Virus record (IMG/VR): IMGVR_UViG_2974673715_000001
Span: 112,496-176,495 of that record
From: a virus
Taxonomy: Duplodnaviria > Caudoviricetes
Strand: one strand, 5' to 3'
DNA length: 64,000 nt
Part shown: positions 1 to 64,000 of the stretch, piece after piece
Layout: every line of letters begins with the position of its first letter
Numbering within the stretch: the stretch's first letter is position 1
Notes under the pieces: model-generated
What the model was told of the DNA's origin: nothing
Database searches by the model: none
The model's input: only the letters and a program-made list of their open reading frames with translations
Made by a program: the position numbers and the translations under genes

Positions 1-118
1 GGCACCATTTGGTTTTGTAACTGACGGAATGGAAGATGATTATTTTGCAGACGCACAGGGCGATGTGTGGAAAGTCGCGGAATACGGGGATAAATCCTAC
101 ATGTGGGAGTTTAGGTAA
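1..118 (+). CDS. g17: Terminase large subunit gp17, 3' end (partial)
   Basis: Frame starting at nt 2 reads APFGFVTDGMEDDYFADAQGDVWKVAEYGDKSYMWEFR*, the typical cyanophage gp17 C-terminus (APFGF); lies directly upstream of g18. Confidence 0.85.
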   Translation, partial: APFGFVTDGMEDDYFADAQGDVWKVAEYGDKSYMWEFR

Positions 119-129
119 GGTTTCAAAAA

Positions 130-137
130 TATAAATA
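130..137 (+). promoter_or_regulatory. T4-type late promoter TATAAATA
   Basis: Exact TATAAATA about 45 nt upstream of the g18 ATG. Confidence 0.8.
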
Positions 138-182
138 ATCCTAGACATCTGATGTTGGAATCACCCTAGGAGAAAATTAACC

Positions 183-2435
183 ATGGCAGCCAATCAATTA
201 TCGCCAGGTGTAGTGGTACAGGAGAGAGACCTTACTACTATTACCACATTATCGACCGCTAACGTTGGTGTGCTCGCTGCACCTTTTGAGCTCGGTCCTG
301 TTGAAGAAATCGTCGAAATCTCCAGTGAAAGGGATCTTGCAGAGCAATTTGGAAAACCGAATGAGTATAACTACGAGTATTGGTATACTGCAGCACAATT
401 TCTTTCCTATGGCGGACTACTAAAAACAGTTCGTGTTGACTCGACATCTCTCAAAAACGCAGTTAGTAATGGTACTGCAGTTAAAGTCAAGAATTTAAGT
501 GAGTATGAAACCACTTACGAAGGTGCTACTAACACATGGAAGTGGGCAGCAAGAACTTCTGGAACTAAAGGAAACTCTATCGGTGTATTTGTAACTGACG
601 CAGGTGCAGATCAAATCGCTGTTGTTCCTGCTCCTGGTTCAGGTAACGATCATGAATTCGTTGCTGATGAAGCACTCTCCGCAACTTCTGGTGCTGCAGG
701 TAAAGTATTCAAATACAGCATCGTATTAACAGTCACAACTGTTGTTGGCGACTTCGTTCCTGGCACTACTACAACTGTTTCAATCTCTGGTTCTAACCAG
801 ACAGTTACCGTTCTTGCTTGGGATCCTACTAACAAGAAACTTGAAATCGGTCTTCCTTCTGGTGGTATCACTGGTATCCTTGCTGATGGTCAGACTGTAA
901 CTCAAGGATCTAATACTTGTGTGATTGCATCATCTGGTATTGAAAGAAGAGTATATATTGGATTAAACAAAGGTAGTATTGAATTCGCTGCTGCTGATAG
1001 TATCGCTGATACTAACTCAACTGCTGTTTCAATCAGTTCTGTTCGTTCTGAGTATGCAGAGCGTGAGTATCTACCTGGTGCAAAATGGATTAACGTTGCT
1101 GCTCGTCCTTCTACTTCACTCTTTGCAAATAATGCAGGTGGATTTAGAGATGAACTTCACGTTCTAGTTATTGATATTGATGGTGGTATCACTGGAACAA
1201 CTGGTGCTGTTCTTGAGCGTTTTATTGGTCTTTCAAAAGCATCTGACGCTAAGACATCTGTTGGTGAAGCAAACTACTACAAAGAAGTAATCAAGCAAAA
1301 GTCTGAGTATATCTACTGGGGTTTACATGAAACAGGAGTATTCAATGCAACTGCTTCTGCTGCTGCAGGAAACTGGGGTTTAGCTGCTGCTTCTAGACAG
1401 TTTAACTTACTACGTTCTGCAGATGGTTCTACTGGTTATCCTGAGGGACGCACAACTGTAGGTTCTAAGAACAATGCAACATACTACTACAGATTAACTG
1501 GTGGTGTTGACTACGGTATTTCTGGTGGACTTTACAGTGTAACAAACACATCTCTTGCAACTGCATATGGTCTTGCAGAAGATCCTGAGTCACAAACAAT
1601 TGACTTCATTCTTACTGGTCCTTCTGGTGCAGATGATGCTTCTGCAATCGCTAAAGTAACTTCTCTAGTTAACATTGCTGAAGAAAGAAGAGATTGCTTA
1701 GTATTCGTTTCACCTCGTAGAGGAAACGTAATTGGAGTTACTAACTCTACTACTGCAACTGATAATATCGTTAACTTCTTCGATCTATTACCAAGTTCTT
1801 CTTACATGGTATTTGATTCTGGATACAAGTATATCTACGATAAGTATAACGATGTATACAGATACGTTCCAACCAACGGTGACATCGCAGGTTTGTGTTT
1901 ACAGACAACTGAGGTTGCAGAACCATGGTTCTCACCTGCAGGTTTCCAACGTGGTGTTCTAAGAAATGCTATCAAACTAGCATACACACCAACTAAGACA
2001 CAAAGAGATCGCTTGTATGCAAACAGAATCAACCCTGTCGTATCATTTCCTGGTCAAGGCGTCGTCCTCTTTGGTGACAAGACTGCACTCGGATTTGCAT
2101 CCGCGTTTGATAGAATCAACGTACGTCGTCTATTCCTCACCATCGAACGTGTTATCTCAGGTGCTGCTAAGGCACAACTCTTTGAGCAAAACGATGAAGC
2201 ACAGAGATCACTCTTCTTGAATATCATCGAACCTTATCTAAGAGATGTTCAAGGTCGTCGTGGTGTAACTGACTTCTTAGTCAAGTGTGATTCATCTAAC
2301 AACCCACCAGAGGCAGTTGATCGTGGAGAGTTCTACGCGGAGATTTTCGTGAAACCAACACGCACAATCAACTACATCACCTTGACATTTGTAGCAACTA
2401 GAACTGGAGTTGCCTTCAGCGAAGTAGCAAATTAA
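183..2435 (+). CDS. g18: Tail sheath protein gp18
   Basis: N-terminal LSPGVVVQERDLT; C-terminal WFSPAG, FDRINVRRLF and KPTRTINYITLTF motifs. Confidence 0.97.
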   Translation: MAANQLSPGVVVQERDLTTITTLSTANVGVLAAPFELGPVEEIVEISSERDLAEQFGKPNEYNYEYWYTAAQFLSYGGLLKTVRVDSTSLKNAVSNGTAVKVKNLSEYETTYEGATNTWKWAARTSGTKGNSIGVFVTDAGADQIAVVPAPGSGNDHEFVADEALSATSGAAGKVFKYSIVLTVTTVVGDFVPGTTTTVSISGSNQTVTVLAWDPTNKKLEIGLPSGGITGILADGQTVTQGSNTCVIASSGIERRVYIGLNKGSIEFAAADSIADTNSTAVSISSVRSEYAEREYLPGAKWINVAARPSTSLFANNAGGFRDELHVLVIDIDGGITGTTGAVLERFIGLSKASDAKTSVGEANYYKEVIKQKSEYIYWGLHETGVFNATASAAAGNWGLAAASRQFNLLRSADGSTGYPEGRTTVGSKNNATYYYRLTGGVDYGISGGLYSVTNTSLATAYGLAEDPESQTIDFILTGPSGADDASAIAKVTSLVNIAEERRDCLVFVSPRRGNVIGVTNSTTATDNIVNFFDLLPSSSYMVFDSGYKYIYDKYNDVYRYVPTNGDIAGLCLQTTEVAEPWFSPAGFQRGVLRNAIKLAYTPTKTQRDRLYANRINPVVSFPGQGVVLFGDKTALGFASAFDRINVRRLFLTIERVISGAAKAQLFEQNDEAQRSLFLNIIEPYLRDVQGRRGVTDFLVKCDSSNNPPEAVDRGEFYAEIFVKPTRTINYITLTFVATRTGVAFSEVAN

Positions 2436-2450
2436 ATTAAATACACACTT

Positions 2451-2491
2451 TTTTCAGAGGGTTTCCGCATCGGTACCCTCTGAAAATTTTT
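2451..2491 (+). terminator. Rho-independent terminator-like hairpin after g18
   Basis: ttttcagagggt...accctctgaaaa inverted repeat followed by a T run. Confidence 0.7.
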
Positions 2492-2528
2492 ATTAGTCTA
2501 AATATAACTGACGGAGACACCTAAAAAA

Positions 2529-3113
2529 ATGGCAAAAAGAGGAACGATTGACGATTTTAAGGCAAATGTCGCATCAGACTTTGCTCGTCCTAACCTATTC
2601 CAAGTTGATTTAGCATTTCCCTCTGGAATCATTAATAATTCTGATTTGGTAAACCTTGGTAAGTTCACTGTTCGTGCAGCGAATCTTCCTTCTTCCCAGA
2701 TTGGTGTTATTGAAGTTCCTTTCAGAGGACGTACGCTAAAGATCGCAGGAGACAGAACGTTTGAACCTTGGACAATCACTGTTATGAATGACAGTAAGTT
2801 TGTTCTAAGATCCGCATTTGAATTGTGGGCATCAAGCATTCAAGCATACAACGAAAACTTCACTTCCGCAGCAGGTCTTGGAGACGCAGATGATGCAACT
2901 GGATACTTTGCTGACATGAAGGTTCATCAATTAGCAAGAGATATTAAATCAGGAGAGAAACCAAAAGTTCTCAAATCATATAAGTTCTATAACATCTTCC
3001 CTAGTGCAATCGCAGCGATTGATCTAGATTACGGAAACAACGATGCAATCGAAGAATTCACCGTTGAGATGCAGGTTCAGTATTGGACTCCTCTAGCAGA
3101 CGCCAACGACTAA
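2529..3113 (+). CDS. g19: Tail tube protein gp19
   Basis: ARPNLF, IEVPFRGR.LKIAGDRTFEPWTITV and IEEFTVE motifs; synteny. Confidence 0.96.
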   Translation: MAKRGTIDDFKANVASDFARPNLFQVDLAFPSGIINNSDLVNLGKFTVRAANLPSSQIGVIEVPFRGRTLKIAGDRTFEPWTITVMNDSKFVLRSAFELWASSIQAYNENFTSAAGLGDADDATGYFADMKVHQLARDIKSGEKPKVLKSYKFYNIFPSAIAAIDLDYGNNDAIEEFTVEMQVQYWTPLADAND

Positions 3114-3154
3114 CCCGCTAAATAGAACAGGACCAATAATTAAAACATTTAATA

Positions 3155-4756
3155 ATGGCAAATCAGCTCTTCGGTTTTTCACTTGAGAGAGCGAAGAAGG
3201 TTCCTAAGGGACCTTCTTTTGTTCAAAAGGATAGTATGGATGGATCGCAACCTATTGTAGGGGGCGGTTACTATGGATATTCCGTCGATTTTGATGGCAC
3301 GGTTCGCAATGAGTATGAACTAATCACTCGTTACAGAGAGATGGTTCTACAACCAGAGTGCGATAGTGCGGTTGATGACATCGTGAATGAAACTATTTGT
3401 GGCAACTTTGACGACGTTCCCGTCGAAGTCGAGTTGTCTAACTTGAAACAATCCGACAAAATTAAAAAATTAATCAGGGAAGAGTTCCAAACAATTCTTC
3501 GCTTGCTTGATTTCGATAATAGATCGTACGAAATTTTCCGTCGTTGGTATGTCGATGGAAGATTATTTTATCATAAGGTTATCGATCCAGATAACCCTAG
3601 AAATGGTCTTACTGAGTTACGTTATATTGACCCTCGTAAGATTCGTAAGGTTACAGAGTATGATCAGAAACGTCCAAACGAACTTCGTGGACTAGATCTG
3701 AATGCTCAACTTACACAAAAATCTGCAGATTATTATCTATATAATCCTAAGGGTTTGAAGAACTCTGGATCTCAGCAAGGAATTAAAATTGCTGCGGATT
3801 CAATCACTTATTGTCATTCTGGTATACAGGATCTCAATAAGAATATGACATTAAGTCATCTACATAAAGCAATCAAAGCGGTTAACCAACTCCGTATGAT
3901 TGAAGACTCATTGGTAATCTATAGATTATCAAGAGCACCAGAAAGAAGAATTTTCTACATCGATGTAGGTAACCTTCCTAAGAACAAAGCGGAACAATAC
4001 CTCCGTGAAGTTATGGGAAGGTATCGTAATAAATTGGTGTATGACGCAAACACTGGTGAGATTAAAGATGACAAGAAGTTCATGTCCATGTTGGAAGACT
4101 TCTGGTTACCTCGTCGTGAAGGCGGTAGAGGAACTGAGATATCCACTCTTCCTGGCGGACAAAACCTTGGTGAACTAGAAGACGTTAAGTATTTCCAGAA
4201 AAAGTTATACAAAGCGTTGAACGTACCGTCATCAAGACTTGAGACTGAGACTACCTTTAACATAGGTCGTGCTGCTGAAATTACTAGGGACGAAGTAAAG
4301 TTCCAGAAATTTATTGCACGTCTCCGCAAGAGATTCTCAGAATTGTTTATGGATCTCCTTAAAACTCAACTCGTTCTGAAGGGCACAATGACTCTTGAGG
4401 ATTGGGATGATATCAAAGAACATATTCAATTTGACTTTATTGCTGACAACTACTTCACTGAACTGAAGGAAATTGAAATCCGCAATGAGCGTATGAATCA
4501 AGTGAACACAATGGATCCTTACGTTGGTAAATACTTCTCTATTGAGTATATGCGTCGTCAGGTTCTAAAACAAACTGAACAGGAGATTAAGGAAATTGAC
4601 AAACAAATGGATTCTGAACGAGAAGCAGGTCTTATACTTGATCCAGAGCAAGCAATGGATCCCGCTATGGATCCTGGCGCTGCCCCAAATGGGGAAGTAG
4701 CTCCACAAGAAACTCCTCAAGTAGACGCGGGTGACGCGAAACGGGGAGAAATCTAA
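3155..4756 (+). CDS. g20: Portal vertex protein gp20
   Basis: LHKAIKAVNQLRMIEDSLVIYRLSRAPERRIFYIDVGNLPK and EDFWLPRREGGRGTEI motifs. Confidence 0.98.
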   Translation: MANQLFGFSLERAKKVPKGPSFVQKDSMDGSQPIVGGGYYGYSVDFDGTVRNEYELITRYREMVLQPECDSAVDDIVNETICGNFDDVPVEVELSNLKQSDKIKKLIREEFQTILRLLDFDNRSYEIFRRWYVDGRLFYHKVIDPDNPRNGLTELRYIDPRKIRKVTEYDQKRPNELRGLDLNAQLTQKSADYYLYNPKGLKNSGSQQGIKIAADSITYCHSGIQDLNKNMTLSHLHKAIKAVNQLRMIEDSLVIYRLSRAPERRIFYIDVGNLPKNKAEQYLREVMGRYRNKLVYDANTGEIKDDKKFMSMLEDFWLPRREGGRGTEISTLPGGQNLGELEDVKYFQKKLYKALNVPSSRLETETTFNIGRAAEITRDEVKFQKFIARLRKRFSELFMDLLKTQLVLKGTMTLEDWDDIKEHIQFDFIADNYFTELKEIEIRNERMNQVNTMDPYVGKYFSIEYMRRQVLKQTEQEIKEIDKQMDSEREAGLILDPEQAMDPAMDPGAAPNGEVAPQETPQVDAGDAKRGEI

Positions 4757-4758
4757 AC

Positions 4759-4766
4759 TATAAATA
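4759..4766 (+). promoter_or_regulatory. Late promoter TATAAATA
   Basis: Exact consensus 21 nt upstream of the next ATG. Confidence 0.75.
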
Positions 4767-4786
4767 ATAAATGTGAAAGGAAAATT

Positions 4787-5137
4787 ATGCCTACTGAAAT
4801 TGCAAAACAAATAGTTCAACAAATCTTCGGAGACGACAAAGCGAAAGCAGTTGACTCCGTGAATGATGCATTGGCTGCAACTGCATATGATGCCATTCAA
4901 GCAAGAAAGGTTGAGTTCGCAAAAAGTATGGGGTTTGAACTAGATGATACCGCACAGGATGCTGCAGATGAAATTGCAGATAACCTACCTGACGGAACTG
5001 ACGAACCTGAAACTGTTGAAGTTGATGGTCGCAAACCTGAAGATCCACCAGAAGAACCAGAAGCACCCGTTGCTGACGGAACACCTTCTTCTGTAGAAGA
5101 ACCAATCGAGGAACCAACCGATGAGACTAATAGCTGA
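4787..5137 (+). CDS. Acidic prohead core protein (gp67-like position)
   Basis: Lies between g20 and g21; acidic, Pro/Glu-rich C-terminus. Confidence 0.65.
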   Translation: MPTEIAKQIVQQIFGDDKAKAVDSVNDALAATAYDAIQARKVEFAKSMGFELDDTAQDAADEIADNLPDGTDEPETVEVDGRKPEDPPEEPEAPVADGTPSSVEEPIEEPTDETNS

Positions 5138-5765
5138 AGAAATTACAAACGTTGATTTTATCTGCGAAGATAAAGAAGGCAAGAAAAATTACTTCATTGA
5201 AGGTGTCTTTCTACAAGCGGAATTAAAAAACCGCAACAATAGAATGTATCCCTTGAAGACTTTATCCAAAGAAGTCGCTAAATATGATGAGAACTACATT
5301 CAAAAAGGGCGTGCCCTTGGAGAATTAGGTCATCCTGATGGTCCGTCAATTAACCTTGACCGCGTTTCCCATAAGATTCTTTCTCTAAAGGAAGATGGAA
5401 ACAACTTCATAGGTAGAGCAAAACTGCTAGACACACCTATGGGTGGAATCGCAAAGAACCTCTTAGATGAGGGTGTCAAACTAGGTGTTTCATCTAGAGG
5501 CATGGGTTCAATTCGTAAAGAAGAGAACTGTAATGTTGTTATGGACGACTTTATGCTCGCAACTGCAGCAGATATAGTCGCCGATCCTTCCGCTCCTGAT
5601 GCTTTTGTCAATGGAATTATGGAAGGAAAGGAGTGGGTTTGGGACAATGGAGTCCTAAAAGAAGCTGCTGTGGCAGAAATTAAACAAGAAATTGATCAAG
5701 CAACTCTAATTAATCTCCAAGAACGTAAGGTTTCCGCGTTTGAGGCGTTTTTAAAGAGTTTGTGA
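5121..5765 (+). CDS. g21: Prohead protease gp21
   Basis: NRNNRMYP, ALGELGHP, VSH, GVSSRGMGS and DIVADPSAPDA motifs. Confidence 0.97.
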   Translation: MRLIAEEITNVDFICEDKEGKKNYFIEGVFLQAELKNRNNRMYPLKTLSKEVAKYDENYIQKGRALGELGHPDGPSINLDRVSHKILSLKEDGNNFIGRAKLLDTPMGGIAKNLLDEGVKLGVSSRGMGSIRKEENCNVVMDDFMLATAADIVADPSAPDAFVNGIMEGKEWVWDNGVLKEAAVAEIKQEIDQATLINLQERKVSAFEAFLKSL

Positions 5766-5767
5766 TT

Positions 5768-5775
5768 TATAAATA
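5768..5775 (+). promoter_or_regulatory. Late promoter TATAAATA
   Basis: Exact consensus upstream of g22. Confidence 0.75.
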
Positions 5776-5813
5776 AATACAGACAACGCTAATGCATAAC
5801 GGAGTTTAAACAA

Positions 5814-6860
5814 ATGGCTGAGACCCTCGATAAAGAGTTAGATAACATGGAGCAAGTGGACGAAGGCTCTGATCCTATCACCAAGAACGCAAAACCTGGT
5901 GAGAAGATGGACACTTCCAAAGCAGGAAGTCCAAAAAAAGTCGTCAACGTAGAAGGACCTGTAGGTGCTTCAATGGAAGGCGCAAAAGGAACTAAGAACG
6001 CAGGTAGTTCTGCTGCAGGTGCAGTGAACTATGAGGGTTCTAAGTCTCTGAGCACAAAACCAAGTGCTGCATCCGCAAAACAAGAGGAGGTAGAAACGGA
6101 AGATGGCGAAAAAGAAGAAATCGCTGAAACCAAGTACGACTTTACTCAGGATGTTGACGCTCTTGTCGCAGGTGAAGAACTATCAGAAGAGTTCCGAGTA
6201 AAAGCAGCTACTATTTTTGAAGCAGCTGTTACTGCCAAAGTTAACGACGAAGTTAAAGCGTTGCAAGAAGCGTTTGAAACTACGCTGACTGAAGAAGTCG
6301 AAAAAGTTCAAACAGAATTGGCCGAGAAGGTTGACGATTACTTGTCTTATGCTGCCGAGCAATGGATGAAGGAAAACTCATTGCAAATCGAGCATGGCAT
6401 CAAGACTGAGATGGCAGAATCGTTCTTCAAAGGTCTAAAAGGTCTCTTCTTAGAGCACAACTTTACAGTGCCTGAGGAGAAGTTCAACCTGCTAGATGGA
6501 ATGGCAGGTGAGCTTGATGATATGGAAGCTAAACTCAACGAGCAAATCGACACTAATGTTGCTTTGAACAAGCGCATTGGTGAGTTTGTAAAAATGGAAA
6601 TTGTGAACGACGCAGCTACTGGACTAGCAGAAACCCAAAAGGAGAAGTTAGCATCATTAGCAGAGGGTGTTGAGTTTGAAAATGAAGAAGATTTTCGCAA
6701 GAAGGTCGAAACTATCAAGGAATCCTACTTTACTAAGAAGGCTGAAGTCGCTACAAAAGCAACTGAACCCACTGAAGAAAGTTCCGCTCCTTTGGTAGAA
6801 GATACTAACAGCAGCACAATGTCGAAGTACGTTGATGCACTCGCTCGTTGGTCCAAATAA
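5814..6860 (+). CDS. g22: Prohead scaffold protein gp22
   Basis: Acidic coiled-coil with KAATIFEAAV, KVDDYLSY and IKESYF; between g21 and g23. Confidence 0.95.
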   Translation: MAETLDKELDNMEQVDEGSDPITKNAKPGEKMDTSKAGSPKKVVNVEGPVGASMEGAKGTKNAGSSAAGAVNYEGSKSLSTKPSAASAKQEEVETEDGEKEEIAETKYDFTQDVDALVAGEELSEEFRVKAATIFEAAVTAKVNDEVKALQEAFETTLTEEVEKVQTELAEKVDDYLSYAAEQWMKENSLQIEHGIKTEMAESFFKGLKGLFLEHNFTVPEEKFNLLDGMAGELDDMEAKLNEQIDTNVALNKRIGEFVKMEIVNDAATGLAETQKEKLASLAEGVEFENEEDFRKKVETIKESYFTKKAEVATKATEPTEESSAPLVEDTNSSTMSKYVDALARWSK

Positions 6861-6891
6861 TTAACTACTAATCCCAAGAGGTAAATTTAAA

Positions 6892-8289
6892 ATGTCTTTA
6901 AATCAACTTCAGGAGAAGTGGGCACCCGTTCTAAATCACGAATCTCTACCTGAGATTGATGATGCACATAAGCGTGGCGTCGTAGCACAACTCCTAGAGA
7001 ACCAAGAAAAAGCATTAGTCGAAGAAGGACAAATCCTTACAGAGACTCTACAAACCGCAGGTACAGGTGGTTTCGGTGGCGGTGCCACTGCAACAGGTCC
7101 TGTAGCAGGTTTCGACCCAGTATTGATCAGTCTTATCAGACGTTCAATGCCACAATTAATTGCATATGATATTGCAGGTGTCCAGCCAATGACTGGTCCT
7201 ACAGGTCTTATCTTTGCAATGAGAACACAGTACGGTACTGAAAGAGATCCTTCCAGTGGCGATTACAGAGAAGCATTCTTTAATGAGCCTAACGCAGGTT
7301 TCTCTGGTGCTGATGGTAACCGTCTTGCTGACTACGATCCAACTGCATCTGGTGGTTCTGCCATTAACGATGCTGAAGGTGCTAACCCAGGTCTTCTTAA
7401 TGATTCCCCTGCAGGAACATATGAGTTGACAGGTGACGCTCAAGGAATGAACACCACTGCTCTTGAAGCAATTACAGATGCTGCTGCAGCAACTGCCTTC
7501 AGAGAAATGGGTTTCTCAATCGAGAAAGTTACTGTTACTGCTAAAGCTCGCGCTTTAAAGGCAGAGTACAGTATTGAGCTTGCTCAAGACTTGAAAGCAA
7601 TTCATGGTCTTGATGCCGAGCAGGAGTTAGCAAACATTCTTTCAACTGAAATCCTTGCTGAAATCAACAGGGAAGTTGTTAGAACAATCTATGTTAACGC
7701 TGTTGCAGGTGCTCAAAACAACACTGCTAACGCAGGTATCTTCGACCTTGACGTTGACTCAAATGGTAGATGGTCTGTTGAGAAATTCAAAGGACTTCTG
7801 TTCCAGATTGAAAGAGACGCAAACGCAATCGGTCATCAGACACGTCGCGGAAAGGGTAATATCATCATCGCATCTGCTGATGTTGTATCTGCTCTTGGTA
7901 TGGCTGGCGTTCTTGATTACGCTCCTGGTCTTCAAGGTAACAATGGTCTTGTTCCTGATGACACATCTTCAACTCTTGTTGGAACTCTTAACGGAAGAAT
8001 CAAGGTTTACGTTGACCCATATTCAGCAAACGTAAGTGACAAGCACTACTACGTTGCAGGCTACAAAGGAACTTCTCCTTATGACGCAGGATTATTCTAC
8101 TGCCCATATGTACCTTTACAGCAAGTCAGAGCAATCAACCCTGACACATTCCAGCCAAAAATTGGATTTAAGACTAGATACGGTATGGTTTCTAACCCAT
8201 TCGCTCAAGGTCTTACCCAAGGTTCTGGAGCACTTACTGCTAATACTAACAAGTATTACAGAAGAGTTCAGGTTGCTAACTTAATGTAA
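6892..8289 (+). CDS. g23: Major capsid protein gp23
   Basis: GVQPMTGPTGLIFAMR, RALKAEYSIELAQDLKAIHGLDAE and FQPKIGFKTRYG motifs. Confidence 0.99.
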   Translation: MSLNQLQEKWAPVLNHESLPEIDDAHKRGVVAQLLENQEKALVEEGQILTETLQTAGTGGFGGGATATGPVAGFDPVLISLIRRSMPQLIAYDIAGVQPMTGPTGLIFAMRTQYGTERDPSSGDYREAFFNEPNAGFSGADGNRLADYDPTASGGSAINDAEGANPGLLNDSPAGTYELTGDAQGMNTTALEAITDAAAATAFREMGFSIEKVTVTAKARALKAEYSIELAQDLKAIHGLDAEQELANILSTEILAEINREVVRTIYVNAVAGAQNNTANAGIFDLDVDSNGRWSVEKFKGLLFQIERDANAIGHQTRRGKGNIIIASADVVSALGMAGVLDYAPGLQGNNGLVPDDTSSTLVGTLNGRIKVYVDPYSANVSDKHYYVAGYKGTSPYDAGLFYCPYVPLQQVRAINPDTFQPKIGFKTRYGMVSNPFAQGLTQGSGALTANTNKYYRRVQVANLM

Positions 8290-8312
8290 TAAGTATTATT
8301 ACTTAACTTTCT

Positions 8313-8339
8313 AGAGGGTGCTTGACACCCTCTTTTTTT
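8313..8339 (+). terminator. Terminator after g23, with a TTGACA -35 across its loop
   Basis: agagggtg-cttga-caccctct followed by a T run. Confidence 0.85.
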
Positions 8340-8349
8340 ATGCTATAGT
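8322..8349 (+). promoter_or_regulatory. Sigma70-like promoter for the downstream RNA
   Basis: TTGACA (8322-27), 16 nt, TATAGT (8344-49), preceded by an extended -10 TG. Confidence 0.6.
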
Positions 8350-8369
8350 ATATTTGTTGGACGCAACAC

Positions 8370-8545
8370 TGGGAGTGACTGAATAAACTTACTGGCATAT
8401 AGCTGGTTAAGGTGATGCGACAGAGGTGGTGCTCGCTGTCAGGAATGGCAGAACTACAAACCAAGTAGGTCGTAGGCAGAGTGGTAATTCTAAACTGTAG
8501 AAATGCCCTGCTCTTGTTGGTATACAGGAATCCAACCTCCCCCAT
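8370..8545 (+). ncRNA. Structured RNA, probably the manA RNA motif
   Basis: GC-richer non-coding ~175 nt closed by GGGAG...CTCCC, with internal hairpins (gttgg...ccaac; ggcagag...ctgct); resembles the cyanophage manA motif from memory. Confidence 0.6.
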
Positions 8546-8675
8546 TAATTTTTTTGTAGAAGGGTAAAGTACCTAGTGAGATTGTCAGGTTTCCCTTATA
8601 AGTAGTAATAGAATTAGGGTTAACAAGATGCACTAAACCTTCTTTGTTATTCACTTCAAAAATGGAGAGAGATTT

Positions 8676-8822
8676 ATGCACAACCTAGTATCATATAATC
8701 AATTAGCAGGTTCTTACGAGGAAGAACACGACACACGGCTAACAGAATACTACGAGTGTTTAATCGAATGTGACGACCAACAACAGATCTGTAAAAGAAT
8801 TTGCAGAGAGGTTCTTATGTAA
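8676..8822 (+). CDS. Small Cys-rich conserved picocyanobacterial-type protein (48 aa)
   Basis: MHNLVSYNQLAGSYEEEHDTRLTEYYECLIECDDQQQICKRICREVLM; GGAG SD upstream; terminator downstream; not in the ORF track. Confidence 0.75.
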   Translation: MHNLVSYNQLAGSYEEEHDTRLTEYYECLIECDDQQQICKRICREVLM

Positions 8823-8843
8823 CACATATTCGGGAAGACTTAG

Positions 8844-8870
8844 AAAGGGGGCAGAGATGCTCCCTTTTTT
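8844..8870 (+). terminator. Rho-independent terminator
   Basis: aaagggggca-gaga-tgctcccttt followed by Ts. Confidence 0.75.
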
Positions 8871-8906
8871 ATGTGCTAAATAGCTCTATCACAATGGAAT
8901 TATATT

Positions 8907-9104
8907 ATGGATTATAATCCTTATTCTCCTGAGTGGCATCGAAAAAGGTATCTAAAGGAAGCACTTTTTAAATACCTTGACGACTACGTTGAGAACGATA
9001 TCATTATAAATGATATCAAAGATATCCTTCACAGTAGATCTGATGAAGCGTACAAAGAGTATACTAAACTCAATCAACTATCCGCCAAACTCAGTAAAGA
9101 ATAA
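8907..9104 (+). CDS. Hypothetical protein
   Basis: 65 aa ORF after a CTAAATA late-promoter variant; MDYNPYSPEWHRKRYLKEAL. Confidence 0.75.
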   Translation: MDYNPYSPEWHRKRYLKEALFKYLDDYVENDIIINDIKDILHSRSDEAYKEYTKLNQLSAKLSKE

Positions 9105-9107
9105 CAA

Positions 9108-9425
9108 ATGCTTTCAACCCAATACCGACTCCGACTGGAGTCTATCTGTAAACAGATCGTAGATGGTGAAAATGTCAAACTAGAAGACATGATTTGGGCA
9201 CAAAAACTAGCAAAAAGAAATACCACTGCTGCCACTTGGATGCGACAAGCACGACAGAAAGCAGCAAATCCTGACATGAAAAATGGAGGGACGGACGATT
9301 TTCTGAATAAGATGGGGTTAGGAGAACCCGACCCATCGGATTATAGAAGCGGGTTCAATAGTGCAGATGACATTGGTGAATGGTTTAACAGAGAGAAACC
9401 TGACGACTGGAGACAACGAGACTAA
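9108..9425 (+). CDS. Conserved cyanophage hypothetical protein
   Basis: MLSTQYRLRLE...PDDWRQRD; stop overlaps the g3 start. Confidence 0.8.
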   Translation: MLSTQYRLRLESICKQIVDGENVKLEDMIWAQKLAKRNTTAATWMRQARQKAANPDMKNGGTDDFLNKMGLGEPDPSDYRSGFNSADDIGEWFNREKPDDWRQRD

Positions 9426-9973
9426 TGGCAAACTGGTTCCAAGACCAACTAACAAATAGAAACTTTCTTTCCCCTATAGGATATCTTTTCCTATTAGATA
9501 AGGCAAAGAAGGTGTCTTTTTTATGTCAACAAGCAGAGATTCCATCAATAAATTTAGGTGATGTTCTTATTCCTACTGCAGGTTTAGTCCCTTTACCTAG
9601 AGAAGGAAACATACGCTATGGTGATTTGACCGTTGAGTTTATCGTAGATGAAGATCTAAGAAACTACATGGAAATCCACAACTGGATGCGTGCTTTAGGA
9701 ACTCCACAATATTATGATGAGCGTGTTGCATGGGAAACCAAGTATCAAGACGCACCGTCACAAGACGTACGTTTCTCTGACGCTACTCTTCAAGTATTAA
9801 ACAACAATAACTTAGCAAACTTTGATGTAGTCTTCAAAGATTTATTTCCTACAGAACTATCAACACTATCATTTGATGTTTCACAAGGTGATAATTCATT
9901 CATGACTGCACAGGCAACTTTTAAATATACTCTATACGAAATCAGAAACGTAAATTCGAGAACTAGACGATGA
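9425..9973 (+). CDS. g3: Tail completion/sheath stabiliser gp3
   Basis: NRNFLSPIG, FIVDEDLRNYMEIHNW and FKDLFPTELS motifs; usual position after g23. Confidence 0.88.
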   Translation: MANWFQDQLTNRNFLSPIGYLFLLDKAKKVSFLCQQAEIPSINLGDVLIPTAGLVPLPREGNIRYGDLTVEFIVDEDLRNYMEIHNWMRALGTPQYYDERVAWETKYQDAPSQDVRFSDATLQVLNNNNLANFDVVFKDLFPTELSTLSFDVSQGDNSFMTAQATFKYTLYEIRNVNSRTRR

Positions 9974-10371
9974 AGAAGTTCAATCTATTCAAGTTTGAGC
10001 ATACATGGGGTGGTAAAGATAACTGGTATACTAAATCTACTAGGTGGGCGAAGAAGCAACCCTTCCCTTTAAACCATTTAATTACAGGTTTTATCGAATG
10101 GTTGCATATTCAGTGGAATGATGGTAAAATAATTATGGCTATGGACGACGTTGATCGTCAGGTAGATAAAATCCAATCCCAGTGGGAGGAAAATGAGCAA
10201 CAAACAAGACACACAATCGTGGAGACAGGAGTATTTGGAGATGAAGGCTGGTCTCTCGAAATTACAAATCCGATTGTTGAAAGAGGGTCCTCATCAACTA
10301 GCACAGGCATGGTTACTCCAAGCGATGCACAACGACTACAAGAAGATGAAGGGGATCAAGGAACCACCTAG
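9970..10371 (+). CDS. Hypothetical protein
   Basis: ATGA-coupled to g3; overlaps the next ORF by 179 nt. Confidence 0.6.
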   Translation: MKKFNLFKFEHTWGGKDNWYTKSTRWAKKQPFPLNHLITGFIEWLHIQWNDGKIIMAMDDVDRQVDKIQSQWEENEQQTRHTIVETGVFGDEGWSLEITNPIVERGSSSTSTGMVTPSDAQRLQEDEGDQGTT

Positions 10372-10438
10372 TCGTGAGTCTGGATATCAGATTTCAATGA
10401 AAGAGTGGTTTGAACGTGAAAAGGATCAGGGTGTATGA
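10193..10438 (+). CDS. Conserved hypothetical protein
   Basis: GGAGG SD; WRQEYLEMK...LLKEGPHQLAQAW; ATGA-coupled to uvsY. Confidence 0.75.
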   Translation: MSNKQDTQSWRQEYLEMKAGLSKLQIRLLKEGPHQLAQAWLLQAMHNDYKKMKGIKEPPSRESGYQISMKEWFEREKDQGV

Positions 10439-10863
10439 ATCTTGAACAATTTCAAGAGATGTGGAAAAAGGATAGTGTAATTGACGGAGATTTATACTGC
10501 GAAGAATCTACAAAAATTCCACAACTTCATATGAAATATATGGAGTATCACAATACTTTCTCTCTTATGAAAAAAGAAAGAGAGTTAGAAATGAAACGTC
10601 TCATAAAAGAAAAATGGTTATACTATAAAGGTAAAGCACCCTCTTCAGTATACAAAGAAACACCATTTGATTTTAAACTTACTACAAAAGAAGAGATCAA
10701 TATGTTTATTGAAGCAGATGATGCTATCTGCAAACTACAATTTAAGATAGACTACATAGAACAAGTTCTATTGTATCTTGATAGTATCTTACGAATGATA
10801 AACAATCGTAATTTTCAAATTAAGAATGCAATTGAATGGGAAAAATTTAAGAATGGTTTTTAA
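10435..10863 (+). CDS. uvsY: Recombination mediator UvsY
   Basis: IPQLHMKY, KWLYYKGKA and RNFQIKNAIEWEKF motifs. Confidence 0.92.
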   Translation: MNLEQFQEMWKKDSVIDGDLYCEESTKIPQLHMKYMEYHNTFSLMKKERELEMKRLIKEKWLYYKGKAPSSVYKETPFDFKLTTKEEINMFIEADDAICKLQFKIDYIEQVLLYLDSILRMINNRNFQIKNAIEWEKFKNGF

Positions 10864-11408
10864 TGAATTACGGATTGCCCTACAAAGAAGTTATCTTCAA
10901 TACAAAGGCACAGGATATAGTCAACAAGGTAATTTCGTATAGACATAATTGGACTAGAGGACAAATTCGTAGCGGAGTCCAATCAAATAGAAGTTCAGAG
11001 ATAGCATGGTTAGGAGATAGAGAACTCCTGTCCATGCTTCTTCGTATGATTAAGAAAATAAATGAAGATGCTCGTTGGAATCTAAAGATTACAGGTGTCG
11101 AACCAGTTCAGTATGGTAGATATGGTGAAGGTGATTTTTATGATTGGCACATAGATCAACACCCTCAACCAGTAAAGGGATTAGTAAGAAAGGTTAGTAT
11201 GACACTCTTTCTAAATGAAGATTACGAAGGAGGCGAGTTTGATTTGGAGATATATAAACCAGAGACAGATCCCAGATATAAAACTTTCAAGTTAAATGCA
11301 GGATCTGCTATCTTTTTCCAAAGTGATCGATGGCACAGGGTACGTCCTATCACATCTGGAACTCGTGAATCTTTAGTAGCATGGTTTTATGGACCTCCTT
11401 ATTCGTAA
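10863..11408 (+). CDS. 2OG-Fe(II) oxygenase (prolyl-4-hydroxylase-like)
   Basis: YDWHID...RKVSMTLFLN..YEGGEF...HRVRPITSGTRESLVAW (HxD...H...R). Confidence 0.92.
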   Translation: MNYGLPYKEVIFNTKAQDIVNKVISYRHNWTRGQIRSGVQSNRSSEIAWLGDRELLSMLLRMIKKINEDARWNLKITGVEPVQYGRYGEGDFYDWHIDQHPQPVKGLVRKVSMTLFLNEDYEGGEFDLEIYKPETDPRYKTFKLNAGSAIFFQSDRWHRVRPITSGTRESLVAWFYGPPYS

Positions 11409-12861
11409 AAAGAATGAAGTCTATCTTAAGGTTGAAGCACAACCTCACATTAATTATGAGTTAGCAGATTTCTTTACCTTCGAGGTAGAGTCTGCAAAAT
11501 TCATGCAGAAGACTAGAAGGTATAGAGGATGGGATGGTAAGATTAGATTGTTTTCTCCTGCAACAGGAGAGATATATTGTGGTCTTGTAGATTACTTAAC
11601 AGACTGGGCGAAAGAAAAGGGATATGAATATCAAATAGAAGATGATGAATACTTTGGTCATCCTATCACAGAGAATGAACTTATCACTCCCAAGTCGGTT
11701 GTAGGGTTTGTAAAATCACTGCGTCTGCCCCCGACTCTACAGGTAAGGGATTATCAGTATAAGGCAATTTACGAAGCACTAAAATACAACAGACGACTGT
11801 TGCTGTCCCCCACAGCGTCAGGAAAATCTTTGATGATTTATGCATTGGTTAGATTTCATTTAAACGTTGGTCGTAATGTTTTAATTGTAGTCCCCACTAC
11901 CTCTCTTGTCGAACAAATGTATAAGGACTTTGAAACATATGGTTGGATGGCAAAGAAAGATTGCCATAAGATATATGCAGGGCAAGACAAATATACAGAT
12001 CATAATGTGATAATCACCACTTGGCAGTCAGTATATAAAGAACCAAAAAAATGGTTTGATAGATTTGACTGCGTGATTGGTGATGAAGCACATCAGTTCA
12101 AAGCAAAATCTCTAAGTACATTGATGGGTAAGTTGCATGATTGTAAATACCGTATTGGTTTTACAGGAACACTAGATGGTGCCAATGTCAATCAACTTGT
12201 ATTAGAAGGTTTGTTTGGTAGATGTTCTCAAGTTACTAGAACTAATCAATTGATGAAGGCAGGGCACATTGCTAAATTAAAAGTCAAGGTAGTTCTTTTA
12301 AAACATGAAGAAAAACTATTTGAAGGATATCAAGATGAAATTGATTATCTAGTTGAACACGAAGGAAGGAATAAATTTATCCGTAATCTTGCGTGTGATC
12401 TCAAAGGAAATACCCTTGTGCTTTTCAATTATGTAGAACGACATGGTGAACCTCTTTACAAATTGATAAATAGTTACACAGACAGACCCGTGTTCTTTGT
12501 TCATGGGGGTGTAGATGTCGATGATCGCGAAGAAATTCGCATGCTAACAGAGGCATCAGACAATGCAATCATTATTGCATCGTATGGTACGTTCTCTACT
12601 GGCATCAATATTAAAAACTTACATAATGTTATTTTCGCTTCTCCTTCTAAATCTCGGATTCGTAATTTACAGTCTATTGGACGAGTATTGCGGAAAGGAG
12701 ACAATAAATCAAAAGCCACTTTATATGATATTGCTGATGATATCTCAACAGACAGGGGCAATAACTACACGTTGAATCACCTGATGGAGAGAGTCAAGAT
12801 TTATAATGAAGAGAAATTTCAGTATGAGATCATAGATGTAAAAGTAAAAGCTTATGATTAA
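11389..12861 (+). CDS. uvsW: SF2 helicase UvsW
   Basis: SPTASGKS, GDEAH, GFTGT and QSIGRVLR motifs. Confidence 0.97.
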   Translation: MDLLIRKKNEVYLKVEAQPHINYELADFFTFEVESAKFMQKTRRYRGWDGKIRLFSPATGEIYCGLVDYLTDWAKEKGYEYQIEDDEYFGHPITENELITPKSVVGFVKSLRLPPTLQVRDYQYKAIYEALKYNRRLLLSPTASGKSLMIYALVRFHLNVGRNVLIVVPTTSLVEQMYKDFETYGWMAKKDCHKIYAGQDKYTDHNVIITTWQSVYKEPKKWFDRFDCVIGDEAHQFKAKSLSTLMGKLHDCKYRIGFTGTLDGANVNQLVLEGLFGRCSQVTRTNQLMKAGHIAKLKVKVVLLKHEEKLFEGYQDEIDYLVEHEGRNKFIRNLACDLKGNTLVLFNYVERHGEPLYKLINSYTDRPVFFVHGGVDVDDREEIRMLTEASDNAIIIASYGTFSTGINIKNLHNVIFASPSKSRIRNLQSIGRVLRKGDNKSKATLYDIADDISTDRGNNYTLNHLMERVKIYNEEKFQYEIIDVKVKAYD

Positions 12862-13279
12862 CTACGCAAAACACGACGAAGAATTTCACGGTATATTCAA
12901 ACTGGTTAGTGGGGAGGAAATCCTTGCTAAGGCAGTTATGACAGAAGATCGTGGAGAGAGTTTAATTTTCATGTCTGATCCTGTTAGCGTATTGCCAATC
13001 ACTAAGGACGTCGGCGAGCAAAAAATATTAAGAGGTATGGGTTTCAGTAAATGGATTCCAATGTCTGACGAAGAATTTTTTATTTTAAGAGAGAAGGATA
13101 TCATGACCATGGCAACAATGAGTAGACCTGTCAAACTCATGTACGATGCATACATCATCGGCGAAGATGCACATGGAAAGCAAATGAAAGAACGTCAAGT
13201 TCCGCCCTCGATTGCCGAAGGATATCTAGGAAACACAAAAGACATCCGTGCCTTGCTAGAAAAATTGTATAAGAAGTAA
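12854..13279 (+). CDS. Conserved hypothetical protein (Sm-like fold likely)
   Basis: FKLVSGEEILA...KWIPMSDEEFF; conserved slot between uvsW and g55. Confidence 0.75.
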   Translation: MINYAKHDEEFHGIFKLVSGEEILAKAVMTEDRGESLIFMSDPVSVLPITKDVGEQKILRGMGFSKWIPMSDEEFFILREKDIMTMATMSRPVKLMYDAYIIGEDAHGKQMKERQVPPSIAEGYLGNTKDIRALLEKLYKK

Positions 13280-13309
13280 GTTATATTTCCTCTGAACCCT
13301 TACAGTGTT

Positions 13310-13338
13310 AGTATACTTGTCCTTGACAGGTTTGTCAA
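13310..13338 (-). promoter_or_regulatory. Divergent antisense sigma70 promoter
   Basis: Minus strand TTGACA (13338-33), 17 nt, TATACT (13315-10). Confidence 0.6.
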
Positions 13339-13351
13339 GTGTTGTTATAAT
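13323..13351 (+). promoter_or_regulatory. Sigma70 promoter of g55
   Basis: TTGACA-17-TATAAT, perfect consensus. Confidence 0.88.
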
Positions 13352-13371
13352 TAAAACAAAGAAAAATTTGT

Positions 13372-13845
13372 ATGAAGAAATCTTCCCCCAAAAAGCGACA
13401 GCATTATGTAGATAATCAAGAGTTTCTTGCTGCTATTATCAAGTATAAAGAGAAAGTAGACCATGCAAAAGAAAAGGGTCTACCAAAACCTCGTGTCAAT
13501 AATTACATTGGTGGTTGCTTTTTAAAGATTGCTACTCATCTATCATATAGACCAAACTTTATTAATTACATGTATAAAGATGATATGGTATGTGATGGTA
13601 TCGAGAATTGTATACAGTATATTGATAACTTTGATCCTGCTAAGAGTAGAAACCCCTTTGCATATTTTACTCAAATCGTATACTATGCTTTCCTAAGAAG
13701 AATTGCTAAAGAGAAAAGACAAATGGATATTAAAGAAAAAATTATAGAAAAATCTGGATACGATCATGTATTCACAGTTGACGGAGACGCAAGTTCAGAG
13801 TATAATCAAATTAAGTCCCGTGTCGAAATGAATTCTAAACGATGA
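13372..13845 (+). CDS. g55: Late sigma factor gp55
   Basis: HYVDNQEF, LSYRPNFINY and NPFAYFTQIVYYAFLRRIAKEK motifs. Confidence 0.97.
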   Translation: MKKSSPKKRQHYVDNQEFLAAIIKYKEKVDHAKEKGLPKPRVNNYIGGCFLKIATHLSYRPNFINYMYKDDMVCDGIENCIQYIDNFDPAKSRNPFAYFTQIVYYAFLRRIAKEKRQMDIKEKIIEKSGYDHVFTVDGDASSEYNQIKSRVEMNSKR

Positions 13846-14876
13846 AGATTCTCTTAATAACAGATCAACACTTTGGAGTTCGTAATGACAACCAACATTT
13901 TATCAATCATTACAAAAAGTTTTACAATAATATTGTAATTCCTTTTATAAAAGCATCTGGCATTAAACAGGTCATTGCTCTTGGTGATACCTTTGATCGT
14001 CGTAGATTCATTAACTTTATGTCTCTAAACGAATCAAAAGAAATGTGGTTTGATCCATTGAGAGATATGGGTATCCCAATGACCATGCTTGTTGGCAACC
14101 ATGACATATACTACAAAAATACTCTTCGAGTTAATGCCCCAAATGAATTACTCAGAGGGTACGACAACATCACAATCATTGATGACCACGATACTGTCAC
14201 TTTTGATGGTCTACCTATTCTTCTCCTTTCTTGGATTTGTGATGACAATCGCGAACGATTTCTCAAAGTTATCCAAGAATCTGATGCCCCTGTCTGTATG
14301 GGTCATTTGGAGCTTAACGGTTTTGAGGCTCATCCAGGTCATGTGATGGAAGGTGGGATGGATCCCAATGTCTTTAGTAAATTTAAAAGAGTATTCTCTG
14401 GACACTATCATCAGAAATCTACTAAAGGTAATATCAGATACTTAGGTAATCCTTATCAACTTTATTGGAATGACTACGCAGCGAAAAGAGGTTTTCACGT
14501 CTTTGATACAGACACTCTTAAAACTACTTTTTATAGGAATCCCTTTGATGTTTTTTATAAACTGTATTATAATTCTGGAGTGTCTCTCCCAGACGAATCA
14601 GAAATCAGAGGATCATTCGTCAAACTAATTGTAGAAGATAAAGGAGACTATCAGAAGTTCGACTACAATGTAAAACGCATACAGGATATGGGTTGTGCAG
14701 ATCTTAAGATTGTTGAAGATCTTAGTGTGGAACTGGAGAATGGAAGTGAAGTGCTAGAAACCGAAGACACAATGACGTTGTTAGACAAATATATAGATGA
14801 GATAGATTTAAGAGTCAGTAAACCTAATGTTAAGTCTGTCATGCGATCACTATATGTAGAGGCATCAGAACTATAA
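13842..14876 (+). CDS. g47: Recombination endonuclease subunit gp47 (Mre11/SbcD-like)
   Basis: TDQHFG, LGDTFD, GNHD and SGHYH metallophosphoesterase motifs. Confidence 0.96.
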   Translation: MKILLITDQHFGVRNDNQHFINHYKKFYNNIVIPFIKASGIKQVIALGDTFDRRRFINFMSLNESKEMWFDPLRDMGIPMTMLVGNHDIYYKNTLRVNAPNELLRGYDNITIIDDHDTVTFDGLPILLLSWICDDNRERFLKVIQESDAPVCMGHLELNGFEAHPGHVMEGGMDPNVFSKFKRVFSGHYHQKSTKGNIRYLGNPYQLYWNDYAAKRGFHVFDTDTLKTTFYRNPFDVFYKLYYNSGVSLPDESEIRGSFVKLIVEDKGDYQKFDYNVKRIQDMGCADLKIVEDLSVELENGSEVLETEDTMTLLDKYIDEIDLRVSKPNVKSVMRSLYVEASEL

Positions 14877-15148
14877 TGTTTGTTCTTACTGATAAAAAAA
14901 CTGGTGGTGTTTATGCTAACTCTAAGTCAGGCGACGAACAGGGTAAGAAGAACGTGCTTGTTTTTGCAGAGAAAGACGATGCAGAAAGATATATCGTACT
15001 TCTAGAGGCAGATGATTTTAATCAGGAACTTGACATTCTGGAAGTAGATGCAGAAATTGTTGCCATGAATTGTGGTAATTATGGGTATTCTTATGCTATA
15101 ATAGAACCTACTGACTTACTCATACCAAAAATCAAATTTGATAAATGA
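14876..15148 (+). CDS. Hypothetical protein, DUF3110-like
   Basis: VLVFAEKDDAERYIVLLEADDF motif; between g47 and g46. Confidence 0.65.
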   Translation: MFVLTDKKTGGVYANSKSGDEQGKKNVLVFAEKDDAERYIVLLEADDFNQELDILEVDAEIVAMNCGNYGYSYAIIEPTDLLIPKIKFDK

Positions 15149-16866
15149 TTGTTTTTGAAAATATTAAGTGGAAGAATTTTCTTTCCACTGGTGATCAATG
15201 GACAGAAATTAGTTTGAATGAATCTCCATCAACTCTTATTGTTGGTGCAAACGGTGCAGGTAAATCTACTCTCTTAGATGCATTGTGTTTTGTTTTATTC
15301 AATAAACCTTTTAGAAAAATTAGTAGAGGACAGTTAGTAAATAGTATCAATGAAAAAGGTCTTAAGGTTGAAGTATTATTCTCTATTGGTGTTGATGAGT
15401 ATCGCGTCTTTCGTGGAGCGAAACCTAATATATTCGAGGTCTACAAAAACAATAAAATGGTTGACCAAGATGCTGCTGCCAAAGACACGCAGAAGTATCT
15501 CGAACAATCCGTTCTCAAACTCAACTTTAAATCCTTTACACAGGTCGTCATCTTGGGTTCATCCACATTTGTCCCCTTCATGCAACTCAACGCACCTGTC
15601 AGGAGAGAAGTTATTGAAGATTTACTTGACATCAACATCTTCTCCCAAATGAATACGATCCTAAAAGATCGTGTTAGAAATGCAATGTCGCAACAACGTG
15701 ATTGTGATCATCTTCTTCATATCGCAGAGGAACGTGTAAACAATCAAGAAAGAATTATTAGCACTCTTGCTGATGTGAGTGCAACTCGTCAGAAAGATAA
15801 GAAAAGTAAAATTAAAAACAATAATGAAAAAATTAAATCAGAAGAAAAGCAACGTGATCTACTGAAAGAAGAAGTAGAAACTCTTACTATAGGTTTGAAG
15901 AATGTTGATAATCATAAAGCAGTATTAGATGACCTTCGTCAAGAACAATCTGATATCAATTCAGAGTTAAAATCTGCTGCCAAACAACTTAAGTTTTTTA
16001 AATCACATGATGAATGTCCTACCTGTTCTCAGCAGATTGAAAAGGAATTCAAGACAGCAGTGATTGGTAATTTAGAAACTAAAGGTAAGAATCTTACAAA
16101 AGATTTTAAAGGTTTGACTAATAAAATTGCTGATGCTGTTAGTGTTGTAGAGAAAATGGAGATTCTTTCTAGAAATATCATGGAAACTCGTAGTAAAGTA
16201 TCCTCTGCAGAAAGAGAGATCGTACGTTTAGAGACAGAGAACCTTAAAATAAATGAAGAGATATTAGAACTACAAACAAACACTCCTAAAATTAGAGAAG
16301 AAAAACTATCTTTAGTTAAGTTTCAAAAAGAATTAGAAGAAACACAAAAAGATTGTGGAAAGATTCATCAGACTCTTGATGAATTTAAAGTCATAGGTAA
16401 TTTGTTAAAGGACTCTGGTATTAAGAGTCAAATTATTAAGAAGTATGTTCCTATTTTTAATAATTTAATCAATAAATATCTGCACAGCATGGACTTCTTT
16501 GTTAACTTCACACTCGATGAAGAGTTTAAAGAAGTAATTAAAAGTAGATTTAGAGATGAATTTTCATATTCATCTTTTTCTGAAGGTGAAAAAGCAAAAA
16601 TTGATTTAGCATTGCTATTTACATGGAGAGAAGTTGCTCGTATGAAAAATAGTGTTGCTACTAATTTACTCATACTTGATGAAGTATTCGATAGTTCTTT
16701 GGACGCAGAAGGAACAAATGAACTCTTGAAGATTCTTCATGCTTTGGGTATTTCAAGTAACATATTTGTTATCTCACACAAGGGTGATGTCTTATTAGAC
16801 AAATTCCTAAGGACACTTAGATTTGAAAAGATTAATGATTTCTCGCGTATGTCAGACGACTCGTAA
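15145..16866 (+). CDS. g46: Recombination ATPase gp46 (Rad50/SbcC-like)
   Basis: GANGAGKS Walker A, CPTC zinc hook, FSEGEK signature and LILDEVFD Walker B. Confidence 0.97.
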   Translation: MIVFENIKWKNFLSTGDQWTEISLNESPSTLIVGANGAGKSTLLDALCFVLFNKPFRKISRGQLVNSINEKGLKVEVLFSIGVDEYRVFRGAKPNIFEVYKNNKMVDQDAAAKDTQKYLEQSVLKLNFKSFTQVVILGSSTFVPFMQLNAPVRREVIEDLLDINIFSQMNTILKDRVRNAMSQQRDCDHLLHIAEERVNNQERIISTLADVSATRQKDKKSKIKNNNEKIKSEEKQRDLLKEEVETLTIGLKNVDNHKAVLDDLRQEQSDINSELKSAAKQLKFFKSHDECPTCSQQIEKEFKTAVIGNLETKGKNLTKDFKGLTNKIADAVSVVEKMEILSRNIMETRSKVSSAEREIVRLETENLKINEEILELQTNTPKIREEKLSLVKFQKELEETQKDCGKIHQTLDEFKVIGNLLKDSGIKSQIIKKYVPIFNNLINKYLHSMDFFVNFTLDEEFKEVIKSRFRDEFSYSSFSEGEKAKIDLALLFTWREVARMKNSVATNLLILDEVFDSSLDAEGTNELLKILHALGISSNIFVISHKGDVLLDKFLRTLRFEKINDFSRMSDDS

Positions 16867-17074
16867 ATTTTGGAGAGTATGGGCAAAAGCACTTGGAGAC
16901 AAGTCTGGAAACTCAGATAAAGAAGCGGATTGGATTGCTTTAATCCGAACATTTATTTTCATTCAGTTAGTAGTTACTAACTGTTTTATCGTAGCAGGTA
17001 ACATAAGGCACTGGAACGATCATCACGTTCCGCCATCATATCAGCGTGTGCCAATTAAAAAAGTGGCACAATAG
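16823..17074 (+). CDS. Small membrane protein
   Basis: WRVWAKALG.K...IRTFIF...NCFIVAGNIRHW with a hydrophobic segment; start uncertain. Confidence 0.65.
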   Translation: MKRLMISRVCQTTRKFWRVWAKALGDKSGNSDKEADWIALIRTFIFIQLVVTNCFIVAGNIRHWNDHHVPPSYQRVPIKKVAQ

Positions 17075-17104
17075 CTAGCACATTCTTGATTGGTCTGCTA
17101 TAAT
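17048..17104 (+). promoter_or_regulatory. Motif-associated extended -10 promoter
   Basis: GTGCCA-N9-GTGGCAC box, then TGCTATAAT; no TTGACA. Confidence 0.65.
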
Positions 17105-17127
17105 AGGTATATACGAAACACAGACAC

Positions 17128-19350
17128 ATGATCAATCAAGAAGTAAAAGGAACACTTGCTAAACTACTAGCAACAGAAAACCTCACAGTTGAGCACCGTC
17201 AGGTTACAACTGCATACTTCGATGTTGAGAATCGTGTTCTTTGCCTCCCTATCTGGAAGTCTGCCTCAAACACTGTTTACGATCTACTTGTAGGTCACGA
17301 GGTAGGACATGCACTTTATACTCCTGCAGATGATTGGGATAAAAGTGTTCCTAAAGCATTCATCAATGTTCTCGAAGATGCTCGTATTGAAAAACTAATG
17401 AAGCGTACCTATCCTGGTCTTCGTAAGTCTTTCTTTGACGGATACAAAGAACTATGGAATCAAGATTTCTTCGGTGTCAAACATGAGGATCATGAGAATC
17501 TATCACTGATTGATCGCATCAATCTTTACTTCAAAGGTAATCTAAATATTCCTTTCTCAGATGAAGAGAAAGCATGGGTAAACAGAACTGGAAAAACTGA
17601 AACATTTCAAGAGGTAGTAGACCTTGCCAGAGATCTATACGGTTGGGCAAAAGAAAAGCAAGCAGAGAACGAGCAAGAAGATATGGAAAGTGATATTGAG
17701 ATTGGTAATGGCGATGGTAATATGAGTGGTGGAGATTCTGCTACAGAAATGGAAGTCAAAGAGAAAGATTATTCTGAAGAAGAAACATCTGCACCTGAGA
17801 TTGATCCTAATCAACCATGGGATAGTTCAGAGAATCCTCTTGAGGATCTATCAGAAGGTCTCAATAATTACTCAGAACCTATCGGTGGCGATGGATCTGA
17901 TCTATTCAATGACTTTGATCAAGTAGACGAAACTGAGAGTATTACAGATAAAGCATTACAAGAATCACTAGAAGACTTAGTTGATGATGATGCTAAGGAG
18001 TGGGTTTACCTTGGTCTTCCTAAAGTAGAAATTGACAAACTTCTAGTTTCTCACTCTACAATTCAAAGTGATCTTGAAGAATTCTTCTCTTTTTACAAAA
18101 ATGGTGACGAAGATGCAGAAAACTATAAGAGAGAGTGTCTTCAGTATGCAGATGATCATTACAACAAATTCAAGAAAGATGCACAGAAATCTGTAAACTA
18201 TCTTGTCAAACAGTTTGAGATGAAAAAGTCTGCTGATGAATACAAACGTGCAGCAGTATCAAAGACAGGTGTTATCAACACTAATACTCTTTACAAATAC
18301 AAACTAACTGATGACATCTTCAAGAAAGTTACAACTGTTCCTGAGGGTAAGAATCATGGTCTTATTCTACATCTTGATTGGTCTGGTTCTATGCAGTATC
18401 AACTCTTGGATACTGTAAAGCAAGTTTTCAACTTGGTATGGTTCTGTCGTAAAGCAGGTATTCCTTTCCGTGTCTACGCATTCCAGAGTTCATACTATGG
18501 TTATGATCATAGTAATTGCAAACAATGGAATCCTGGTGTTGAACCTAAGGAAGGTGATCTTGGTATTGCAGATGATTTCAGACTTCTTGAATTACTATCT
18601 TCTAAGCAAAATGCTAAGTCACTTGAGAATTCACTCAGACAAATTTACAGACAAGTATTTGCTATCGGTGGATACCGTATGTCTGCTATGCCCAAATACA
18701 CTCTTGGTGGAACTCCACTTGCTGAAGCAGTTTTCTGCACTCGTCAGTTGGTAAAAGATCTCAAGAAGGTAGAAAATGTTCAGAAAGTAAATGTTGTATG
18801 CTTAACTGATGGCGAAGCAAATCCAATGTCATACTGGACAAAAAGTCCTTACAGCACTTACATGCAGGAGATGCGTGAGGAAAAATTCAGACTTGCTCAA
18901 ATGTGTCACTCAAGAAATAGAGTATTCATTCTTCGTGATTCTGACACTGGTTATCAACGCAAACTTAATGGTAGTCCATATGAAACTACAAAAGAGATCG
19001 TAAGTTACATGAGAGAAGTTACTGATTACAACTGGATTGGTATCAGACTCTGCAGTAAAGGCGAGGTATCAAGATTGATTCGTATGCTTGGTATGGACAT
19101 ACAACGTCAAGACGAACTTGACAAGCAATGGAAGAAAGAAAGATTTGCTTCTATCAAAGATGAAGTTGGATTCTCTCAATCTTTCTATATGCCTGACAGG
19201 GGCAATGGCGAAGGAACTCAAGACCTTACTGTAAAACAGAAAGGCGAAGTTGCTACCAAAGCAGAACTACAACGTGCATTCAAAAAGCACATGGGTTCTA
19301 AGACCACAAACAAAACTCTCCTCAACGCATTCATTGAACAAATCGCATGA
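17128..19350 (+). CDS. CobT-like metallopeptidase/VWA protein
   Basis: HEVGH zincin motif, NVLEDARIE, acidic linker, LDWSGSM MIDAS, GGTPL and LTDGEA. Confidence 0.85.
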   Translation: MINQEVKGTLAKLLATENLTVEHRQVTTAYFDVENRVLCLPIWKSASNTVYDLLVGHEVGHALYTPADDWDKSVPKAFINVLEDARIEKLMKRTYPGLRKSFFDGYKELWNQDFFGVKHEDHENLSLIDRINLYFKGNLNIPFSDEEKAWVNRTGKTETFQEVVDLARDLYGWAKEKQAENEQEDMESDIEIGNGDGNMSGGDSATEMEVKEKDYSEEETSAPEIDPNQPWDSSENPLEDLSEGLNNYSEPIGGDGSDLFNDFDQVDETESITDKALQESLEDLVDDDAKEWVYLGLPKVEIDKLLVSHSTIQSDLEEFFSFYKNGDEDAENYKRECLQYADDHYNKFKKDAQKSVNYLVKQFEMKKSADEYKRAAVSKTGVINTNTLYKYKLTDDIFKKVTTVPEGKNHGLILHLDWSGSMQYQLLDTVKQVFNLVWFCRKAGIPFRVYAFQSSYYGYDHSNCKQWNPGVEPKEGDLGIADDFRLLELLSSKQNAKSLENSLRQIYRQVFAIGGYRMSAMPKYTLGGTPLAEAVFCTRQLVKDLKKVENVQKVNVVCLTDGEANPMSYWTKSPYSTYMQEMREEKFRLAQMCHSRNRVFILRDSDTGYQRKLNGSPYETTKEIVSYMREVTDYNWIGIRLCSKGEVSRLIRMLGMDIQRQDELDKQWKKERFASIKDEVGFSQSFYMPDRGNGEGTQDLTVKQKGEVATKAELQRAFKKHMGSKTTNKTLLNAFIEQIA

Positions 19351-19490
19351 AGTGTAAAGTAACTCTATTTAAAGCGGGAACAATCTTTGAAGAAACTGTT
19401 ATCGCTGTGGATTATGATGATGCAAAAAAAGTTGCATTAGCAAGAAATCCTAATTCTACCGTAATGAGTGTGACAGCAGTGTTCGGATAA
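19347..19490 (+). CDS. Small hypothetical protein (47 aa)
   Basis: MKCKVTLFKAGTIFEETVIAVDYDDAKKVALARNPNSTVMSVTAVFG; ATGA-coupled. Confidence 0.75.
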   Translation: MKCKVTLFKAGTIFEETVIAVDYDDAKKVALARNPNSTVMSVTAVFG

Positions 19491-19537
19491 ATAACTGTCC
19501 ACTTGCTGTAGCACTAAGCAGATATACCTGCTATAAT
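19485..19537 (+). promoter_or_regulatory. Motif-associated extended -10 promoter
   Basis: AACTGTCCAC starts 36 nt before TGCTATAAT. Confidence 0.6.
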
Positions 19538-19560
19538 AAATGTATAAACAAACAAAGACT

Positions 19561-20643
19561 ATGACTTTTGAACCAAACCCTGTGACAACTGAACAACTTG
19601 TTCAACACCTAACTGATAATGTTGGAACTGAAGTCGGATGCAAAGACATTCGTGAGTCAGCAAAGATACTTAAACTATCTTACACAACTGCATGTAAAAG
19701 ACTTAAGTCTTATAAATCAGGTATAGGCAAGTGGAATCTAACCATTCAAGAAATTGAACGTGCGTACGAAGCACCTGCTGCTAAGAAAAAAGCAAACTAT
19801 GTTCCTGATAAAGATAAGACTTATGTTCCTTTTGGTAACTTCACTTCTGTAAAGAAAGTTATCTCATCGAAGAAGTTCTATCCTCTATTCATTACAGGTC
19901 TATCTGGAAACGGTAAGACTCTATCAGTTGAACAGGCATGTGCTGCAACTAATAGGGAGTTAATCCGTGTCAACATCACAATCGAAACTGACGAGGACGA
20001 TCTTATTGGTGGGTTTCGTCTTGTTAATGGCGACACTGTTTGGCACAACGGACCTGTGGTTGAGGCTTTGGAAAGGGGAGCTGTATTACTTCTAGATGAG
20101 ATCGACCTAGCATCTAACAAAATTCTTTGTTTGCAATCTGTCCTTGAAGGTAAAGGTGTATTCCTTAAGAAGATTGGTAGGTATGTAAAACCTGCTCAAG
20201 GATTTACTGTTATCGCTACTGCTAACACTAAAGGTAAAGGATCTGATGATGGTAGATTCGTAGGAACAAATATTCTCAACGAAGCATTCCTTGAGAGATT
20301 CCCAATCACATTTGAGCAAGAGTATCCTTCTGCTACTATCGAGACTAAGATCTTGATCAATCAGGGATGTGACAAAGACTTTGCAGAGAACCTAATCAAG
20401 TGGGCAGGTGTAATCCGTAAGACATTCTTTGATGGTGGTGTTGATGAAGTTATCACAACTCGTCGTTTGGTTCACATTGTTTCAGCATATCAGATCTTTG
20501 GAGATAAGTTGACAGCAATCACAAATTGTGTAAACCGTTTTGACGATGATACAAAATCATCTTTCCTAGATCTTTATACAAAAGTTGACGCAGGAGAAGA
20601 TTCAGAGTATACTGATAATAACGAAGTTCAATCATTCAGTTAA
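19561..20643 (+). CDS. cobS: CobS/MoxR-like AAA+ ATPase
   Basis: GLSGNGKT, LLLDEID, ATANTKGKG and AFLERF motifs. Confidence 0.9.
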   Translation: MTFEPNPVTTEQLVQHLTDNVGTEVGCKDIRESAKILKLSYTTACKRLKSYKSGIGKWNLTIQEIERAYEAPAAKKKANYVPDKDKTYVPFGNFTSVKKVISSKKFYPLFITGLSGNGKTLSVEQACAATNRELIRVNITIETDEDDLIGGFRLVNGDTVWHNGPVVEALERGAVLLLDEIDLASNKILCLQSVLEGKGVFLKKIGRYVKPAQGFTVIATANTKGKGSDDGRFVGTNILNEAFLERFPITFEQEYPSATIETKILINQGCDKDFAENLIKWAGVIRKTFFDGGVDEVITTRRLVHIVSAYQIFGDKLTAITNCVNRFDDDTKSSFLDLYTKVDAGEDSEYTDNNEVQSFS

Positions 20644-20645
20644 TT

Positions 20646-20939
20646 ATGAAGTATCGTGAAGAGGAGTTCCTAGAGGAACTCCGACATTACATCGAGAGCA
20701 CTTACTCTCAACACTATGCTAGTGATAAGATTCAGACTCTTGATGTAATCGATGCATGTGGCGATGCTACAGCATTTTGTAGAAGTAACATTTTAAAGTA
20801 CGCTTCTCGCTTCGATAGAAAAGGTAGTGCTAGACAAGATCTCTTAAAGGTGCTACACTATGGAGTGTTACTCATGCACTTTTATACAAGAGATCAAGCA
20901 AACTACGCAGCAGCAACTTTTGCAGCACAAGAAGACTAA
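20646..20939 (+). CDS. DUF3310-like protein
   Basis: TYSQHY...FCRSNILKYASR..KG..RQDLLK. Confidence 0.7.
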   Translation: MKYREEEFLEELRHYIESTYSQHYASDKIQTLDVIDACGDATAFCRSNILKYASRFDRKGSARQDLLKVLHYGVLLMHFYTRDQANYAAATFAAQED

Positions 20940-20945
20940 TTCATT

Positions 20946-21605
20946 ATGACAGTAATTTCCAAACCCACCATTGAAGTCCTTAAAAACTTTTGTTCAATCA
21001 ACAAGTCTATTGTTATTAAACCTGGCAATAAGATTTCTACGCTCAGTATTAATAAGAATATTCTCGCTATTGCCGAAGTCGAAGAACAATTTGATTCGCA
21101 AATTTCTATCTATGATTTGGGAGTTTTCCTTGGAGGGTTATCTTTGTTTGACTCACCAAAAATCGATACTACTGAAACCAACTACGTCACAGTAAGTGAC
21201 CTACAAGGTAAATCAAAGACACGTTATTTCTATGCTGATCCTGATATCATTACTCAGGCACCAGAAAAAGAAATCAACTTGCCATCAGAGGATGTTGAAT
21301 TCAAACTTGAATCTAAAATTCTGATGCAATTACAACGTGCTGCTATGGTATATCAACTCCCTGATCTTTGTTTGTATGGGGATGGAGAAACTATGCAGTT
21401 ATGTGTGACAGATAAAAAGAATGATACTTCCAATAATTATTCAGTAGAAGTTGGAACTACTACAGATGAGTTTTGTTTTTGTTTCAAAGTTGAAAACTTA
21501 AAACTTTTATCTGGGGATTATGATGTAGTATTGAGTAAGACAAATGTTGCTTTGTTCAAAGGTGACGGAATCAAATACTACATTGCTCTAGAACCCAACA
21601 CATGA
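20946..21605 (+). CDS. g45: Sliding clamp gp45
   Basis: LKNFCSINKSI, IYDLGVFL and YYIALE motifs. Confidence 0.95.
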   Translation: MTVISKPTIEVLKNFCSINKSIVIKPGNKISTLSINKNILAIAEVEEQFDSQISIYDLGVFLGGLSLFDSPKIDTTETNYVTVSDLQGKSKTRYFYADPDIITQAPEKEINLPSEDVEFKLESKILMQLQRAAMVYQLPDLCLYGDGETMQLCVTDKKNDTSNNYSVEVGTTTDEFCFCFKVENLKLLSGDYDVVLSKTNVALFKGDGIKYYIALEPNT

Positions 21606-21754
21606 GATGTTGGCACTGTGACACCGAACTAATCTGGGGAGGTGACAACGATTGTCCTTATGCAGAGGAGTATAGTTTCGTAACTAATCTCCACTGCCCT
21701 AAGTGCGATTCTTACGTTGAAGTTTATTATCCAAAAAAAGATGAAAGAATTTGA
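21602..21754 (+). CDS. Small zinc-ribbon protein (50 aa)
   Basis: MRCWHCDTELIWGGD...LHCPKCDSYVEVY with two CxxC motifs; ATGA-coupled; absent from the ORF track. Confidence 0.75.
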   Translation: MRCWHCDTELIWGGDNDCPYAEEYSFVTNLHCPKCDSYVEVYYPKKDERI

Positions 21755-22202
21755 TTATGAACTCGATTACAAGAGACTTGATTTTACAGACGAGGAAACT
21801 CGTAAACTATATCGTATTGGAAGAGGGGAGCAAGGGGTTCTACTGGTTCGCCCTTATACTAACGATATATGTGCTCATTGGAGATTCAAAACTCCCACTG
21901 AGGCAGTAGAATCTTCCAACCATATCTTTGGTATGTATCTTGATTATCGTGATGAAAAAGATTTCATCGGTATGGATATGTGTCGTAAGTTTCTTGAAAT
22001 GGGTTTTACCAGATCAAGGAGATATGCCAATCATAGAGATGGTAAAAAGTATGATAAAGAAGGTAATGTAATACCCCAAGAACCAGATCATGCTACCTGT
22101 CATTTTGCTGAGTCTGCTAAAATATTTAAGAAGGTTCGAGATATTGTTGCGAAGAATAAAACATATGTTACAATGAGGAAAGAATGGAGGGCATCTGAAT
22201 GA
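21741..22202 (+). CDS. DUF4385-like protein
   Basis: YRIGRGEQGVLLVRPY...WRFKT...GMDMCRKFLEMGFTRSRRYANH. Confidence 0.8.
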   Translation: MKEFDYELDYKRLDFTDEETRKLYRIGRGEQGVLLVRPYTNDICAHWRFKTPTEAVESSNHIFGMYLDYRDEKDFIGMDMCRKFLEMGFTRSRRYANHRDGKKYDKEGNVIPQEPDHATCHFAESAKIFKKVRDIVAKNKTYVTMRKEWRASE

Positions 22203-22702
22203 ACATTTTTGTAACTGATCCTTCCCCAACAAAGTCTGCTCAGGTATTACCTGACAAACACATCGTCAAGATGCCACTAGAGACCTGTCAAATGCTTTCT
22301 ATTGTTGCATCTGATAAATGGGGTCACGGTTTTGGTTCTCTATCTAAACTAGATGGCACACCATACAAAACAGATAAGGGTGCTTTTCGTAATCATCCCT
22401 GCACTGTATGGGCACAAGATAATTGGACATGGTTGATCATGCATGGTCTTGCCTTATGCTTTGAATATACTCTTAGATACGGTAAGATACATAGTTGTCA
22501 ATCAACTATCGAACATGCTGAAAAAATATTTCCTCCTCAGGATACTGATCCAACACATTTTGTTTTCGCAGGTCCTGATCAGTTTAAGCATGATAAGACT
22601 ATTGACATTTTTACTGCATACAAGTATTATATCAATAGCAAACCATGGGTATCAGATAATTATCTAAGGTTACCTGATAGAAAACCTAACTGGGTTAATT
22701 AA
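22199..22702 (+). CDS. Pyrimidine-dimer DNA glycosylase-like protein
   Basis: MNIF...DKHIVKMPLETCQML, NHPCTVW and EYTLRYGKIH motifs. Confidence 0.8.
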   Translation: MNIFVTDPSPTKSAQVLPDKHIVKMPLETCQMLSIVASDKWGHGFGSLSKLDGTPYKTDKGAFRNHPCTVWAQDNWTWLIMHGLALCFEYTLRYGKIHSCQSTIEHAEKIFPPQDTDPTHFVFAGPDQFKHDKTIDIFTAYKYYINSKPWVSDNYLRLPDRKPNWVN

Positions 22703-22707
22703 TTATT

Positions 22708-23649
22708 ATGAATGATTTTTTGTGGGTCGAGAAGTATCGTCCTAAAAACGTAGAACAATGCATCTTGCCCGAATCTGTGAAGACTACCTTCAAGAGTTTT
22801 ATACAGCAGGGTGAGATTCCTAATCTCCTTCTATCTGGGACAGCAGGGGTAGGTAAAACAACTATTGCTAAAGCACTTTGTCATGAACTAGGAGCAGACT
22901 ATTATGTTATCAATGGATCCGATGAAGGACGATTCCTTGACACCGTACGAAACCAAGCAAAGAACTTTGCTGCAACTGTATCACTTACAGCAGAAGCAAA
23001 GCACAAAGTTCTTATCATCGACGAAGCAGACAACACTACACCAGATGTTCAACTCTTACTTCGTGCATCGATAGAAGAATTCCAAAAGAATTGTAGATTT
23101 ATATTCACCTGTAATTTTAAAAACAAAATTATTGAACCTCTACACAGTAGAACAACTGTTGTAGAATTCAACGTTCGTGGTAAAACTAAACAACAACTTG
23201 CTGCAGAATTCTTTGCTAGATGTAAAGGTATTCTGATTGCTGAGGAAGTTACCTTCTCAGAAAAAGTTGTAGCAGAAGTTGTTCAGAAGTATTTTCCAGA
23301 CTTCCGAAGGACTCTTAATGAGTTGCAACGATATGCAAGCACAGGATCTATTGATACTGGAATCCTAGCAGCACTAGGAGACGCAAATATCGATACTCTA
23401 GTTGAATCATTGAAAGCAAAAAGATTCAATGATGTAAAGAAATGGGTTACACAAAACCTAGATTCTGATCCTGTCTCTATCATGAGGAAACTCTATGATA
23501 ATGCTTCTAATGTAATGACAGGTCCTAGTATTGCAGCAGCAGTTCTAATCATTGCTGAATATCAATACAAGTCTGCATTCGTTGTAGATCAGGAGATCAA
23601 TCTCCTTGCATGCTTAACTCAATTGATGCTTGAATGCGAATTCAAGTAA
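22708..23649 (+). CDS. g44: Clamp loader large subunit gp44
   Basis: LWVEKYRP, GTAGVGKTT, IIDEAD and FPDFRR motifs. Confidence 0.97.
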   Translation: MNDFLWVEKYRPKNVEQCILPESVKTTFKSFIQQGEIPNLLLSGTAGVGKTTIAKALCHELGADYYVINGSDEGRFLDTVRNQAKNFAATVSLTAEAKHKVLIIDEADNTTPDVQLLLRASIEEFQKNCRFIFTCNFKNKIIEPLHSRTTVVEFNVRGKTKQQLAAEFFARCKGILIAEEVTFSEKVVAEVVQKYFPDFRRTLNELQRYASTGSIDTGILAALGDANIDTLVESLKAKRFNDVKKWVTQNLDSDPVSIMRKLYDNASNVMTGPSIAAAVLIIAEYQYKSAFVVDQEINLLACLTQLMLECEFK

Positions 23650-24149
23650 CATCCAGTGACCTTTACAAAGAAGTAAAGGAACTTGTCTTAAGTCCTGATT
23701 TTCCTTGGCATTGGCATGACAAAGCATACAATGATGATGAGGTTACTGAAGGTAGAACAAACTTTGGTTTCTTCTCACATGTAGTCTTAGAGAGACCTGG
23801 TTACACATACCTAACTCCTAAGATAAATTCTGATCACTTTCCATTGTTTCATGATTTATTTGTTGAGATCTGTAGAGACAATAACATTGATCCTAAAGTA
23901 ATTTACAGGATCAATGCTAACCTGACTACTGAATCACATCACAACAAATATGGTCCTGACCACACAGACCATGACTTTCCTCATAAGAATATGTTAATAT
24001 ACTTAACAGGAACTCATGGAGGTCTTACTAAAGTTGGAAACACCAACTACTCTTGTATGCCTAATGAAGCAATTGTTTTTGAAGGTGTTCACGCACACAT
24101 GGAACCTACGTCTGGAAGACGAGTAGTTCTAGTTTACACATTTTTATGA
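23634..24149 (+). CDS. 2OG-Fe(II) oxygenase-like protein
   Basis: RINANL...HTD...LIYL...FEG.HAH...RVVL. Confidence 0.7.
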   Translation: MRIQVTSSDLYKEVKELVLSPDFPWHWHDKAYNDDEVTEGRTNFGFFSHVVLERPGYTYLTPKINSDHFPLFHDLFVEICRDNNIDPKVIYRINANLTTESHHNKYGPDHTDHDFPHKNMLIYLTGTHGGLTKVGNTNYSCMPNEAIVFEGVHAHMEPTSGRRVVLVYTFL

Positions 24150-24424
24150 TTATGACTAACAAATTTATTAGAAAACGTGAAAAGATTAAAGCACAGGTAA
24201 AGTCCAGATTCTACTACTGGTTCTGGGGTGCTATGGCAGGTGCTGTTGTAGGTGGTCAACTATATGTTGGATCTTCATACAGACAAATGGCAAGATCAAT
24301 GGACAGATGGTTTGAAGAGACCATTGAGATGATACAAATTCCACTAAAACCTCCAACGGGACGCATGATGCCTGTTCCAATGCCTAATCCAGATTTCTAT
24401 GACGATCCTATGATTATCAGATGA
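24146..24424 (+). CDS. Hypothetical membrane protein
   Basis: Basic N-terminus plus a hydrophobic segment; coupled overlaps on both sides. Confidence 0.7.
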   Translation: MIMTNKFIRKREKIKAQVKSRFYYWFWGAMAGAVVGGQLYVGSSYRQMARSMDRWFEETIEMIQIPLKPPTGRMMPVPMPNPDFYDDPMIIR

Positions 24425-25254
24425 CATCTTTAAAAACACCACTAAGATATCCTGGCGGTAAGTCTCGTGCTACTAAAAAGATGGCACAATATTTTCCAGA
24501 CTTTAGAGACTATACTGAATTCCGTGAACCTTTTCTTGGAGGTGGATCTGTAGCGTTATACGTTACACAGATGTATCCTTATTTGGAAATCTGGGTCAAT
24601 GATCTATACGAACCTCTGTATACATTTTGGAAACAACTGCAAAAGCATAGTGATGAACTTAGGAACCAACTTGTTCAACTCAAGCAAAAATATCCTGATC
24701 CGTCTTCGGCAAAAAATCTTTTCTTACAATCCAAAGAGTATCTTACTAGACACCCAAGAGATTGCGATTTTAAGGCTCGTGCTGTCGCTTTCTATGTTGT
24801 TAACAAGTGCTCTTTTTCTGGTCTTACTGAGTCCTCCTCGTTCAGCAAACAAGCGTCTGATTCAAACTTTTCAATGCGAGGAATTGAAAAACTACCATAC
24901 TACGGAAGACTTATCAAAAGGTGGGAAATCACTAATCTGCCATACGAAAAATTATTGACAGATGATACTAATGCATTCCTATACTTAGATCCTCCGTACG
25001 ATATCAAGGCAAACTTGTATGGAAAGAGAGGCACAATGCATATTGGATTCGACCATGATTCTTTTGCAAGAAGGTGTGATAGAGTCGAGTGTGATCAAAT
25101 GATATCTTATAATTCTTCTAATTTAGTAAAGCAAAGATTCCAAGGTTGGAAAGCACAAGAATACGATCATACTTATACTATGAGATCTGTAGGTGACTAC
25201 ATGAAAGATCAAGAACAACGCAAAGAACTTCTCCTTTTAAATTATGGCATATGA
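24421..25254 (+). CDS. dam: DNA adenine methyltransferase (D12 class)
   Basis: PLRYPGGKS, EPFLGGGS and YLDPPY motifs. Confidence 0.93.
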   Translation: MTSLKTPLRYPGGKSRATKKMAQYFPDFRDYTEFREPFLGGGSVALYVTQMYPYLEIWVNDLYEPLYTFWKQLQKHSDELRNQLVQLKQKYPDPSSAKNLFLQSKEYLTRHPRDCDFKARAVAFYVVNKCSFSGLTESSSFSKQASDSNFSMRGIEKLPYYGRLIKRWEITNLPYEKLLTDDTNAFLYLDPPYDIKANLYGKRGTMHIGFDHDSFARRCDRVECDQMISYNSSNLVKQRFQGWKAQEYDHTYTMRSVGDYMKDQEQRKELLLLNYGI

Positions 25255-25645
25255 TGAAAGATATCCTCTAAAGGATTATCTAAACTCAATCAACTTCAGT
25301 AAAGATTATTTGATGGATGAGGATCCTGCATGGGAGAAAAACTATCCTTCATATGTAATCAATAAATGCATGTCGCATCATTTGGATACGATCATGTATG
25401 CTAATGAAATGAATATACATTCTCATATAGATAAACGTTTGCAATATGATTTCTTTATAAATATCGTGAGACCCCGAAAGAGATTTTCTCCTTGGGGTAA
25501 GAAACAGAAAGTGAAAGATCTTGACCTTGTTAAAAAATACTATGGTTATAGTAATGATAAAGCATATCAAGCCTTAGAGATCTTAACTCCATCCCAACTT
25601 AATTACATTAAGGATAAACTGAACAAAGGAGGTAAGACCAGATGA
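25244..25645 (+). CDS. g62: Clamp loader small subunit gp62
   Basis: LKDYLNSIN, QYDFFINIVRPRKRFSPW and YYGYS motifs. Confidence 0.93.
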   Translation: MAYDERYPLKDYLNSINFSKDYLMDEDPAWEKNYPSYVINKCMSHHLDTIMYANEMNIHSHIDKRLQYDFFINIVRPRKRFSPWGKKQKVKDLDLVKKYYGYSNDKAYQALEILTPSQLNYIKDKLNKGGKTR

Positions 25646-26067
25646 ATGAAGTTAAAGAAGTCCAGTGGACTAAGAATGATATGGTTGAAGTGAATTTAAA
25701 AGAACCAGACGATTTTCTAAAGGTTCGTGAAACACTTACTCGTATCGGTGTAGCATCTCGTAAAGAGAAAAAGTTATACCAGTCCTGTCATATTCTACAT
25801 AAGAAAGGACAATACTATATCGTGCATTTCAAAGAATTATTTGCTCTTGATGGTAAGAAAGCAAATCTATCTGAGAATGATGTGCAACGTAGAAACAGAA
25901 TTATTAAATTACTATCTGACTGGGGACTAGTTGAAATTGTAAATGTATCAGCAATCTCAGACGCTGCTCCATTAAGTCAAATTAAAGTAATTGCATACAA
26001 AGAGAAAGGAGATTGGACGCTTGAGTCCAAATATAACATCGGGAAAAAACGTCAAGTCACAGAATGA
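25642..26067 (+). CDS. regA: Translational repressor RegA
   Basis: DDFLKVRETLTRIGVAS, LYQSCHILHK and YYIVHFKELFALDG motifs. Confidence 0.97.
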   Translation: MNEVKEVQWTKNDMVEVNLKEPDDFLKVRETLTRIGVASRKEKKLYQSCHILHKKGQYYIVHFKELFALDGKKANLSENDVQRRNRIIKLLSDWGLVEIVNVSAISDAAPLSQIKVIAYKEKGDWTLESKYNIGKKRQVTE

Positions 26068-26097
26068 TATATAGTTTAGTGTTATCATATCAGCATA

Positions 26098-26490
26098 ATG
26101 GCAGACGCAAAGAAAGTAGAGGATAAACCAAAAGGTCCTCTAGGAAAAATCAAAGAGTTCAGTGAAGATAAAGAAGAACAACTTGCTATCCTAAGTACAT
26201 TCGTACGTCTGGGTATTTTGATTTGGAGTGGTGGTATCTTAACTTTAAATTACGTTACGATACCTGGTTGGGAACAAGATAAAATTGATCCAACTTTTAT
26301 AGCTTCGGTTTTCACAGGAGTCACAGCTACTTTCGGCATTCAAGCGGGAGGTAAGAAAAAGAATGGAGACAGTGGTGGTGGTGCAAACATCTCTAAGAAA
26401 GACATGGAGATGCTTATTGAAAAAGCAACACAGGCAGCACCAACTCAAACTATTAAGTTAGAAGTTCCTACAGTTAAAATTACTAGTTAA
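26098..26490 (+). CDS. Membrane protein (2 TM)
   Basis: LSTFVRLGILIWSGGILTL and IDPTFIASVFTGVTATFG segments. Confidence 0.8.
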   Translation: MADAKKVEDKPKGPLGKIKEFSEDKEEQLAILSTFVRLGILIWSGGILTLNYVTIPGWEQDKIDPTFIASVFTGVTATFGIQAGGKKKNGDSGGGANISKKDMEMLIEKATQAAPTQTIKLEVPTVKITS

Positions 26491-26494
26491 AATC

Positions 26495-26722
26495 ATGCAA
26501 AAAATTATCAACGGAATCGCTATCTTCTCAGGTGTTGTGGCACTTGGTGTAGTAGGACTAGGTGGATATGTATACATCCGTAAGGATGCTATCATTGAAG
26601 ACATCAAAGAGAAAGCAATCAATGCAGCACTTGGTGGAGTAAGTGACTCTCTACCTGACATGGTAGATACACAACTACCTCCTGTAACTGGTGCACCAGT
26701 TCCCTTACCTTCATTACCATGA
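26495..26722 (+). CDS. Small membrane protein
   Basis: N-terminal TM, Pro-rich tail. Confidence 0.75.
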   Translation: MQKIINGIAIFSGVVALGVVGLGGYVYIRKDAIIEDIKEKAINAALGGVSDSLPDMVDTQLPPVTGAPVPLPSLP

Positions 26723-27321
26723 ACGTTAAATGGATATCAATCGGTGTAGTTGGTAGTATATTCGCAGTATCTCATCTGGGAATGATAGGTTATATTGCCA
26801 GTAGAAAAACCGAGAGTCAATTACCTAGGATAGATGTTCCTGTAGGTGACTATACTTCATATGCCATCTCAGCTGATAAGGATGGATATAAAATTAGTTA
26901 CTCAGCAAACGATCCTAAGACAGCATTTATTACTAAGGACATCAAAGAGAAAGGTGGTTTCTTAGGACTAGCAAATGAAACTACTAAGATCACTGAAGAA
27001 TACTTCTTAGATGGTAAGACTAATCAAGGCGGTGCTGTATCTAACAAGAGATCTTGGATTGATCAACCACCTGGTTTAACTGCAGAGCAATCAGCAGAAA
27101 TAGTCGCTGCTCGAAAAAGTGAAGCCTGTATCAAAGCAATCGGATCAGCAGAGGGTACAGGACGTCTCGTTGGCACATCAATTGGTGCTGCTGCTGCTCC
27201 TTCTCTCAGTAGTATCCCCTTTGTTGGTTGGGTCGCTGCTGGCTGGGTGGCAATGTTTGGTGGCAATCAGGGAGCTGATATAGGTGGAAATATGGCAGAG
27301 GATATGAGTAAGGATTGTTAA
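26719..27321 (+). CDS. Membrane protein with glycine-zipper-like C-terminus
   Basis: N-terminal TM; GTSIGAAAA...GWVAAGW...GGNQGADIG. Confidence 0.8.
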   Translation: MNVKWISIGVVGSIFAVSHLGMIGYIASRKTESQLPRIDVPVGDYTSYAISADKDGYKISYSANDPKTAFITKDIKEKGGFLGLANETTKITEEYFLDGKTNQGGAVSNKRSWIDQPPGLTAEQSAEIVAARKSEACIKAIGSAEGTGRLVGTSIGAAAAPSLSSIPFVGWVAAGWVAMFGGNQGADIGGNMAEDMSKDC

Positions 27322-28097
27322 TTCTTTTTCTTCTTAGGACGTTTGAATGGAGGTAATCCTTTCTTCTCACGATACTTATTACACTGTAACTCATTACGAC
27401 TTAACTTAGGTGGTTCTTTACCGAGATTCTTTTGTATGATCGTAGTGAGTTTTTTAATGAGTGGTTTTATAACTCTCAACAGTAATGGTGTTGCAGCAGC
27501 AGATGCTGTAGCTACCACTGCGATAGTTGCTGTTACGCTGACTTGATTTGTGCTTGGTAGAAATCTTTGAATTGCTGTAGTATCTTCATACAACACTACA
27601 CATTGACCATCTCTAACTTCATGACCTATAACTCTTTCTTCACCATTCTGAGTTAGATCACCTACTCTAGGTTGATTAGGTGCAGGACACTCAATCTCTT
27701 TATCAGTTTTTGGTATCGGTGGAACCTCTGGTGTATCTACTTCTGGTGTAGGTGGTGGTTCAACGACAGGAGGTGGTGGTGCCTCTATGACCATCTGTAA
27801 TTGATCAGGTTGATAATCCATCGCATCATATGATGGCACACCTGCATCACAAAATACTAATACTTTATCTTCATCGTCTTCAATTATTTTATTATTCTTG
27901 TCACTCTGCTCGTGTGCTTCCACACAACCAGGCATCTGAATGATGGGTTGACCTATGTTTACAGTAGCAGGAGGTACGAAAGGTATTGAGTGAACTGGTT
28001 GTTTAGTTAACCAATCTGGGATATCACTAACAAATATTCTCGTTGTTCCTATGTCTCGAACACTTGCGTTATTGACTTGTATCTTTGGTATATCCAT
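27318..28097 (-). CDS. Pro-rich protein with C-terminal TM anchor
   Basis: PGCVEAH, PPPPVVEPPPTP, Cys pairs, hydrophobic segment and basic tail. Confidence 0.8.
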   Translation of the reverse strand: MDIPKIQVNNASVRDIGTTRIFVSDIPDWLTKQPVHSIPFVPPATVNIGQPIIQMPGCVEAHEQSDKNNKIIEDDEDKVLVFCDAGVPSYDAMDYQPDQLQMVIEAPPPPVVEPPPTPEVDTPEVPPIPKTDKEIECPAPNQPRVGDLTQNGEERVIGHEVRDGQCVVLYEDTTAIQRFLPSTNQVSVTATIAVVATASAAATPLLLRVIKPLIKKLTTIIQKNLGKEPPKLSRNELQCNKYREKKGLPPFKRPKKKKN

Positions 28098-28100
28098 ACA

Positions 28101-28810
28101 TCATGGGTTTCCTATTGATATATCTTCTAAGTTATTTGCATTTGTGCTAGGAATCTCATGAGCATGAGGAGCAATGATATTAACATTCTGCACAACAACG
28201 TCTGCACATATACTATAGTATGGTGACTTAGGATGGAATGAAATTCCCTCTTTTATCAAATTTCCACAATTTTTCAAACGAGCTATCTCAAAGTCAAGTC
28301 TCTTATTTGCTACGGTTTGATTCATTAATGCGATATTTGCTGCTGCTGCCTCTTTACATTGCTCTTGTAGTTTCTTATCTAATGGTCTAGACCATGTTGC
28401 AGATACACCAACTGAGAAATTATAATTATCTTTCTGTGCTGTTCTTGTAGGAACATGGTATAAAATATTACCTGGATTATCTAATACACCGTCATCATTC
28501 AAATCTGACATGTCATACACAGGATCCATATAGTATGGTTCGTACGGTTTTTGTGCTGAAGCCGTCCCTGTGATGTACGGAGTAATATTCATGGTAGCAC
28601 CTTGGCACTGAATGCCATTACCATAAGTGTTTGTTATATACGGACCTTGTAAAACTTGTATTGCCTGGTTGGTAACTGAGCCTGAAGAATTGGCGATTGG
28701 ACTTGCAGTCGCACTGACACCACCAACTGTCTCTGCCTTAACAGTAGGAACAAAGGGCATGAATCCAGTAATGGCAAGTAATGCTATTGACTGAAGATAC
28801 TTGTTGTATC
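28101..28810 (-). CDS. Secreted/structural hypothetical protein (start uncertain)
   Basis: ASPIANSSGSVTNQAIQV, CQG and RLDFEIARLKNC; signal-like segment begins inside the upstream gene; track ATG is at 28949. Confidence 0.7.
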
Positions 28811-29215
28811 TGTTACCGAAGTTACGGTTGTTTCTCTTTGTATTACCGTGTGGTTTGAAAGACCTGGTCCCATGTAGGTTTCTGTGTATTGAAACGCTGC
28901 ACCTGGCGTCTGTATTGTGAAGTTGGGTTTGTCGCTTATACCCGTCCATGTCGAATTCACTCCTTCAATAGTATTAACTTGGGTTGCATTAGTGGGTGAT
29001 AAATTATCATCTGTAGTTACACCGTGCCCACTGACCGACCATTGATAGCCTGTGTTATAGTCCATCGAAGATATGGTCTCCACCACAGTGGAAGTCGTTT
29101 CCGTGTGGGTGGTCATCGAGCCTTGTTGGAAATTTGGCACCACAGGCACTGCTATGACTGGGTTTATAGCACCACCCATAGCTATTAGTAGGAATAACTT
29201 ATATGTATTCCTCAT
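28784..29215 (-). CDS. Secreted hypothetical protein
   Basis: Signal peptide then AVPVVPNFQQGSMTTHTET...TSIFSQ. Confidence 0.8.
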   Translation of the reverse strand: MRNTYKLFLLIAMGGAINPVIAVPVVPNFQQGSMTTHTETTSTVVETISSMDYNTGYQWSVSGHGVTTDDNLSPTNATQVNTIEGVNSTWTGISDKPNFTIQTPGAAFQYTETYMGPGLSNHTVIQRETTVTSVTDTTSIFSQ

Positions 29216-29220
29216 GATTA

Positions 29221-29787
29221 TTAGTCAAAAATAGTAATTTCGCTAACAAACTGACCTGTCAATGAATTACCTGCACCGAGAGTTCCTGCTGAACTTGTGC
29301 CCTGATTAATCGTAATAGTATGACCATTTGTGATTGTTCCTGGTGCACCTGTTCCTGCTGTTCCTGCACTTTGTGTGGTGATATCACCCCAACTAGCAGC
29401 TGCAGCAGAAGAATTGTCACCTTGTTGCCATGATTGGGCGAAGGAGAATGATCCTGCACATGCTAGGTCATCATCTGCAGATGATCCTGTGCATCCATTT
29501 TGAACACCAGTAATTGTTCCAACTGTTCCAACACCTGTAGTAGCACTATAAGTGTTAATACCGATACCACCATCTACAGCACTACCATTGGCAGGTGTAT
29601 GTGTTGTGATCACGTTATTTCCAGAGATCGAATAGCTATTGCCAATTCGTGTCTGAGTCACGATTTGAGGTTCAACAGTTAGTTGTAAACTAGATTGGTG
29701 TCTAGTCGATAGTCCGCCCGCATTTGCTGCTGTGCCGAACGTCAAAAGCATAATGATAGGAATAAATTTCTTCATTATTTTACTCAT
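29221..29787 (-). CDS. Secreted Gly/Thr/Ser-rich protein
   Basis: MKKFIPIIMLLTFGTAANA signal peptide; SSLQLTV...TGQFVSEITI. Confidence 0.8.
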   Translation of the reverse strand: MSKIMKKFIPIIMLLTFGTAANAGGLSTRHQSSLQLTVEPQIVTQTRIGNSYSISGNNVITTHTPANGSAVDGGIGINTYSATTGVGTVGTITGVQNGCTGSSADDDLACAGSFSFAQSWQQGDNSSAAAASWGDITTQSAGTAGTGAPGTITNGHTITINQGTSSAGTLGAGNSLTGQFVSEITIFD

Positions 29788-29879
29788 AGGGAATCCTGCA
29801 CTATATAGGTGTGCAAAACCTTACACATATGTTCGGCATGTACCATTTCCTGACATCTCAGTCTATGGTTAAATAGTAG

Positions 29880-29930
29880 TGTCGCCTTCGGGGACAAAAA
29901 CTAACACTCGCTTATTTAAGGAGCAACATG
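29880..29930 (+). promoter_or_regulatory. Putative ROSE-like RNA thermometer in the hsp20 5' UTR
   Basis: CTC(G)CTT-attt-AAGGAG hairpin pairs the SD with a bulged G; upstream UUCG hairpin. Confidence 0.6.
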
Positions 29931-30377
29931 ACTAACTTATCAAAGTGGACATCGAAGGATGTCGATGCAATTTTTAACGCTGCAAATCGTTACAGCGTAG
30001 GATTCGATGATCTGTTCGACAGACTACACGCATACGGAACAGGATCACCTACTGGACAATACCCTCCATATAATATTGTCAAAGAATCCGCAGAGAAATG
30101 GAGACTAGAACTAGCACTCGCAGGATGGTCAGCAGACCAAGTAGAAGTATCTACAGAGCAGAACGTACTACTAGTCAAATCAAAAGAGCAAGATCCAAAT
30201 ACAAAAGAAGAACAATACGTTCATAGAGGTGTAGCATCCAGAACATTTGCTAGAGGATTTAATCTATCAGATGACGTAGAACTTGGCAAAGTATCCTTTG
30301 TTAATGGAATGCTAACAATTGAGTTACAAAAGGTAATTCCAGAACATCAGAAAAGACGAGTCTATGACATAGGTTAA
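29928..30377 (+). CDS. hsp20: Small heat shock protein Hsp20
   Basis: YPPYNI, LELALAG, YVHRGVASRTF and NGMLTIEL (IbpA-type) motifs. Confidence 0.96.
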   Translation: MTNLSKWTSKDVDAIFNAANRYSVGFDDLFDRLHAYGTGSPTGQYPPYNIVKESAEKWRLELALAGWSADQVEVSTEQNVLLVKSKEQDPNTKEEQYVHRGVASRTFARGFNLSDDVELGKVSFVNGMLTIELQKVIPEHQKRRVYDIG

Positions 30378-30439
30378 CTAAAACTTTCGCAGTTCTTAAC
30401 CTGTAGTTAAAGATACAAAACACTCACTTATGCTATATT
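30373..30439 (+). promoter_or_regulatory. Pho box and -10 upstream of pstS
   Basis: GTTAACTA/CTTTCGCA/CTTAACCT/GTTAAAGA at 11-bp spacing (30373, 30384, 30395, 30406), then TGCTATATT. Confidence 0.75.
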
Positions 30440-30465
30440 AAGTGGGTGTTATTTTTTTTAAACAA

Positions 30466-31428
30466 ATGAAAGCATTAGCAATTGCATTGCTTCCTTTACT
30501 ATTCACAAGTGGTTGTGCAAATGCAAGAACAAGGTTGAGTGGTGCAGGTGCATCATTCCCATCTAAAATCTATACTCGTTGGTTCTCAGACGTAGCAAAA
30601 TCTGGTGGAGCAAGAGTAAACTATCAGGCAGTTGGTTCTGGTAGTGGAAGAAAAGCATTTATTGACGAGACCGTAAACTTCGGTGCGTCTGATGATCCTA
30701 TGAAACAAAAGGACATAGACAAAGTAACAAGAGGATTAGTTCAGATACCTATGACAGGTGGAACTATCGCATTTGGATATAACAATCCTGATTGTGATCT
30801 AAAACTTACACAACAACAGGCAGTTGAAGTTGCTATGGGTATCATCACTAACTGGAAAGAAGTTGGATGTGATGATCAGAGGATGACTTGGGCACATCGT
30901 TCAGATGGTTCTGGAACAACCAAGGCATTTACAAGTAGTATGCAAGCATTCTCTCCTACATGGACACTAGGCACAGGTAAATCTGTAGCGTGGCCAACAG
31001 GTGTGGGTGGTAAAGGTAACGCAGGAGTCGCAGGAGTAATTAAAAATACACCTGGTTCAATTGGATATGTGAATCAATCTTATATTGATGATGTTGTAAG
31101 ACCCGCAGCATTACAAAACAAGTGGGGTGACTTTGTAAAACCATCAGTTGACGCAGGATCAAAGGCACTTAACGGTATCACTCTTGATGAGAACCTTGCA
31201 GGAACAAATCCAAATCCAGAAGCAGAAGGAGCGTATCCGATTGCAACTTTGACTTGGATACTTGCATATGAAACAGGTAACGGTAAGAATACAGATGCAA
31301 TCAAGACAACTTTATCAACTCTATTGAGTGATGAGTATCAAGATAAAGCAGGTAAGTTAGGATTCGTTCCTCTTAAAGGTGACATTCTTGAGAAGGCAAG
31401 AGCAGCAGTTGACAAGATCGGTAAATAG
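30466..31428 (+). CDS. pstS: Phosphate-binding protein PstS
   Basis: GAGASFP, NYQAVGSGSG, FGASD, HRSDGSGTT and YPIATLTW motifs. Confidence 0.97.
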   Translation: MKALAIALLPLLFTSGCANARTRLSGAGASFPSKIYTRWFSDVAKSGGARVNYQAVGSGSGRKAFIDETVNFGASDDPMKQKDIDKVTRGLVQIPMTGGTIAFGYNNPDCDLKLTQQQAVEVAMGIITNWKEVGCDDQRMTWAHRSDGSGTTKAFTSSMQAFSPTWTLGTGKSVAWPTGVGGKGNAGVAGVIKNTPGSIGYVNQSYIDDVVRPAALQNKWGDFVKPSVDAGSKALNGITLDENLAGTNPNPEAEGAYPIATLTWILAYETGNGKNTDAIKTTLSTLLSDEYQDKAGKLGFVPLKGDILEKARAAVDKIGK

Positions 31429-31459
31429 TTTTATAATATAAACGTATCGTAATTATTTT

Positions 31460-31843
31460 ATGAGTGTAAGAATCGTACGAACAAGAAACGGTGAAGATGT
31501 TATCTGTGATCTTTATGAGGTCACAACTAAAGAAGATCCAAGTAAAGCAGTAGCATTTCAACTTAACAATCCATACATTGTATGGTTGCAAGGAAAGAAA
31601 ACTGAAGAACCTAAAATTCTTGTTGAAGATGATGCAGGTGACATTGTAAGTAAAATCAAAGATCCCGATATCTACTTCCAACCTTGGATTCCTCTGTCTT
31701 CTAACAAACAAATTCTTTTGAAGTTAGAGGAAGTGGTAACCGCATATGAGACCTATCCAGAGGTCATCACTAAATACAACACATTAATCGAGGCAGATGG
31801 AGGAAAACCAAATCAAACTCCTGTTGATGAATCAACGGAGTGA
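31460..31843 (+). CDS. Conserved hypothetical protein (Sm-like)
   Basis: VRTRNGEDVI...FQPWIPLS; typical upstream of g43. Confidence 0.75.
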   Translation: MSVRIVRTRNGEDVICDLYEVTTKEDPSKAVAFQLNNPYIVWLQGKKTEEPKILVEDDAGDIVSKIKDPDIYFQPWIPLSSNKQILLKLEEVVTAYETYPEVITKYNTLIEADGGKPNQTPVDESTE

Positions 31844-32042
31844 ATACCTTATTGGAAAGGTAACAGAGTTAGATGAGGAACCTAGTATCCTTATCGAAAA
31901 ATGCTATGAAGTGACGGGTGAGGATACCATGATCCCGTTTCCAAAATACAGTTCACAACGTGATGTCTTCTTGACATCTGAAAATATCTTGAGTATACTA
32001 GATCCGACACCAAAACTGTTGGAAATCTACAATAAATTATGA
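31797..32042 (+). CDS. Conserved hypothetical protein
   Basis: YLIGKVTELDEEPS...PFP; coupled to g43. Confidence 0.7.
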   Translation: MEENQIKLLLMNQRSEYLIGKVTELDEEPSILIEKCYEVTGEDTMIPFPKYSSQRDVFLTSENILSILDPTPKLLEIYNKL

Positions 32043-34525
32043 GTTCTTTCTACACCAACATTCAACTAGCTGGTGACACTATACTTTACAGAGGGTATGA
32101 GAATGGAGAAGCGGTTCAATATCGCACATCCTTTTCTCCTACCCTTTATGTTTTGTCTAAGAAAAAAGAAAAGTTTACAACACTAGATGGGAGATATGTG
32201 TCTCCTGTCAAGTTTCATAATGCAAGAGAAGCAAGAGAGTTCATCAAACAGTATGAACATGTAGATAATTTTGAAGTTCATGGTTACGAAAGATTTGTTT
32301 ATCAATTCATTCGTCAGCAGTATCCAGATGATGTTGACTTCCACATTGATCAGATGAAAATCTATGCATTGGACATCGAGGTTCAATGTGAGAATGGATT
32401 CCCTGATGTAGAAGCAGCAGCAGAAGAAATGCTATCAATCACCATCAAAGATATGGTGACTAAAAAATATTACAGTTGGACAACTAGAGAGTTTGATGCA
32501 CCAGATAATCTAGAGTTGAATGTCTCTTGGACAGAACAAGAGATGCTTACAAACTTTATTACATGGTGGGCACAAAACACTCCAGACATTCTAACTGGTT
32601 GGAACGTTAACTTGTATGACGTCCCATACATTGCTCGTCGAGTCAATCGTATTCTCGGTGAGAAATGGATGAAGAGTTTATCCCCATGGAATCGTGCAAA
32701 TGAAAGAGAAGTATACGTCCAAGGTAGGAGGAATTACGCTTATGATATCTCTGGTGTTAATATCCTTGATTACCTCGACCTATATCGTAAGTTTACATAC
32801 TCAAATCAGGAGTCTTATAGACTCGATCACATTGCCTTTGTCGAACTCGGACAAAGAAAAGTAAATCATGATGAGTATGAAAACTTCAAAGACTTCTATA
32901 CATCTGATTGGCAGAAGTTTATGGAATACAACATTCAAGACGTTGAGTTGATTGACCGTCTTGAAGATAAGATGAAGTTGCTAGAACTAGCAATTACAAT
33001 GTCTTATGATGCCAAAGCAAACTTTGAAGATGTGTATAGTCAGGTTCGTATGTGGGATACGATGATATATAACTATCTTACAGATAGAAACGTTGTTGTT
33101 CCCCCTCGAAAAGGAGCGAAGAAAGATGAAAAATACGCAGGAGCGTATGTCAAAGAACCGAAACCAGGATGCTATGATTGGGTTGTCAGTTTTGACCTCA
33201 ATAGCCTGTATCCTCATCTTATTATGCAATACAATATCTCGCCCGAAACACTCAGGGAGACTAGACATCCCAGTGCAAGCGTTGAGAGAATCCTCAATCA
33301 GGAGTTGGAGATAAAGGAAGACTATTGTGTATGTGCAAACGGTGCCATGTATCGAAAAGATATTCATGGTTTCCTGCCAGAGATGATGCAGAAGATCTAC
33401 GATGAACGTACGATCTACAAAAAGAAAATGCTTGCTGCAAAACAGCAACATGAAAACTCACCATCTAACAAACTAGTTGCTGACATTTCAAAGTTCAACA
33501 ACATTCAAATGGCAAGAAAGATTCAACTTAACTCTGCCTATGGTGCTATCGGAAATCAATACTTCCGATACTACAATCTGGCAAATGCTGAGGCAATTAC
33601 TTTGTCAGGGCAAGTTTCAATCCGTTGGATCGAAAACAAAATGAACGAGTATCTCAACAAGATACTCAAAACTACAGGAGAAGATTATGTTATTGCTAGT
33701 GATACTGATAGTATCTACCTCAATTTGGGTCCTCTGGTCGAGGCTGTATACAAGGGGAGAGAGGCAACTGATTCGAGCATCGTCTCTTTCCTTAATAAGG
33801 TGTGTGAGGTGGAACTTGAAAAATATATTACTAGTTCTTATGAAGCGTTGGCCACATATGTAAACGCATACGAACAGAAGATGGTCATGAAGCGTGAGAA
33901 TATTGCCAACAAAGGTATCTGGACTGCCAAGAAAAGATATATTCTCAACGTTTGGGATAGTGAGGGTGTTCGCTATGAGAAACCTAAACTTAAGATCATG
34001 GGTATCGAAGCAGTTAAATCTTCTACACCTGCAGCATGTCGAACATCTATTCGTGATTGCCTAACAGTTATCATGAATGAAGATGAAGAGTCTGCACAGG
34101 GGTTTATTGCTGACTTCAAAAATCATTTTTCTTCTTTACCTATTGAAGACATCTCATTTCCTAGAGGTTGTAACAATCTAAATAAGTGGTCGAACCCTAC
34201 AACGATCTATAGCAAAGGGACACCTATACATGTGAGAGGGGCACTGTTATATAACTTTTATAATAAGAAAAACAAACTTACTCACAAGTATCCCTTAATT
34301 CAAGATGGAGAGAAGATCAAGTTCGTCTATTTGAAGACTCCAAACAAAATCAACGAGAACATTATCAGTTATCTTAATACGTTCCCGAAAGAGTTTGGAC
34401 TTGACAAACAGGTGGATTATGATCTACAATTTGAGAAGAGTTTCTTAGAACCCATCAAAGTGATTATGGACGTCATTGGTTGGCAACCAGAAAAAATCGC
34501 ATCATTGGAGTTTCTATTTTCATGA
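32039..34525 (+). CDS. g43: Family B DNA polymerase gp43
   Basis: DIEV exonuclease motif, SFDLNSLYPH, KIQLNSAYG and SDTDS. Confidence 0.99.
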   Translation: MSSFYTNIQLAGDTILYRGYENGEAVQYRTSFSPTLYVLSKKKEKFTTLDGRYVSPVKFHNAREAREFIKQYEHVDNFEVHGYERFVYQFIRQQYPDDVDFHIDQMKIYALDIEVQCENGFPDVEAAAEEMLSITIKDMVTKKYYSWTTREFDAPDNLELNVSWTEQEMLTNFITWWAQNTPDILTGWNVNLYDVPYIARRVNRILGEKWMKSLSPWNRANEREVYVQGRRNYAYDISGVNILDYLDLYRKFTYSNQESYRLDHIAFVELGQRKVNHDEYENFKDFYTSDWQKFMEYNIQDVELIDRLEDKMKLLELAITMSYDAKANFEDVYSQVRMWDTMIYNYLTDRNVVVPPRKGAKKDEKYAGAYVKEPKPGCYDWVVSFDLNSLYPHLIMQYNISPETLRETRHPSASVERILNQELEIKEDYCVCANGAMYRKDIHGFLPEMMQKIYDERTIYKKKMLAAKQQHENSPSNKLVADISKFNNIQMARKIQLNSAYGAIGNQYFRYYNLANAEAITLSGQVSIRWIENKMNEYLNKILKTTGEDYVIASDTDSIYLNLGPLVEAVYKGREATDSSIVSFLNKVCEVELEKYITSSYEALATYVNAYEQKMVMKRENIANKGIWTAKKRYILNVWDSEGVRYEKPKLKIMGIEAVKSSTPAACRTSIRDCLTVIMNEDEESAQGFIADFKNHFSSLPIEDISFPRGCNNLNKWSNPTTIYSKGTPIHVRGALLYNFYNKKNKLTHKYPLIQDGEKIKFVYLKTPNKINENIISYLNTFPKEFGLDKQVDYDLQFEKSFLEPIKVIMDVIGWQPEKIASLEFLFS

Positions 34526-34668
34526 AATATGTTGTTGAATACCAAAAAGCATTTGGTATCCCAGACAAAAGAGAACAAGTTTTTGACGATGAGTCAGAAG
34601 CAAAATGGTTTGAACGTGCTATGAAACGTACGAACTTTATTACTAAAATTACGGAGGTTGACGAGTGA
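34522..34668 (+). CDS. Small hypothetical protein
   Basis: [12 protein letters not shown]...; ATGA/GTGA-coupled on both sides. Confidence 0.7.
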
Positions 34669-35675
34669 GTTTTCTGAAGACAGTTGTATCAGAAATTGGA
34701 AATGAATATGCAGGACTAGTATCAGACGGAGTTTCTGCAGGTGATACAAAAGATTATATTGATACTGGTTCTTATGTCTTTAATGCCTTAGTTTCTGGAT
34801 CAATTTATGGCGGTGTGCCAAGCAATAAAATCACAGCGATTGCAGGTGAATCATCAACTGGTAAAACTTTCTTTTGCCTTGGTATTGTGCAACACTTTTT
34901 AGATTCTGATCCTGATGCAGGTGTAATTTATTTTGAATCTGAGTCTGCTATTAGCAAACAAATGATTGTTGATAGAGGTATTGATGCAGATAGAATGATG
35001 ATCGTTCCTGTGTCTACTATCGAAGAGTTTAGAACTCAATCCTGCAGGATTCTTGACAAATATATGGAACAGAAAGAGTCTGATCGCAAACCTATGATGT
35101 TTGTATTAGATTCTCTTGGTATGCTTGCTAGTAATAAAGAAGTTGAAGACGTTGCTAATGATAAGAATGTCAGGGATATGACAAAAAGTCAACTAATTAA
35201 AGGTGCGTTTCGTGTTCTTACGCTAAAATTAGGTAAAGCAAACGTTCCTATGCTCGTAACGAATCATACATATGATGTCATAGGAAGTTATATTCCAACG
35301 AAAGAAATGGGAGGTGGAAGTGGACTCAAATACGCTTCATCAACAATTGTATATCTATCAAAGAAGAAGGAAAAAGATGGTACGGAGGTTGTTGGAAATA
35401 TTATCAAATGTAAAGCCCAAAAATCCCGACTAACAAAAGAGAATTCTATTGTAGAGACACGGTTATATTATGATCGTGGACTTGATAGGTATTATGGATT
35501 ACTAGAATTAGGTGAAAAGCATGGAGTATTCACACGCAAAGGTAATCGTATTATGGTTGGTGAAACTTCTGTATATCCTAAATCCATTCTTGCTGATCCC
35601 GAAAAGTATTTTACTGATGAAGTAATGGAAGCATTAGACGAGGCAGCAAAGAAGGAGTTTCGATATGGTCACTAA
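34665..35675 (+). CDS. uvsX: RecA-like recombinase UvsX
   Basis: [15 protein letters not shown] and [10 protein letters not shown] motifs. Confidence 0.96.
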
Positions 35676-36237
35676 TCTTACTGACTACATTAAATGCTAT
35701 GATGATATGTTTGAAGAGGATTTTTGTAAATCTGTAATTCAAACATTCACTGAATCATATAGAGATGTTACTCGTATAGATAGAGAACAAAGACCAACCT
35801 TTAATGAGTTGAATATCTCACAAAGGTTTATGGCAAAAGATCCTGCATGGATGAGTATTCAGAAACATATACAGACAGTCTTTATTGATATTGTCAAAGT
35901 TTATATGAATGCTTTACAGTGTGAACCAGATTTTCCTGCAAAATATTCTTTTGAAGAGTTTAGAATTAAACAATATAATAATGATGGACTAGATCAATTT
36001 AAAGATCATGTAGATGTAGGAGACTATAATTCTGCTCGTAGATTTCTAGTGATGTTTTTATATTTGAATGACGTTGACGATGGTGGACAAACTAATTTTC
36101 CTAGATTGAACTATGCAGTTTCACCTAAACGTGGTAGAATATTATTATTCCCTGCTACATGGCAGTATCGTCACTCAGGATTGCCACCTGAGTCTGACAA
36201 AAAGTACATTGTTGGAACTTATTTACACTACCTATGA
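35665..36237 (+). CDS. 2OG-Fe(II) oxygenase
   Basis: FKDHVD...FLYLND...GGQT.F...HSGLPP...KYIVGTY. Confidence 0.9.
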
Positions 36238-37613
36238 ATCTCGAAGTCACGATTCTATGTAATCTCTTGTATAATGAGAAGTATGCAAGGAAGGTTCTTC
36301 CTTTCTTGAAGGTAGATTATTTTACCGTACGTTCTTACAAGATTATCTTTCTTGAACTACATGAATACATTAGTCAGTATGATGCATTGCCATCTCTGAA
36401 CGCACTTAGTATTGAATGTCAAGAAAGAAATGATCTTACAGAAGAACAATTTAAAGAAATTGTTGAGGTTTTAAATGTCCTTTCCGATGATCCCAAAGAC
36501 CACGACTGGCTCGTGGATTCTACAGAAAAGTGGTGTCAAGAGCGTGCGATCTACTTATCGCTTATGGAATCTGTTAAGATTGCTGACGGTCAAGATACCA
36601 AACGCGATAAGGGTGCTATTCCGCAGATTCTTTCAGAAGCATTAGGAGTATCATTTGATCAACATGTCGGTCACGATTATGTTGAGAACGCTACTGATCG
36701 TTTTGAATATTATCATAGAAAGGAAGACAAGATTCCTTTTGATCTGGAGTTTTTCAATAAGATTACTAAGGGTGGTTTAGTAAACAAATCACTAAACATT
36801 GTTCTTGCAGGAACAGGTGTTGGTAAATCTTTGGTTATGTGTCACTTTGCTGCATCAACTTTATTGCAAGGCAAGAATGTTTTATACATTACTTGTGAAA
36901 TGGCAGAAGAAAAGATTGCAGAACGTATTGATGCAAACCTTTTAAATGTTCCTATTCAAAAACTCGCTGATCTACCACACCCAATCTTTGAGAAGAAGAT
37001 TAAAACACTAGCAAAGAAAACTCAGGGTAAACTTATTATCAAAGAATATCCTACAGCGTCAGCACATGTAGGTCATTTTAAATCTCTTATCAATGATCTT
37101 GCATTGAAGAGAAGTATTAGACCTGATATTATCTTTGTAGATTATCTAAACATCTGTGCTTCCCAGAGATACAAAGGAAGTATTGTTAATTCTTATACCT
37201 ATGTTAAAGCAATTGCTGAAGAACTTAGAGGACTTGCGGTGGAATGTAACGTCCCGATTGTCTCCGCGACACAAACGACTCGCTCTGGTTTTGGGTCTAC
37301 TGATATTGATCTCACTGATACGAGTGAATCCTTTGGTCTCCCTGCTACTGCTGACCTCATGTTTGCTCTTATCTCGACTGAGGAACTTGAGGGGATGAAT
37401 CAAATTATGGTCAAACAACTTAAGAATCGCTATAATGATCCTACTATGAATAAAAGATTTTGTGTAGGTATTGACAGAGCGAAGATGAGGTTGTATGATG
37501 TAGAGGAGTCTGCTCAAGATGACCTTGTTGATTCTGGTCAAGAAGAAGAGAAGGTTGATCTTGTCAAACGATTTACATCAAAGAAAACTTTTAGTGAACT
37601 AAAGTATGATTGA
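36234..37613 (+). CDS. g41: Replicative helicase gp41
   Basis: AGTGVGKS, IIKEYPT, FVDYLNI, SESFGLPATAD and QLKNRY motifs. Confidence 0.97.
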   Translation: MNLEVTILCNLLYNEKYARKVLPFLKVDYFTVRSYKIIFLELHEYISQYDALPSLNALSIECQERNDLTEEQFKEIVEVLNVLSDDPKDHDWLVDSTEKWCQERAIYLSLMESVKIADGQDTKRDKGAIPQILSEALGVSFDQHVGHDYVENATDRFEYYHRKEDKIPFDLEFFNKITKGGLVNKSLNIVLAGTGVGKSLVMCHFAASTLLQGKNVLYITCEMAEEKIAERIDANLLNVPIQKLADLPHPIFEKKIKTLAKKTQGKLIIKEYPTASAHVGHFKSLINDLALKRSIRPDIIFVDYLNICASQRYKGSIVNSYTYVKAIAEELRGLAVECNVPIVSATQTTRSGFGSTDIDLTDTSESFGLPATADLMFALISTEELEGMNQIMVKQLKNRYNDPTMNKRFCVGIDRAKMRLYDVEESAQDDLVDSGQEEEKVDLVKRFTSKKTFSELKYD

Positions 37614-38007
37614 TTTTAAGAAGTATACTGAATTTGTAAATGCTGTTACATCTGAAGAGAGTAAGTATAGTGGTCATTTCCAAGATCGTTTAAGAGAATT
37701 AGATTATAAAGACTTCTCTTCACATAGAGCATTAACTGCTGCACTCGGACTATGTGCTGAGTCAGGAGAATTTACTGAGATAGTAAAGAAGATATTATTT
37801 CAAGGTAAACCAGTTACTGAAGAGAATCTATTTCATATGAAACGTGAACTAGGTGATATCATGTGGTATTTTATACAGGCATGTATAGTATTAGATGTAT
37901 CACCAGAAGAGGTTATAGAAATGAATGTAGATAAGTTGAAGAGCAGATATCCTGGTGGAGAGTTTGATCCCCACTATTCTGAAAATCGTAAACAAGGAGA
38001 TGTTTAA
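37606..38007 (+). CDS. mazG: MazG-like pyrophosphohydrolase
   Basis: LGLCAESGEFTEIVKK...KRELGDIMWY. Confidence 0.92.
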   Translation: MIDFKKYTEFVNAVTSEESKYSGHFQDRLRELDYKDFSSHRALTAALGLCAESGEFTEIVKKILFQGKPVTEENLFHMKRELGDIMWYFIQACIVLDVSPEEVIEMNVDKLKSRYPGGEFDPHYSENRKQGDV

Positions 38008-38234
38008 TGGTAGGACCTGGTGAATACATGGCAGTTGTTAGTGATCTTGCTAACGCATACAATACTATTGAATGGAAAGATGCTATTCCATTTTTGATTT
38101 GTATTATTGGACTTTATTGGATTAAAGTTAAAATCGATACAAGTTTAGGACTTGGTAAAAAGAAATCAAGAGAACTAAAAAAAATTATTGTTGATGCAAT
38201 AGTTGAAGGTCATCAGAAAGCACATAGATCCTGA
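38007..38234 (+). CDS. Small membrane protein
   Basis: One TM segment; TAATG/TGATG coupling. Confidence 0.7.
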   Translation: MVGPGEYMAVVSDLANAYNTIEWKDAIPFLICIIGLYWIKVKIDTSLGLGKKKSRELKKIIVDAIVEGHQKAHRS

Positions 38235-38590
38235 TGTTAGGTAAACTTGATCCAGAAGAAAGGGTTCTATCTGAAAAAAAGATAGAACCTATGCAATTGA
38301 CAGCAGAGTTAATTGCTGAGATTAATTGTGCTATGGCACATACAAAGAAAGATGGCACATATAATTGGTTGCCTACTGATGAGTATGAAGTTCAAATAGC
38401 AGGTACGTTTGCTGCCGATAGATTTATTGTTATCAAAAACAAAACAAAGAATCCAGTAGTCTCTGCTGAACCTCATCCTTACTTTGACTATGAGAAAAAA
38501 GTCTTTACCAAAGATGGTAGAGAGGAGTATATGAAAGAGTTTAAAATAAATAAAGATAAAGATAAAAAAGAAGATGGCGACAAACGCTAG
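38234..38590 (+). CDS. Hypothetical protein
   Basis: 118 aa ORF in a coupled operon. Confidence 0.7.
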   Translation: MLGKLDPEERVLSEKKIEPMQLTAELIAEINCAMAHTKKDGTYNWLPTDEYEVQIAGTFAADRFIVIKNKTKNPVVSAEPHPYFDYEKKVFTKDGREEYMKEFKINKDKDKKEDGDKR

Positions 38591-39749
38591 AGAAACTGCT
38601 AAACAAGAGAATGGTTCTAGAGTTTTTTTCGAGTCTGTAATCGAAAGAAACAAAGAACCATCCTTAAAAGAAATGGTAAAAGTCTATGAAGGATACGGTC
38701 CTGAATGGAGATCAACATATCTTAAACAAACTGCAGCATTAAAAAAGTTTTTAGGATCTAATAAAGGGTATGAATATTCCAGAGATAAAGGAATCATGCC
38801 TTACATTGAACACATTGCTAAGAAAGAGTGTGGTGTATCAGTAAAGGATCGTTGGAATCCTATGGATATTGTATTGGTTAAGAAGAGTGCAAAGAGAGTT
38901 GTAGAAGGAACTATAAAAGAAATTACTAACATTGATGGAATGAGTAAAGATGCAAAACTTACTCTACTCAATGCGTATATGCGTGAAGCATTGAACTCTA
39001 AAATTTTAATTGGTGTATCACTTAAAGCAATTGCAGCAAAGAAAAAAACTGCTAACGCAGATCTTGCAAATGCAGGTAGAACAACTGGTCAACCTACCAT
39101 GGTTAACATGGTTCCTAAATCTTTGAAGTGTACGTTAACTTTAGGAAAGAAAAGGAATTACCTATTTGATACTGGTGAACTTGGTTTTGATATAGTTACA
39201 GCGAAAGGCGGTAAAATACATGGTCAATCAAGAAATTTTCAGTATTCTAAGGAAAGAAATTTAGTTCAAACAGATCTCACTCCCAAAGGTAAAGACGCAG
39301 GAGCAAAACTTGGTAAAGTTTCTAGTGTTGCATTAGATAAATTTCTAGGAGATTTAAGATTAACTCGTCCAACTTCTGCAGCAAAACATAATCATATTCC
39401 TAGAGTTGGTGGTTGGACAGATAGAGATAAAAAATATTGGATTGACTTGTATAAAAAATTAGTTACATCTCGTATGATTGATTTTGGTGAAGTTGCTGTG
39501 TATGAAAATAACCAAAAGGTCGCTGAAGGTATCGAAGCAGTTATAGACTATGCAATTTCATACGAAACTCGTCAGGCGGATAGAAGTTCTGCAGGTAGAT
39601 TCTCATCTAAGTTAATTGCTATGGAGTGGGCACATATTTGGATGCAGATTGCTAAGATGAAGAAAATGCAACAGTGGTGCACAGCACTATACTATGGTGC
39701 AAAAAAAGAATTCGGTGATTCTAACGGTCCGTTCCTAAAGATATACTAG
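38574..39749 (+). CDS. Hypothetical protein, PD-(D/E)XK nuclease-like
   Basis: DRWNPMDIVLV...LIGVSLK motif pair. Confidence 0.6.
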   Translation: MATNARETAKQENGSRVFFESVIERNKEPSLKEMVKVYEGYGPEWRSTYLKQTAALKKFLGSNKGYEYSRDKGIMPYIEHIAKKECGVSVKDRWNPMDIVLVKKSAKRVVEGTIKEITNIDGMSKDAKLTLLNAYMREALNSKILIGVSLKAIAAKKKTANADLANAGRTTGQPTMVNMVPKSLKCTLTLGKKRNYLFDTGELGFDIVTAKGGKIHGQSRNFQYSKERNLVQTDLTPKGKDAGAKLGKVSSVALDKFLGDLRLTRPTSAAKHNHIPRVGGWTDRDKKYWIDLYKKLVTSRMIDFGEVAVYENNQKVAEGIEAVIDYAISYETRQADRSSAGRFSSKLIAMEWAHIWMQIAKMKKMQQWCTALYYGAKKEFGDSNGPFLKIY

Positions 39750-39804
39750 TCCAGTTTACAAAGTGTCCACTATCACTCGCATTTCACCCTCAGCGTGCTA
39801 TAAT
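39749..39804 (+). promoter_or_regulatory. Motif-associated extended -10 promoter
   Basis: GTCCAGTTTACAAAGTGTCCAC, then TGCTATAAT 35 nt after the AAG. Confidence 0.65.
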
Positions 39805-39828
39805 ATTAGTATACAGACAGAGGACACC

Positions 39829-40758
39829 TTGCCTAACAAACACCTTGAACACCTTGAGGATCTGATCTTTACTGGTCGTAAGGAAACGTTGGATGCAGTT
39901 TGGTTTGCACTTAACAAACCAGAACTAAGCGTCAAGTGGGACGGTGCTCCTGCTATCGTCTTTGGCACCAATCCTGCAAATGGCAAATTCTTCGTTGGAA
40001 CAAAATCCGTTTTTAACAAACACAAGATCAAGATCTGTTATGATCAAACAGATATTGACGAACTTTACTCTGGCAACCTTGCGGACATTCTGCGCTTATG
40101 TCTTTGGAAGCTTCCTCGTATCAGTGGAATTGTCCAGGCTGACTGGATTGGAGTCGGAGGGGGTAGTGTTTATCGCCCTAATTGTTTGGAGTATCGTTTA
40201 TCCTCTCCGATCCTTAGCGATATTATCCTTGCTCCACATACTTCTTATACCGAAGTTTCTCCAAATGCTGTTGGCAGCATTCGCCACGATCTACCTTCTA
40301 CATTATCTAATTGTTACTTTATAGGTAAGAAAGAGGCAGATGCATCTGTTGCTAAGACTCCTTTCTTCAACTGGGTCAAGTTTCTCAGCAGGTTGCCTAG
40401 ATGTAAAGTGCCTAGCGAGAAGGTACGTCCACATATTCAGAAGCATATCAACAGGTTTTTCCGTTGTGATTTACCAATTCCTTCAGCAGAATTTTTGTAT
40501 ACTACTTTACCTGATAAATATAAGTATGAAGTTAATGTTACCACATTCAAAGTGTGGCATATGTTGTTTCAATTGAAGCAGAGTTTATTGAAAAACATCG
40601 TTGTTGATGGAACTGTGAAATGCTACATAGATGGACAACCTTCAGAACATGAGGGTTTTGTAACTGTTTCAGATTCTCCCTACAAAATTGTAGATAGATT
40701 GACTTTTAGTAAAGCGAACTTCAACCTTAGTAAAAATTGGACGAATGAAAAAATTTAA
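39829..40758 (+). CDS. Conserved phage protein with ligase-like KxDG motif (DUF6267-like)
   Basis: TTG start after GAGG; NKHLEHLED, SVKWDGAP, VGTKSVFN, HEGFV and YKIVDR..FS. Confidence 0.75.
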   Translation: MPNKHLEHLEDLIFTGRKETLDAVWFALNKPELSVKWDGAPAIVFGTNPANGKFFVGTKSVFNKHKIKICYDQTDIDELYSGNLADILRLCLWKLPRISGIVQADWIGVGGGSVYRPNCLEYRLSSPILSDIILAPHTSYTEVSPNAVGSIRHDLPSTLSNCYFIGKKEADASVAKTPFFNWVKFLSRLPRCKVPSEKVRPHIQKHINRFFRCDLPIPSAEFLYTTLPDKYKYEVNVTTFKVWHMLFQLKQSLLKNIVVDGTVKCYIDGQPSEHEGFVTVSDSPYKIVDRLTFSKANFNLSKNWTNEKI

Positions 40759-41905
40759 TGCTTTTCTAATAGAAGCACAGAGATCGTTTGCTGCTAAAGC
40801 AGCGGAAAAATTAAATCTTAAACATGTAGGTTACGGTAAATACGCAGACCCATCTGGGAATGTGACTCACATGTCTAAGGATGGTAAGCTTGTAAAAATT
40901 ACAGCAAAAGATGCAGCGAGGACACAACAGAATGGAGGAGAAGAAACGGAAGGTGGCGAAGGTCAGGTCGATCAAGGCGCAATATCTATTACATTTGGAA
41001 GATTTAATCCACCGACTATTGGGCACGAGAAACTTCTTAAGAAAGTAGCACAAGAAGCAAAGTCTGGTGGAGGAGAGTATAGAATATATCCTTCAAGAAC
41101 TGAAGATCCTAAGAAGAATCCTCTTGATTCTGGAACTAAGATCAGGTTTATGAGACAAGCATATCCAGACCATGCAAATGCGATCATTGATAATGAGGAC
41201 ATGAGAACTATCTTTGATGTTCTTACTGCTCTTGACAATGATGGGTATAGTTCAGTTAATATTGTAGTGGGTGGTGATAGAGTAAGTGAATTTAATTCAT
41301 TAGCAACGAAGTATAACGGTGACTTATATACATTTGATGAGATTAAAGTAACATCAGCAGGAGGTAGAGACCCTGACTCTGAAGGTGTAGAGGGTATGTC
41401 AGCATCTAAGATGAGAAAGGCAGCGATGGAAGGTGATCAAGATTCTTTCAATAAAGGTATACCTAAAGCGATGTCTAAGAAAGATAAAGAAGCGATGTAT
41501 CTAACACTCAGACAATCAATGAATGTGCAGGAATCATTTGATGACTTCGCTGAAGCATCATATCATCTTTATGAGATCGCTCCTAAGTTAGATCCTCAAG
41601 GTTTAAGGGAAGCATACTATGATACTGGAATGTTTGAAGTAGGTACGTTTGTTGAAAATATCAACACAGGTATTGCAGGTAAGGTTGTTAGTCGTGGTAG
41701 TAACTACATCATTTACATTGATGAGCATGATAATATCTTCCGCTCATGGTTGAAAGACCTTGTTGAGACTAAGAATTCTGTTTATGGATTCGAGTTTACA
41801 CCTGCAGGTGAGATAGGAACCAACGAATTAGCTGCATATTATCGTAGAATGACGCCTGGCGAGTTCCTAAAGAAGATAAATAAAAAAGTAAAGGTTACTA
41901 AGTAA
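40745..41905 (+). CDS. Cytidylyltransferase-like (HxGH) nucleotidyltransferase
   Basis: TFGRFNPPTIGHEKL, VVGGDR and GMSASKMR motifs. Confidence 0.88.
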   Translation: MKKFNAFLIEAQRSFAAKAAEKLNLKHVGYGKYADPSGNVTHMSKDGKLVKITAKDAARTQQNGGEETEGGEGQVDQGAISITFGRFNPPTIGHEKLLKKVAQEAKSGGGEYRIYPSRTEDPKKNPLDSGTKIRFMRQAYPDHANAIIDNEDMRTIFDVLTALDNDGYSSVNIVVGGDRVSEFNSLATKYNGDLYTFDEIKVTSAGGRDPDSEGVEGMSASKMRKAAMEGDQDSFNKGIPKAMSKKDKEAMYLTLRQSMNVQESFDDFAEASYHLYEIAPKLDPQGLREAYYDTGMFEVGTFVENINTGIAGKVVSRGSNYIIYIDEHDNIFRSWLKDLVETKNSVYGFEFTPAGEIGTNELAAYYRRMTPGEFLKKINKKVKVTK

Positions 41906-41906
41906 G

Positions 41907-42530
41907 ATGGATTTAAAGAACTTACCTGACATGAGTGCTGCATACCAAGAGGTGCAGGAAAAAGCAAAGAAACTAGATCCCGTTGGAAAAGAAGACGGTG
42001 ATGTAGATAATGACGGTGATAAAGATTCATCTGATAAGTATCTTATGAAGCGTCGTAAGGCAATTGCCAAAGCAATGAAGAACGAACATCATCAAAAAGA
42101 TGAGAATGGTAAAGTCATCGAGCATGATGTTGAAGAGGAAGAAGTAAAAGAAGCATACACAGTAACGAATGCTGATAAGAAGGGTAATACACCTGCGTAT
42201 CAAAACTTCAAGAAAGGTATGAAGGGTAAAGATGGTAAACCTTTATACAAAGCAGCAGATCACATGAAAGAGAATCAAGAGATTCATCCTGATGACAACG
42301 TTTTATCACCAGAAGAACTAGAGAAAGTAGCAGAACTCTCTAGACAGTGGGATGCTAAGATGGAAGAAGGTTATGGTATGATGAAAGGATATTCTAAAGG
42401 TGGAGAGGTAAAGGCACCAAGAATGCAGAAAGGTGCTATGGCATATGATGGTCCTAACAAGGCAGCAAGTGAAGCAAAGGATAGAATCCTTGCTAAAACT
42501 AAGGCAAAACGCGAAGCAATGAAAAAGTAA
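41907..42530 (+). CDS. Lys/Glu-rich hypothetical protein (possible internal head protein)
   Basis: LDPVGKEDGDVDNDGDKDSSDKYL..RR motif; highly charged modules. Confidence 0.75.
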   Translation: MDLKNLPDMSAAYQEVQEKAKKLDPVGKEDGDVDNDGDKDSSDKYLMKRRKAIAKAMKNEHHQKDENGKVIEHDVEEEEVKEAYTVTNADKKGNTPAYQNFKKGMKGKDGKPLYKAADHMKENQEIHPDDNVLSPEELEKVAELSRQWDAKMEEGYGMMKGYSKGGEVKAPRMQKGAMAYDGPNKAASEAKDRILAKTKAKREAMKK

Positions 42531-43519
42531 TGTTATCTTTCAAACACCTATCTGAAAAGAAAACTAAAATTAAACTAAATCCTAAGAAGGAGGATGTCAT
42601 GGAGGGAGATAAAACTCTCAACCATGGCGAAGATTGCGGGTGCATGAAATGCGACAAAAAACGTCGCAAGGATGAACTTGGCGATGAAAAATCAGTATCT
42701 ACCGAACAAAAAATTTATGACAGTAACGAAGAAGTCTCAGAAGAAAGCACAGAAAGCAATGCTCAAAGCGATAACTCTGAAACGAACTTGTTAACCTTCA
42801 ATCAATTTCATGAAGGATCATCTTATGGATTATATAAAGGATCAGGTAAACCATCAGGTCCTATGGCTGCCTTTGCCAAACCAACTAAACCTAACCCTAA
42901 AGCAAAAAAACAGAGAGTGAAGAATGTAGGTGTAGGTGAAGAGACTAAGTATGAAGTCATGAGTAAAGAAAAGTATAAGAATACTCATAAAGACTTCAAG
43001 GGTGGCACTAAGAAAGAACCTAGGGTATCAGTTTACGATCCCGAAAAGAAAGCAACAGTATCAAGATTGGTTAAATTCTCTGAAGCAAAGTATGAGAGAG
43101 GTGCGTCAAACTATGGTAAGATGTCTATCAGAAATAAAAGAGCAGTAGGTTACGGTGGTAACGCTGCACCTCCAGAGGAGAGAAGGAAGGCACATGATGA
43201 GAGAATGAAGAAGCATAAAGCATCTCAAATGAAAGAAGAAAAGCATAGAGATGCTGCACTTGATGCTGTAAAGAAATCAATCATTGCCCAGTATGGTAAA
43301 GGTGCTATCATGAGAAAGGGTAGCAATCAACAGAAGAAAGTCAGAGGTGCTAAGTCTACTGCAGGAACTGGTAAGTATAAGAAGATGGCAGATCAGAAAA
43401 AGCAAACTGCTGCAGACGCTAAGAAGCGTGGGTTTAAGTCTGTTCAGAACTACACTGATACTATGGCACGTTATGGTGGTAAAGATAATTACGACAAGGG
43501 TAGAGGATTAGGGTCATGA
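42530..43519 (+). CDS. Lys-rich modular hypothetical protein
   Basis: 329 aa; charged modules separated by hydrophobic-x-E sites. Confidence 0.75.
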   Translation: MLSFKHLSEKKTKIKLNPKKEDVMEGDKTLNHGEDCGCMKCDKKRRKDELGDEKSVSTEQKIYDSNEEVSEESTESNAQSDNSETNLLTFNQFHEGSSYGLYKGSGKPSGPMAAFAKPTKPNPKAKKQRVKNVGVGEETKYEVMSKEKYKNTHKDFKGGTKKEPRVSVYDPEKKATVSRLVKFSEAKYERGASNYGKMSIRNKRAVGYGGNAAPPEERRKAHDERMKKHKASQMKEEKHRDAALDAVKKSIIAQYGKGAIMRKGSNQQKKVRGAKSTAGTGKYKKMADQKKQTAADAKKRGFKSVQNYTDTMARYGGKDNYDKGRGLGS

Positions 43520-43839
43520 GCACACCTCTTGACCTATCTCATTGTCCCGATGGTCAGTATTATTGCTTTGATGATAGAAAATGCAAACCAATACCCAAAG
43601 GTATGTCAGTAGGAAAGAATGGTATGTTGGTCAAAGAAACGACAGAGTTAAAGAACGAAATAATTGCGAAGGCACAGAAAAAACATACTATGGCAAAGTC
43701 AAAAAAATTCAAGGATGTCATGGCAAAAGGAAAAGAAGCAAAAGATAAGTTATATAAGACTACTAGAGAAAAAGGCGTACGTTTCTATGACAAGAAAGGT
43801 TCTGGTTACATGAAGGACGGTAAGAAAAAATACGATTGA
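43516..43839 (+). CDS. Hypothetical protein with CPxGxYYC motif
   Basis: CPDGQYYCFDDRKCKPIP; GVRFYDKKGSGY. Confidence 0.75.
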   Translation: MSTPLDLSHCPDGQYYCFDDRKCKPIPKGMSVGKNGMLVKETTELKNEIIAKAQKKHTMAKSKKFKDVMAKGKEAKDKLYKTTREKGVRFYDKKGSGYMKDGKKKYD

Positions 43840-43873
43840 TAGCCTATATACTGTGTAATTACATATTAAGATC

Positions 43874-44071
43874 ATGATTGGTAATTTTTTAATGCCACTG
43901 GCATACAAGGTAATCGATTCTGCTGTCAAAAAAATCCCTGATGATGCAGAACTCGGAGAGAAACTAATCGATATTTGTTTATTGATTATTGGCAAGGCAG
44001 TGAAACTCACTAAGACGACCGCTGACGACGCTCTATTTGAAAAAGTAAAGGAAGCACTTGCTGCTAAATAA
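43874..44071 (+). CDS. Small conserved hypothetical protein
   Basis: FLMPLAYKVI...AVKLTKTTADD. Confidence 0.75.
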   Translation: MIGNFLMPLAYKVIDSAVKKIPDDAELGEKLIDICLLIIGKAVKLTKTTADDALFEKVKEALAAK

Positions 44072-44091
44072 GTAGCGTTTGCGACCCTTTT

Positions 44092-44125
44092 AGAGGGGTC
44101 TCAGAGACCCCTTTTTTTATAAATA
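44092..44125 (+). terminator. Terminator fused to late promoter TATAAATA
   Basis: aggggtc-tcaga-gacccct, T run, then TATAAATA (44118-25). Confidence 0.75.
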
Positions 44126-44160
44126 ACTACAGGAAAAAACAGAATTTTAGGAGCATAACC

Positions 44161-44733
44161 ATGGCACTTTACGGTGTAACTGATGCAGACGAATCTAAGC
44201 CAAAGTGGGCTGTGAGAGGGAGCGGTGTAGACCCCCAAAATATTTTTGCAACCGCTGATGGTTGGGTTCTTCGTCATTACAAGAATGCCGCGAAGACAAA
44301 GTTTTGGGATGAAATTTTAGTCTCAGTTGATGGTCTTGTAGGTGCAGGTTCTCGTGGAACCAATACCTTGGGTGGTGCAGATATTACTGCAGTATTCTTT
44401 GAAGAGACAGGTTATGCAGGTGGAGCAACAGGTTCTGTTGTTGTCATCTATAACGAACAGGTTGACGTCACAAACGGTGCAACTTTAGTCGTTAGAAATA
44501 CTACTGACAGTGCCAACATCACTGCAACTGCTGCAGCACAAACAGGTGTAAACCGTGTTGAGTTTACATTCACTGCTGCTGCAACTGGTAAAGCACATGC
44601 TATCCAAGCACAAACAATCTCTGGAACAATCGTTGACTCCACTGGTGGTGCAGCATCCGATAAGGTATTTGTTTCTGGTGATGTAGTTGGTGCAGGTGGA
44701 AGTGGTTCTACCGCAACATTTACTGCAAGTTAA
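44161..44733 (+). CDS. Putative virion structural protein
   Basis: Late promoter and GGAG SD; MALYG...ESKPKW...ATADGWV; Ala/Thr/Gly-rich Ig-like C-terminus. Confidence 0.7.
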   Translation: MALYGVTDADESKPKWAVRGSGVDPQNIFATADGWVLRHYKNAAKTKFWDEILVSVDGLVGAGSRGTNTLGGADITAVFFEETGYAGGATGSVVVIYNEQVDVTNGATLVVRNTTDSANITATAAAQTGVNRVEFTFTAAATGKAHAIQAQTISGTIVDSTGGAASDKVFVSGDVVGAGGSGSTATFTAS

Positions 44734-44740
44734 CTAACAT

Positions 44741-45103
44741 ATGAAATTTGACGAACTAAATGAGGATACATTCCTCATGTTCGCCATTAAGCATTATGAA
44801 AATCCTCACTGTGTGACTAGAGAGGATTTTGATGAAGATTTAAAACGCTTCAAGTATCTTAAAAGACTCTTGAAGCGTTATGTGAGAAGAGGTCCGTTAA
44901 GGATTCATCTCGTCATCAATCATATAATCATCTTATATAATGTTTTTGGTGAAGCAGCAACTCCTCTTCTCTTCTTTAAATTAGAAAGAGAATATTGGAG
45001 TTTAATAAAGACTCTACTGATCTATTTGAATAAATATCCAGTAGGGATGCTTCCAGACTTGGAAACAGACCCCGATTTAGAAGAAGAACTTAAACAGGTA
45101 TAG
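44741..45103 (+). CDS. Conserved T4-like hypothetical protein
   Basis: FAIKHYENPHC...EDFDEDLKRFKYLKRL...LVINHIIILYNVFG. Confidence 0.85.
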   Translation: MKFDELNEDTFLMFAIKHYENPHCVTREDFDEDLKRFKYLKRLLKRYVRRGPLRIHLVINHIIILYNVFGEAATPLLFFKLEREYWSLIKTLLIYLNKYPVGMLPDLETDPDLEEELKQV

Positions 45104-45106
45104 GCT

Positions 45107-45805
45107 ATGATGACAGCAGGAACAGGCGGATTTAGTGGTAGCGCAGCTGCCAAAGGTCCTGTTGCGGGTTTTGATCCTGTCATGAAGATGAGAGGTAAAC
45201 TTAAAAAAATTAAGGCACAAAAATCTAGTTGCTGTGAAGAAACAGATAGAGTAAACCCTCAAGGTCCTTCTAGATTATTCCAATACAAAATTAACGTACC
45301 TGAGGTTGGTGAAACAATCGTGTTTGCTAATAGTCCTGCTGAACTCAGGATGAAATTAAGGATGGCAATCATGCCTAAGTATAGGTCTGGTATTAATATT
45401 GAAAGAATCATGCCTGGTGGTGCTGCTAAATTCTTCATGGACAAGAGAATGAAGCACATGAAGAATGTGAAGGAAGAGTCTGAACTAAAGAAAGCAAATA
45501 TAAACTATAAGACTACTAAGAGCGGTGGTAAGACAACTCATCATGTCAATAAGAATGACGAGGCAGATGCACAAGCAGCGATGAAAAATGATCCAAAATA
45601 CATTCTTGGTAAGACTAGAGTAAAACCTGTTAAAGAATCTGCAGGTGATCAGCAGATGAAGAATCAAATGAATCAGCAAAAGATTCAGAACATGAAGAAG
45701 AAAGTCATGTTAAAAAAGCAAGAATTACAAAAACAATTACAACTAAAAACACAACAACTTAAAAAACAAGCAAGGACTGGAGTAGAACAAGACGCAACAA
45801 GGTAA
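45107..45805 (+). CDS. Hypothetical protein
   Basis: GGFSGSAAAKGPVAGFDPV N-terminus; charged modules; Gln/Lys coiled-coil tail. Confidence 0.75.
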   Translation: MMTAGTGGFSGSAAAKGPVAGFDPVMKMRGKLKKIKAQKSSCCEETDRVNPQGPSRLFQYKINVPEVGETIVFANSPAELRMKLRMAIMPKYRSGINIERIMPGGAAKFFMDKRMKHMKNVKEESELKKANINYKTTKSGGKTTHHVNKNDEADAQAAMKNDPKYILGKTRVKPVKESAGDQQMKNQMNQQKIQNMKKKVMLKKQELQKQLQLKTQQLKKQARTGVEQDATR

Positions 45806-46194
45806 TGTCTGACCTTAACACCGCTATAATAGAGAGACTCGAAAAAGTAGTTGATTCATTGCAGGAGAATTCTGTAAAAATGGGTCAACTTCTTGCTGTG
45901 CATAATGAGAAGTTAGATAAACAAGACAAGATCGATCAAGTTTTGTTTGAAAAGGTTGATAGATTGCATGCAGATATTAATAGAGAGACAGAACAGATAA
46001 AGAAAGGTTGTGAAAGAGACATCCGTAAGATAGATGATCGTCTAAGGTTGATGGAAAAGAAAATGTGGACTATATTTGGAGCAGTTTCAATCGTAACGTT
46101 CCTTGTTTCAGCACCAGGACAGGCAGTTTTGAAGCAGTTGACAAACAATCAAAATACTAGTATGATAACGACAGAGATTATTAGGTCTACTTGA
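45805..46194 (+). CDS. Coiled-coil protein with C-terminal TM
   Basis: LLAVHNEKL...RLRLMEKKMWTIFGA. Confidence 0.75.
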   Translation: MSDLNTAIIERLEKVVDSLQENSVKMGQLLAVHNEKLDKQDKIDQVLFEKVDRLHADINRETEQIKKGCERDIRKIDDRLRLMEKKMWTIFGAVSIVTFLVSAPGQAVLKQLTNNQNTSMITTEIIRST

Positions 46195-47177
46195 TTGACA
46201 ATTTTTATGCAAACCTACTCTCTGCTCGTCTTGACAGATTTAAGCAGGTCAAGAACGGGACGTACAACTTTAGGTGTCCCTATTGCGGTGACTCCCAAAA
46301 ACGTAAGAATAAAGCACGAGGTTACTTCTTCACTAAGAAGAGTGGTCTCGTTTTTAAGTGCCATAACTGCGGTGTAGGCAGATCGTTTGGTAACTTTCTA
46401 AAGGAACAAGCGAATGACCTTCATGATGAATACATCATGGAGAGATACAAAGCAGGTCTTACTGGTAAAGGTACGAATGTAGCAGATCCTGAGTTTAATT
46501 ATCAAAAACCAATATTCAAAAAGAAGGGAGAACTACAAAGTATTTCAGAGCTAAATACTTCGCACTCAGCATTAGCATACTTAACCAAACGTGGTATACC
46601 GAGGAAACATTTCTCGAATTTATACTATGTCGATGAGTTTTGCACATGGGTTAACACACAGAAACCGACCTTCCGAAATGTCACAAAAGATCACCCAAGG
46701 ATTATTATTCCTTTTGTTGATGAAAATGGAGAATGGTTTGGATTTCAAGGGAGGTCTCTGAATCCCAACGATAAACTTAGGTATATAACTATCATGTTGG
46801 ATGAAGATCGAATCAAGGTTTATGGTCTTGATCGTGTCAACTTCAACAAGACCGTGTATATTACTGAAGGTCCTTTCGATAGTCTTTTTATCGACAATGC
46901 AATTGCTATGGCAGGTGCTGATGTTGATTGGAAACTAATAGATGGAAAAGAGGCAGTCTTTGTTTACGATAATGAAAAACGTAGTAAGGAAATTGTTAAC
47001 CGTATTGAAAAAGCAATTGATAAAGGATATGAAGTAGTAATCTGGCCTAGTAGTCTGCAAGAGAAAGATCTAAATGACATGTTCTCTTCTGGACACGACG
47101 TGCAATCTATGGTAGAATTTAATACTTACCAAGGATTAGAAGCAAAAATTAAATTAACCGAATGGAAAAAGGTATGA
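46191..47177 (+). CDS. g61: DNA primase gp61
   Basis: CPYCGDS..CHNC zinc finger, GFQGR, ITEGPFDSLF and YDNE TOPRIM motifs. Confidence 0.96.
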   Translation: MIDNFYANLLSARLDRFKQVKNGTYNFRCPYCGDSQKRKNKARGYFFTKKSGLVFKCHNCGVGRSFGNFLKEQANDLHDEYIMERYKAGLTGKGTNVADPEFNYQKPIFKKKGELQSISELNTSHSALAYLTKRGIPRKHFSNLYYVDEFCTWVNTQKPTFRNVTKDHPRIIIPFVDENGEWFGFQGRSLNPNDKLRYITIMLDEDRIKVYGLDRVNFNKTVYITEGPFDSLFIDNAIAMAGADVDWKLIDGKEAVFVYDNEKRSKEIVNRIEKAIDKGYEVVIWPSSLQEKDLNDMFSSGHDVQSMVEFNTYQGLEAKIKLTEWKKV

Positions 47178-49480
47178 TTAGTCCAAGGACACCCAAACCA
47201 ATCAACGTCACAAAAAGAGAAGGAGAGAAGACACCCTTAGACCTTAATAAGGTTCATAAGATGGTAGAACTTGCCTGTGAAGGTCTTGCAGGGGTCTCTG
47301 AATCTGCTGTAGAGATTAACAGTGGTCTTCAATTTTTTGACGGAATTAAGACAGCAGACATTCAAGAAATTCTTATTCGTTCAGCGAATGATCTGATCTC
47401 TCTTGATCATCCTAACTATCAGTATGTTGCTGCAAGATTGCTGCTGTTCGGTCTTAGAAAGGCAGTATATAACGGTCACCCTGATGGTCATCCTCCTTTA
47501 CTTGAGCATGTCAAGAAGTGTATAGACAAAGGTGTGTATGATAGCAGTATTGTTTCCAAATATACTGAAGAAGAATGGGAAAAACTGAATAGTTATATTG
47601 ATCACGACAGAGATTATTTGTTTACATATGCAGGTATTCGTCAGGTAGTCGATAAATATCTCGTACAAGATCGTTCATCAGGAGAAGTATACGAAACTCC
47701 ACAGTTCATGTATATGATGGTGGCGATTACGCTCTTCCAAGACGATGATAAATTTTATCGCTTGGAGTATGTAAGAAAATACTATGACGCAATCTCAAAA
47801 CACAGACTCAACATTCCAACGCCGATTATGGGAGGAGTGCGTACGCCACTCAGACAATTTGCAAGCTGTGTTCTTGTTGATGTTGATGACACCCTCGATA
47901 GCATTTTTAGCAGTGACATGGCTATTGGCAAGTATGTTGCACAAAGGGCGGGTATCGGTATCAACGCGGGTAGAATCCGTGGCATCAACAGCAAAATCCG
48001 TAGCGGAGAAGTACAACACACAGGTGTTGTACCTTTCCTCAAAAAGTTTGAAAGTACTGTCAGATGCTGCACTCAGAATGGCATTAGAGGTGGATCAGCG
48101 ACTGTCCACTTCCCAATCTGGCACCAAGAAATAGAAGATATTATTGTTCTAAAGAATAATAAAGGAACAGAAGACAACAGAGTAAGGAAACTAGACTATA
48201 GTATTCAGATTAGTCAGTTGTTTTATCAAAGATTCATTGATGATCGCAGCATCTCTTTGTTTAGTCCACATGATGTGCCAGGTTTATACGAAGCATTTGG
48301 AACTCCTGAGTTTGATGATCTATATGTAGAGTATGAAAATGATCGTGCTATTCCTAGAAAGACTATGAAGGCACAGAAACTCATCCTTGATCTATTGAAG
48401 GAGAGAGCAGAAACAGGTCGTCTTTATATCATGAACATTGATCACTGTAATAGTCACAGTTCATTCAAAGATAAAGTAAACATGAGTAACCTCTGTCAGG
48501 AGATTACTCTTCCAACAGATCCTATTCAACACATAGATGGATCAGGTGAGATTGCTTTGTGTATCCTATCTGCTATCAACGTAGGTAAGTTAAAGAACCT
48601 TGAAGAACTTGATGAACTATGTGAACTTGCTGTTCGTGGTCTTGATGCATTGATTGATTATCAACAGTATCCTGTCAATGCTGCAAAGCAAAGCACATTG
48701 AATCGTAGATCACTTGGTATTGGTTACATTGGACTAGCACATTATCTTGCTAAGAATGGTGCTAAGTATGATTCTCAGAAAGCATTTGATTTAGTTCATA
48801 AACTTACTGAAAGATTCCAGTATGCTCTTCTAACAGCATCGAATCGTATGGCAATGGAGAAAGGTCCTTGCGGTTATTTCGGTAAGACAAAGTATGCTGA
48901 TGGAATTCTTCCTATCGATACATATAAGAGTGAAGTAGATGAGATTGTTCCGAATGACCTATCATGTGATTGGGAGTATCTCAGGGGCAGGATCAAGGAG
49001 TATGGACTCAGGCACAGCACTTTGTCCGCACAGATGCCTTCGGAGAGCAGTTCCGTTGTGTCAAATGCCACAAACGGAATCGAACCTCCTAGAGACTACC
49101 TGTCCGTTAAGAAATCAAAGAAAGGACCTCTTAAGCAGATTGTTCCGTCTTATAACTCTCTAAAAGCAAACTATACCCTGCTATGGGATATGCATAACAA
49201 TGATGGTTACATCAAAGTAACTGCAGTTATGCAGAAATTCTTCGATCAGGCAATCAGTGGTAACTGGAGTTACAATCCAGAGAATTATCCTGACAATGAA
49301 GTGCCTGTATCTGTGATGGCAAAAGATCTTTTGACCACATACAAATATGGTTGGAAGACTTCATATTATCAAAACACTTATGATGCTAAAAAAGATGGTG
49401 ACGACGAACCAAACGTCGATAAATTAATCAACGACATACTCACCTCGGAGGAAGAAGACTGTGACAGTTGCAAGGTCTGA
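47174..49480 (+). CDS. nrdA: Ribonucleotide reductase class Ia alpha subunit
   Basis: ATP cone, PTPIMGG, ASCVL, SNLCQEI, MPSESSS and C-terminal CDSC. Confidence 0.98.
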   Translation: MISPRTPKPINVTKREGEKTPLDLNKVHKMVELACEGLAGVSESAVEINSGLQFFDGIKTADIQEILIRSANDLISLDHPNYQYVAARLLLFGLRKAVYNGHPDGHPPLLEHVKKCIDKGVYDSSIVSKYTEEEWEKLNSYIDHDRDYLFTYAGIRQVVDKYLVQDRSSGEVYETPQFMYMMVAITLFQDDDKFYRLEYVRKYYDAISKHRLNIPTPIMGGVRTPLRQFASCVLVDVDDTLDSIFSSDMAIGKYVAQRAGIGINAGRIRGINSKIRSGEVQHTGVVPFLKKFESTVRCCTQNGIRGGSATVHFPIWHQEIEDIIVLKNNKGTEDNRVRKLDYSIQISQLFYQRFIDDRSISLFSPHDVPGLYEAFGTPEFDDLYVEYENDRAIPRKTMKAQKLILDLLKERAETGRLYIMNIDHCNSHSSFKDKVNMSNLCQEITLPTDPIQHIDGSGEIALCILSAINVGKLKNLEELDELCELAVRGLDALIDYQQYPVNAAKQSTLNRRSLGIGYIGLAHYLAKNGAKYDSQKAFDLVHKLTERFQYALLTASNRMAMEKGPCGYFGKTKYADGILPIDTYKSEVDEIVPNDLSCDWEYLRGRIKEYGLRHSTLSAQMPSESSSVVSNATNGIEPPRDYLSVKKSKKGPLKQIVPSYNSLKANYTLLWDMHNNDGYIKVTAVMQKFFDQAISGNWSYNPENYPDNEVPVSVMAKDLLTTYKYGWKTSYYQNTYDAKKDGDDEPNVDKLINDILTSEEEDCDSCKV

Positions 49481-50627
49481 TGCAGAAGTAAAAGGAATGA
49501 CAGTATTTAACAAGAACAAAGTAAACACAAAGAAACAACCAATGTTTTTTGGACAACCATTAGGAGTCCAAAGATATGATGAATATAAGTATCCAGTATT
49601 TGATAGACTTACACAATCACAACTAGGATATTTCTGGAGACCCGAAGAGGTGTCTCTACAGAAAGATAGATCAGACTATCAAACTCTTACACCAGAACAG
49701 AAGCACATCTTTACTTCTAACTTGAAGTATCAGATCATGCTTGACTCAGTTCAAGGTAGAGGACCAGGTATGGCATTCATTCCCTACTGCTCTCTTCCTG
49801 AGTTGGAAGCATGCATGACGGTATGGGAGTTTATGGAAATGATCCATAGTCGTTCCTATACATACATCATCAAGAATGTATATCCAGATCCTTCAGAGGT
49901 ATTTGATACTATCTTAGATGATGAGAATGTAATGTCTCGTGCATCATCTGTGACTAAATCGTACGATGAATTTATTAATTCAGCACACGAGTTTGATAAT
50001 TGTCAAACATGGGATCTTGCAAGACAAGGACATTTAACTGGAACCTATGAAAGAAAAGAACTCAAAAGAAAACTCTATAGGGCAATTGCAAACGTTAACA
50101 TTCTTGAAGGAATTCGTTTCTATGTCTCCTTTGCGTGTTCGTTTGCTTTTGGCGAAAATAAACTTATGGAAGGCTCAGCTAAGATTCTCTCTCTTATCGC
50201 TAGAGATGAAAGTCAACACTTGGTTATCACACAAAATATCCTCAAGAACTGGGCAAAAGGTGACGACTCCGAAATGGCAGAAATCGCAAAAGAAGAAAAA
50301 CCATTCGTCGTAGATATGTTCAAGAGAACTGTTGAAGAGGAGAAGACTTGGGCAAACTATTTGTTTAGAGAAGGTAGTATGATTGGATTGAATGATCGCT
50401 TACTACATAATTATGTTGAGTGGATTGCCAATCGTAGAATGAAAGCAATCGGATTAGATCCTGTGTTTGATCAAGTTGCTAGAAACAATCCTTTGCCATG
50501 GACTCAACACTGGTTAAATAGTAAGGGTCAACAGAACGCACCACAAGAAACGGAGATTGAAAGTTATGTCGTCGGAGGAATCAAACAAGACGTCAAAGGA
50601 GACTCCTTTGCAGGATTCTCTCTCTAG
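49461..50627 (+). CDS. nrdB: Ribonucleotide reductase beta subunit
   Basis: FWRPEEV, EMIHSRSY, LEGIRFY, RDESQH and APQETE motifs. Confidence 0.98.
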   Translation: MTVARSDAEVKGMTVFNKNKVNTKKQPMFFGQPLGVQRYDEYKYPVFDRLTQSQLGYFWRPEEVSLQKDRSDYQTLTPEQKHIFTSNLKYQIMLDSVQGRGPGMAFIPYCSLPELEACMTVWEFMEMIHSRSYTYIIKNVYPDPSEVFDTILDDENVMSRASSVTKSYDEFINSAHEFDNCQTWDLARQGHLTGTYERKELKRKLYRAIANVNILEGIRFYVSFACSFAFGENKLMEGSAKILSLIARDESQHLVITQNILKNWAKGDDSEMAEIAKEEKPFVVDMFKRTVEEEKTWANYLFREGSMIGLNDRLLHNYVEWIANRRMKAIGLDPVFDQVARNNPLPWTQHWLNSKGQQNAPQETEIESYVVGGIKQDVKGDSFAGFSL

Positions 50628-50787
50628 CACAGAGTGGTTAGATAAAACTTATAATGATCTAGTGGAGTCAGGAAATGACTACGGTCCAGACATTACTGAC
50701 ATGATCTGGACTGCTGCTAGGAAAGAAGCAACTAAGAGGTTGCACGAAGACTTAAGAAAAGATAAAGATAAGGATAAAATGTGTTAA
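50557..50787 (+). CDS. Hypothetical protein
   Basis: ORF overlapping the nrdB end; likely ATG at 50566. Confidence 0.5.
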   Translation: MKVMSSEESNKTSKETPLQDSLSSTEWLDKTYNDLVESGNDYGPDITDMIWTAARKEATKRLHEDLRKDKDKDKMC

Positions 50788-50826
50788 AGTGTATCATAGT
50801 GAACTACCAATGTCAGGAATCTATGA

Positions 50827-50859
50827 TATAAATATAATGTACAGGTAACAGTTGTTACC
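50827..50859 (+). promoter_or_regulatory. Promoter (TATAAATA/TATAAT) with overlapping NtcA-type palindrome
   Basis: TATAAATA 50827-34, TATAAT 50833-38, GTA-ACAGTTGT-TAC 50845-58. Confidence 0.6.
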
Positions 50860-50862
50860 AAA

Positions 50863-51090
50863 CGTTCATCCAATGCACGGACTCGCACTACTGGTATTGA
50901 TGTTTGCGGAACACGATGCTTCCCACTGGGAACTATCATGTAACGAATGGAATCAATCAAGGATTGAGATACTCAGCGATGAGAATCTTAGTTCAGATGC
51001 TCATGAGTATCTTATAGATTACTTCTATACCAAAGTATCAGAACCAAATTGCGAAGCTTGGCAACTTGGACGCAAGTAATTCGCGGAACG
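50863..51090 (+). ncRNA. glnA-type glutamine riboswitch-like aptamer 1, with ORF-sized P2 loop
   Basis: CGTTC-A-TCCAA...[~190 nt]...TTGGA-CGCAAGTA-attcgc-GGAACG. Confidence 0.7.
50873..51079 (+). CDS. Small 2-Cys protein nested in aptamer 1 (68 aa)
   Basis: MHGLALLVLMFAEHDASHWELSCNEW...EPNCEAWQLGRK*; ATG overlaps the 5' P2 strand, TAA within CGCAAGTAA. Confidence 0.7.
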   Translation: MHGLALLVLMFAEHDASHWELSCNEWNQSRIEILSDENLSSDAHEYLIDYFYTKVSEPNCEAWQLGRK

Positions 51091-51093
51091 GAG

Positions 51094-51287
51094 CGTTCAT
51101 CCCATGATCCCTATTTTAATTGCTACTGCAGTGACATGTGCTGATATTCAACCATTAATCGAGCGTGCTCGAATTTATGAGGGAATTGATGAACAATCAA
51201 GGCAAGAAATCATTGAAATTTATCAAGTAGATTTTGCCAATGCTGTAGGACTTGAGTGTGATTGGGACGCAAACGAATAAAGGAACG
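51094..51287 (+). ncRNA. glnA-type glutamine riboswitch-like aptamer 2, with ORF-sized P2 loop
   Basis: CGTTC-A-TCCCA...[~158 nt]...TGGGA-CGCAAACGAATAAA-GGAACG. Confidence 0.7.
51104..51280 (+). CDS. Small 2-Cys protein nested in aptamer 2 (58 aa)
   Basis: MIPILIATAVTCADIQPLIERARIYEGIDEQSRQEIIEIYQVDFANAVGLECDWDANE*; GGAG at 51090-93; not in the ORF track. Confidence 0.7.
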   Translation: MIPILIATAVTCADIQPLIERARIYEGIDEQSRQEIIEIYQVDFANAVGLECDWDANE

Positions 51288-51323
51288 GACCTTAAACAAG
51301 TCACTAACTTTAGGAGTAAAATC

Positions 51324-51467
51324 ATGACTACAATTACTTACAGAGGCGTCAAGTATGACGCTGAAGCATACAAAGCAAAGGTTCTTGCAGAGCAAGCAAG
51401 TAACAACCGTCACGATCTAATGTATCGTGGATTGAAGGTCGAGCGTAAATTCGCATCCCAGTCTTAA
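51324..51467 (+). CDS. DUF4278-like YRG peptide
   Basis: AGGAG SD; MTTITYRGVKY...DLMYRGLKV with two YRG motifs. Confidence 0.85.
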   Translation: MTTITYRGVKYDAEAYKAKVLAEQASNNRHDLMYRGLKVERKFASQS

Positions 51468-51469
51468 TC

Positions 51470-51586
51470 ATGACAGAACTACAAACCATCGGGATCGTAT
51501 CCCTAGGGTCTGTTGTTTTCATGATTATGATCTATCTGGAACTGCGTCTTTTGCCTCTCAAGAGACCAACAGTTGCTAAAGATTAA
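51470..51586 (+). CDS. Small single-TM peptide (38 aa)
   Basis: MTELQTIGIVSLGSVVFMIMIYLELRLLPLKRPTVAKD. Confidence 0.6.
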   Translation: MTELQTIGIVSLGSVVFMIMIYLELRLLPLKRPTVAKD

Positions 51587-51743
51587 TTTTGAGTGGGATT
51601 ATGGTCTTCCCGAATATGATTCCACTAAACACGATCCAGTCAAGACCTTCGCTTTTTTAACTTATCGTGGAGTGCACTATGCTAAGTGGGTTTACCTCAA
51701 GGTAGACTTCGGTGGTGCACAACCGTGGAACATAACATCTTAA
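51573..51743 (+). CDS. Second YRG-motif small protein (56 aa)
   Basis: TTG start; ...PEYDSTKHDPVKTFAFLTYRGVHYAKWV...; terminator follows. Confidence 0.65.
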   Translation: MLKINFEWDYGLPEYDSTKHDPVKTFAFLTYRGVHYAKWVYLKVDFGGAQPWNITS

Positions 51744-51763
51744 TTATGTTAAGATAAACACTT

Positions 51764-51794
51764 AAACCCTAGTCCTTTACGACTGGGGTTTTTT
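51764..51794 (+). terminator. Rho-independent terminator
   Basis: aaaccctagtc-ctttac-gactggggttt followed by Ts. Confidence 0.75.
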
Positions 51795-51833
51795 ATGTTA
51801 GAATAAATATTATGAATTATGCGAAGGAGCACC

Positions 51834-52496
51834 ATGAAAATTTTTCTGGATTGTTCTGATGCCGAAACGATCTCTAATGCTTTTGAGACAGGTTTAATTG
51901 ACGGTGTAACTACCAACCCATCTCTTATGTTAAAAGCAGGACAAGATCCTATGGAAGTCATAACGGAAATTTCAAATATATTTCCTTTCCATGCTTCAAT
52001 CTCTGCCGAAGTGGTAGGTGATACTGCCACTGAAATGTTAGATATGGCAGAGAAGTATATCGACATTGGACCAAACATCACAATTAAAGTTCCATGCACA
52101 CCAGAAGGTCTTAAGGCATGCAGAGACCTCACTAACGATGAAGTTAGTGTAAATGTCACATTAGTATTCTCAACAGCACAAGCAATTCTAGCATCTAAAG
52201 CAGGTGCAACGTACGTTTCTCCTTTTGTAGGAAGAGTATACGATAACTCTTTCGATGGAATCCAATTGATTGAGGAGATTGCAGACGTATTTGCAACTCA
52301 TGGACGAGACACAAAGGTTCTCGCTGCTTCAGTTAGGGAAGTTCAACAAGTATCATCTGCCTTTAGAGTAGGAGCAGATATATGCACTCTCCCTGTTCCT
52401 GTTTTCAATAAGATGTATAAACACATTCTTACAGATAAAGGATTAGAACTGTTTGATAAAGACTGGCAGGAATTGCAAGGATGTCTGAAGAAATAA
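51834..52496 (+). CDS. talC: Transaldolase TalC
   Basis: MKIFLD, GVTTNPSL, TIKVP, NVTLVFS and YVSPFVGR motifs; AGGAG SD. Confidence 0.96.
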   Translation: MKIFLDCSDAETISNAFETGLIDGVTTNPSLMLKAGQDPMEVITEISNIFPFHASISAEVVGDTATEMLDMAEKYIDIGPNITIKVPCTPEGLKACRDLTNDEVSVNVTLVFSTAQAILASKAGATYVSPFVGRVYDNSFDGIQLIEEIADVFATHGRDTKVLAASVREVQQVSSAFRVGADICTLPVPVFNKMYKHILTDKGLELFDKDWQELQGCLKK

Positions 52497-52675
52497 ATCG
52501 TAGATATCCTCCCTCTGGGAGAGGTCAAATGAGAAAGATTGATATCGAACCCAGAATCTTCAGACTCAAACACGAACTCTATAATGAACATGGCGGTGCA
52601 AGTGATGACTGGAAAGCAGGTGCACACTATTCACTCGATAGAGTTCTACAAATCCTACAAGAATATTACTCATGA
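52481..52675 (+). CDS. Hypothetical protein
   Basis: RIFRLKHEL...GAHYSLDRVLQILQEY. Confidence 0.7.
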   Translation: MSEEINRRYPPSGRGQMRKIDIEPRIFRLKHELYNEHGGASDDWKAGAHYSLDRVLQILQEYYS

Positions 52676-52836
52676 AGAAAAGAAATTTAAAAACATTGAT
52701 ACATGACCTTGAGGTTGCAGTAGCAGAGTTAAAATCTGAGGTCTATTCAGACACTGGAGCATATCGTATAAGTAGTGATACTGACAAGCACACTACTTAT
52801 CGTGACATCAACGACGAAGACGGACTCTGCGATTGA
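52672..52836 (+). CDS. Small hypothetical protein (54 aa)
   Basis: MKKRNLKTLIHDLEVAVAELKSEVYSD...DEDGLCD; ATGA-coupled. Confidence 0.7.
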   Translation: MKKRNLKTLIHDLEVAVAELKSEVYSDTGAYRISSDTDKHTTYRDINDEDGLCD

Positions 52837-53257
52837 TTATGAAAATCCCTGGCTATGTGAAGGTTCAACTTTCACTTCTAACGATATTGGCGATTTCTTC
52901 GGTTTCGTCTACCGTATTACAAATAAGGTTAATGGGAGAATCTACATCGGAAGAAAGTATTTTTATGCCTTTAGAACACCAAAAGGAAAGAAAAGAAAAC
53001 AAAAACAAGAATCCGATTGGAAGAAGTATTATGGATCTTGTCCAGAATTAAAAGAAGATATAAAATTGTATGGAAAGGAACAGTTTAAACGAGAGATTAT
53101 AAGCCTACATAACTCGAAGGGTCAATGCAATTATGAGGAGACCCGACAACTATTTTTCAATAATGTACTTACGGAGGCAACAAAAGATGGAACCCCTGCA
53201 TTTTACAACTCGAACATACTTGGTAGGTACATGCGTAAAGATTATTTCAATGCTTGA
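52775..53257 (+). CDS. GIY-YIG-family endonuclease (start uncertain)
   Basis: GFVYRITNKVNGRIYIGRK, ESDWKKYYGS, FKREII and YNSNI motifs. Confidence 0.85.
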   Translation: MILTSTLLIVTSTTKTDSAIDYENPWLCEGSTFTSNDIGDFFGFVYRITNKVNGRIYIGRKYFYAFRTPKGKKRKQKQESDWKKYYGSCPELKEDIKLYGKEQFKREIISLHNSKGQCNYEETRQLFFNNVLTEATKDGTPAFYNSNILGRYMRKDYFNA

Positions 53258-53282
53258 CAACTGCTGATAACTCTTCTATAAT
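53254..53282 (+). promoter_or_regulatory. Sigma70 promoter
   Basis: TTGACA-17-TATAAT, perfect consensus. Confidence 0.85.
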
Positions 53283-53308
53283 CTCAAGGTAGTCAAGGGA
53301 GTTCTCTT

Positions 53309-53446
53309 ATGGACGAAGAATTCAACATTTCAGATGCGATGATCGACATCATGATCGATCAGTTGCATAAATGTGCTGAGCTCGAAGAGGAGGAACTTGA
53401 AAACCACTGGGACAGTAGCTCAGCGGAAAGAGCAACTGCCTTCTAA
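53309..53446 (+). CDS. Small acidic ORF running into the tRNA (45 aa)
   Basis: AAGGGAG SD; MDEEFNISDAMIDIMIDQLHKCAELEEEELENHWDSSSAERATAF*. Confidence 0.5.
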   Translation: MDEEFNISDAMIDIMIDQLHKCAELEEEELENHWDSSSAERATAF

Positions 53447-53481
53447 GCAGTCGGTCGTAGGTTCAATTCCTACCTGTCTCG
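53409..53481 (+). tRNA. tRNA-Arg (anticodon UCU)
   Basis: GGGACAG/CTGTCTC acceptor, GCTC/GAGC D stem, ACTGC-CTTCTAA-GCAGT anticodon arm, GTAGG-TTCAATT-CCTAC T arm; CCA not encoded. Confidence 0.95.
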
Positions 53482-53518
53482 TTGCCTTCGGGCAAATCGG
53501 TCTATACAGGTTAAAAAA

Positions 53519-53728
53519 ATGACTACAGCACAACGTTTCTCGTCTTGTCTCGATATCCTTACCGATGCAGTAGACAGACAGATTATACTTGACACCGAAC
53601 ATCCTATCATATATAATGAACTAGTAAAACACTATGAGGATAAAGGTGTTCAACTCTACGGTGATGTAGATGAGGATTACGAAATCCTTTTATCCAAACT
53701 TGAAATCGATCTTTATTATGAAACTTGA
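53519..53728 (+). CDS. Hypothetical protein
   Basis: 69 aa acidic ORF. Confidence 0.75.
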   Translation: MTTAQRFSSCLDILTDAVDRQIILDTEHPIIYNELVKHYEDKGVQLYGDVDEDYEILLSKLEIDLYYET

Positions 53729-53972
53729 AACCATTTTAGAACGGTATCCATACCGTTATGTGTCAGTTGGAACTCTTCCAAACGGTCATCCAGACTATCG
53801 TATCCAGAAGTTTCACGAATGGACACAACGCTACAGAGACATGTATCTTCTTGACAATTCAGTTCAACTGGATTATGTTATTGAAGACTTTGAATACACA
53901 AAATGGTTAGACCCTGATCCTGAGGTCACTGCGTACGGCAGAAAACGGGATGTTGTTTCCGCATCTAATTAA
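53718..53972 (+). CDS. Conserved cyanophage hypothetical protein
   Basis: LERYPYRYVSVG.L.NG.PDYRIQK...DMYLLDN...EDFEYTKWLDP. Confidence 0.8.
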   Translation: MKLETILERYPYRYVSVGTLPNGHPDYRIQKFHEWTQRYRDMYLLDNSVQLDYVIEDFEYTKWLDPDPEVTAYGRKRDVVSASN

Positions 53973-54067
53973 TGAGTTCCGAATTGTTATTGAGGATCTA
54001 CAGAGCAGTGACTAAAAAACCTGTCTCTCCTCCACGAAAACATTATAATATCCTAACATACGGATAA
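53972..54067 (+). CDS. Very small ORF (31 aa)
   Basis: TAATG-coupled; MSSELLLRIYRAVTKKPVSPPRKHYNILTYG. Confidence 0.5.
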   Translation: MSSELLLRIYRAVTKKPVSPPRKHYNILTYG

Positions 54068-54162
54068 ATCCCGTCTTTGCCAATAGACGTTAAACTAGAT
54101 GGTTTTAGGCGCGAAAGCAACTCATAGTCCTAGTCCTAATCAGCACCCTTCGGGGTGCTTTT
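54068..54162 (+). ncRNA. Putative structured small RNA ending in a terminator
   Basis: ccgtct can pair with agacg or agatgg; tagg...gc-gaaa-gc...ccta; agcaccc-ttcg-gggtgct followed by Ts. Confidence 0.45.
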
Positions 54163-54206
54163 AATTTTCTTATATGTTGAATCAGAAATCTTAATATTTC
54201 AAACGC

Positions 54207-54235
54207 TTGACAAATGTTAAAACATTATATATAAT
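54207..54235 (+). promoter_or_regulatory. Sigma70 promoter of the hli cluster
   Basis: TTGACA-17-TATAAT. Confidence 0.85.
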
Positions 54236-54264
54236 TGTAACAGTTCTTAATAAAACTACACAAA

Positions 54265-54465
54265 ATGACAACAACAACTGAATCAGGCGGAAGACAAAAT
54301 ATGTTTCCAACTGAAACTCGTCCTTACATTGATGAGAACTATCAAGGATACGGAAAGAACGCTGAACTACTCAATGGTCGCTTGGCGATGCTTGGTTTAG
54401 TTGCGGGTTTCGTCTCTTACGTTACCACAGGTAACTTCTTCTTCGGTGGTCTTCTTGGTTTCTAA
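54265..54465 (+). CDS. hli: High-light inducible protein
   Basis: AELLNGRLAMLG motif. Confidence 0.95.
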   Translation: MTTTTESGGRQNMFPTETRPYIDENYQGYGKNAELLNGRLAMLGLVAGFVSYVTTGNFFFGGLLGF

Positions 54466-54524
54466 CCATGGAACTTATCGAATCAATTATATACACACAA
54501 TCAACACACAACAGGAACACTATC

Positions 54525-54632
54525 ATGACTCCAGAAGCAGAAAGATTTAATGGATGGGCAGCAATGCTCGGTTTCGTAGCAGCAGTTGGTGCTTACGTTA
54601 CAACTGGTCAAATCATTCCAGGTATTTTCTAA
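54525..54632 (+). CDS. hli: High-light inducible protein
   Basis: MTPEAERFNGWAAMLGFVAAVGAYVTTGQIIPGIF. Confidence 0.95.
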   Translation: MTPEAERFNGWAAMLGFVAAVGAYVTTGQIIPGIF

Positions 54633-54772
54633 TGTATCCATCAAATACAAAAGAAGTAGAAGCACAGAAAGTAGTTGCTGAGAAACTTAACGGTAGATTA
54701 GCAATGCTTGGTATCATCGCAGGAATCGGTGCTTACTTAACAACAGGTCAACTCATTCCAGGTTTCGTATAA
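54632..54772 (+). CDS. hli: High-light inducible protein
   Basis: AEKLNGRLAMLG...TTGQLIPGFV. Confidence 0.95.
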   Translation: MYPSNTKEVEAQKVVAEKLNGRLAMLGIIAGIGAYLTTGQLIPGFV

Positions 54773-54885
54773 TGAAACATTGGATTTTCGCAGAGAAATT
54801 AAACGGTAGACTAGCGATGATTGGTCTACTCGCAGCAGTAGTGAACTATGGTTTCACAGGTTGGATCGCACCAGGTATTTTCTAA
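54772..54885 (+). CDS. hli: High-light inducible protein
   Basis: MKHWIFAEKLNGRLAMIGLLAAVVNYGFTGWIAPGIF. Confidence 0.92.
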   Translation: MKHWIFAEKLNGRLAMIGLLAAVVNYGFTGWIAPGIF

Positions 54886-55019
54886 TGAACTATCACGACG
54901 TCATGGAAACGTATAAGAGACCTATGTCTGTACGTTACATTCCATTCTTATACTTTATTATCGCCACAGGTTTAACAGCAACTGTTGGATTACCTGTATA
55001 CGCTCACGGATTAATTTAA
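54885..55019 (+). CDS. Small membrane protein (44 aa)
   Basis: TAATG-coupled; MNYHDVMETYKRPMSVRYIPFLYFIIATGLTATVGLPVYAHGLI. Confidence 0.65.
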   Translation: MNYHDVMETYKRPMSVRYIPFLYFIIATGLTATVGLPVYAHGLI

Positions 55020-55201
55020 TGTATATTGATCAACAAACGTGGATTCATACAATGTTGTTTCCGTTTATGCCTGTCATAACGCTCTTCATTGTTAGTTTTG
55101 TCATGCTTGGTGATCTTCCTTGGGACGATGATGACGATGATGATGATGGTGGCGGGGGAGTAATGACTCCAGTTTATAACTATGCACCTCAAGGAGCATA
55201 A
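55019..55201 (+). CDS. Small membrane protein with poly-Asp tract
   Basis: TM followed by DDDDDDDDGGGG.MTP. Confidence 0.75.
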   Translation: MYIDQQTWIHTMLFPFMPVITLFIVSFVMLGDLPWDDDDDDDDGGGGVMTPVYNYAPQGA

Positions 55202-55233
55202 ATAAATTATATTATTAGCATCAGGAGTTGACG

Positions 55234-55380
55234 ATGCCAAATCCTAAAGCACTCTATGAAGATATGGAGACCCTTAACATGCTCTATGAAGAGTTACTAT
55301 GGGATCCTGATGCAGAGTTAGAGTTTAAAGCAGATTACAGTAACAACAGAATAGTTATACAACCTAAAGAGGAAGCTTGA
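55234..55380 (+). CDS. Small conserved acidic protein (48 aa)
   Basis: AGGAG SD; MPNPKALYEDMETLNMLYEELLWDPDAELEFKADY. Confidence 0.7.
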   Translation: MPNPKALYEDMETLNMLYEELLWDPDAELEFKADYSNNRIVIQPKEEA

Positions 55381-55401
55381 CTTCCTCTTTTTTTATAAAT
55401 A
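55366..55401 (+). terminator. Terminator followed by late promoter
   Basis: aaagaggaag-cttga-cttcctcttt, T run, TATAAATA 55394-401. Confidence 0.75.
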
Positions 55402-55426
55402 ATCTTATGATAACGTGTAATTAATC

Positions 55427-55621
55427 ATGGCAGCAGATCCAAACAACACTTCCGTATGGGTAGCAACCCGAAGGACTGACGATAAAGTAATTGAATACTT
55501 AGTTTCACATACTGCATGGAACCCCGACAAAAGATTCGCAAAAATTTTTGACACTCAAGCAGGTGCCAGAAAGTTTCTTAAAGAAGGGGGTATGAAAGGT
55601 ACCGTACGAAAACATTCATGA
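55427..55621 (+). CDS. Hypothetical protein
   Basis: 64 aa ORF after a late promoter. Confidence 0.7.
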   Translation: MAADPNNTSVWVATRRTDDKVIEYLVSHTAWNPDKRFAKIFDTQAGARKFLKEGGMKGTVRKHS

Positions 55622-55800
55622 CAATTCCCGCATCAGACAAATTACCTTATGATGGATGGTTTGATGACAACCCTTTAAAAGGAACAAAATACATAGACAA
55701 ACCTGTCTACGAATCATGTGATATTTCTATACACCAACAGATGTATGACTTCTGCACAAGGCATCTAAGTAGAATAGGTGGATCAGAAAATAAGTATTAA
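55618..55800 (+). CDS. Hypothetical protein
   Basis: 60 aa, ATGA-coupled. Confidence 0.65.
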   Translation: MTIPASDKLPYDGWFDDNPLKGTKYIDKPVYESCDISIHQQMYDFCTRHLSRIGGSENKY

Positions 55801-55816
55801 TACTCATCTTTTTCAC

Positions 55817-55850
55817 TTGACTTATTCGTAAAGATATATTACTATAAATA
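55817..55850 (+). promoter_or_regulatory. Dual sigma70/late promoter of psbA
   Basis: TTGACT-17-TACTAT overlapping TATAAATA (55843-50). Confidence 0.75.
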
Positions 55851-55885
55851 AATCAACTGGGTGAGGAAATCCTCACCTTTTCTAT

Positions 55886-55985
55886 GTGCACCCGTTTAAC
55901 CGAGACCTATGGGTGGGTAAATTACGTCTCTCATATCCATCAGTGAAGGGATTGATGGAAATATAGTATCGCTCTACCCTTTGAG
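55886..55985 (+). ncRNA. PhotoRC-II-like cis-regulatory RNA in the psbA leader
   Basis: gagac...gtctc, ccatcagt-gaaggg-attgatgg, with loop AAGGG complementary to downstream CCCTT (pseudoknot); upstream of phage psbA. Confidence 0.7.
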
Positions 55986-56005
55986 CCCTACTTAACAACG
56001 TCCTA

Positions 56006-57094
56006 ATGACAACTCTTTCAAGACAAGGCAGACAAGGCGGACTCCTACAAGGATGGCCTGAGTTCTGCGAATGGGTAACAAGCACTAACAACAGACTTTA
56101 TGTTGGTTGGTTCGGTGTCTTAATGATCCCATGTTTATTAACAGCAGCAGCATGTTTCATTGTTGCATTTATTGCTGCACCACCTGTCGATATCGACGGA
56201 ATCAGAGAACCTGTAGCAGGTGCTCTAATGTATGGAAACAACATCATCTCAGGTGCAGTTGTTCCATCTTCAAACGCAATCGGTCTACACTTCTACCCAA
56301 TTTGGGAAGCAGCTACAATCGATGAGTGGTTATATAATGGTGGTCCTTACCAGTTGGTAATCTTCCACTTCCTAATCGGAATCTCTGCCTACATGGGTAG
56401 ACAGTGGGAATTATCATACAGACTAGGTATGAGACCTTGGATCTGTGTTGCTTATTCAGCACCAGTATCTGCAGCATTTGCAGTATTCCTTGTATACCCA
56501 TTTGGTCAGGGTTCTTTCTCTGATGGTATGCCTCTAGGAATTTCTGGAACATTCAACTTCATGTTCGTATTCCAAGCAGAGCACAACATTCTTATGCATC
56601 CCTTCCATATGGCAGGAGTAGCAGGTATGTTCGGTGGATCTCTATTCTCCGCAATGCATGGTTCACTTGTAACATCTTCTCTAATCAGAGAGACTACTGA
56701 GGAAGAATCTCAGAACTATGGTTACAAGTTCGGTCAAGAAGAAGAAACCTATAATATTGTTGCAGCACATGGATACTTCGGTAGATTAATCTTCCAGTAT
56801 GCAAGTTTCAACAACTCAAGAAGTCTTCACTTCTTCCTAGCAGTGTTCCCAGTTGTATGTGTATGGTTAACCTCTATGGGTATCTGTACAATGGCATTCA
56901 ACTTGAACGGATTTAACTTTAACCAATCAGTTGTAGATGTTAACGGTAAGATCATTCCTACATGGGGTGACGTACTTAACAGAGCAAACCTAGGTATGGA
57001 AGTAATGCATGAGCGTAACGCTCACAACTTCCCACTAGACTTAGCATCTGCTGAGACTACAGAGGTTGCTTTAACTGCACCAACAATCGGTTAA
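56006..57094 (+). CDS. psbA: Photosystem II D1 protein
   Basis: [27 protein letters not shown] and [14 protein letters not shown] motifs; uninterrupted; Gln in GGPYQL. Confidence 0.99.
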
Positions 57095-57120
57095 ATTAAT
57101 GCTGAGGAGCACAAGCACAA

Positions 57121-57219
57121 ATGACTCAATTTCTCGTAAAATACGGAGGATACTTTTCAATATTTGAATTCATATTCTTTATTGCAATAGGTATCACGTT
57201 AGGACCTGTCCTAACCTAA
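57121..57219 (+). CDS. Small hydrophobic peptide (32 aa)
   Basis: GAGGAG upstream; MTQFLVKYGGYFSIFEFIFFIAIGITLGPVLT. Confidence 0.6.
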   Translation: MTQFLVKYGGYFSIFEFIFFIAIGITLGPVLT

Positions 57220-57226
57220 TCTAAAT

Positions 57227-57252
57227 AGAGGGGTAAGACCCCTCTTTTTTTA
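57227..57252 (+). terminator. Terminator of the psbA transcript
   Basis: agagggg-taaga-cccctct followed by a T run. Confidence 0.8.
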
Positions 57253-58616
57253 TGGCATTTTATTATCCAGAAGGTAGTTTTGGTCCTGTATGTGATCTAC
57301 CTCCCACTGATGCTGAGATAGCACAGAGGGCACGATTTGCTGTGTCTGATACTGAGCGTTTAGGAGAAGACTCTGAACGTGTTGTTACTCTTGATTTGAC
57401 AGGTTTATATGATAGTATGCAAGAAGTTATTGGAGAAGTGCCCTCCTTCTTAAAGCGTCAAAGATGTAAACAAAGAACGTTACCTGATGGCACTATAGAA
57501 AATTACGATTGTGTATGGGAATATCAAGGTGACCTTGGAGAGAATTATGATAGTGGTTGGAATTCTGCAGAGGCAAATAATGAAGTTAGTTTAGGTAATT
57601 CTTTTCCTCAACCAACATTATCTCCAACAAGTTGTTCACAATATCAACCAGACATTAATATTAGACCTCTAACTTTCTTCAATGCTAACGGAACTTTAGT
57701 TACAAAAACTGCTACTGAAGGATCTTCACCAGTAACATTTCCAGTTGAATCTGAGTATCTATGGTCTTCTGAAGCAAATGAATATGGTGTATGGACTAAC
57801 GCAGGAGAGTGTACGTTACCACTCGCACCTCAATCAGTAACATATAAAATTAATATCACAGAAGCAGGAACTTATGGATTTACTTTTGCTGCTGACGATA
57901 CTGGATCTGTAACTATTGGATCAGAGACTAGTGCGTTCATCACAAATAGTGGTGGTATGACAACCACTGGAACTCCCACTACTGCTACAAGATCATTGTC
58001 AGTAGGTGTTTTATTAGTGACAGTTATATGCACGAATGAAGTCGCTAATCCCCCAACGATAACTGATGATGAATATCTTTGGAGAAATAATCCTGGTGGA
58101 TGGTATCTCAAGATATGTAAGGGTGGAGCATGTGGAAGTGCAACCAGTATTTCTTGGGTAACCTCAGGTCCTCATCCTCTATGGTCATCATTCATGAATA
58201 CTTACGCAGTATTCCCAAGTGATAATGATCCTTTACTAGATGCTGCTCAAACAGCAACTTATAATATAAATATTCCTACAGCAGGTAATTATGATTTTGA
58301 ATGTCAGGCAGATAACACTGCTACATTCACACTTGATGGAACACAGATTGCGACGTCCAGTTCATATACAACAAGTAGCACTGCTACACTTTCTAACTTG
58401 AGTGCAGGAATGCATACTTTAGTTGTCTCAGTTACTAACACTACTACATCTGGTAACGTAGCTAATACTTGGACAGATAATCCTGGTGGTGCAGCATGGA
58501 CAATTTCTCAATCTGGTGCTATAATAGCTTCATCATTAAATCTTTCTACATCTGGTGACGGAAATCTTTTCTGGCACACTAGAAAGGCAACAGGATACAC
58601 ATACTCAATCACATAA
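57252..58616 (+). CDS. Putative virion protein with duplicated PA14-like beta-sandwich domains
   Basis: Two repeats of YxINIxxAGxYxFxxxADxT...W..NPGG; Ser/Thr-rich; CTAAATA upstream. Confidence 0.65.
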   Translation: MAFYYPEGSFGPVCDLPPTDAEIAQRARFAVSDTERLGEDSERVVTLDLTGLYDSMQEVIGEVPSFLKRQRCKQRTLPDGTIENYDCVWEYQGDLGENYDSGWNSAEANNEVSLGNSFPQPTLSPTSCSQYQPDINIRPLTFFNANGTLVTKTATEGSSPVTFPVESEYLWSSEANEYGVWTNAGECTLPLAPQSVTYKINITEAGTYGFTFAADDTGSVTIGSETSAFITNSGGMTTTGTPTTATRSLSVGVLLVTVICTNEVANPPTITDDEYLWRNNPGGWYLKICKGGACGSATSISWVTSGPHPLWSSFMNTYAVFPSDNDPLLDAAQTATYNINIPTAGNYDFECQADNTATFTLDGTQIATSSSYTTSSTATLSNLSAGMHTLVVSVTNTTTSGNVANTWTDNPGGAAWTISQSGAIIASSLNLSTSGDGNLFWHTRKATGYTYSIT

Positions 58617-58873
58617 TGGAACTCCCCAAAATCCCAAACGATCAACTACCTAAAGAGATAAAAGAAATTGTAGGTGATGCTGATGCACACTTTGATTTGG
58701 TTGTAGATCCTACGGAAATCATTGACGTACCCTTAGACACAGATGAATACTTTGAAGGAAAATATCAAGTGCAAAAAATGTTAATTGAAAACCGTAAACG
58801 AACACACGAATACCATGAATCCAAAAGAAACAATCAAAGCAGCAAAAAGAATCATCAAGGAACGCAAGATTAA
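58616..58873 (+). CDS. Hypothetical protein
   Basis: TAATG-coupled; MELPKIP. Confidence 0.7.
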   Translation: MELPKIPNDQLPKEIKEIVGDADAHFDLVVDPTEIIDVPLDTDEYFEGKYQVQKMLIENRKRTHEYHESKRNNQSSKKNHQGTQD

Positions 58874-58961
58874 TAAAAAATTGTGGACTAAAGAAGATGC
58901 TCTCTTTGCCAAATTAATCAAAAGAAGGGCAAAGAAAAAATTGGCAGAAGAAAACACTTGA
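58815..58961 (+). CDS. Small basic protein (48 aa)
   Basis: MNPKETIKAAKRIIKERK...WTKEDALFAKLIKRRAKKK. Confidence 0.6.
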   Translation: MNPKETIKAAKRIIKERKINKKLWTKEDALFAKLIKRRAKKKLAEENT

Positions 58962-58991
58962 CAGATCCCAAAGAAAGTGTTAGTATAAATA
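58958..58991 (+). promoter_or_regulatory. Dual sigma70/late promoter
   Basis: TTGACA-17-TAGTAT overlapping TATAAATA (58984-91). Confidence 0.75.
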
Positions 58992-58993
58992 CT

Positions 58994-59120
58994 CGAAGCG
59001 AAGGACGCTTCGCGAACAAAGATTTCCGAATGGCTCAATTACTCCCGCTAGGTCTCTACAGTTCAAAACCTAACGAGAACACGTCGAGTTCTCTAACATC
59101 TGCAGGTATAACTCTGCAAG
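58994..59120 (+). ncRNA. Structured 5' leader of the OMP-like gene
   Basis: Four hairpins: cgaagcg/cgcttcg, taggt/accta, gagaac/gttctc, tgcag/ctgca. Confidence 0.5.
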
Positions 59121-59136
59121 AAAATAAGAAAAACAA

Positions 59137-59496
59137 ATGATTAAATCAACAATCGCTGCAGTCGCTGCAGCCCCTCTTCTAGTATCTGGTGCAGCTTTTG
59201 CTGGTCCATATGTTAACTTAGAAGCAACTGGATCATATCCTGATGGAACATACACATCTGGTGGATTAGAAGCAGTTGTAGGATACGAAGGAGAAACACC
59301 TGGTGGTATCGGTTGGTACGTATCTGGTGGTCCTACTGTAACTCATACAGAATCAACTGATGAGTTCGGAGACGTTGAATTAGTAGGATACCTTGGTGGA
59401 TCTTACGATAAGTTCTACGGAGAAATCTCTGGTGTAACTACATCTGATGACGACATTGACTTCTCTGCTAAGGCAGGTGTTAAGTTCGTTTTCTAA
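59137..59496 (+). CDS. Small outer-membrane beta-barrel-like protein
   Basis: Signal peptide ending AAFA, GPYVNLE, alternating beta strands and C-terminal KAGVKFVF. Confidence 0.8.
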   Translation: MIKSTIAAVAAAPLLVSGAAFAGPYVNLEATGSYPDGTYTSGGLEAVVGYEGETPGGIGWYVSGGPTVTHTESTDEFGDVELVGYLGGSYDKFYGEISGVTTSDDDIDFSAKAGVKFVF

Positions 59497-59520
59497 ACGC
59501 ATCTATATAAGATGAATCCA

Positions 59521-59544
59521 AGGGACTCTATGAGTCCCTTTTTT
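59521..59544 (+). terminator. Rho-independent terminator
   Basis: agggactc-tat-gagtccct followed by Ts. Confidence 0.8.
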
Positions 59545-59560
59545 ATTCTACTAAACTATT

Positions 59561-59797
59561 ATGAATTTTACTGTTTACACACGAGACGGTTGTCCTTACT
59601 GCACTCAAATCAAACAAGTATTAGAAGGAAAAAAATATAATTATCGGGAATACAGATTGGGGGTTGACTTTCAAAGAGAAGCATTCTATAATCAATTTGG
59701 AGAGGGATCAACTTTCCCTCAAGTTGTATTAGGTGGCACCAATCTTGGTGGTTGCACTGATACAGTTCGATACCTTCGTGAAAACAACCTTATCTGA
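59561..59797 (+). CDS. nrdC: Glutaredoxin
   Basis: CPYC, TFPQV and LGGC motifs. Confidence 0.93.
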   Translation: MNFTVYTRDGCPYCTQIKQVLEGKKYNYREYRLGVDFQREAFYNQFGEGSTFPQVVLGGTNLGGCTDTVRYLRENNLI

Positions 59798-60144
59798 TGG
59801 AAGAATTTTACGGTCTTGTTGAATCTGCTATTGATGCTGCGTTTGAAAAGAATATGTTTCTCTTCAAACCGTATAATTATTTGACTCACAGCAAGATTAA
59901 ACGTAAAGAAATACAAGAGTTCATTGATAGCACAACTGCTAAGGAATTAGCATTGACTATTTCTGATCTCGATGCATATGTCAAGGGTGGATCTGACTCT
60001 TATCATCAGTTACTTCGTGAAGCATATGGGCATCTTGGTAAACCAAAAGCAAGGAAAATTTCAAAGTACTTGTCACAGATTTTGATAGATGCTCGGCAAT
60101 ACGAATGGTATAAGAGACCAGGTCGTAGGAAAACCTCTAAATAA
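59797..60144 (+). CDS. Conserved hypothetical protein
   Basis: QLLREAYGHLGKPKARKI. Confidence 0.8.
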   Translation: MEEFYGLVESAIDAAFEKNMFLFKPYNYLTHSKIKRKEIQEFIDSTTAKELALTISDLDAYVKGGSDSYHQLLREAYGHLGKPKARKISKYLSQILIDARQYEWYKRPGRRKTSK

Positions 60145-60164
60145 AAATAGCTAAGGAGAGTCCT

Positions 60165-60401
60165 ATGGAAATTGCACTTGTAGTATTAACAACAATCGGT
60201 GCTTTTATTCTTGGTATAACCGTCTCTTGGTTAGCGAAAGGGTACGTTGAAGATTACATCGAAAACGCTGCCTATGCAAAATCGGTCACACATCCTGAGA
60301 TGTTTGATGAAGACGGTGACATGATTCATGATGAACTAATCTATATTCGACCAGACTATAGGTTCTTACAACATGAAGATGACGATGACGATGATGATTA
60401 A
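60165..60401 (+). CDS. Small membrane protein with acidic tail
   Basis: N-terminal TM, HPEMFDEDG, poly-Asp end. Confidence 0.8.
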   Translation: MEIALVVLTTIGAFILGITVSWLAKGYVEDYIENAAYAKSVTHPEMFDEDGDMIHDELIYIRPDYRFLQHEDDDDDDD

Positions 60402-60407
60402 CAAATT

Positions 60408-60875
60408 ATGCCTACACGATCAATTGAAAACAGTAACTCTAGGTTACTAATTAGTGAGATCCTAAGAAAGGTCTCAAATGCTAAAACTAAAAAAGAAAAA
60501 GTTGACTTGCTGAAGAAACACAACACTCCCGCACTACGTCAACTAATGATCATCAACTTTGATGAGAGTATTGTATCAGAACTCCCCGAAGGTGAGGTTC
60601 CATACACTCCTAACGATGCCCCTGTAGGGACAGATCATACTAGACTTGAACAAGAATACAGAGGACTATACAGATTCTTCAAAGGAGGAGACAATCGTCT
60701 CAAGTCTTTGAAGAGAGAGTCCATGTTTGTGCAACTTCTAGAAGGATTGTCTGCTGAGGAAGCAGAACTTTTGGTTCTATGTAAGGACGGAAAGATGGGA
60801 GATAAGTATAAGAGAATCACTAAGGCAGTAGTTTCTGAAGCATTTCCATCTATTGAATGGGGAGGCAGAAGTTGA
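60408..60875 (+). CDS. Conserved T4-like hypothetical protein (DUF6433-like)
   Basis: LPEGEVPY...KRESMFVQLLEGL...EAELL. Confidence 0.8.
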   Translation: MPTRSIENSNSRLLISEILRKVSNAKTKKEKVDLLKKHNTPALRQLMIINFDESIVSELPEGEVPYTPNDAPVGTDHTRLEQEYRGLYRFFKGGDNRLKSLKRESMFVQLLEGLSAEEAELLVLCKDGKMGDKYKRITKAVVSEAFPSIEWGGRS

Positions 60876-61141
60876 AAGGAGTTCGAGTTTTCAAAGAAAA
60901 ATGCACTCCCGATGATGCAAAAGATAAATCATTACCTTACACCGCCTATTTGGTTGAGTATAAGGTAGATGATAAACCTGCGTTTGATATTGCAATCGCA
61001 AGTAAAGCAGTAGATCTTTTTGATTATTACTATGATCTTTATAAAAAGAACTTTGTAAAGTTTACACAATCAGAAGGTAGAATTAACCCTAAATTATGGA
61101 ACGATCCAACACAGAAGAAAGGCAAGCGAAACAAAAGATGA
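60872..61141 (+). CDS. Conserved hypothetical protein
   Basis: LPYTAYLVEY...FDYYYD...GRINPKLW; TTG start after GGAGG. Confidence 0.75.
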   Translation: MKGVRVFKEKCTPDDAKDKSLPYTAYLVEYKVDDKPAFDIAIASKAVDLFDYYYDLYKKNFVKFTQSEGRINPKLWNDPTQKKGKRNKR

Positions 61142-61368
61142 GCGTCTACTTTGACCGTAGAAAAGCACTCGATGCAGAGGAAAAGAAAAAGAATGAAGAA
61201 GCAGCAAAAGCAGTTGCTAGAGTAGTTCAATTCTTTGTTCAACCTGCGATTGTTATGCTACTATGGAATTGGTTGATGCCAGGTTTGTTTGGTCTTGCCA
61301 CTATTGGATATCTAAAAGCGTTTGGTTTGTATCTGATGTCTAAAATTTTATTTGGAAAGTATGAGTAA
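61138..61368 (+). CDS. Small membrane protein
   Basis: MLLWNWLMPGLFGLATIGYLKAFGL. Confidence 0.75.
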   Translation: MSVYFDRRKALDAEEKKKNEEAAKAVARVVQFFVQPAIVMLLWNWLMPGLFGLATIGYLKAFGLYLMSKILFGKYE

Positions 61369-62068
61369 AGTATGTTTGATATCTGTGACTCCTGATGCAG
61401 AAAAAACTATCGGGTATGTTGCTAGGGTGAGTAATCCTAAAAACCAAGAGAACCCTGATGTCGGGGGTTTACTTAAGTATTGTATTAAGCACGGTCATTG
61501 GAGTGTCTTTGAACAAGCGTTCATGACTCTAGAGATTAACACGACTCGTGCTATTGCTGCTCAAGTCCTAAGGCATAGGTCGTTCACATATCAAGAATTT
61601 TCACAGAGGTACGCTGACTCTTCTCTACTTGCAGATAGCATCCCTCTTCCAGAACTACGTCGTCAAGACGATAAGAATAGACAGAATAGTATTGATGATG
61701 TAGATCCATTTATCAAACAGGACTACGAGTTAAAAATGCAAAGGCATTTTGTAGATGCAATGAAACTCTATAAAGAAATGCTTCACTCAGGTATTGCAAA
61801 AGAATGTGCTAGAATGGTATTGCCTCTAGCAACACCAACTAAAATGTATATGAGTGGATCACTTCGCTCATGGATTCATTACATTGATCTGCGTTCTGCT
61901 AATGGAACACAGAAAGAACATATGAAAATTGCAGAAGCATGCAAACAACATTTCATATGTCAGTTCCCAATCATCTCCAAGGCACTTGATTGGTGTCCTG
62001 ATGATGATTGTAAATGTTCTGATGAAGACTACTACAATGACCTACAACCCTGTTTGAGGATAGATTAA
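61361..62068 (+). CDS. thyX: Flavin-dependent thymidylate synthase
   Basis: GHWSVFE, QVLRHRSFTYQEFSQRY and ECARMVLP motifs. Confidence 0.96.
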   Translation: MSKVCLISVTPDAEKTIGYVARVSNPKNQENPDVGGLLKYCIKHGHWSVFEQAFMTLEINTTRAIAAQVLRHRSFTYQEFSQRYADSSLLADSIPLPELRRQDDKNRQNSIDDVDPFIKQDYELKMQRHFVDAMKLYKEMLHSGIAKECARMVLPLATPTKMYMSGSLRSWIHYIDLRSANGTQKEHMKIAEACKQHFICQFPIISKALDWCPDDDCKCSDEDYYNDLQPCLRID

Positions 62069-62298
62069 TGCCTACTTACCCAGTGATAAACAAAAAAACT
62101 GAAGAGAAAAAAGAACTCCACATGACCATGAAAGAATATGATCAGTGGAGAAAAGATAATCCCGATTGGGATAAAGACTGGCAAGCAGGTGTTGGAGGTA
62201 TGACCTATGGTCAACCTAAGATGGAGGACGGATTCAAAGAAGTCATGTCCAAAGTCCAATCAGCACATCCTAAAGCGAATCTATCTCGTTTCACATAA
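62068..62298 (+). CDS. Conserved hypothetical protein
   Basis: MPTYPVINKKT...W...NPDW...GFKEVMSKV; precedes phoH. Confidence 0.8.
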   Translation: MPTYPVINKKTEEKKELHMTMKEYDQWRKDNPDWDKDWQAGVGGMTYGQPKMEDGFKEVMSKVQSAHPKANLSRFT

Positions 62299-63059
62299 TG
62301 GCAAAAGCAAGAAAAGGAACTAACTCTCCTAAAACTTTCCCCAATGGTATGTCGAGGAAACACATGAAACGTAAGAAACCTATCGACTCATCATACATGA
62401 CAGAGGTTAAACCTCTGACAGATAATCAGACACTAGCATTTGCTCAGTATGCTGAAGGTAAGAACTTGTTACTGCATGGTGCTGCAGGAACAGGTAAAAC
62501 TTTTATTACTTTATATCTTGCTTTGCAAGAAGTGCTTGACGAAAACACAGCGTATGATAAAATATACATTGTAAGGTCTCTAGTTCCTACTAGAGAGATT
62601 GGTTTCCTACCAGGTGACCATGAAGATAAATCTGCACTATATCAGATTCCATACAAAAATATGGTAAGGTATATGTTTAGTATGCCTGATGACAACTCCT
62701 TTGAAATGTTATATGATAACTTACGAGCACAAGAAACTATTTCGTTTTGGTCTACTTCTTTTATTCGTGGAGTCACTCTTGATAATGCTATTGTTATTGT
62801 CGATGAGTTCAGTAACTTAAACTTTCATGAGTTGGATTCTATGATTACCCGCATAGGTGAAGACAGTAAGATTATGTTCTGTGGTGACATTACCCAGTCT
62901 GATCTTACACGAGAGAATGATAAGTCTGGTATCTCAGACTTTATAAAAATCCTACAGGAGATGAATGAGTTTTCATGCATTGAGTTTGATATCAATGATA
63001 TCGTTCGCTCAGGACTTGTTAAGTCTTATCTCTTGTCAAAATATAATCTTGGTTTCTAA
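62298..63059 (+). CDS. phoH: PhoH-family ATPase
   Basis: GAAGTGKT, REIGFLPG, FIRGVTL, CGDITQSD and DIVRSGLV motifs. Confidence 0.96.
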   Translation: MAKARKGTNSPKTFPNGMSRKHMKRKKPIDSSYMTEVKPLTDNQTLAFAQYAEGKNLLLHGAAGTGKTFITLYLALQEVLDENTAYDKIYIVRSLVPTREIGFLPGDHEDKSALYQIPYKNMVRYMFSMPDDNSFEMLYDNLRAQETISFWSTSFIRGVTLDNAIVIVDEFSNLNFHELDSMITRIGEDSKIMFCGDITQSDLTRENDKSGISDFIKILQEMNEFSCIEFDINDIVRSGLVKSYLLSKYNLGF

Positions 63060-63736
63060 TGTTTAAATTCGTTGATGTTGGTAATATTTCAGTTGAAGTA
63101 GAACCAGTAAGTAAAGATGGAGTACGTTTCTATCCTATTCCTGGTGCGGATAAATATTATCCAAGCGTAACCTCAATCACATCGTTTAAGAACGCACAGT
63201 TTTTCAAAGATTGGAGAACCCGAATAGGTGAGGACGAGGCAAATCGCATCACTGCTAGAGCAACTCAACGAGGAACAGCATTTCATAACATTGCGGAAGA
63301 TTATTTCAAAGGTGAATTAAACCTTGACAGATACTTGGAAAATACTCCATTGTCTGTTAGAATGTTTCAATCAGCAAAGTCTACACTAAACCGAATCAAT
63401 AACATTCATTGTCTAGAGACATTTCTCTATTCACACTATCTTGGTTTAGCAGGTCGAGTAGATTGCATTGCTGAGTTCGATGGCGAGTTGGCAGTGATCG
63501 ATTTCAAAACGTCCACTAAAGAAAAAAAGGAAGATCATATCGAGAACTATTTTGTTCAAGAAACTGCATACGCAGCGATGTTCCTAGAACGTTCAGGAAT
63601 TGAGGTCAAGAAAATTGTCACACTTATCGCCACTGAAGAAGGATCTATTCAAGTATTTGAGAAGTACAATCTTGATGACTATTTACAGTTACTTAAAACC
63701 TACATCGAAGAATTTGTTAGGGGAAGACATGCCTAA
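63059..63736 (+). CDS. PD-(D/E)XK exonuclease
   Basis: YPSVT, RGTAFH, LAGRVDC, IDFKTS and YFVQETAYA motifs. Confidence 0.9.
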   Translation: MFKFVDVGNISVEVEPVSKDGVRFYPIPGADKYYPSVTSITSFKNAQFFKDWRTRIGEDEANRITARATQRGTAFHNIAEDYFKGELNLDRYLENTPLSVRMFQSAKSTLNRINNIHCLETFLYSHYLGLAGRVDCIAEFDGELAVIDFKTSTKEKKEDHIENYFVQETAYAAMFLERSGIEVKKIVTLIATEEGSIQVFEKYNLDDYLQLLKTYIEEFVRGRHA

Positions 63737-63980
63737 AGAAAAACTTGAGGATAAATTTTTAACACCTACCAAATTCTCACAAGAGATTGAAAGGTTAGTT
63801 AAGAAAAGTAATGGTCTCATTACATATATTGAAGCAGTAGTTACATACTGCCAAGAGAATGAGATCGAGGTAGAGACAGTTCCCAAACTGATTTCTAAAC
63901 CGTTGAAAGAACGTTTGCGTCACGAAGCACAACGTTTGAATTATATGAAAGCATCTTCTAAAGGAGTATTACCACTGTGA
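63729..63980 (+). CDS. g33: Late transcription coactivator gp33
   Basis: FSQEIE..V...YIEAVVTYC...LISKPLKERL...LPL. Confidence 0.88.
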   Translation: MPKEKLEDKFLTPTKFSQEIERLVKKSNGLITYIEAVVTYCQENEIEVETVPKLISKPLKERLRHEAQRLNYMKASSKGVLPL

Positions 63981-64000
63981 CAGGGTTTGAAGTGTATAAG
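63977..64000 (+). CDS. g59: Probable helicase loader gp59, 5' end (partial)
   Basis: GTG start MTGFEVYK coupled to g33; assignment rests on synteny only. Confidence 0.6.

What the first reader, a model, noticed from the sequence alone, without database searches (positions are those of the whole stretch)
50863..51287. Two tandem glutamine-riboswitch-like aptamers, each with a complete protein-coding gene inside its P2 loop
Seen: the unit CGTTC-A-TCC(A/C)A ... T(T/G)GGA-CGCAA ... GGAACG occurs twice, 3 nt apart (50863-51090 and 51094-51287). In each copy P1 (CGTTC/GAACG) and a 5-bp P2 are intact. The two P2 stems differ by a compensatory change: TCCAA/TTGGA versus TCCCA/TGGGA. Instead of a short loop, each P2 encloses ~160-190 nt forming an intact ORF (50873-51079, 68 aa; 51104-51280, 58 aa). 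The A of each ATG is the last base of the 5' P2 strand and each TAA falls in the 3' junction. Established: glnA-motif (glutamine-I) aptamers occur in marine cyanobacteria and cyanophages, often in tandem; recognition here is from memory of that consensus. Inference: aptamer folding and translation of the nested gene would be mutually exclusive, since folding hides the AUG and a terminating ribosome melts the 3' half. This would make a gene-inside-a-riboswitch switch that couples host N status to the nested proteins and the downstream YRG peptides. Standard covariance searches could miss it because of the long insert.
Basis: partly seen in the sequence, partly recalled or inferred. Interest (0 to 1): 0.92.

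Follow-up and report, generated by a model that had tools for sequence, protein, structure and literature searches.

The report
Genes nested inside cyanophage glutamine riboswitch
In this T4-like cyanophage, an RNA switch of the glutamine-sensing type closes two of its hairpins around two real small protein genes, so sensing the host's nitrogen state and translating those genes should compete on one mRNA.

Summary
Each half-motif occurs exactly twice in the 64 kb window (chance 0.00 and 0.23). Both enclosed ORFs are real genes (phrog_6471, phrog_504).

Related phage contigs carry the same halves. Each P2 stem is either a short hairpin or the same stem around an ORF, and all four combinations occur. 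P2 covaries across 170-230 nt.

The two units are not independent. A 5-bp helix, P3 (window AUUCG 51079-83 / CGAAU 51274-78), joins their 3' junctions. Where the unit-1 strand varies, the unit-2 partner is compensated in 29 of 29 and 71 of 72 loci.

ORF-free natural versions score 35.6-46.4 bits on Rfam's glutamine model (cut-off 35), read as one interlocked double unit. The window itself scores nothing.

The stretch holding ORF2's stop codon pairs with the ribosome-binding region of the downstream DUF4278 (IF17-like) gene: 0 A-C pairs in 342 contexts.

Glutamine binding and regulation were not tested. I found no paper describing genes inside a riboswitch aptamer. This scan has noted the same layout on other genomes: the index lists 255 matching AI notes, of which 8 were shown to me.

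The parts
50810..50838 (+). Sigma-70-like promoter, ATGTCA-17-TATAAT
   Evidence: 10 of 12 matches. The same layout is seen by eye in S-SSM5 and MbCM1. This is a consensus match only.
50845..50858 (+). 5' hairpin GUAACAGUUGUUAC ahead of the switch
   Evidence: (I9 arm) and the MFE fold. A similar hairpin is present in S-SSM5.
50863..50867 (+). CGUUC, 5' strand of P1 (unit 1)
   Evidence: An exact CGTTCA was found upstream in 213 of 219 related contexts; the other 6 loci were too short upstream. This strand was used as the parsing anchor, so its invariance is partly by construction.
50869..50873 (+). UCCAA, 5' strand of P2 of unit 1. Its last A starts ORF1.
   Evidence: P2 covariation in long unit-1 forms.
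50873..51079 (+). ORF1, 68 aa, a small two-Cys helical protein
   Evidence: phrog_6471, E 3e-28. Intact in 37 of 37 long unit-1 forms. AF2 pLDDT 83.1.
51066..51070 (+). UUGGA, 3' strand of P2 of unit 1
51071..51078 (+). CGC linker strand plus AAGUA (junction 2/3, one loop-E half). Contains the UA of the ORF1 stop codon.
   Evidence: Aligns to CGGAAGUA of RF01739 in homologues. CGC corresponds to C17-G18-C19 of the solved glutamine-II aptamer.
51079..51083 (+). AUUCG, 5' strand of P3
   Evidence: Pairs with 51274-78. Covariation.
51086..51091 (+). GAACGG, the first 3'-type P1 strand
51094..51098 (+). CGUUC, the second 5'-type P1 strand
   Evidence: Exact in 215 of 219 contexts; the other 4 had no match.
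51100..51104 (+). UCCCA, 5' strand of P2 of unit 2. Its last A starts ORF2.
51104..51280 (+). ORF2, 58 aa, a paralogue of ORF1
   Evidence: phrog_504, E 2.3e-19. hhalign of ORF1 family against ORF2 family: 95%, E 3e-8. Intact in 117 of 117 long unit-2 forms. AF2 pLDDT 82.9.
51263..51267 (+). UGGGA, 3' strand of P2 of unit 2
51268..51273 (+). CGC linker strand plus AAA of unit 2
51274..51278 (+). CGAAU, 3' strand of P3. Its U starts the ORF2 stop codon.
51279..51282 (+). AAAG, junction 3/1 (the other loop-E half) and the switching strand
   Evidence: Aligns to GAAG of RF01739 in homologues. Pairs with 51308-12.
51283..51288 (+). GAACGG, the second 3'-type P1 strand
51308..51316 (+). CUUUA (partner of UAAAG) overlapping the Shine-Dalgarno AGGAG (51312-16)
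51324..51467 (+). YRG peptide gene, 47 aa, DUF4278 (IF17-like)
   Evidence: PF14105 25.0 bits against a cut-off of 25.3; phrog_5049 E 1e-24.
51470..51586 (+). 38-aa hydrophobic ORF
   Evidence: No family found.
51573..51743 (+). Second YRG-type ORF, 56 aa
   Evidence: phrog_6192, E 2.8e-26.
51764..51791 (+). Terminator-like hairpin followed by a T run

Best explanation
The region 50863-51288 is one composite riboswitch of the glutamine type.

Anatomy. It holds two ligand-pocket sets. Each set is a CGUUC strand, an A, a P2 stem, a CGC linker strand and a GAACGG strand. A 5-bp helix, P3 (51079-83 with 51274-78), joins the two sets. The most likely fold is nested. The outer P1 pairs CGUUC of unit 1 with GAACG of unit 2. 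Together with P2 of unit 1, AAGUA, P3 and AAAG, this gives a full glutamine-I core. GAACG of unit 1 and CGUUC of unit 2 form a hairpin capped by GAG which, with P2 of unit 2 and P3, gives a second, circularly permuted core. Each P2 stem is closed around a real gene, and the two genes (ORF1, ORF2) are paralogues.

Output. The strand UAAAG (the end of P3 plus junction 3/1, including ORF2's stop codon) can pair instead with CUUUA, which overlaps the Shine-Dalgarno sequence of the DUF4278 (IF17-like) gene. By analogy with the ON switches shown for the Synechocystis and Prochlorococcus leaders, glutamine should hold that strand in the aptamer and free the ribosome site.

Consequence of the nested genes. 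The start codons of ORF1 and ORF2 lie in P2. Their stop codons lie in the junction and in P3. A folded sensor should therefore hide both starts. A ribosome reading either ORF must open the sensor, and one terminating at ORF2's stop must open the anti-Shine-Dalgarno helix.

Shown here: the anatomy, the covariation and the coding status. Inferred: ligand binding, the direction of regulation and the competition with ribosomes.
For: Homology to the glutamine aptamer:
- Compact unit 1 in S-SSM4, S-SSM5 and MbCM1 scores 26.7-29.4 bits on RF01739 and 25.6-29.4 on RF01704.
- Natural ORF-free double units score 46.4 bits (L110). In 12 of 20 loci scanned they score 35.6-45.9 bits. The cut-off is 35. Each hit spans the whole 86-101 nt double unit in the nested register.
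- The nucleotides that contact glutamine in the solved glutamine-II aptamer are C1, G2, G18, C19, C39, G40 and G41. That paper says the glutamine-I pocket is virtually identical (PMC6698751, passages). They correspond to CGUUC, CGC and GAACGG, and all are present twice in the window.

P2 around the ORFs:
- In 37 long unit-1 forms, pair 3 is C-G in 22 and U-A in 15, with 0 mismatches.
- In 115 distinct long unit-2 forms, pair 4 is C-G 87, U-A 21, U-G 4, A-U 2 and 1 mismatch.
- In a 12-sequence ungapped alignment, 93.6% of cells are paired, against 22-52% when the partners are slid. Three pairs change on both sides.

P3:
- 113 loci carried both junctions. None showed a disruptive single change in a standard junction; 2 loci with atypical junctions (L063, L045) were not scored.
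- In targeted scans, AAUCG is partnered by CGAUU in 26 of 26 loci and AUUCG by CGAAU in 3 of 3 (including the window).
- For AGUCA, the partner base is U in 68 of 69. For AGUCU the partner is AGACU in 3 of 3.

RNA-level constraint at the end of ORF2:
- In 37 distinct 179-nt units, third-codon-position entropy is 1.48 in codons 4-47 and 0.03 in the last six codons.
- The 3' motif is also kept where the ORF stops 15 nt earlier.

The ORFs are genes:
- They are intact in 37 of 37 and 117 of 117 long units.
- They match PHROG families and show a coding-type entropy pattern.
- AF2 gives confident helical cores.

The genes are always wrapped:
- Loci picked by internal protein motifs carry the 3' half in 80 of 80 and 80 of 80.
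- They carry the 5' half in 79 of 79 (ORF2 set). In the ORF1 set, 72 of 78 passed the script rule, and 4 of the 6 misses were re-read and found present.

Output platform:
- The helix is 98.9% paired in 59 sequences.
- Its variable pair is G-C 116, A-U 135, G-U 91 and A-C 0 in 342 distinct contexts. This holds in both ORF-bearing and compact forms.

Context:
- The downstream gene is DUF4278.
- Klahn 2018 (PMC6212724, passages) links both glutamine aptamer types to DUF4278/IF17 genes. It reports glutamine-dependent activation of expression.

Folding:
- The outer P1 forms in 8 of 8 ORF-free double units, and the full nested fold in 7 of 8.
Against: - The window itself scores nothing on either Rfam model.
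- No ligand-binding or expression experiment exists for these forms.
- The four P1 strands never vary, so covariation cannot tell which CGUUC pairs with which GAACG.
- The minimum-energy fold of the window's 491 nt forms the side-by-side P1 plus P2 of unit 1, not the nested outer P1. It does not form unit 2 at all.
- P2 is only 5 bp in each window unit and must close loops of about 190 and 160 nt.
- The inner core lacks the loop-E halves.
- A second lineage has a different unit-1 junction (AGCCGACUC) whose pairing I could not resolve.
- Covariation counts are not corrected for shared ancestry. The number of independent compensatory events may be as low as four for P3 and one or two for the platform pair.
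- z-scores of the energy folds are mostly unremarkable.
Confidence: 0.7

Rival explanations
1. One reading: two independent, side-by-side aptamers. Each closes its own P1 (CGUUC of a unit with GAACG of the same unit), and they act pseudo-cooperatively like other tandem glutamine riboswitches. P3 would then be a bridging helix. Each unit would have a glutamine-II-like pseudoknot topology.
For: - The MFE fold of the window forms P1 plus P2 of unit 1 on its own.
- Compact unit 1 alone matches RF01739 and RF01704 at 24-32 bits.
- Compact unit 2 alone reaches RF01704 at 35.4 and 34.0 bits in 2 of 20 loci.
- Sherlock 2022 counts 157 doublets and 4 triplets of glutamine riboswitches (PMC9481103, passages).
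- In glutamine-II, GGAACGG lies directly after the 5' strand of a helix, as it does after AUUCG-C here.
Against: - Single units stay below the RF01739 cut-off, while the double unit passes it in 13 loci.
- AAGUA is present only in unit 1 and RAAG only in unit 2, so a loop E can form only across the two units.
- The P3 covariation ties the units together.
- The nested fold is the MFE in 7 of 8 ORF-free forms.
Confidence: 0.2
2. The halves are relics. In ORF-bearing forms the RNA no longer senses glutamine. The conserved ends survive as translation signals, as coupling elements between the small genes, or as an mRNA-stabilising clamp that pairs each ORF's start with its end.
For: - No binding data exist.
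- P2 is short and its loops are long.
- The window scores nothing on Rfam.
- GGAG in the linker could serve as ORF2's ribosome site.
- Stop-start distances of 24 and 43 nt would allow translational coupling.
Against: - All pocket nucleotides are invariant in 219 contexts, including synonymous sites of ORF2.
- ORF-free and ORF-bearing forms share the same junctions, P3 and platform, with the same covariation.
- A mere clamp would not need CGC, AAGUA, RAAG or GAACGG.
Confidence: 0.08
3. Chance resemblance, or conservation caused only by the encoded proteins.
For: The end of ORF2 encodes a conserved W-D-A-N-D/E tail.
Against: - GGACGCAA is read in different frames in ORF1 and ORF2.
- The motif persists beyond early stop codons and in ORF-free forms.
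- Shuffles give 0.00 expected matches.
- The bases just before the start codon covary with the identity of the stop codon about 200 nt away.
Confidence: 0.02

Closest known systems
Glutamine-I riboswitch (glnA RNA motif, Rfam RF01739), for example the Synechocystis gifB/IF17 leader (PMC6212724)
   Same: CGUUC/GAACG P1, an A spacer, P2, the CGN-AAGUA junction, P3 and the GAAG junction. It sits ahead of a DUF4278 gene and has an anti-ribosome-site platform. ORF-free phage homologues pass the family cut-off.
   Different: P2 is closed around a 58-68 codon gene, twice. The P3 'loop' is a second aptamer-like core. The window itself is invisible to the model. Ligand binding is untested.
Glutamine-II riboswitch (Downstream-peptide motif, Rfam RF01704; structure in PMC6698751)
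   Same: CGCA after the first hairpin, GGAACGG directly after a helix strand, and association with YRG/DUF4278 peptides of marine picocyanobacteria. The two-piece form shown there proves that the pocket can assemble from separate strands.
   Different: Only 7 bits in the window. The second hairpin is replaced by a helix formed between the two units. There are genes inside.
Tandem riboswitches, including glutamine doublets (PMC9481103) and the glycine tandem aptamers
   Same: Two sensors for one ligand on one leader.
   Different: In the passages I read, glutamine doublets are treated as separate switches. The words 'nested' and 'phage' do not occur in that paper. Here the two cores share a covarying helix and probably swap P1 strands.
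Structured RNAs that carry ORFs in peripheral loops: group I introns with homing-endonuclease genes (PMC3984707, search listing and abstract only)
   Same: A protein gene sits in a loop of a functional RNA fold, so long-range helices must close around it.
   Different: Those are ribozymes and mobile elements, and the ORF is not part of a ligand-sensing helix. Here the start and stop codons are themselves in the sensor's stems.
Leaders in which translation of a short ORF decides the RNA fold: attenuators, and the Salmonella mgtA/mgtCBR leaders (PMC3641672, abstract in a search listing; the mgtA leader peptide is recalled from memory)
   Same: Ribosome traffic on an ORF inside a regulatory leader competes with alternative RNA structures.
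   Different: Those ORFs are short sensor peptides without a conserved fold. Here the ORFs are conserved protein families of 49-79 aa.

Membership tests
Glutamine-I riboswitch (RF01739) | P1 helix of conserved CGUUC with GAACG | tested here: met
   Both strands are present twice. They are invariant in related contexts. Which strands pair with which is unresolved.
Glutamine-I riboswitch (RF01739) | P2 stem directly after CGUUC-A, kept by covariation | tested here: met
   (long-range, around the ORFs). Compact hairpins covary.
Glutamine-I riboswitch (RF01739) | Junctions CGN-AAGUA and GAAG (loop E) flanking P3 | tested here: met
   Met only across the two units: CGCAAGUA at 51071-78 and AAAG at 51279-82.
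Glutamine-I riboswitch (RF01739) | P3 helix | tested here: met
   51079-83 with 51274-78. Compensated in 29 of 29 and 71 of 72 variant loci.
Glutamine-I riboswitch (RF01739) | Score at or above the Rfam gathering cut-off (35 bits) | tested here: not met
   There is no hit in the window, because of the ORF inserts. ORF-free homologues score 35.6-46.4 bits in 13 loci.
Glutamine-I riboswitch (RF01739) | Selective binding of L-glutamine | not testable with these tools
   The pocket nucleotides are conserved when compared with PMC6698751. No assay was possible.
Glutamine-I riboswitch (RF01739) | Sits ahead of a nitrogen-related gene, typically DUF4278/IF17 | tested here: met
   PF14105 at 25.0 bits, just under its cut-off of 25.3; phrog_5049. 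A covarying platform helix links the element to that gene.
Glutamine-II riboswitch (RF01704) | GGAACGG inside the loop of a second hairpin, pairing back to the 5' CGUUC (pseudoknot) | tested here: inconclusive
   The topology is possible if P3 plays the role of that hairpin. It cannot be told apart from the nested fold, because the P1 strands never vary.
Glutamine-II riboswitch (RF01704) | Score at or above the cut-off (33 bits) | tested here: not met
   7 bits in the window. Compact homologues score 24.8-35.4 bits, and 2 of 20 loci are above the cut-off.
Independent tandem riboswitches | Each aptamer folds on its own, with no shared helix | tested here: not met
   P3 is formed between the two units and covaries.

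The most novel reading that the evidence does not exclude
One glutamine sensor works as a two-way translational switch. With glutamine bound, the interlocked double core hides the start codons of both nested genes and frees the ribosome site of the IF17-like gene. Without glutamine, the nested genes are read, and each terminating ribosome transiently opens the sensor and the anti-Shine-Dalgarno helix. Ribosome traffic and ligand are thus integrated on one RNA. The double core would be a natural strand-swapped pair of a glutamine-I aptamer and a circularly permuted copy of it. The aptamer-wrapped gene would be a duplicating module of cyanophage genomes.
Probability: 0.35. Interest if true: 0.92.

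Novelty: new variant of a known kind. Interest (0 to 1): 0.85.

Why it matters
Riboswitches are taken to be compact, non-coding leader elements. A 2017 survey found only two glutamine aptamers in two cyanophage genomes and concluded that phages rarely use riboswitches (PMC5473149, passages).

Here the same sensor type is present, unseen by standard scans, in hundreds of marine cyanophage contigs, with whole genes inside its stems:
- The collection holds 500 relatives of ORF1 and 525 of ORF2.

If the sensor works, it shows three things:
- Ligand-binding RNA folds can be assembled across 160-230 nt of translated sequence.
- Phages read the host's glutamine pool to time small proteins, including a likely glutamine-synthetase-factor homologue.
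- Covariance-model searches with length limits undercount riboswitches.

The case is directly testable, because natural ORF-free and ORF-bearing versions of the same element exist side by side.

Tried and rejected
- Rfam on the window at the gathering threshold and at E up to 10 gave no glutamine hit. The other weak hits (snoRNA, anti-hemB, PyrR and others) are chance matches or matches to the terminator.
I used natural ORF-free homologues instead.
- The search for related loci with the broad ORF2 alignment A2 on genome contigs failed, because the alignment has no conserved stretch.
- A DNA pattern scan of 185,579 species genomes gave 6 hits. Three are chance matches (high GC, no ORF). Three are low-GC marine MAG contigs with the same phage layout, probably mis-binned phage. 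None is cyanobacterial. The pattern covers only one spacing class, so this is not proof that hosts lack the layout.
- Variants at positions 3 and 4 of the P3 strand were not found in IMG/VR, so those pairs say nothing either way.
- The local 3-bp hairpin CGC...GCG in unit 1, predicted, is rejected. In the scan for variants of its 3' G, 78 loci carry A or U at that position and none shows a matching change in the paired CGC.
- Foldseek of the ORF1 model against the PDB gave no match at E up to 0.001.
- The protein atlas gave only viral hypothetical clusters.
- Pfam gave nothing for ORF1 and only a sub-threshold DUF5359 match for ORF2.
- Metatranscriptome contigs of 4 RNA runs from 4 studies lie on 50843-51732. 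Single contigs bridge unit 1 through to ORF2 (338 nt), ORF1's end through to unit 2's end (287 nt), and ORF2 through to the YRG gene (262 nt). They are contigs and may contain DNA, so they show presence in RNA libraries, not a transcript.
- No contig lay on 50600-50842 or beyond 51743. This is only absence of cover and I draw nothing from it.
- The 'joints' that skip 152-156 nt between 51106-09 and 51261-63 have sides under 30 nt. They probably come from other phages' conserved cores, so I draw nothing from them.
- Energy z-scores of the ORF-free double units range from -0.12 to -2.57 and are not evidence on their own.
- Ames and Breaker 2011 and Ren et al. 2015 are not held. Supplements are closed. 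Weinberg 2010 Additional File 1, Klahn 2018 Table S1 and Figure S3, and S-CREM1 Table S7 may bear on whether long P2 or P3 inserts were noted before.
- Literature searches for nested ORFs in riboswitches found no such description.
Full report
WHAT IS THERE

The window is part of a 176 kb T4-like cyanomyovirus record. The finding lies between nrdB (49461-50627) and talC (51819-52496).
- CGTTCA-TCCAA-TG at 50863-75;
- TTGGA-CGCAAGTAATTCGCGGAACG at 51066-90;
- a GAG spacer;
- CGTTCA-TCCCA-TG at 51094-106;
- TGGGA-CGCAAACGAATAAAGGAACG at 51263-87.

Each half occurs twice in the 64 kb window, where shuffles give 0.00 and 0.23. Neither occurs elsewhere in the phage record. The enclosed ORFs are 68 and 58 codons long. 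Rfam sees no glutamine riboswitch here at any threshold. There is only a 7-bit trace of RF01704.

RELATIVES SHOW WHAT THE HALVES ARE

blastn finds the region in 371 phage records, none covering 80% of the query. In S-SSM4, S-SSM5 and metaG-MbCM1, unit 1 is a compact hairpin aptamer. It is followed 3 nt later by a unit 2 that holds an ORF. Those compact units match RF01739 at 26.7-29.4 bits and RF01704 at 25.6-29.4 bits. This is below both cut-offs but in full register.

I dropped L001, which is a copy of the window's own record. That left 124 occurrences:
- Unit 1: compact in 82, ORF-bearing in 37, not found in 5.
- Unit 2: ORF-bearing in 117, compact in 1, not found in 6.

Of these, 90 have a compact unit 1, 25 a long unit 1, and 5 were unresolved. 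So all four combinations exist in nature, and each P2 loop gains or loses its gene independently.

THE STEMS CLOSE AROUND THE GENES

In the 37 long unit-1 forms, P2 pair 3 is C-G in 22 and U-A in 15, with no mismatch. Pair 4 shows U-A 12, C-G 8, A-U 3 and G-C 1, plus 13 unpaired cells; 11 of those are A-A, which look like a bulged register. In 115 distinct long unit-2 forms, pair 4 is C-G 87, U-A 21, U-G 4 and A-U 2, with 1 mismatch.

In an ungapped alignment of twelve 233-nt unit-1 forms, 93.6% of cells pair. With the partners slid, only 22-52% pair. Three pairs change on both sides.

In those forms the stop codon lies in the 3' strand of P2. UAA, UAG and UGA each go with the matching two bases just before the AUG (UU, CU, UC). 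No protein constraint explains that link over about 200 nt.

THE TWO UNITS ARE INTERLOCKED

L110 is a locus where both units are compact. There RF01739 scores 46.4 bits (cut-off 35) as a single aptamer:
- P1 is CGUUC of unit 1 paired with GAACG of unit 2.
- P2 is the hairpin of unit 1.
- The junction is CGCAAGUA.
- P3 pairs AGU(CG) of unit 1 with (CG)ACU of unit 2.
- GAAG follows P3.

Of 20 further loci scanned, 12 pass the cut-off at 35.6-45.9 bits in the same register, with hits of 86-101 nt. The glnA hit reported for cyanophage S-CREM1 is 99 nt long at 44.0 bits (PMC9964418, Table 4). It is probably the same double unit.

In the window the P3 strands are AUUCG (51079-83) and CGAAU (51274-78). 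Against the majority AGUCG/CGACU this is a change on both sides.

I tested P3 as a prediction, by scanning IMG/VR for variants of the unit-1 strand only:
- Position 2 variants: 33 rows, of which 29 have a readable unit-2 junction. AAUCG goes with CGAUU in 26 of 26, and AUUCG with CGAAU in 3 of 3.
- Position 5 variants: 78 loci, of which 72 are readable. For AGUCA the partner base is U in 68 of 69, with one uncompensated C. AGUCU goes with AGACU in 3 of 3.
- Positions 3 and 4 had no variants.
- In the first set, 113 loci carried both junctions. None showed a disruptive change in a standard junction; two loci with atypical junctions (L063, L045) were not scored.

The compensating changes in unit 2 fall on synonymous third positions of ORF2 (AAC to AAU, GAC to GAU). 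This explains why those sites are otherwise frozen.

AAGUA occurs only in unit 1 and RAAG only in unit 2, so the loop E of the glutamine-I fold can form only across the units. Energy folding of eight ORF-free double units gives the outer P1 in 8 of 8. It gives the full nested fold in 7 of 8: P3, an inner GAACG/CGUUC hairpin and the second P2.

The four P1 strands never vary in 219 distinct contexts. A side-by-side, pseudoknotted alternative therefore cannot be excluded by covariation. The MFE fold of the window's 491 nt in fact forms the unit-1 P1 plus P2 on their own.

POCKET NUCLEOTIDES

The glutamine-II crystal structure places the ligand on the C1:G40 pair, the G2:C39 pair with G18 as a third base, and the C19:G41 pair. 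The paper states that the glutamine-I pocket is virtually identical (PMC6698751, passages). These are the CGUUC, CGC and GAACGG letters. Both sets are intact in the window. The same paper shows that a two-piece aptamer still binds glutamine. This makes assembly from distant strands plausible.

THE ORFS ARE GENES

Every long unit holds an ORF of 49-79 codons: 37 of 37 and 117 of 117. ORF1 matches phrog_6471 (E 3e-28) and ORF2 matches phrog_504 (E 2.3e-19). The two families are related to each other over the Cys-to-Cys core (hhalign 95%, E 3e-8).

In 37 distinct 179-nt unit-2 forms, codon entropy is 1.09, 0.59 and 1.48 for positions 1, 2 and 3 in codons 4-47. That is a coding pattern. The last six codons have 0.03 at position 3. 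By contrast, invariant Cys and Glu codons elsewhere vary freely at position 3.

The 3' motif is kept where the ORF stops 15 nt earlier (L006, L027, L032, L047). GGACGCAA is read in different frames in ORF1 and ORF2.

AlphaFold models are confident: pLDDT 83.1 and 82.9, with cores above 90. They are helical. Neither model has a structural match or a named relative.

I also picked loci by motifs inside the proteins, which is unbiased with respect to the RNA. These always carry the aptamer halves:
- ORF1 relatives (best 80 of 500): 3' half in 80 of 80. The 5' half was found in 72 of 78 by the script rule. The six misses were caused by an upstream in-frame ATG. I re-read four of them and found the motif; the other two were not re-read.
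- ORF2 relatives (best 80 of 525): 79 of 79 and 80 of 80.

OUTPUT

RNAalifold on 59 sequences, running from the unit-2 junction to the next start codon, pairs CU(G/A)AAG with CUU(C/U)AG. The first strand is the end of P3 plus junction 3/1. The second overlaps the AGGAG of the next gene. The helix is 98.9% paired.

Over 393 distinct contexts, 51 lack the motif within 95 nt. The other 342 show G-C 116, A-U 135, G-U 91 and A-C 0. The pattern is the same in ORF-bearing (205) and compact (137) forms (Fisher p about 1e-16 each, not corrected for ancestry).

In the window this helix is UAAAG 51278-82 with CUUUA 51308-12. The Shine-Dalgarno sequence is 51312-16 and the AUG is at 51324. The gene encodes a 47-aa YRG peptide. 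It scores 25.0 bits on DUF4278 against a cut-off of 25.3, and matches phrog_5049.

Klahn 2018 ties both glutamine aptamer types to DUF4278/IF17-like genes, shows that glutamine raises expression, and proposes that binding melts an inhibitory duplex at the ribosome site (PMC6212724, passages). The switching strand here contains ORF2's stop codon (UGA or UAA). A terminating ribosome would therefore open the same duplex.

HOW IT MOST LIKELY WORKS (INFERENCE)

A promoter-like site (50810-38) and a terminator-like site (51764-91) frame the unit.

With glutamine, the double core folds. The AUGs of ORF1 and ORF2 are inside P2 stems. The switching strand is held in the aptamer, and the IF17-like gene is translated.

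Without glutamine, the cores are loose and the nested genes are read. The ribosome site of the IF17-like gene is paired, except while a ribosome terminates at ORF2.

Metatranscriptome contigs from four studies lie on the unit and bridge its parts. This shows only that it is present in RNA libraries.

COMPARISON AND NOVELTY

The element works like, and is homologous to, the glutamine-I/II riboswitches. As it stands in the window it fails their model cut-offs, because of the inserts.

- Tandem glutamine riboswitches are known: 157 doublets and 4 triplets (PMC9481103).
- glnA RNA hits in cyanophages are known (PMC2864571, PMC9964418).
- A 2017 survey counted only two such aptamers in cyanophages (PMC5473149).

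I found no paper that describes genes inside a riboswitch aptamer, or the shared P3. The founding glutamine-aptamer paper, the glutamine-I structure paper and all supplements could not be read.

The scan's own notebook holds the same reading for other genomes. The index lists 255 matching notes in at least 161 genomes, and 8 of them were shown to me, all with this layout. These are AI notes, not independent evidence. I re-derived the interlocked reading here.

VERDICT

It is a new variant of a known riboswitch class. Interest is high.

Noticed in passing
window 8355-8546: A full-length manA RNA (RF01745, 171.5 bits). L417 carries one too.
   Followed up: no
window 55876-55972 and 53409-53481: A PhotoRC-II RNA (76.8 bits) and a tRNA gene (70.3 bits).
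   Followed up: no
L003, L009, L024, L042, L073, L110 and others, between unit 2 and the YRG gene: About a fifth of the platforms are 65-75 nt long instead of about 43. They carry an extra covarying hairpin within ACGGAUC-stem-GNRA-like loop-stem-(G/A)AAGG(U/A). I could not explain it. It may be a further regulatory module.
   Followed up: no
L239-L318 (most), L051, L063: A second lineage has the unit-1 junction CGCAAGUA-AGCCGACUC-GGAACGG and the unit-2 junction CGCAAAAGCCGACUGAAGG. Both strands share GCCGACU rather than being complementary. The P3 pairing of the main lineage does not carry over cleanly (best duplex -7.3 kcal/mol, with mismatches).
   Followed up: partly
L126, L128, L130 (genome contigs): Contigs binned as Verrucomicrobiales, an uncultured bacterium and a Euryarchaeota MAG carry the full cyanophage double unit at 37-39% GC. 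They are probably phage contigs placed in the wrong bins.
   Followed up: partly
loci: The gene after the switch comes in at least two types. One is a short YRG...YRG peptide, as in the window. The other is a longer form beginning MNTL..IKKQI..AALHDAQI..YRGV.
   Followed up: no
window 51470-51586: A 38-codon, strongly hydrophobic ORF lies between the two YRG genes. It starts 2 nt after the first gene's stop codon and overlaps the TTG start of the second. No family was found.
   Followed up: no
window 51091-51093 and the equivalent position in other loci: The spacer between GAACGG of unit 1 and CGUUC of unit 2 varies in sequence and length (AG, AU, UU, AA, GG, UA, AGC, GUA, AUUU, AAU). That is the behaviour expected of a hairpin loop or a free linker.
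   Followed up: partly
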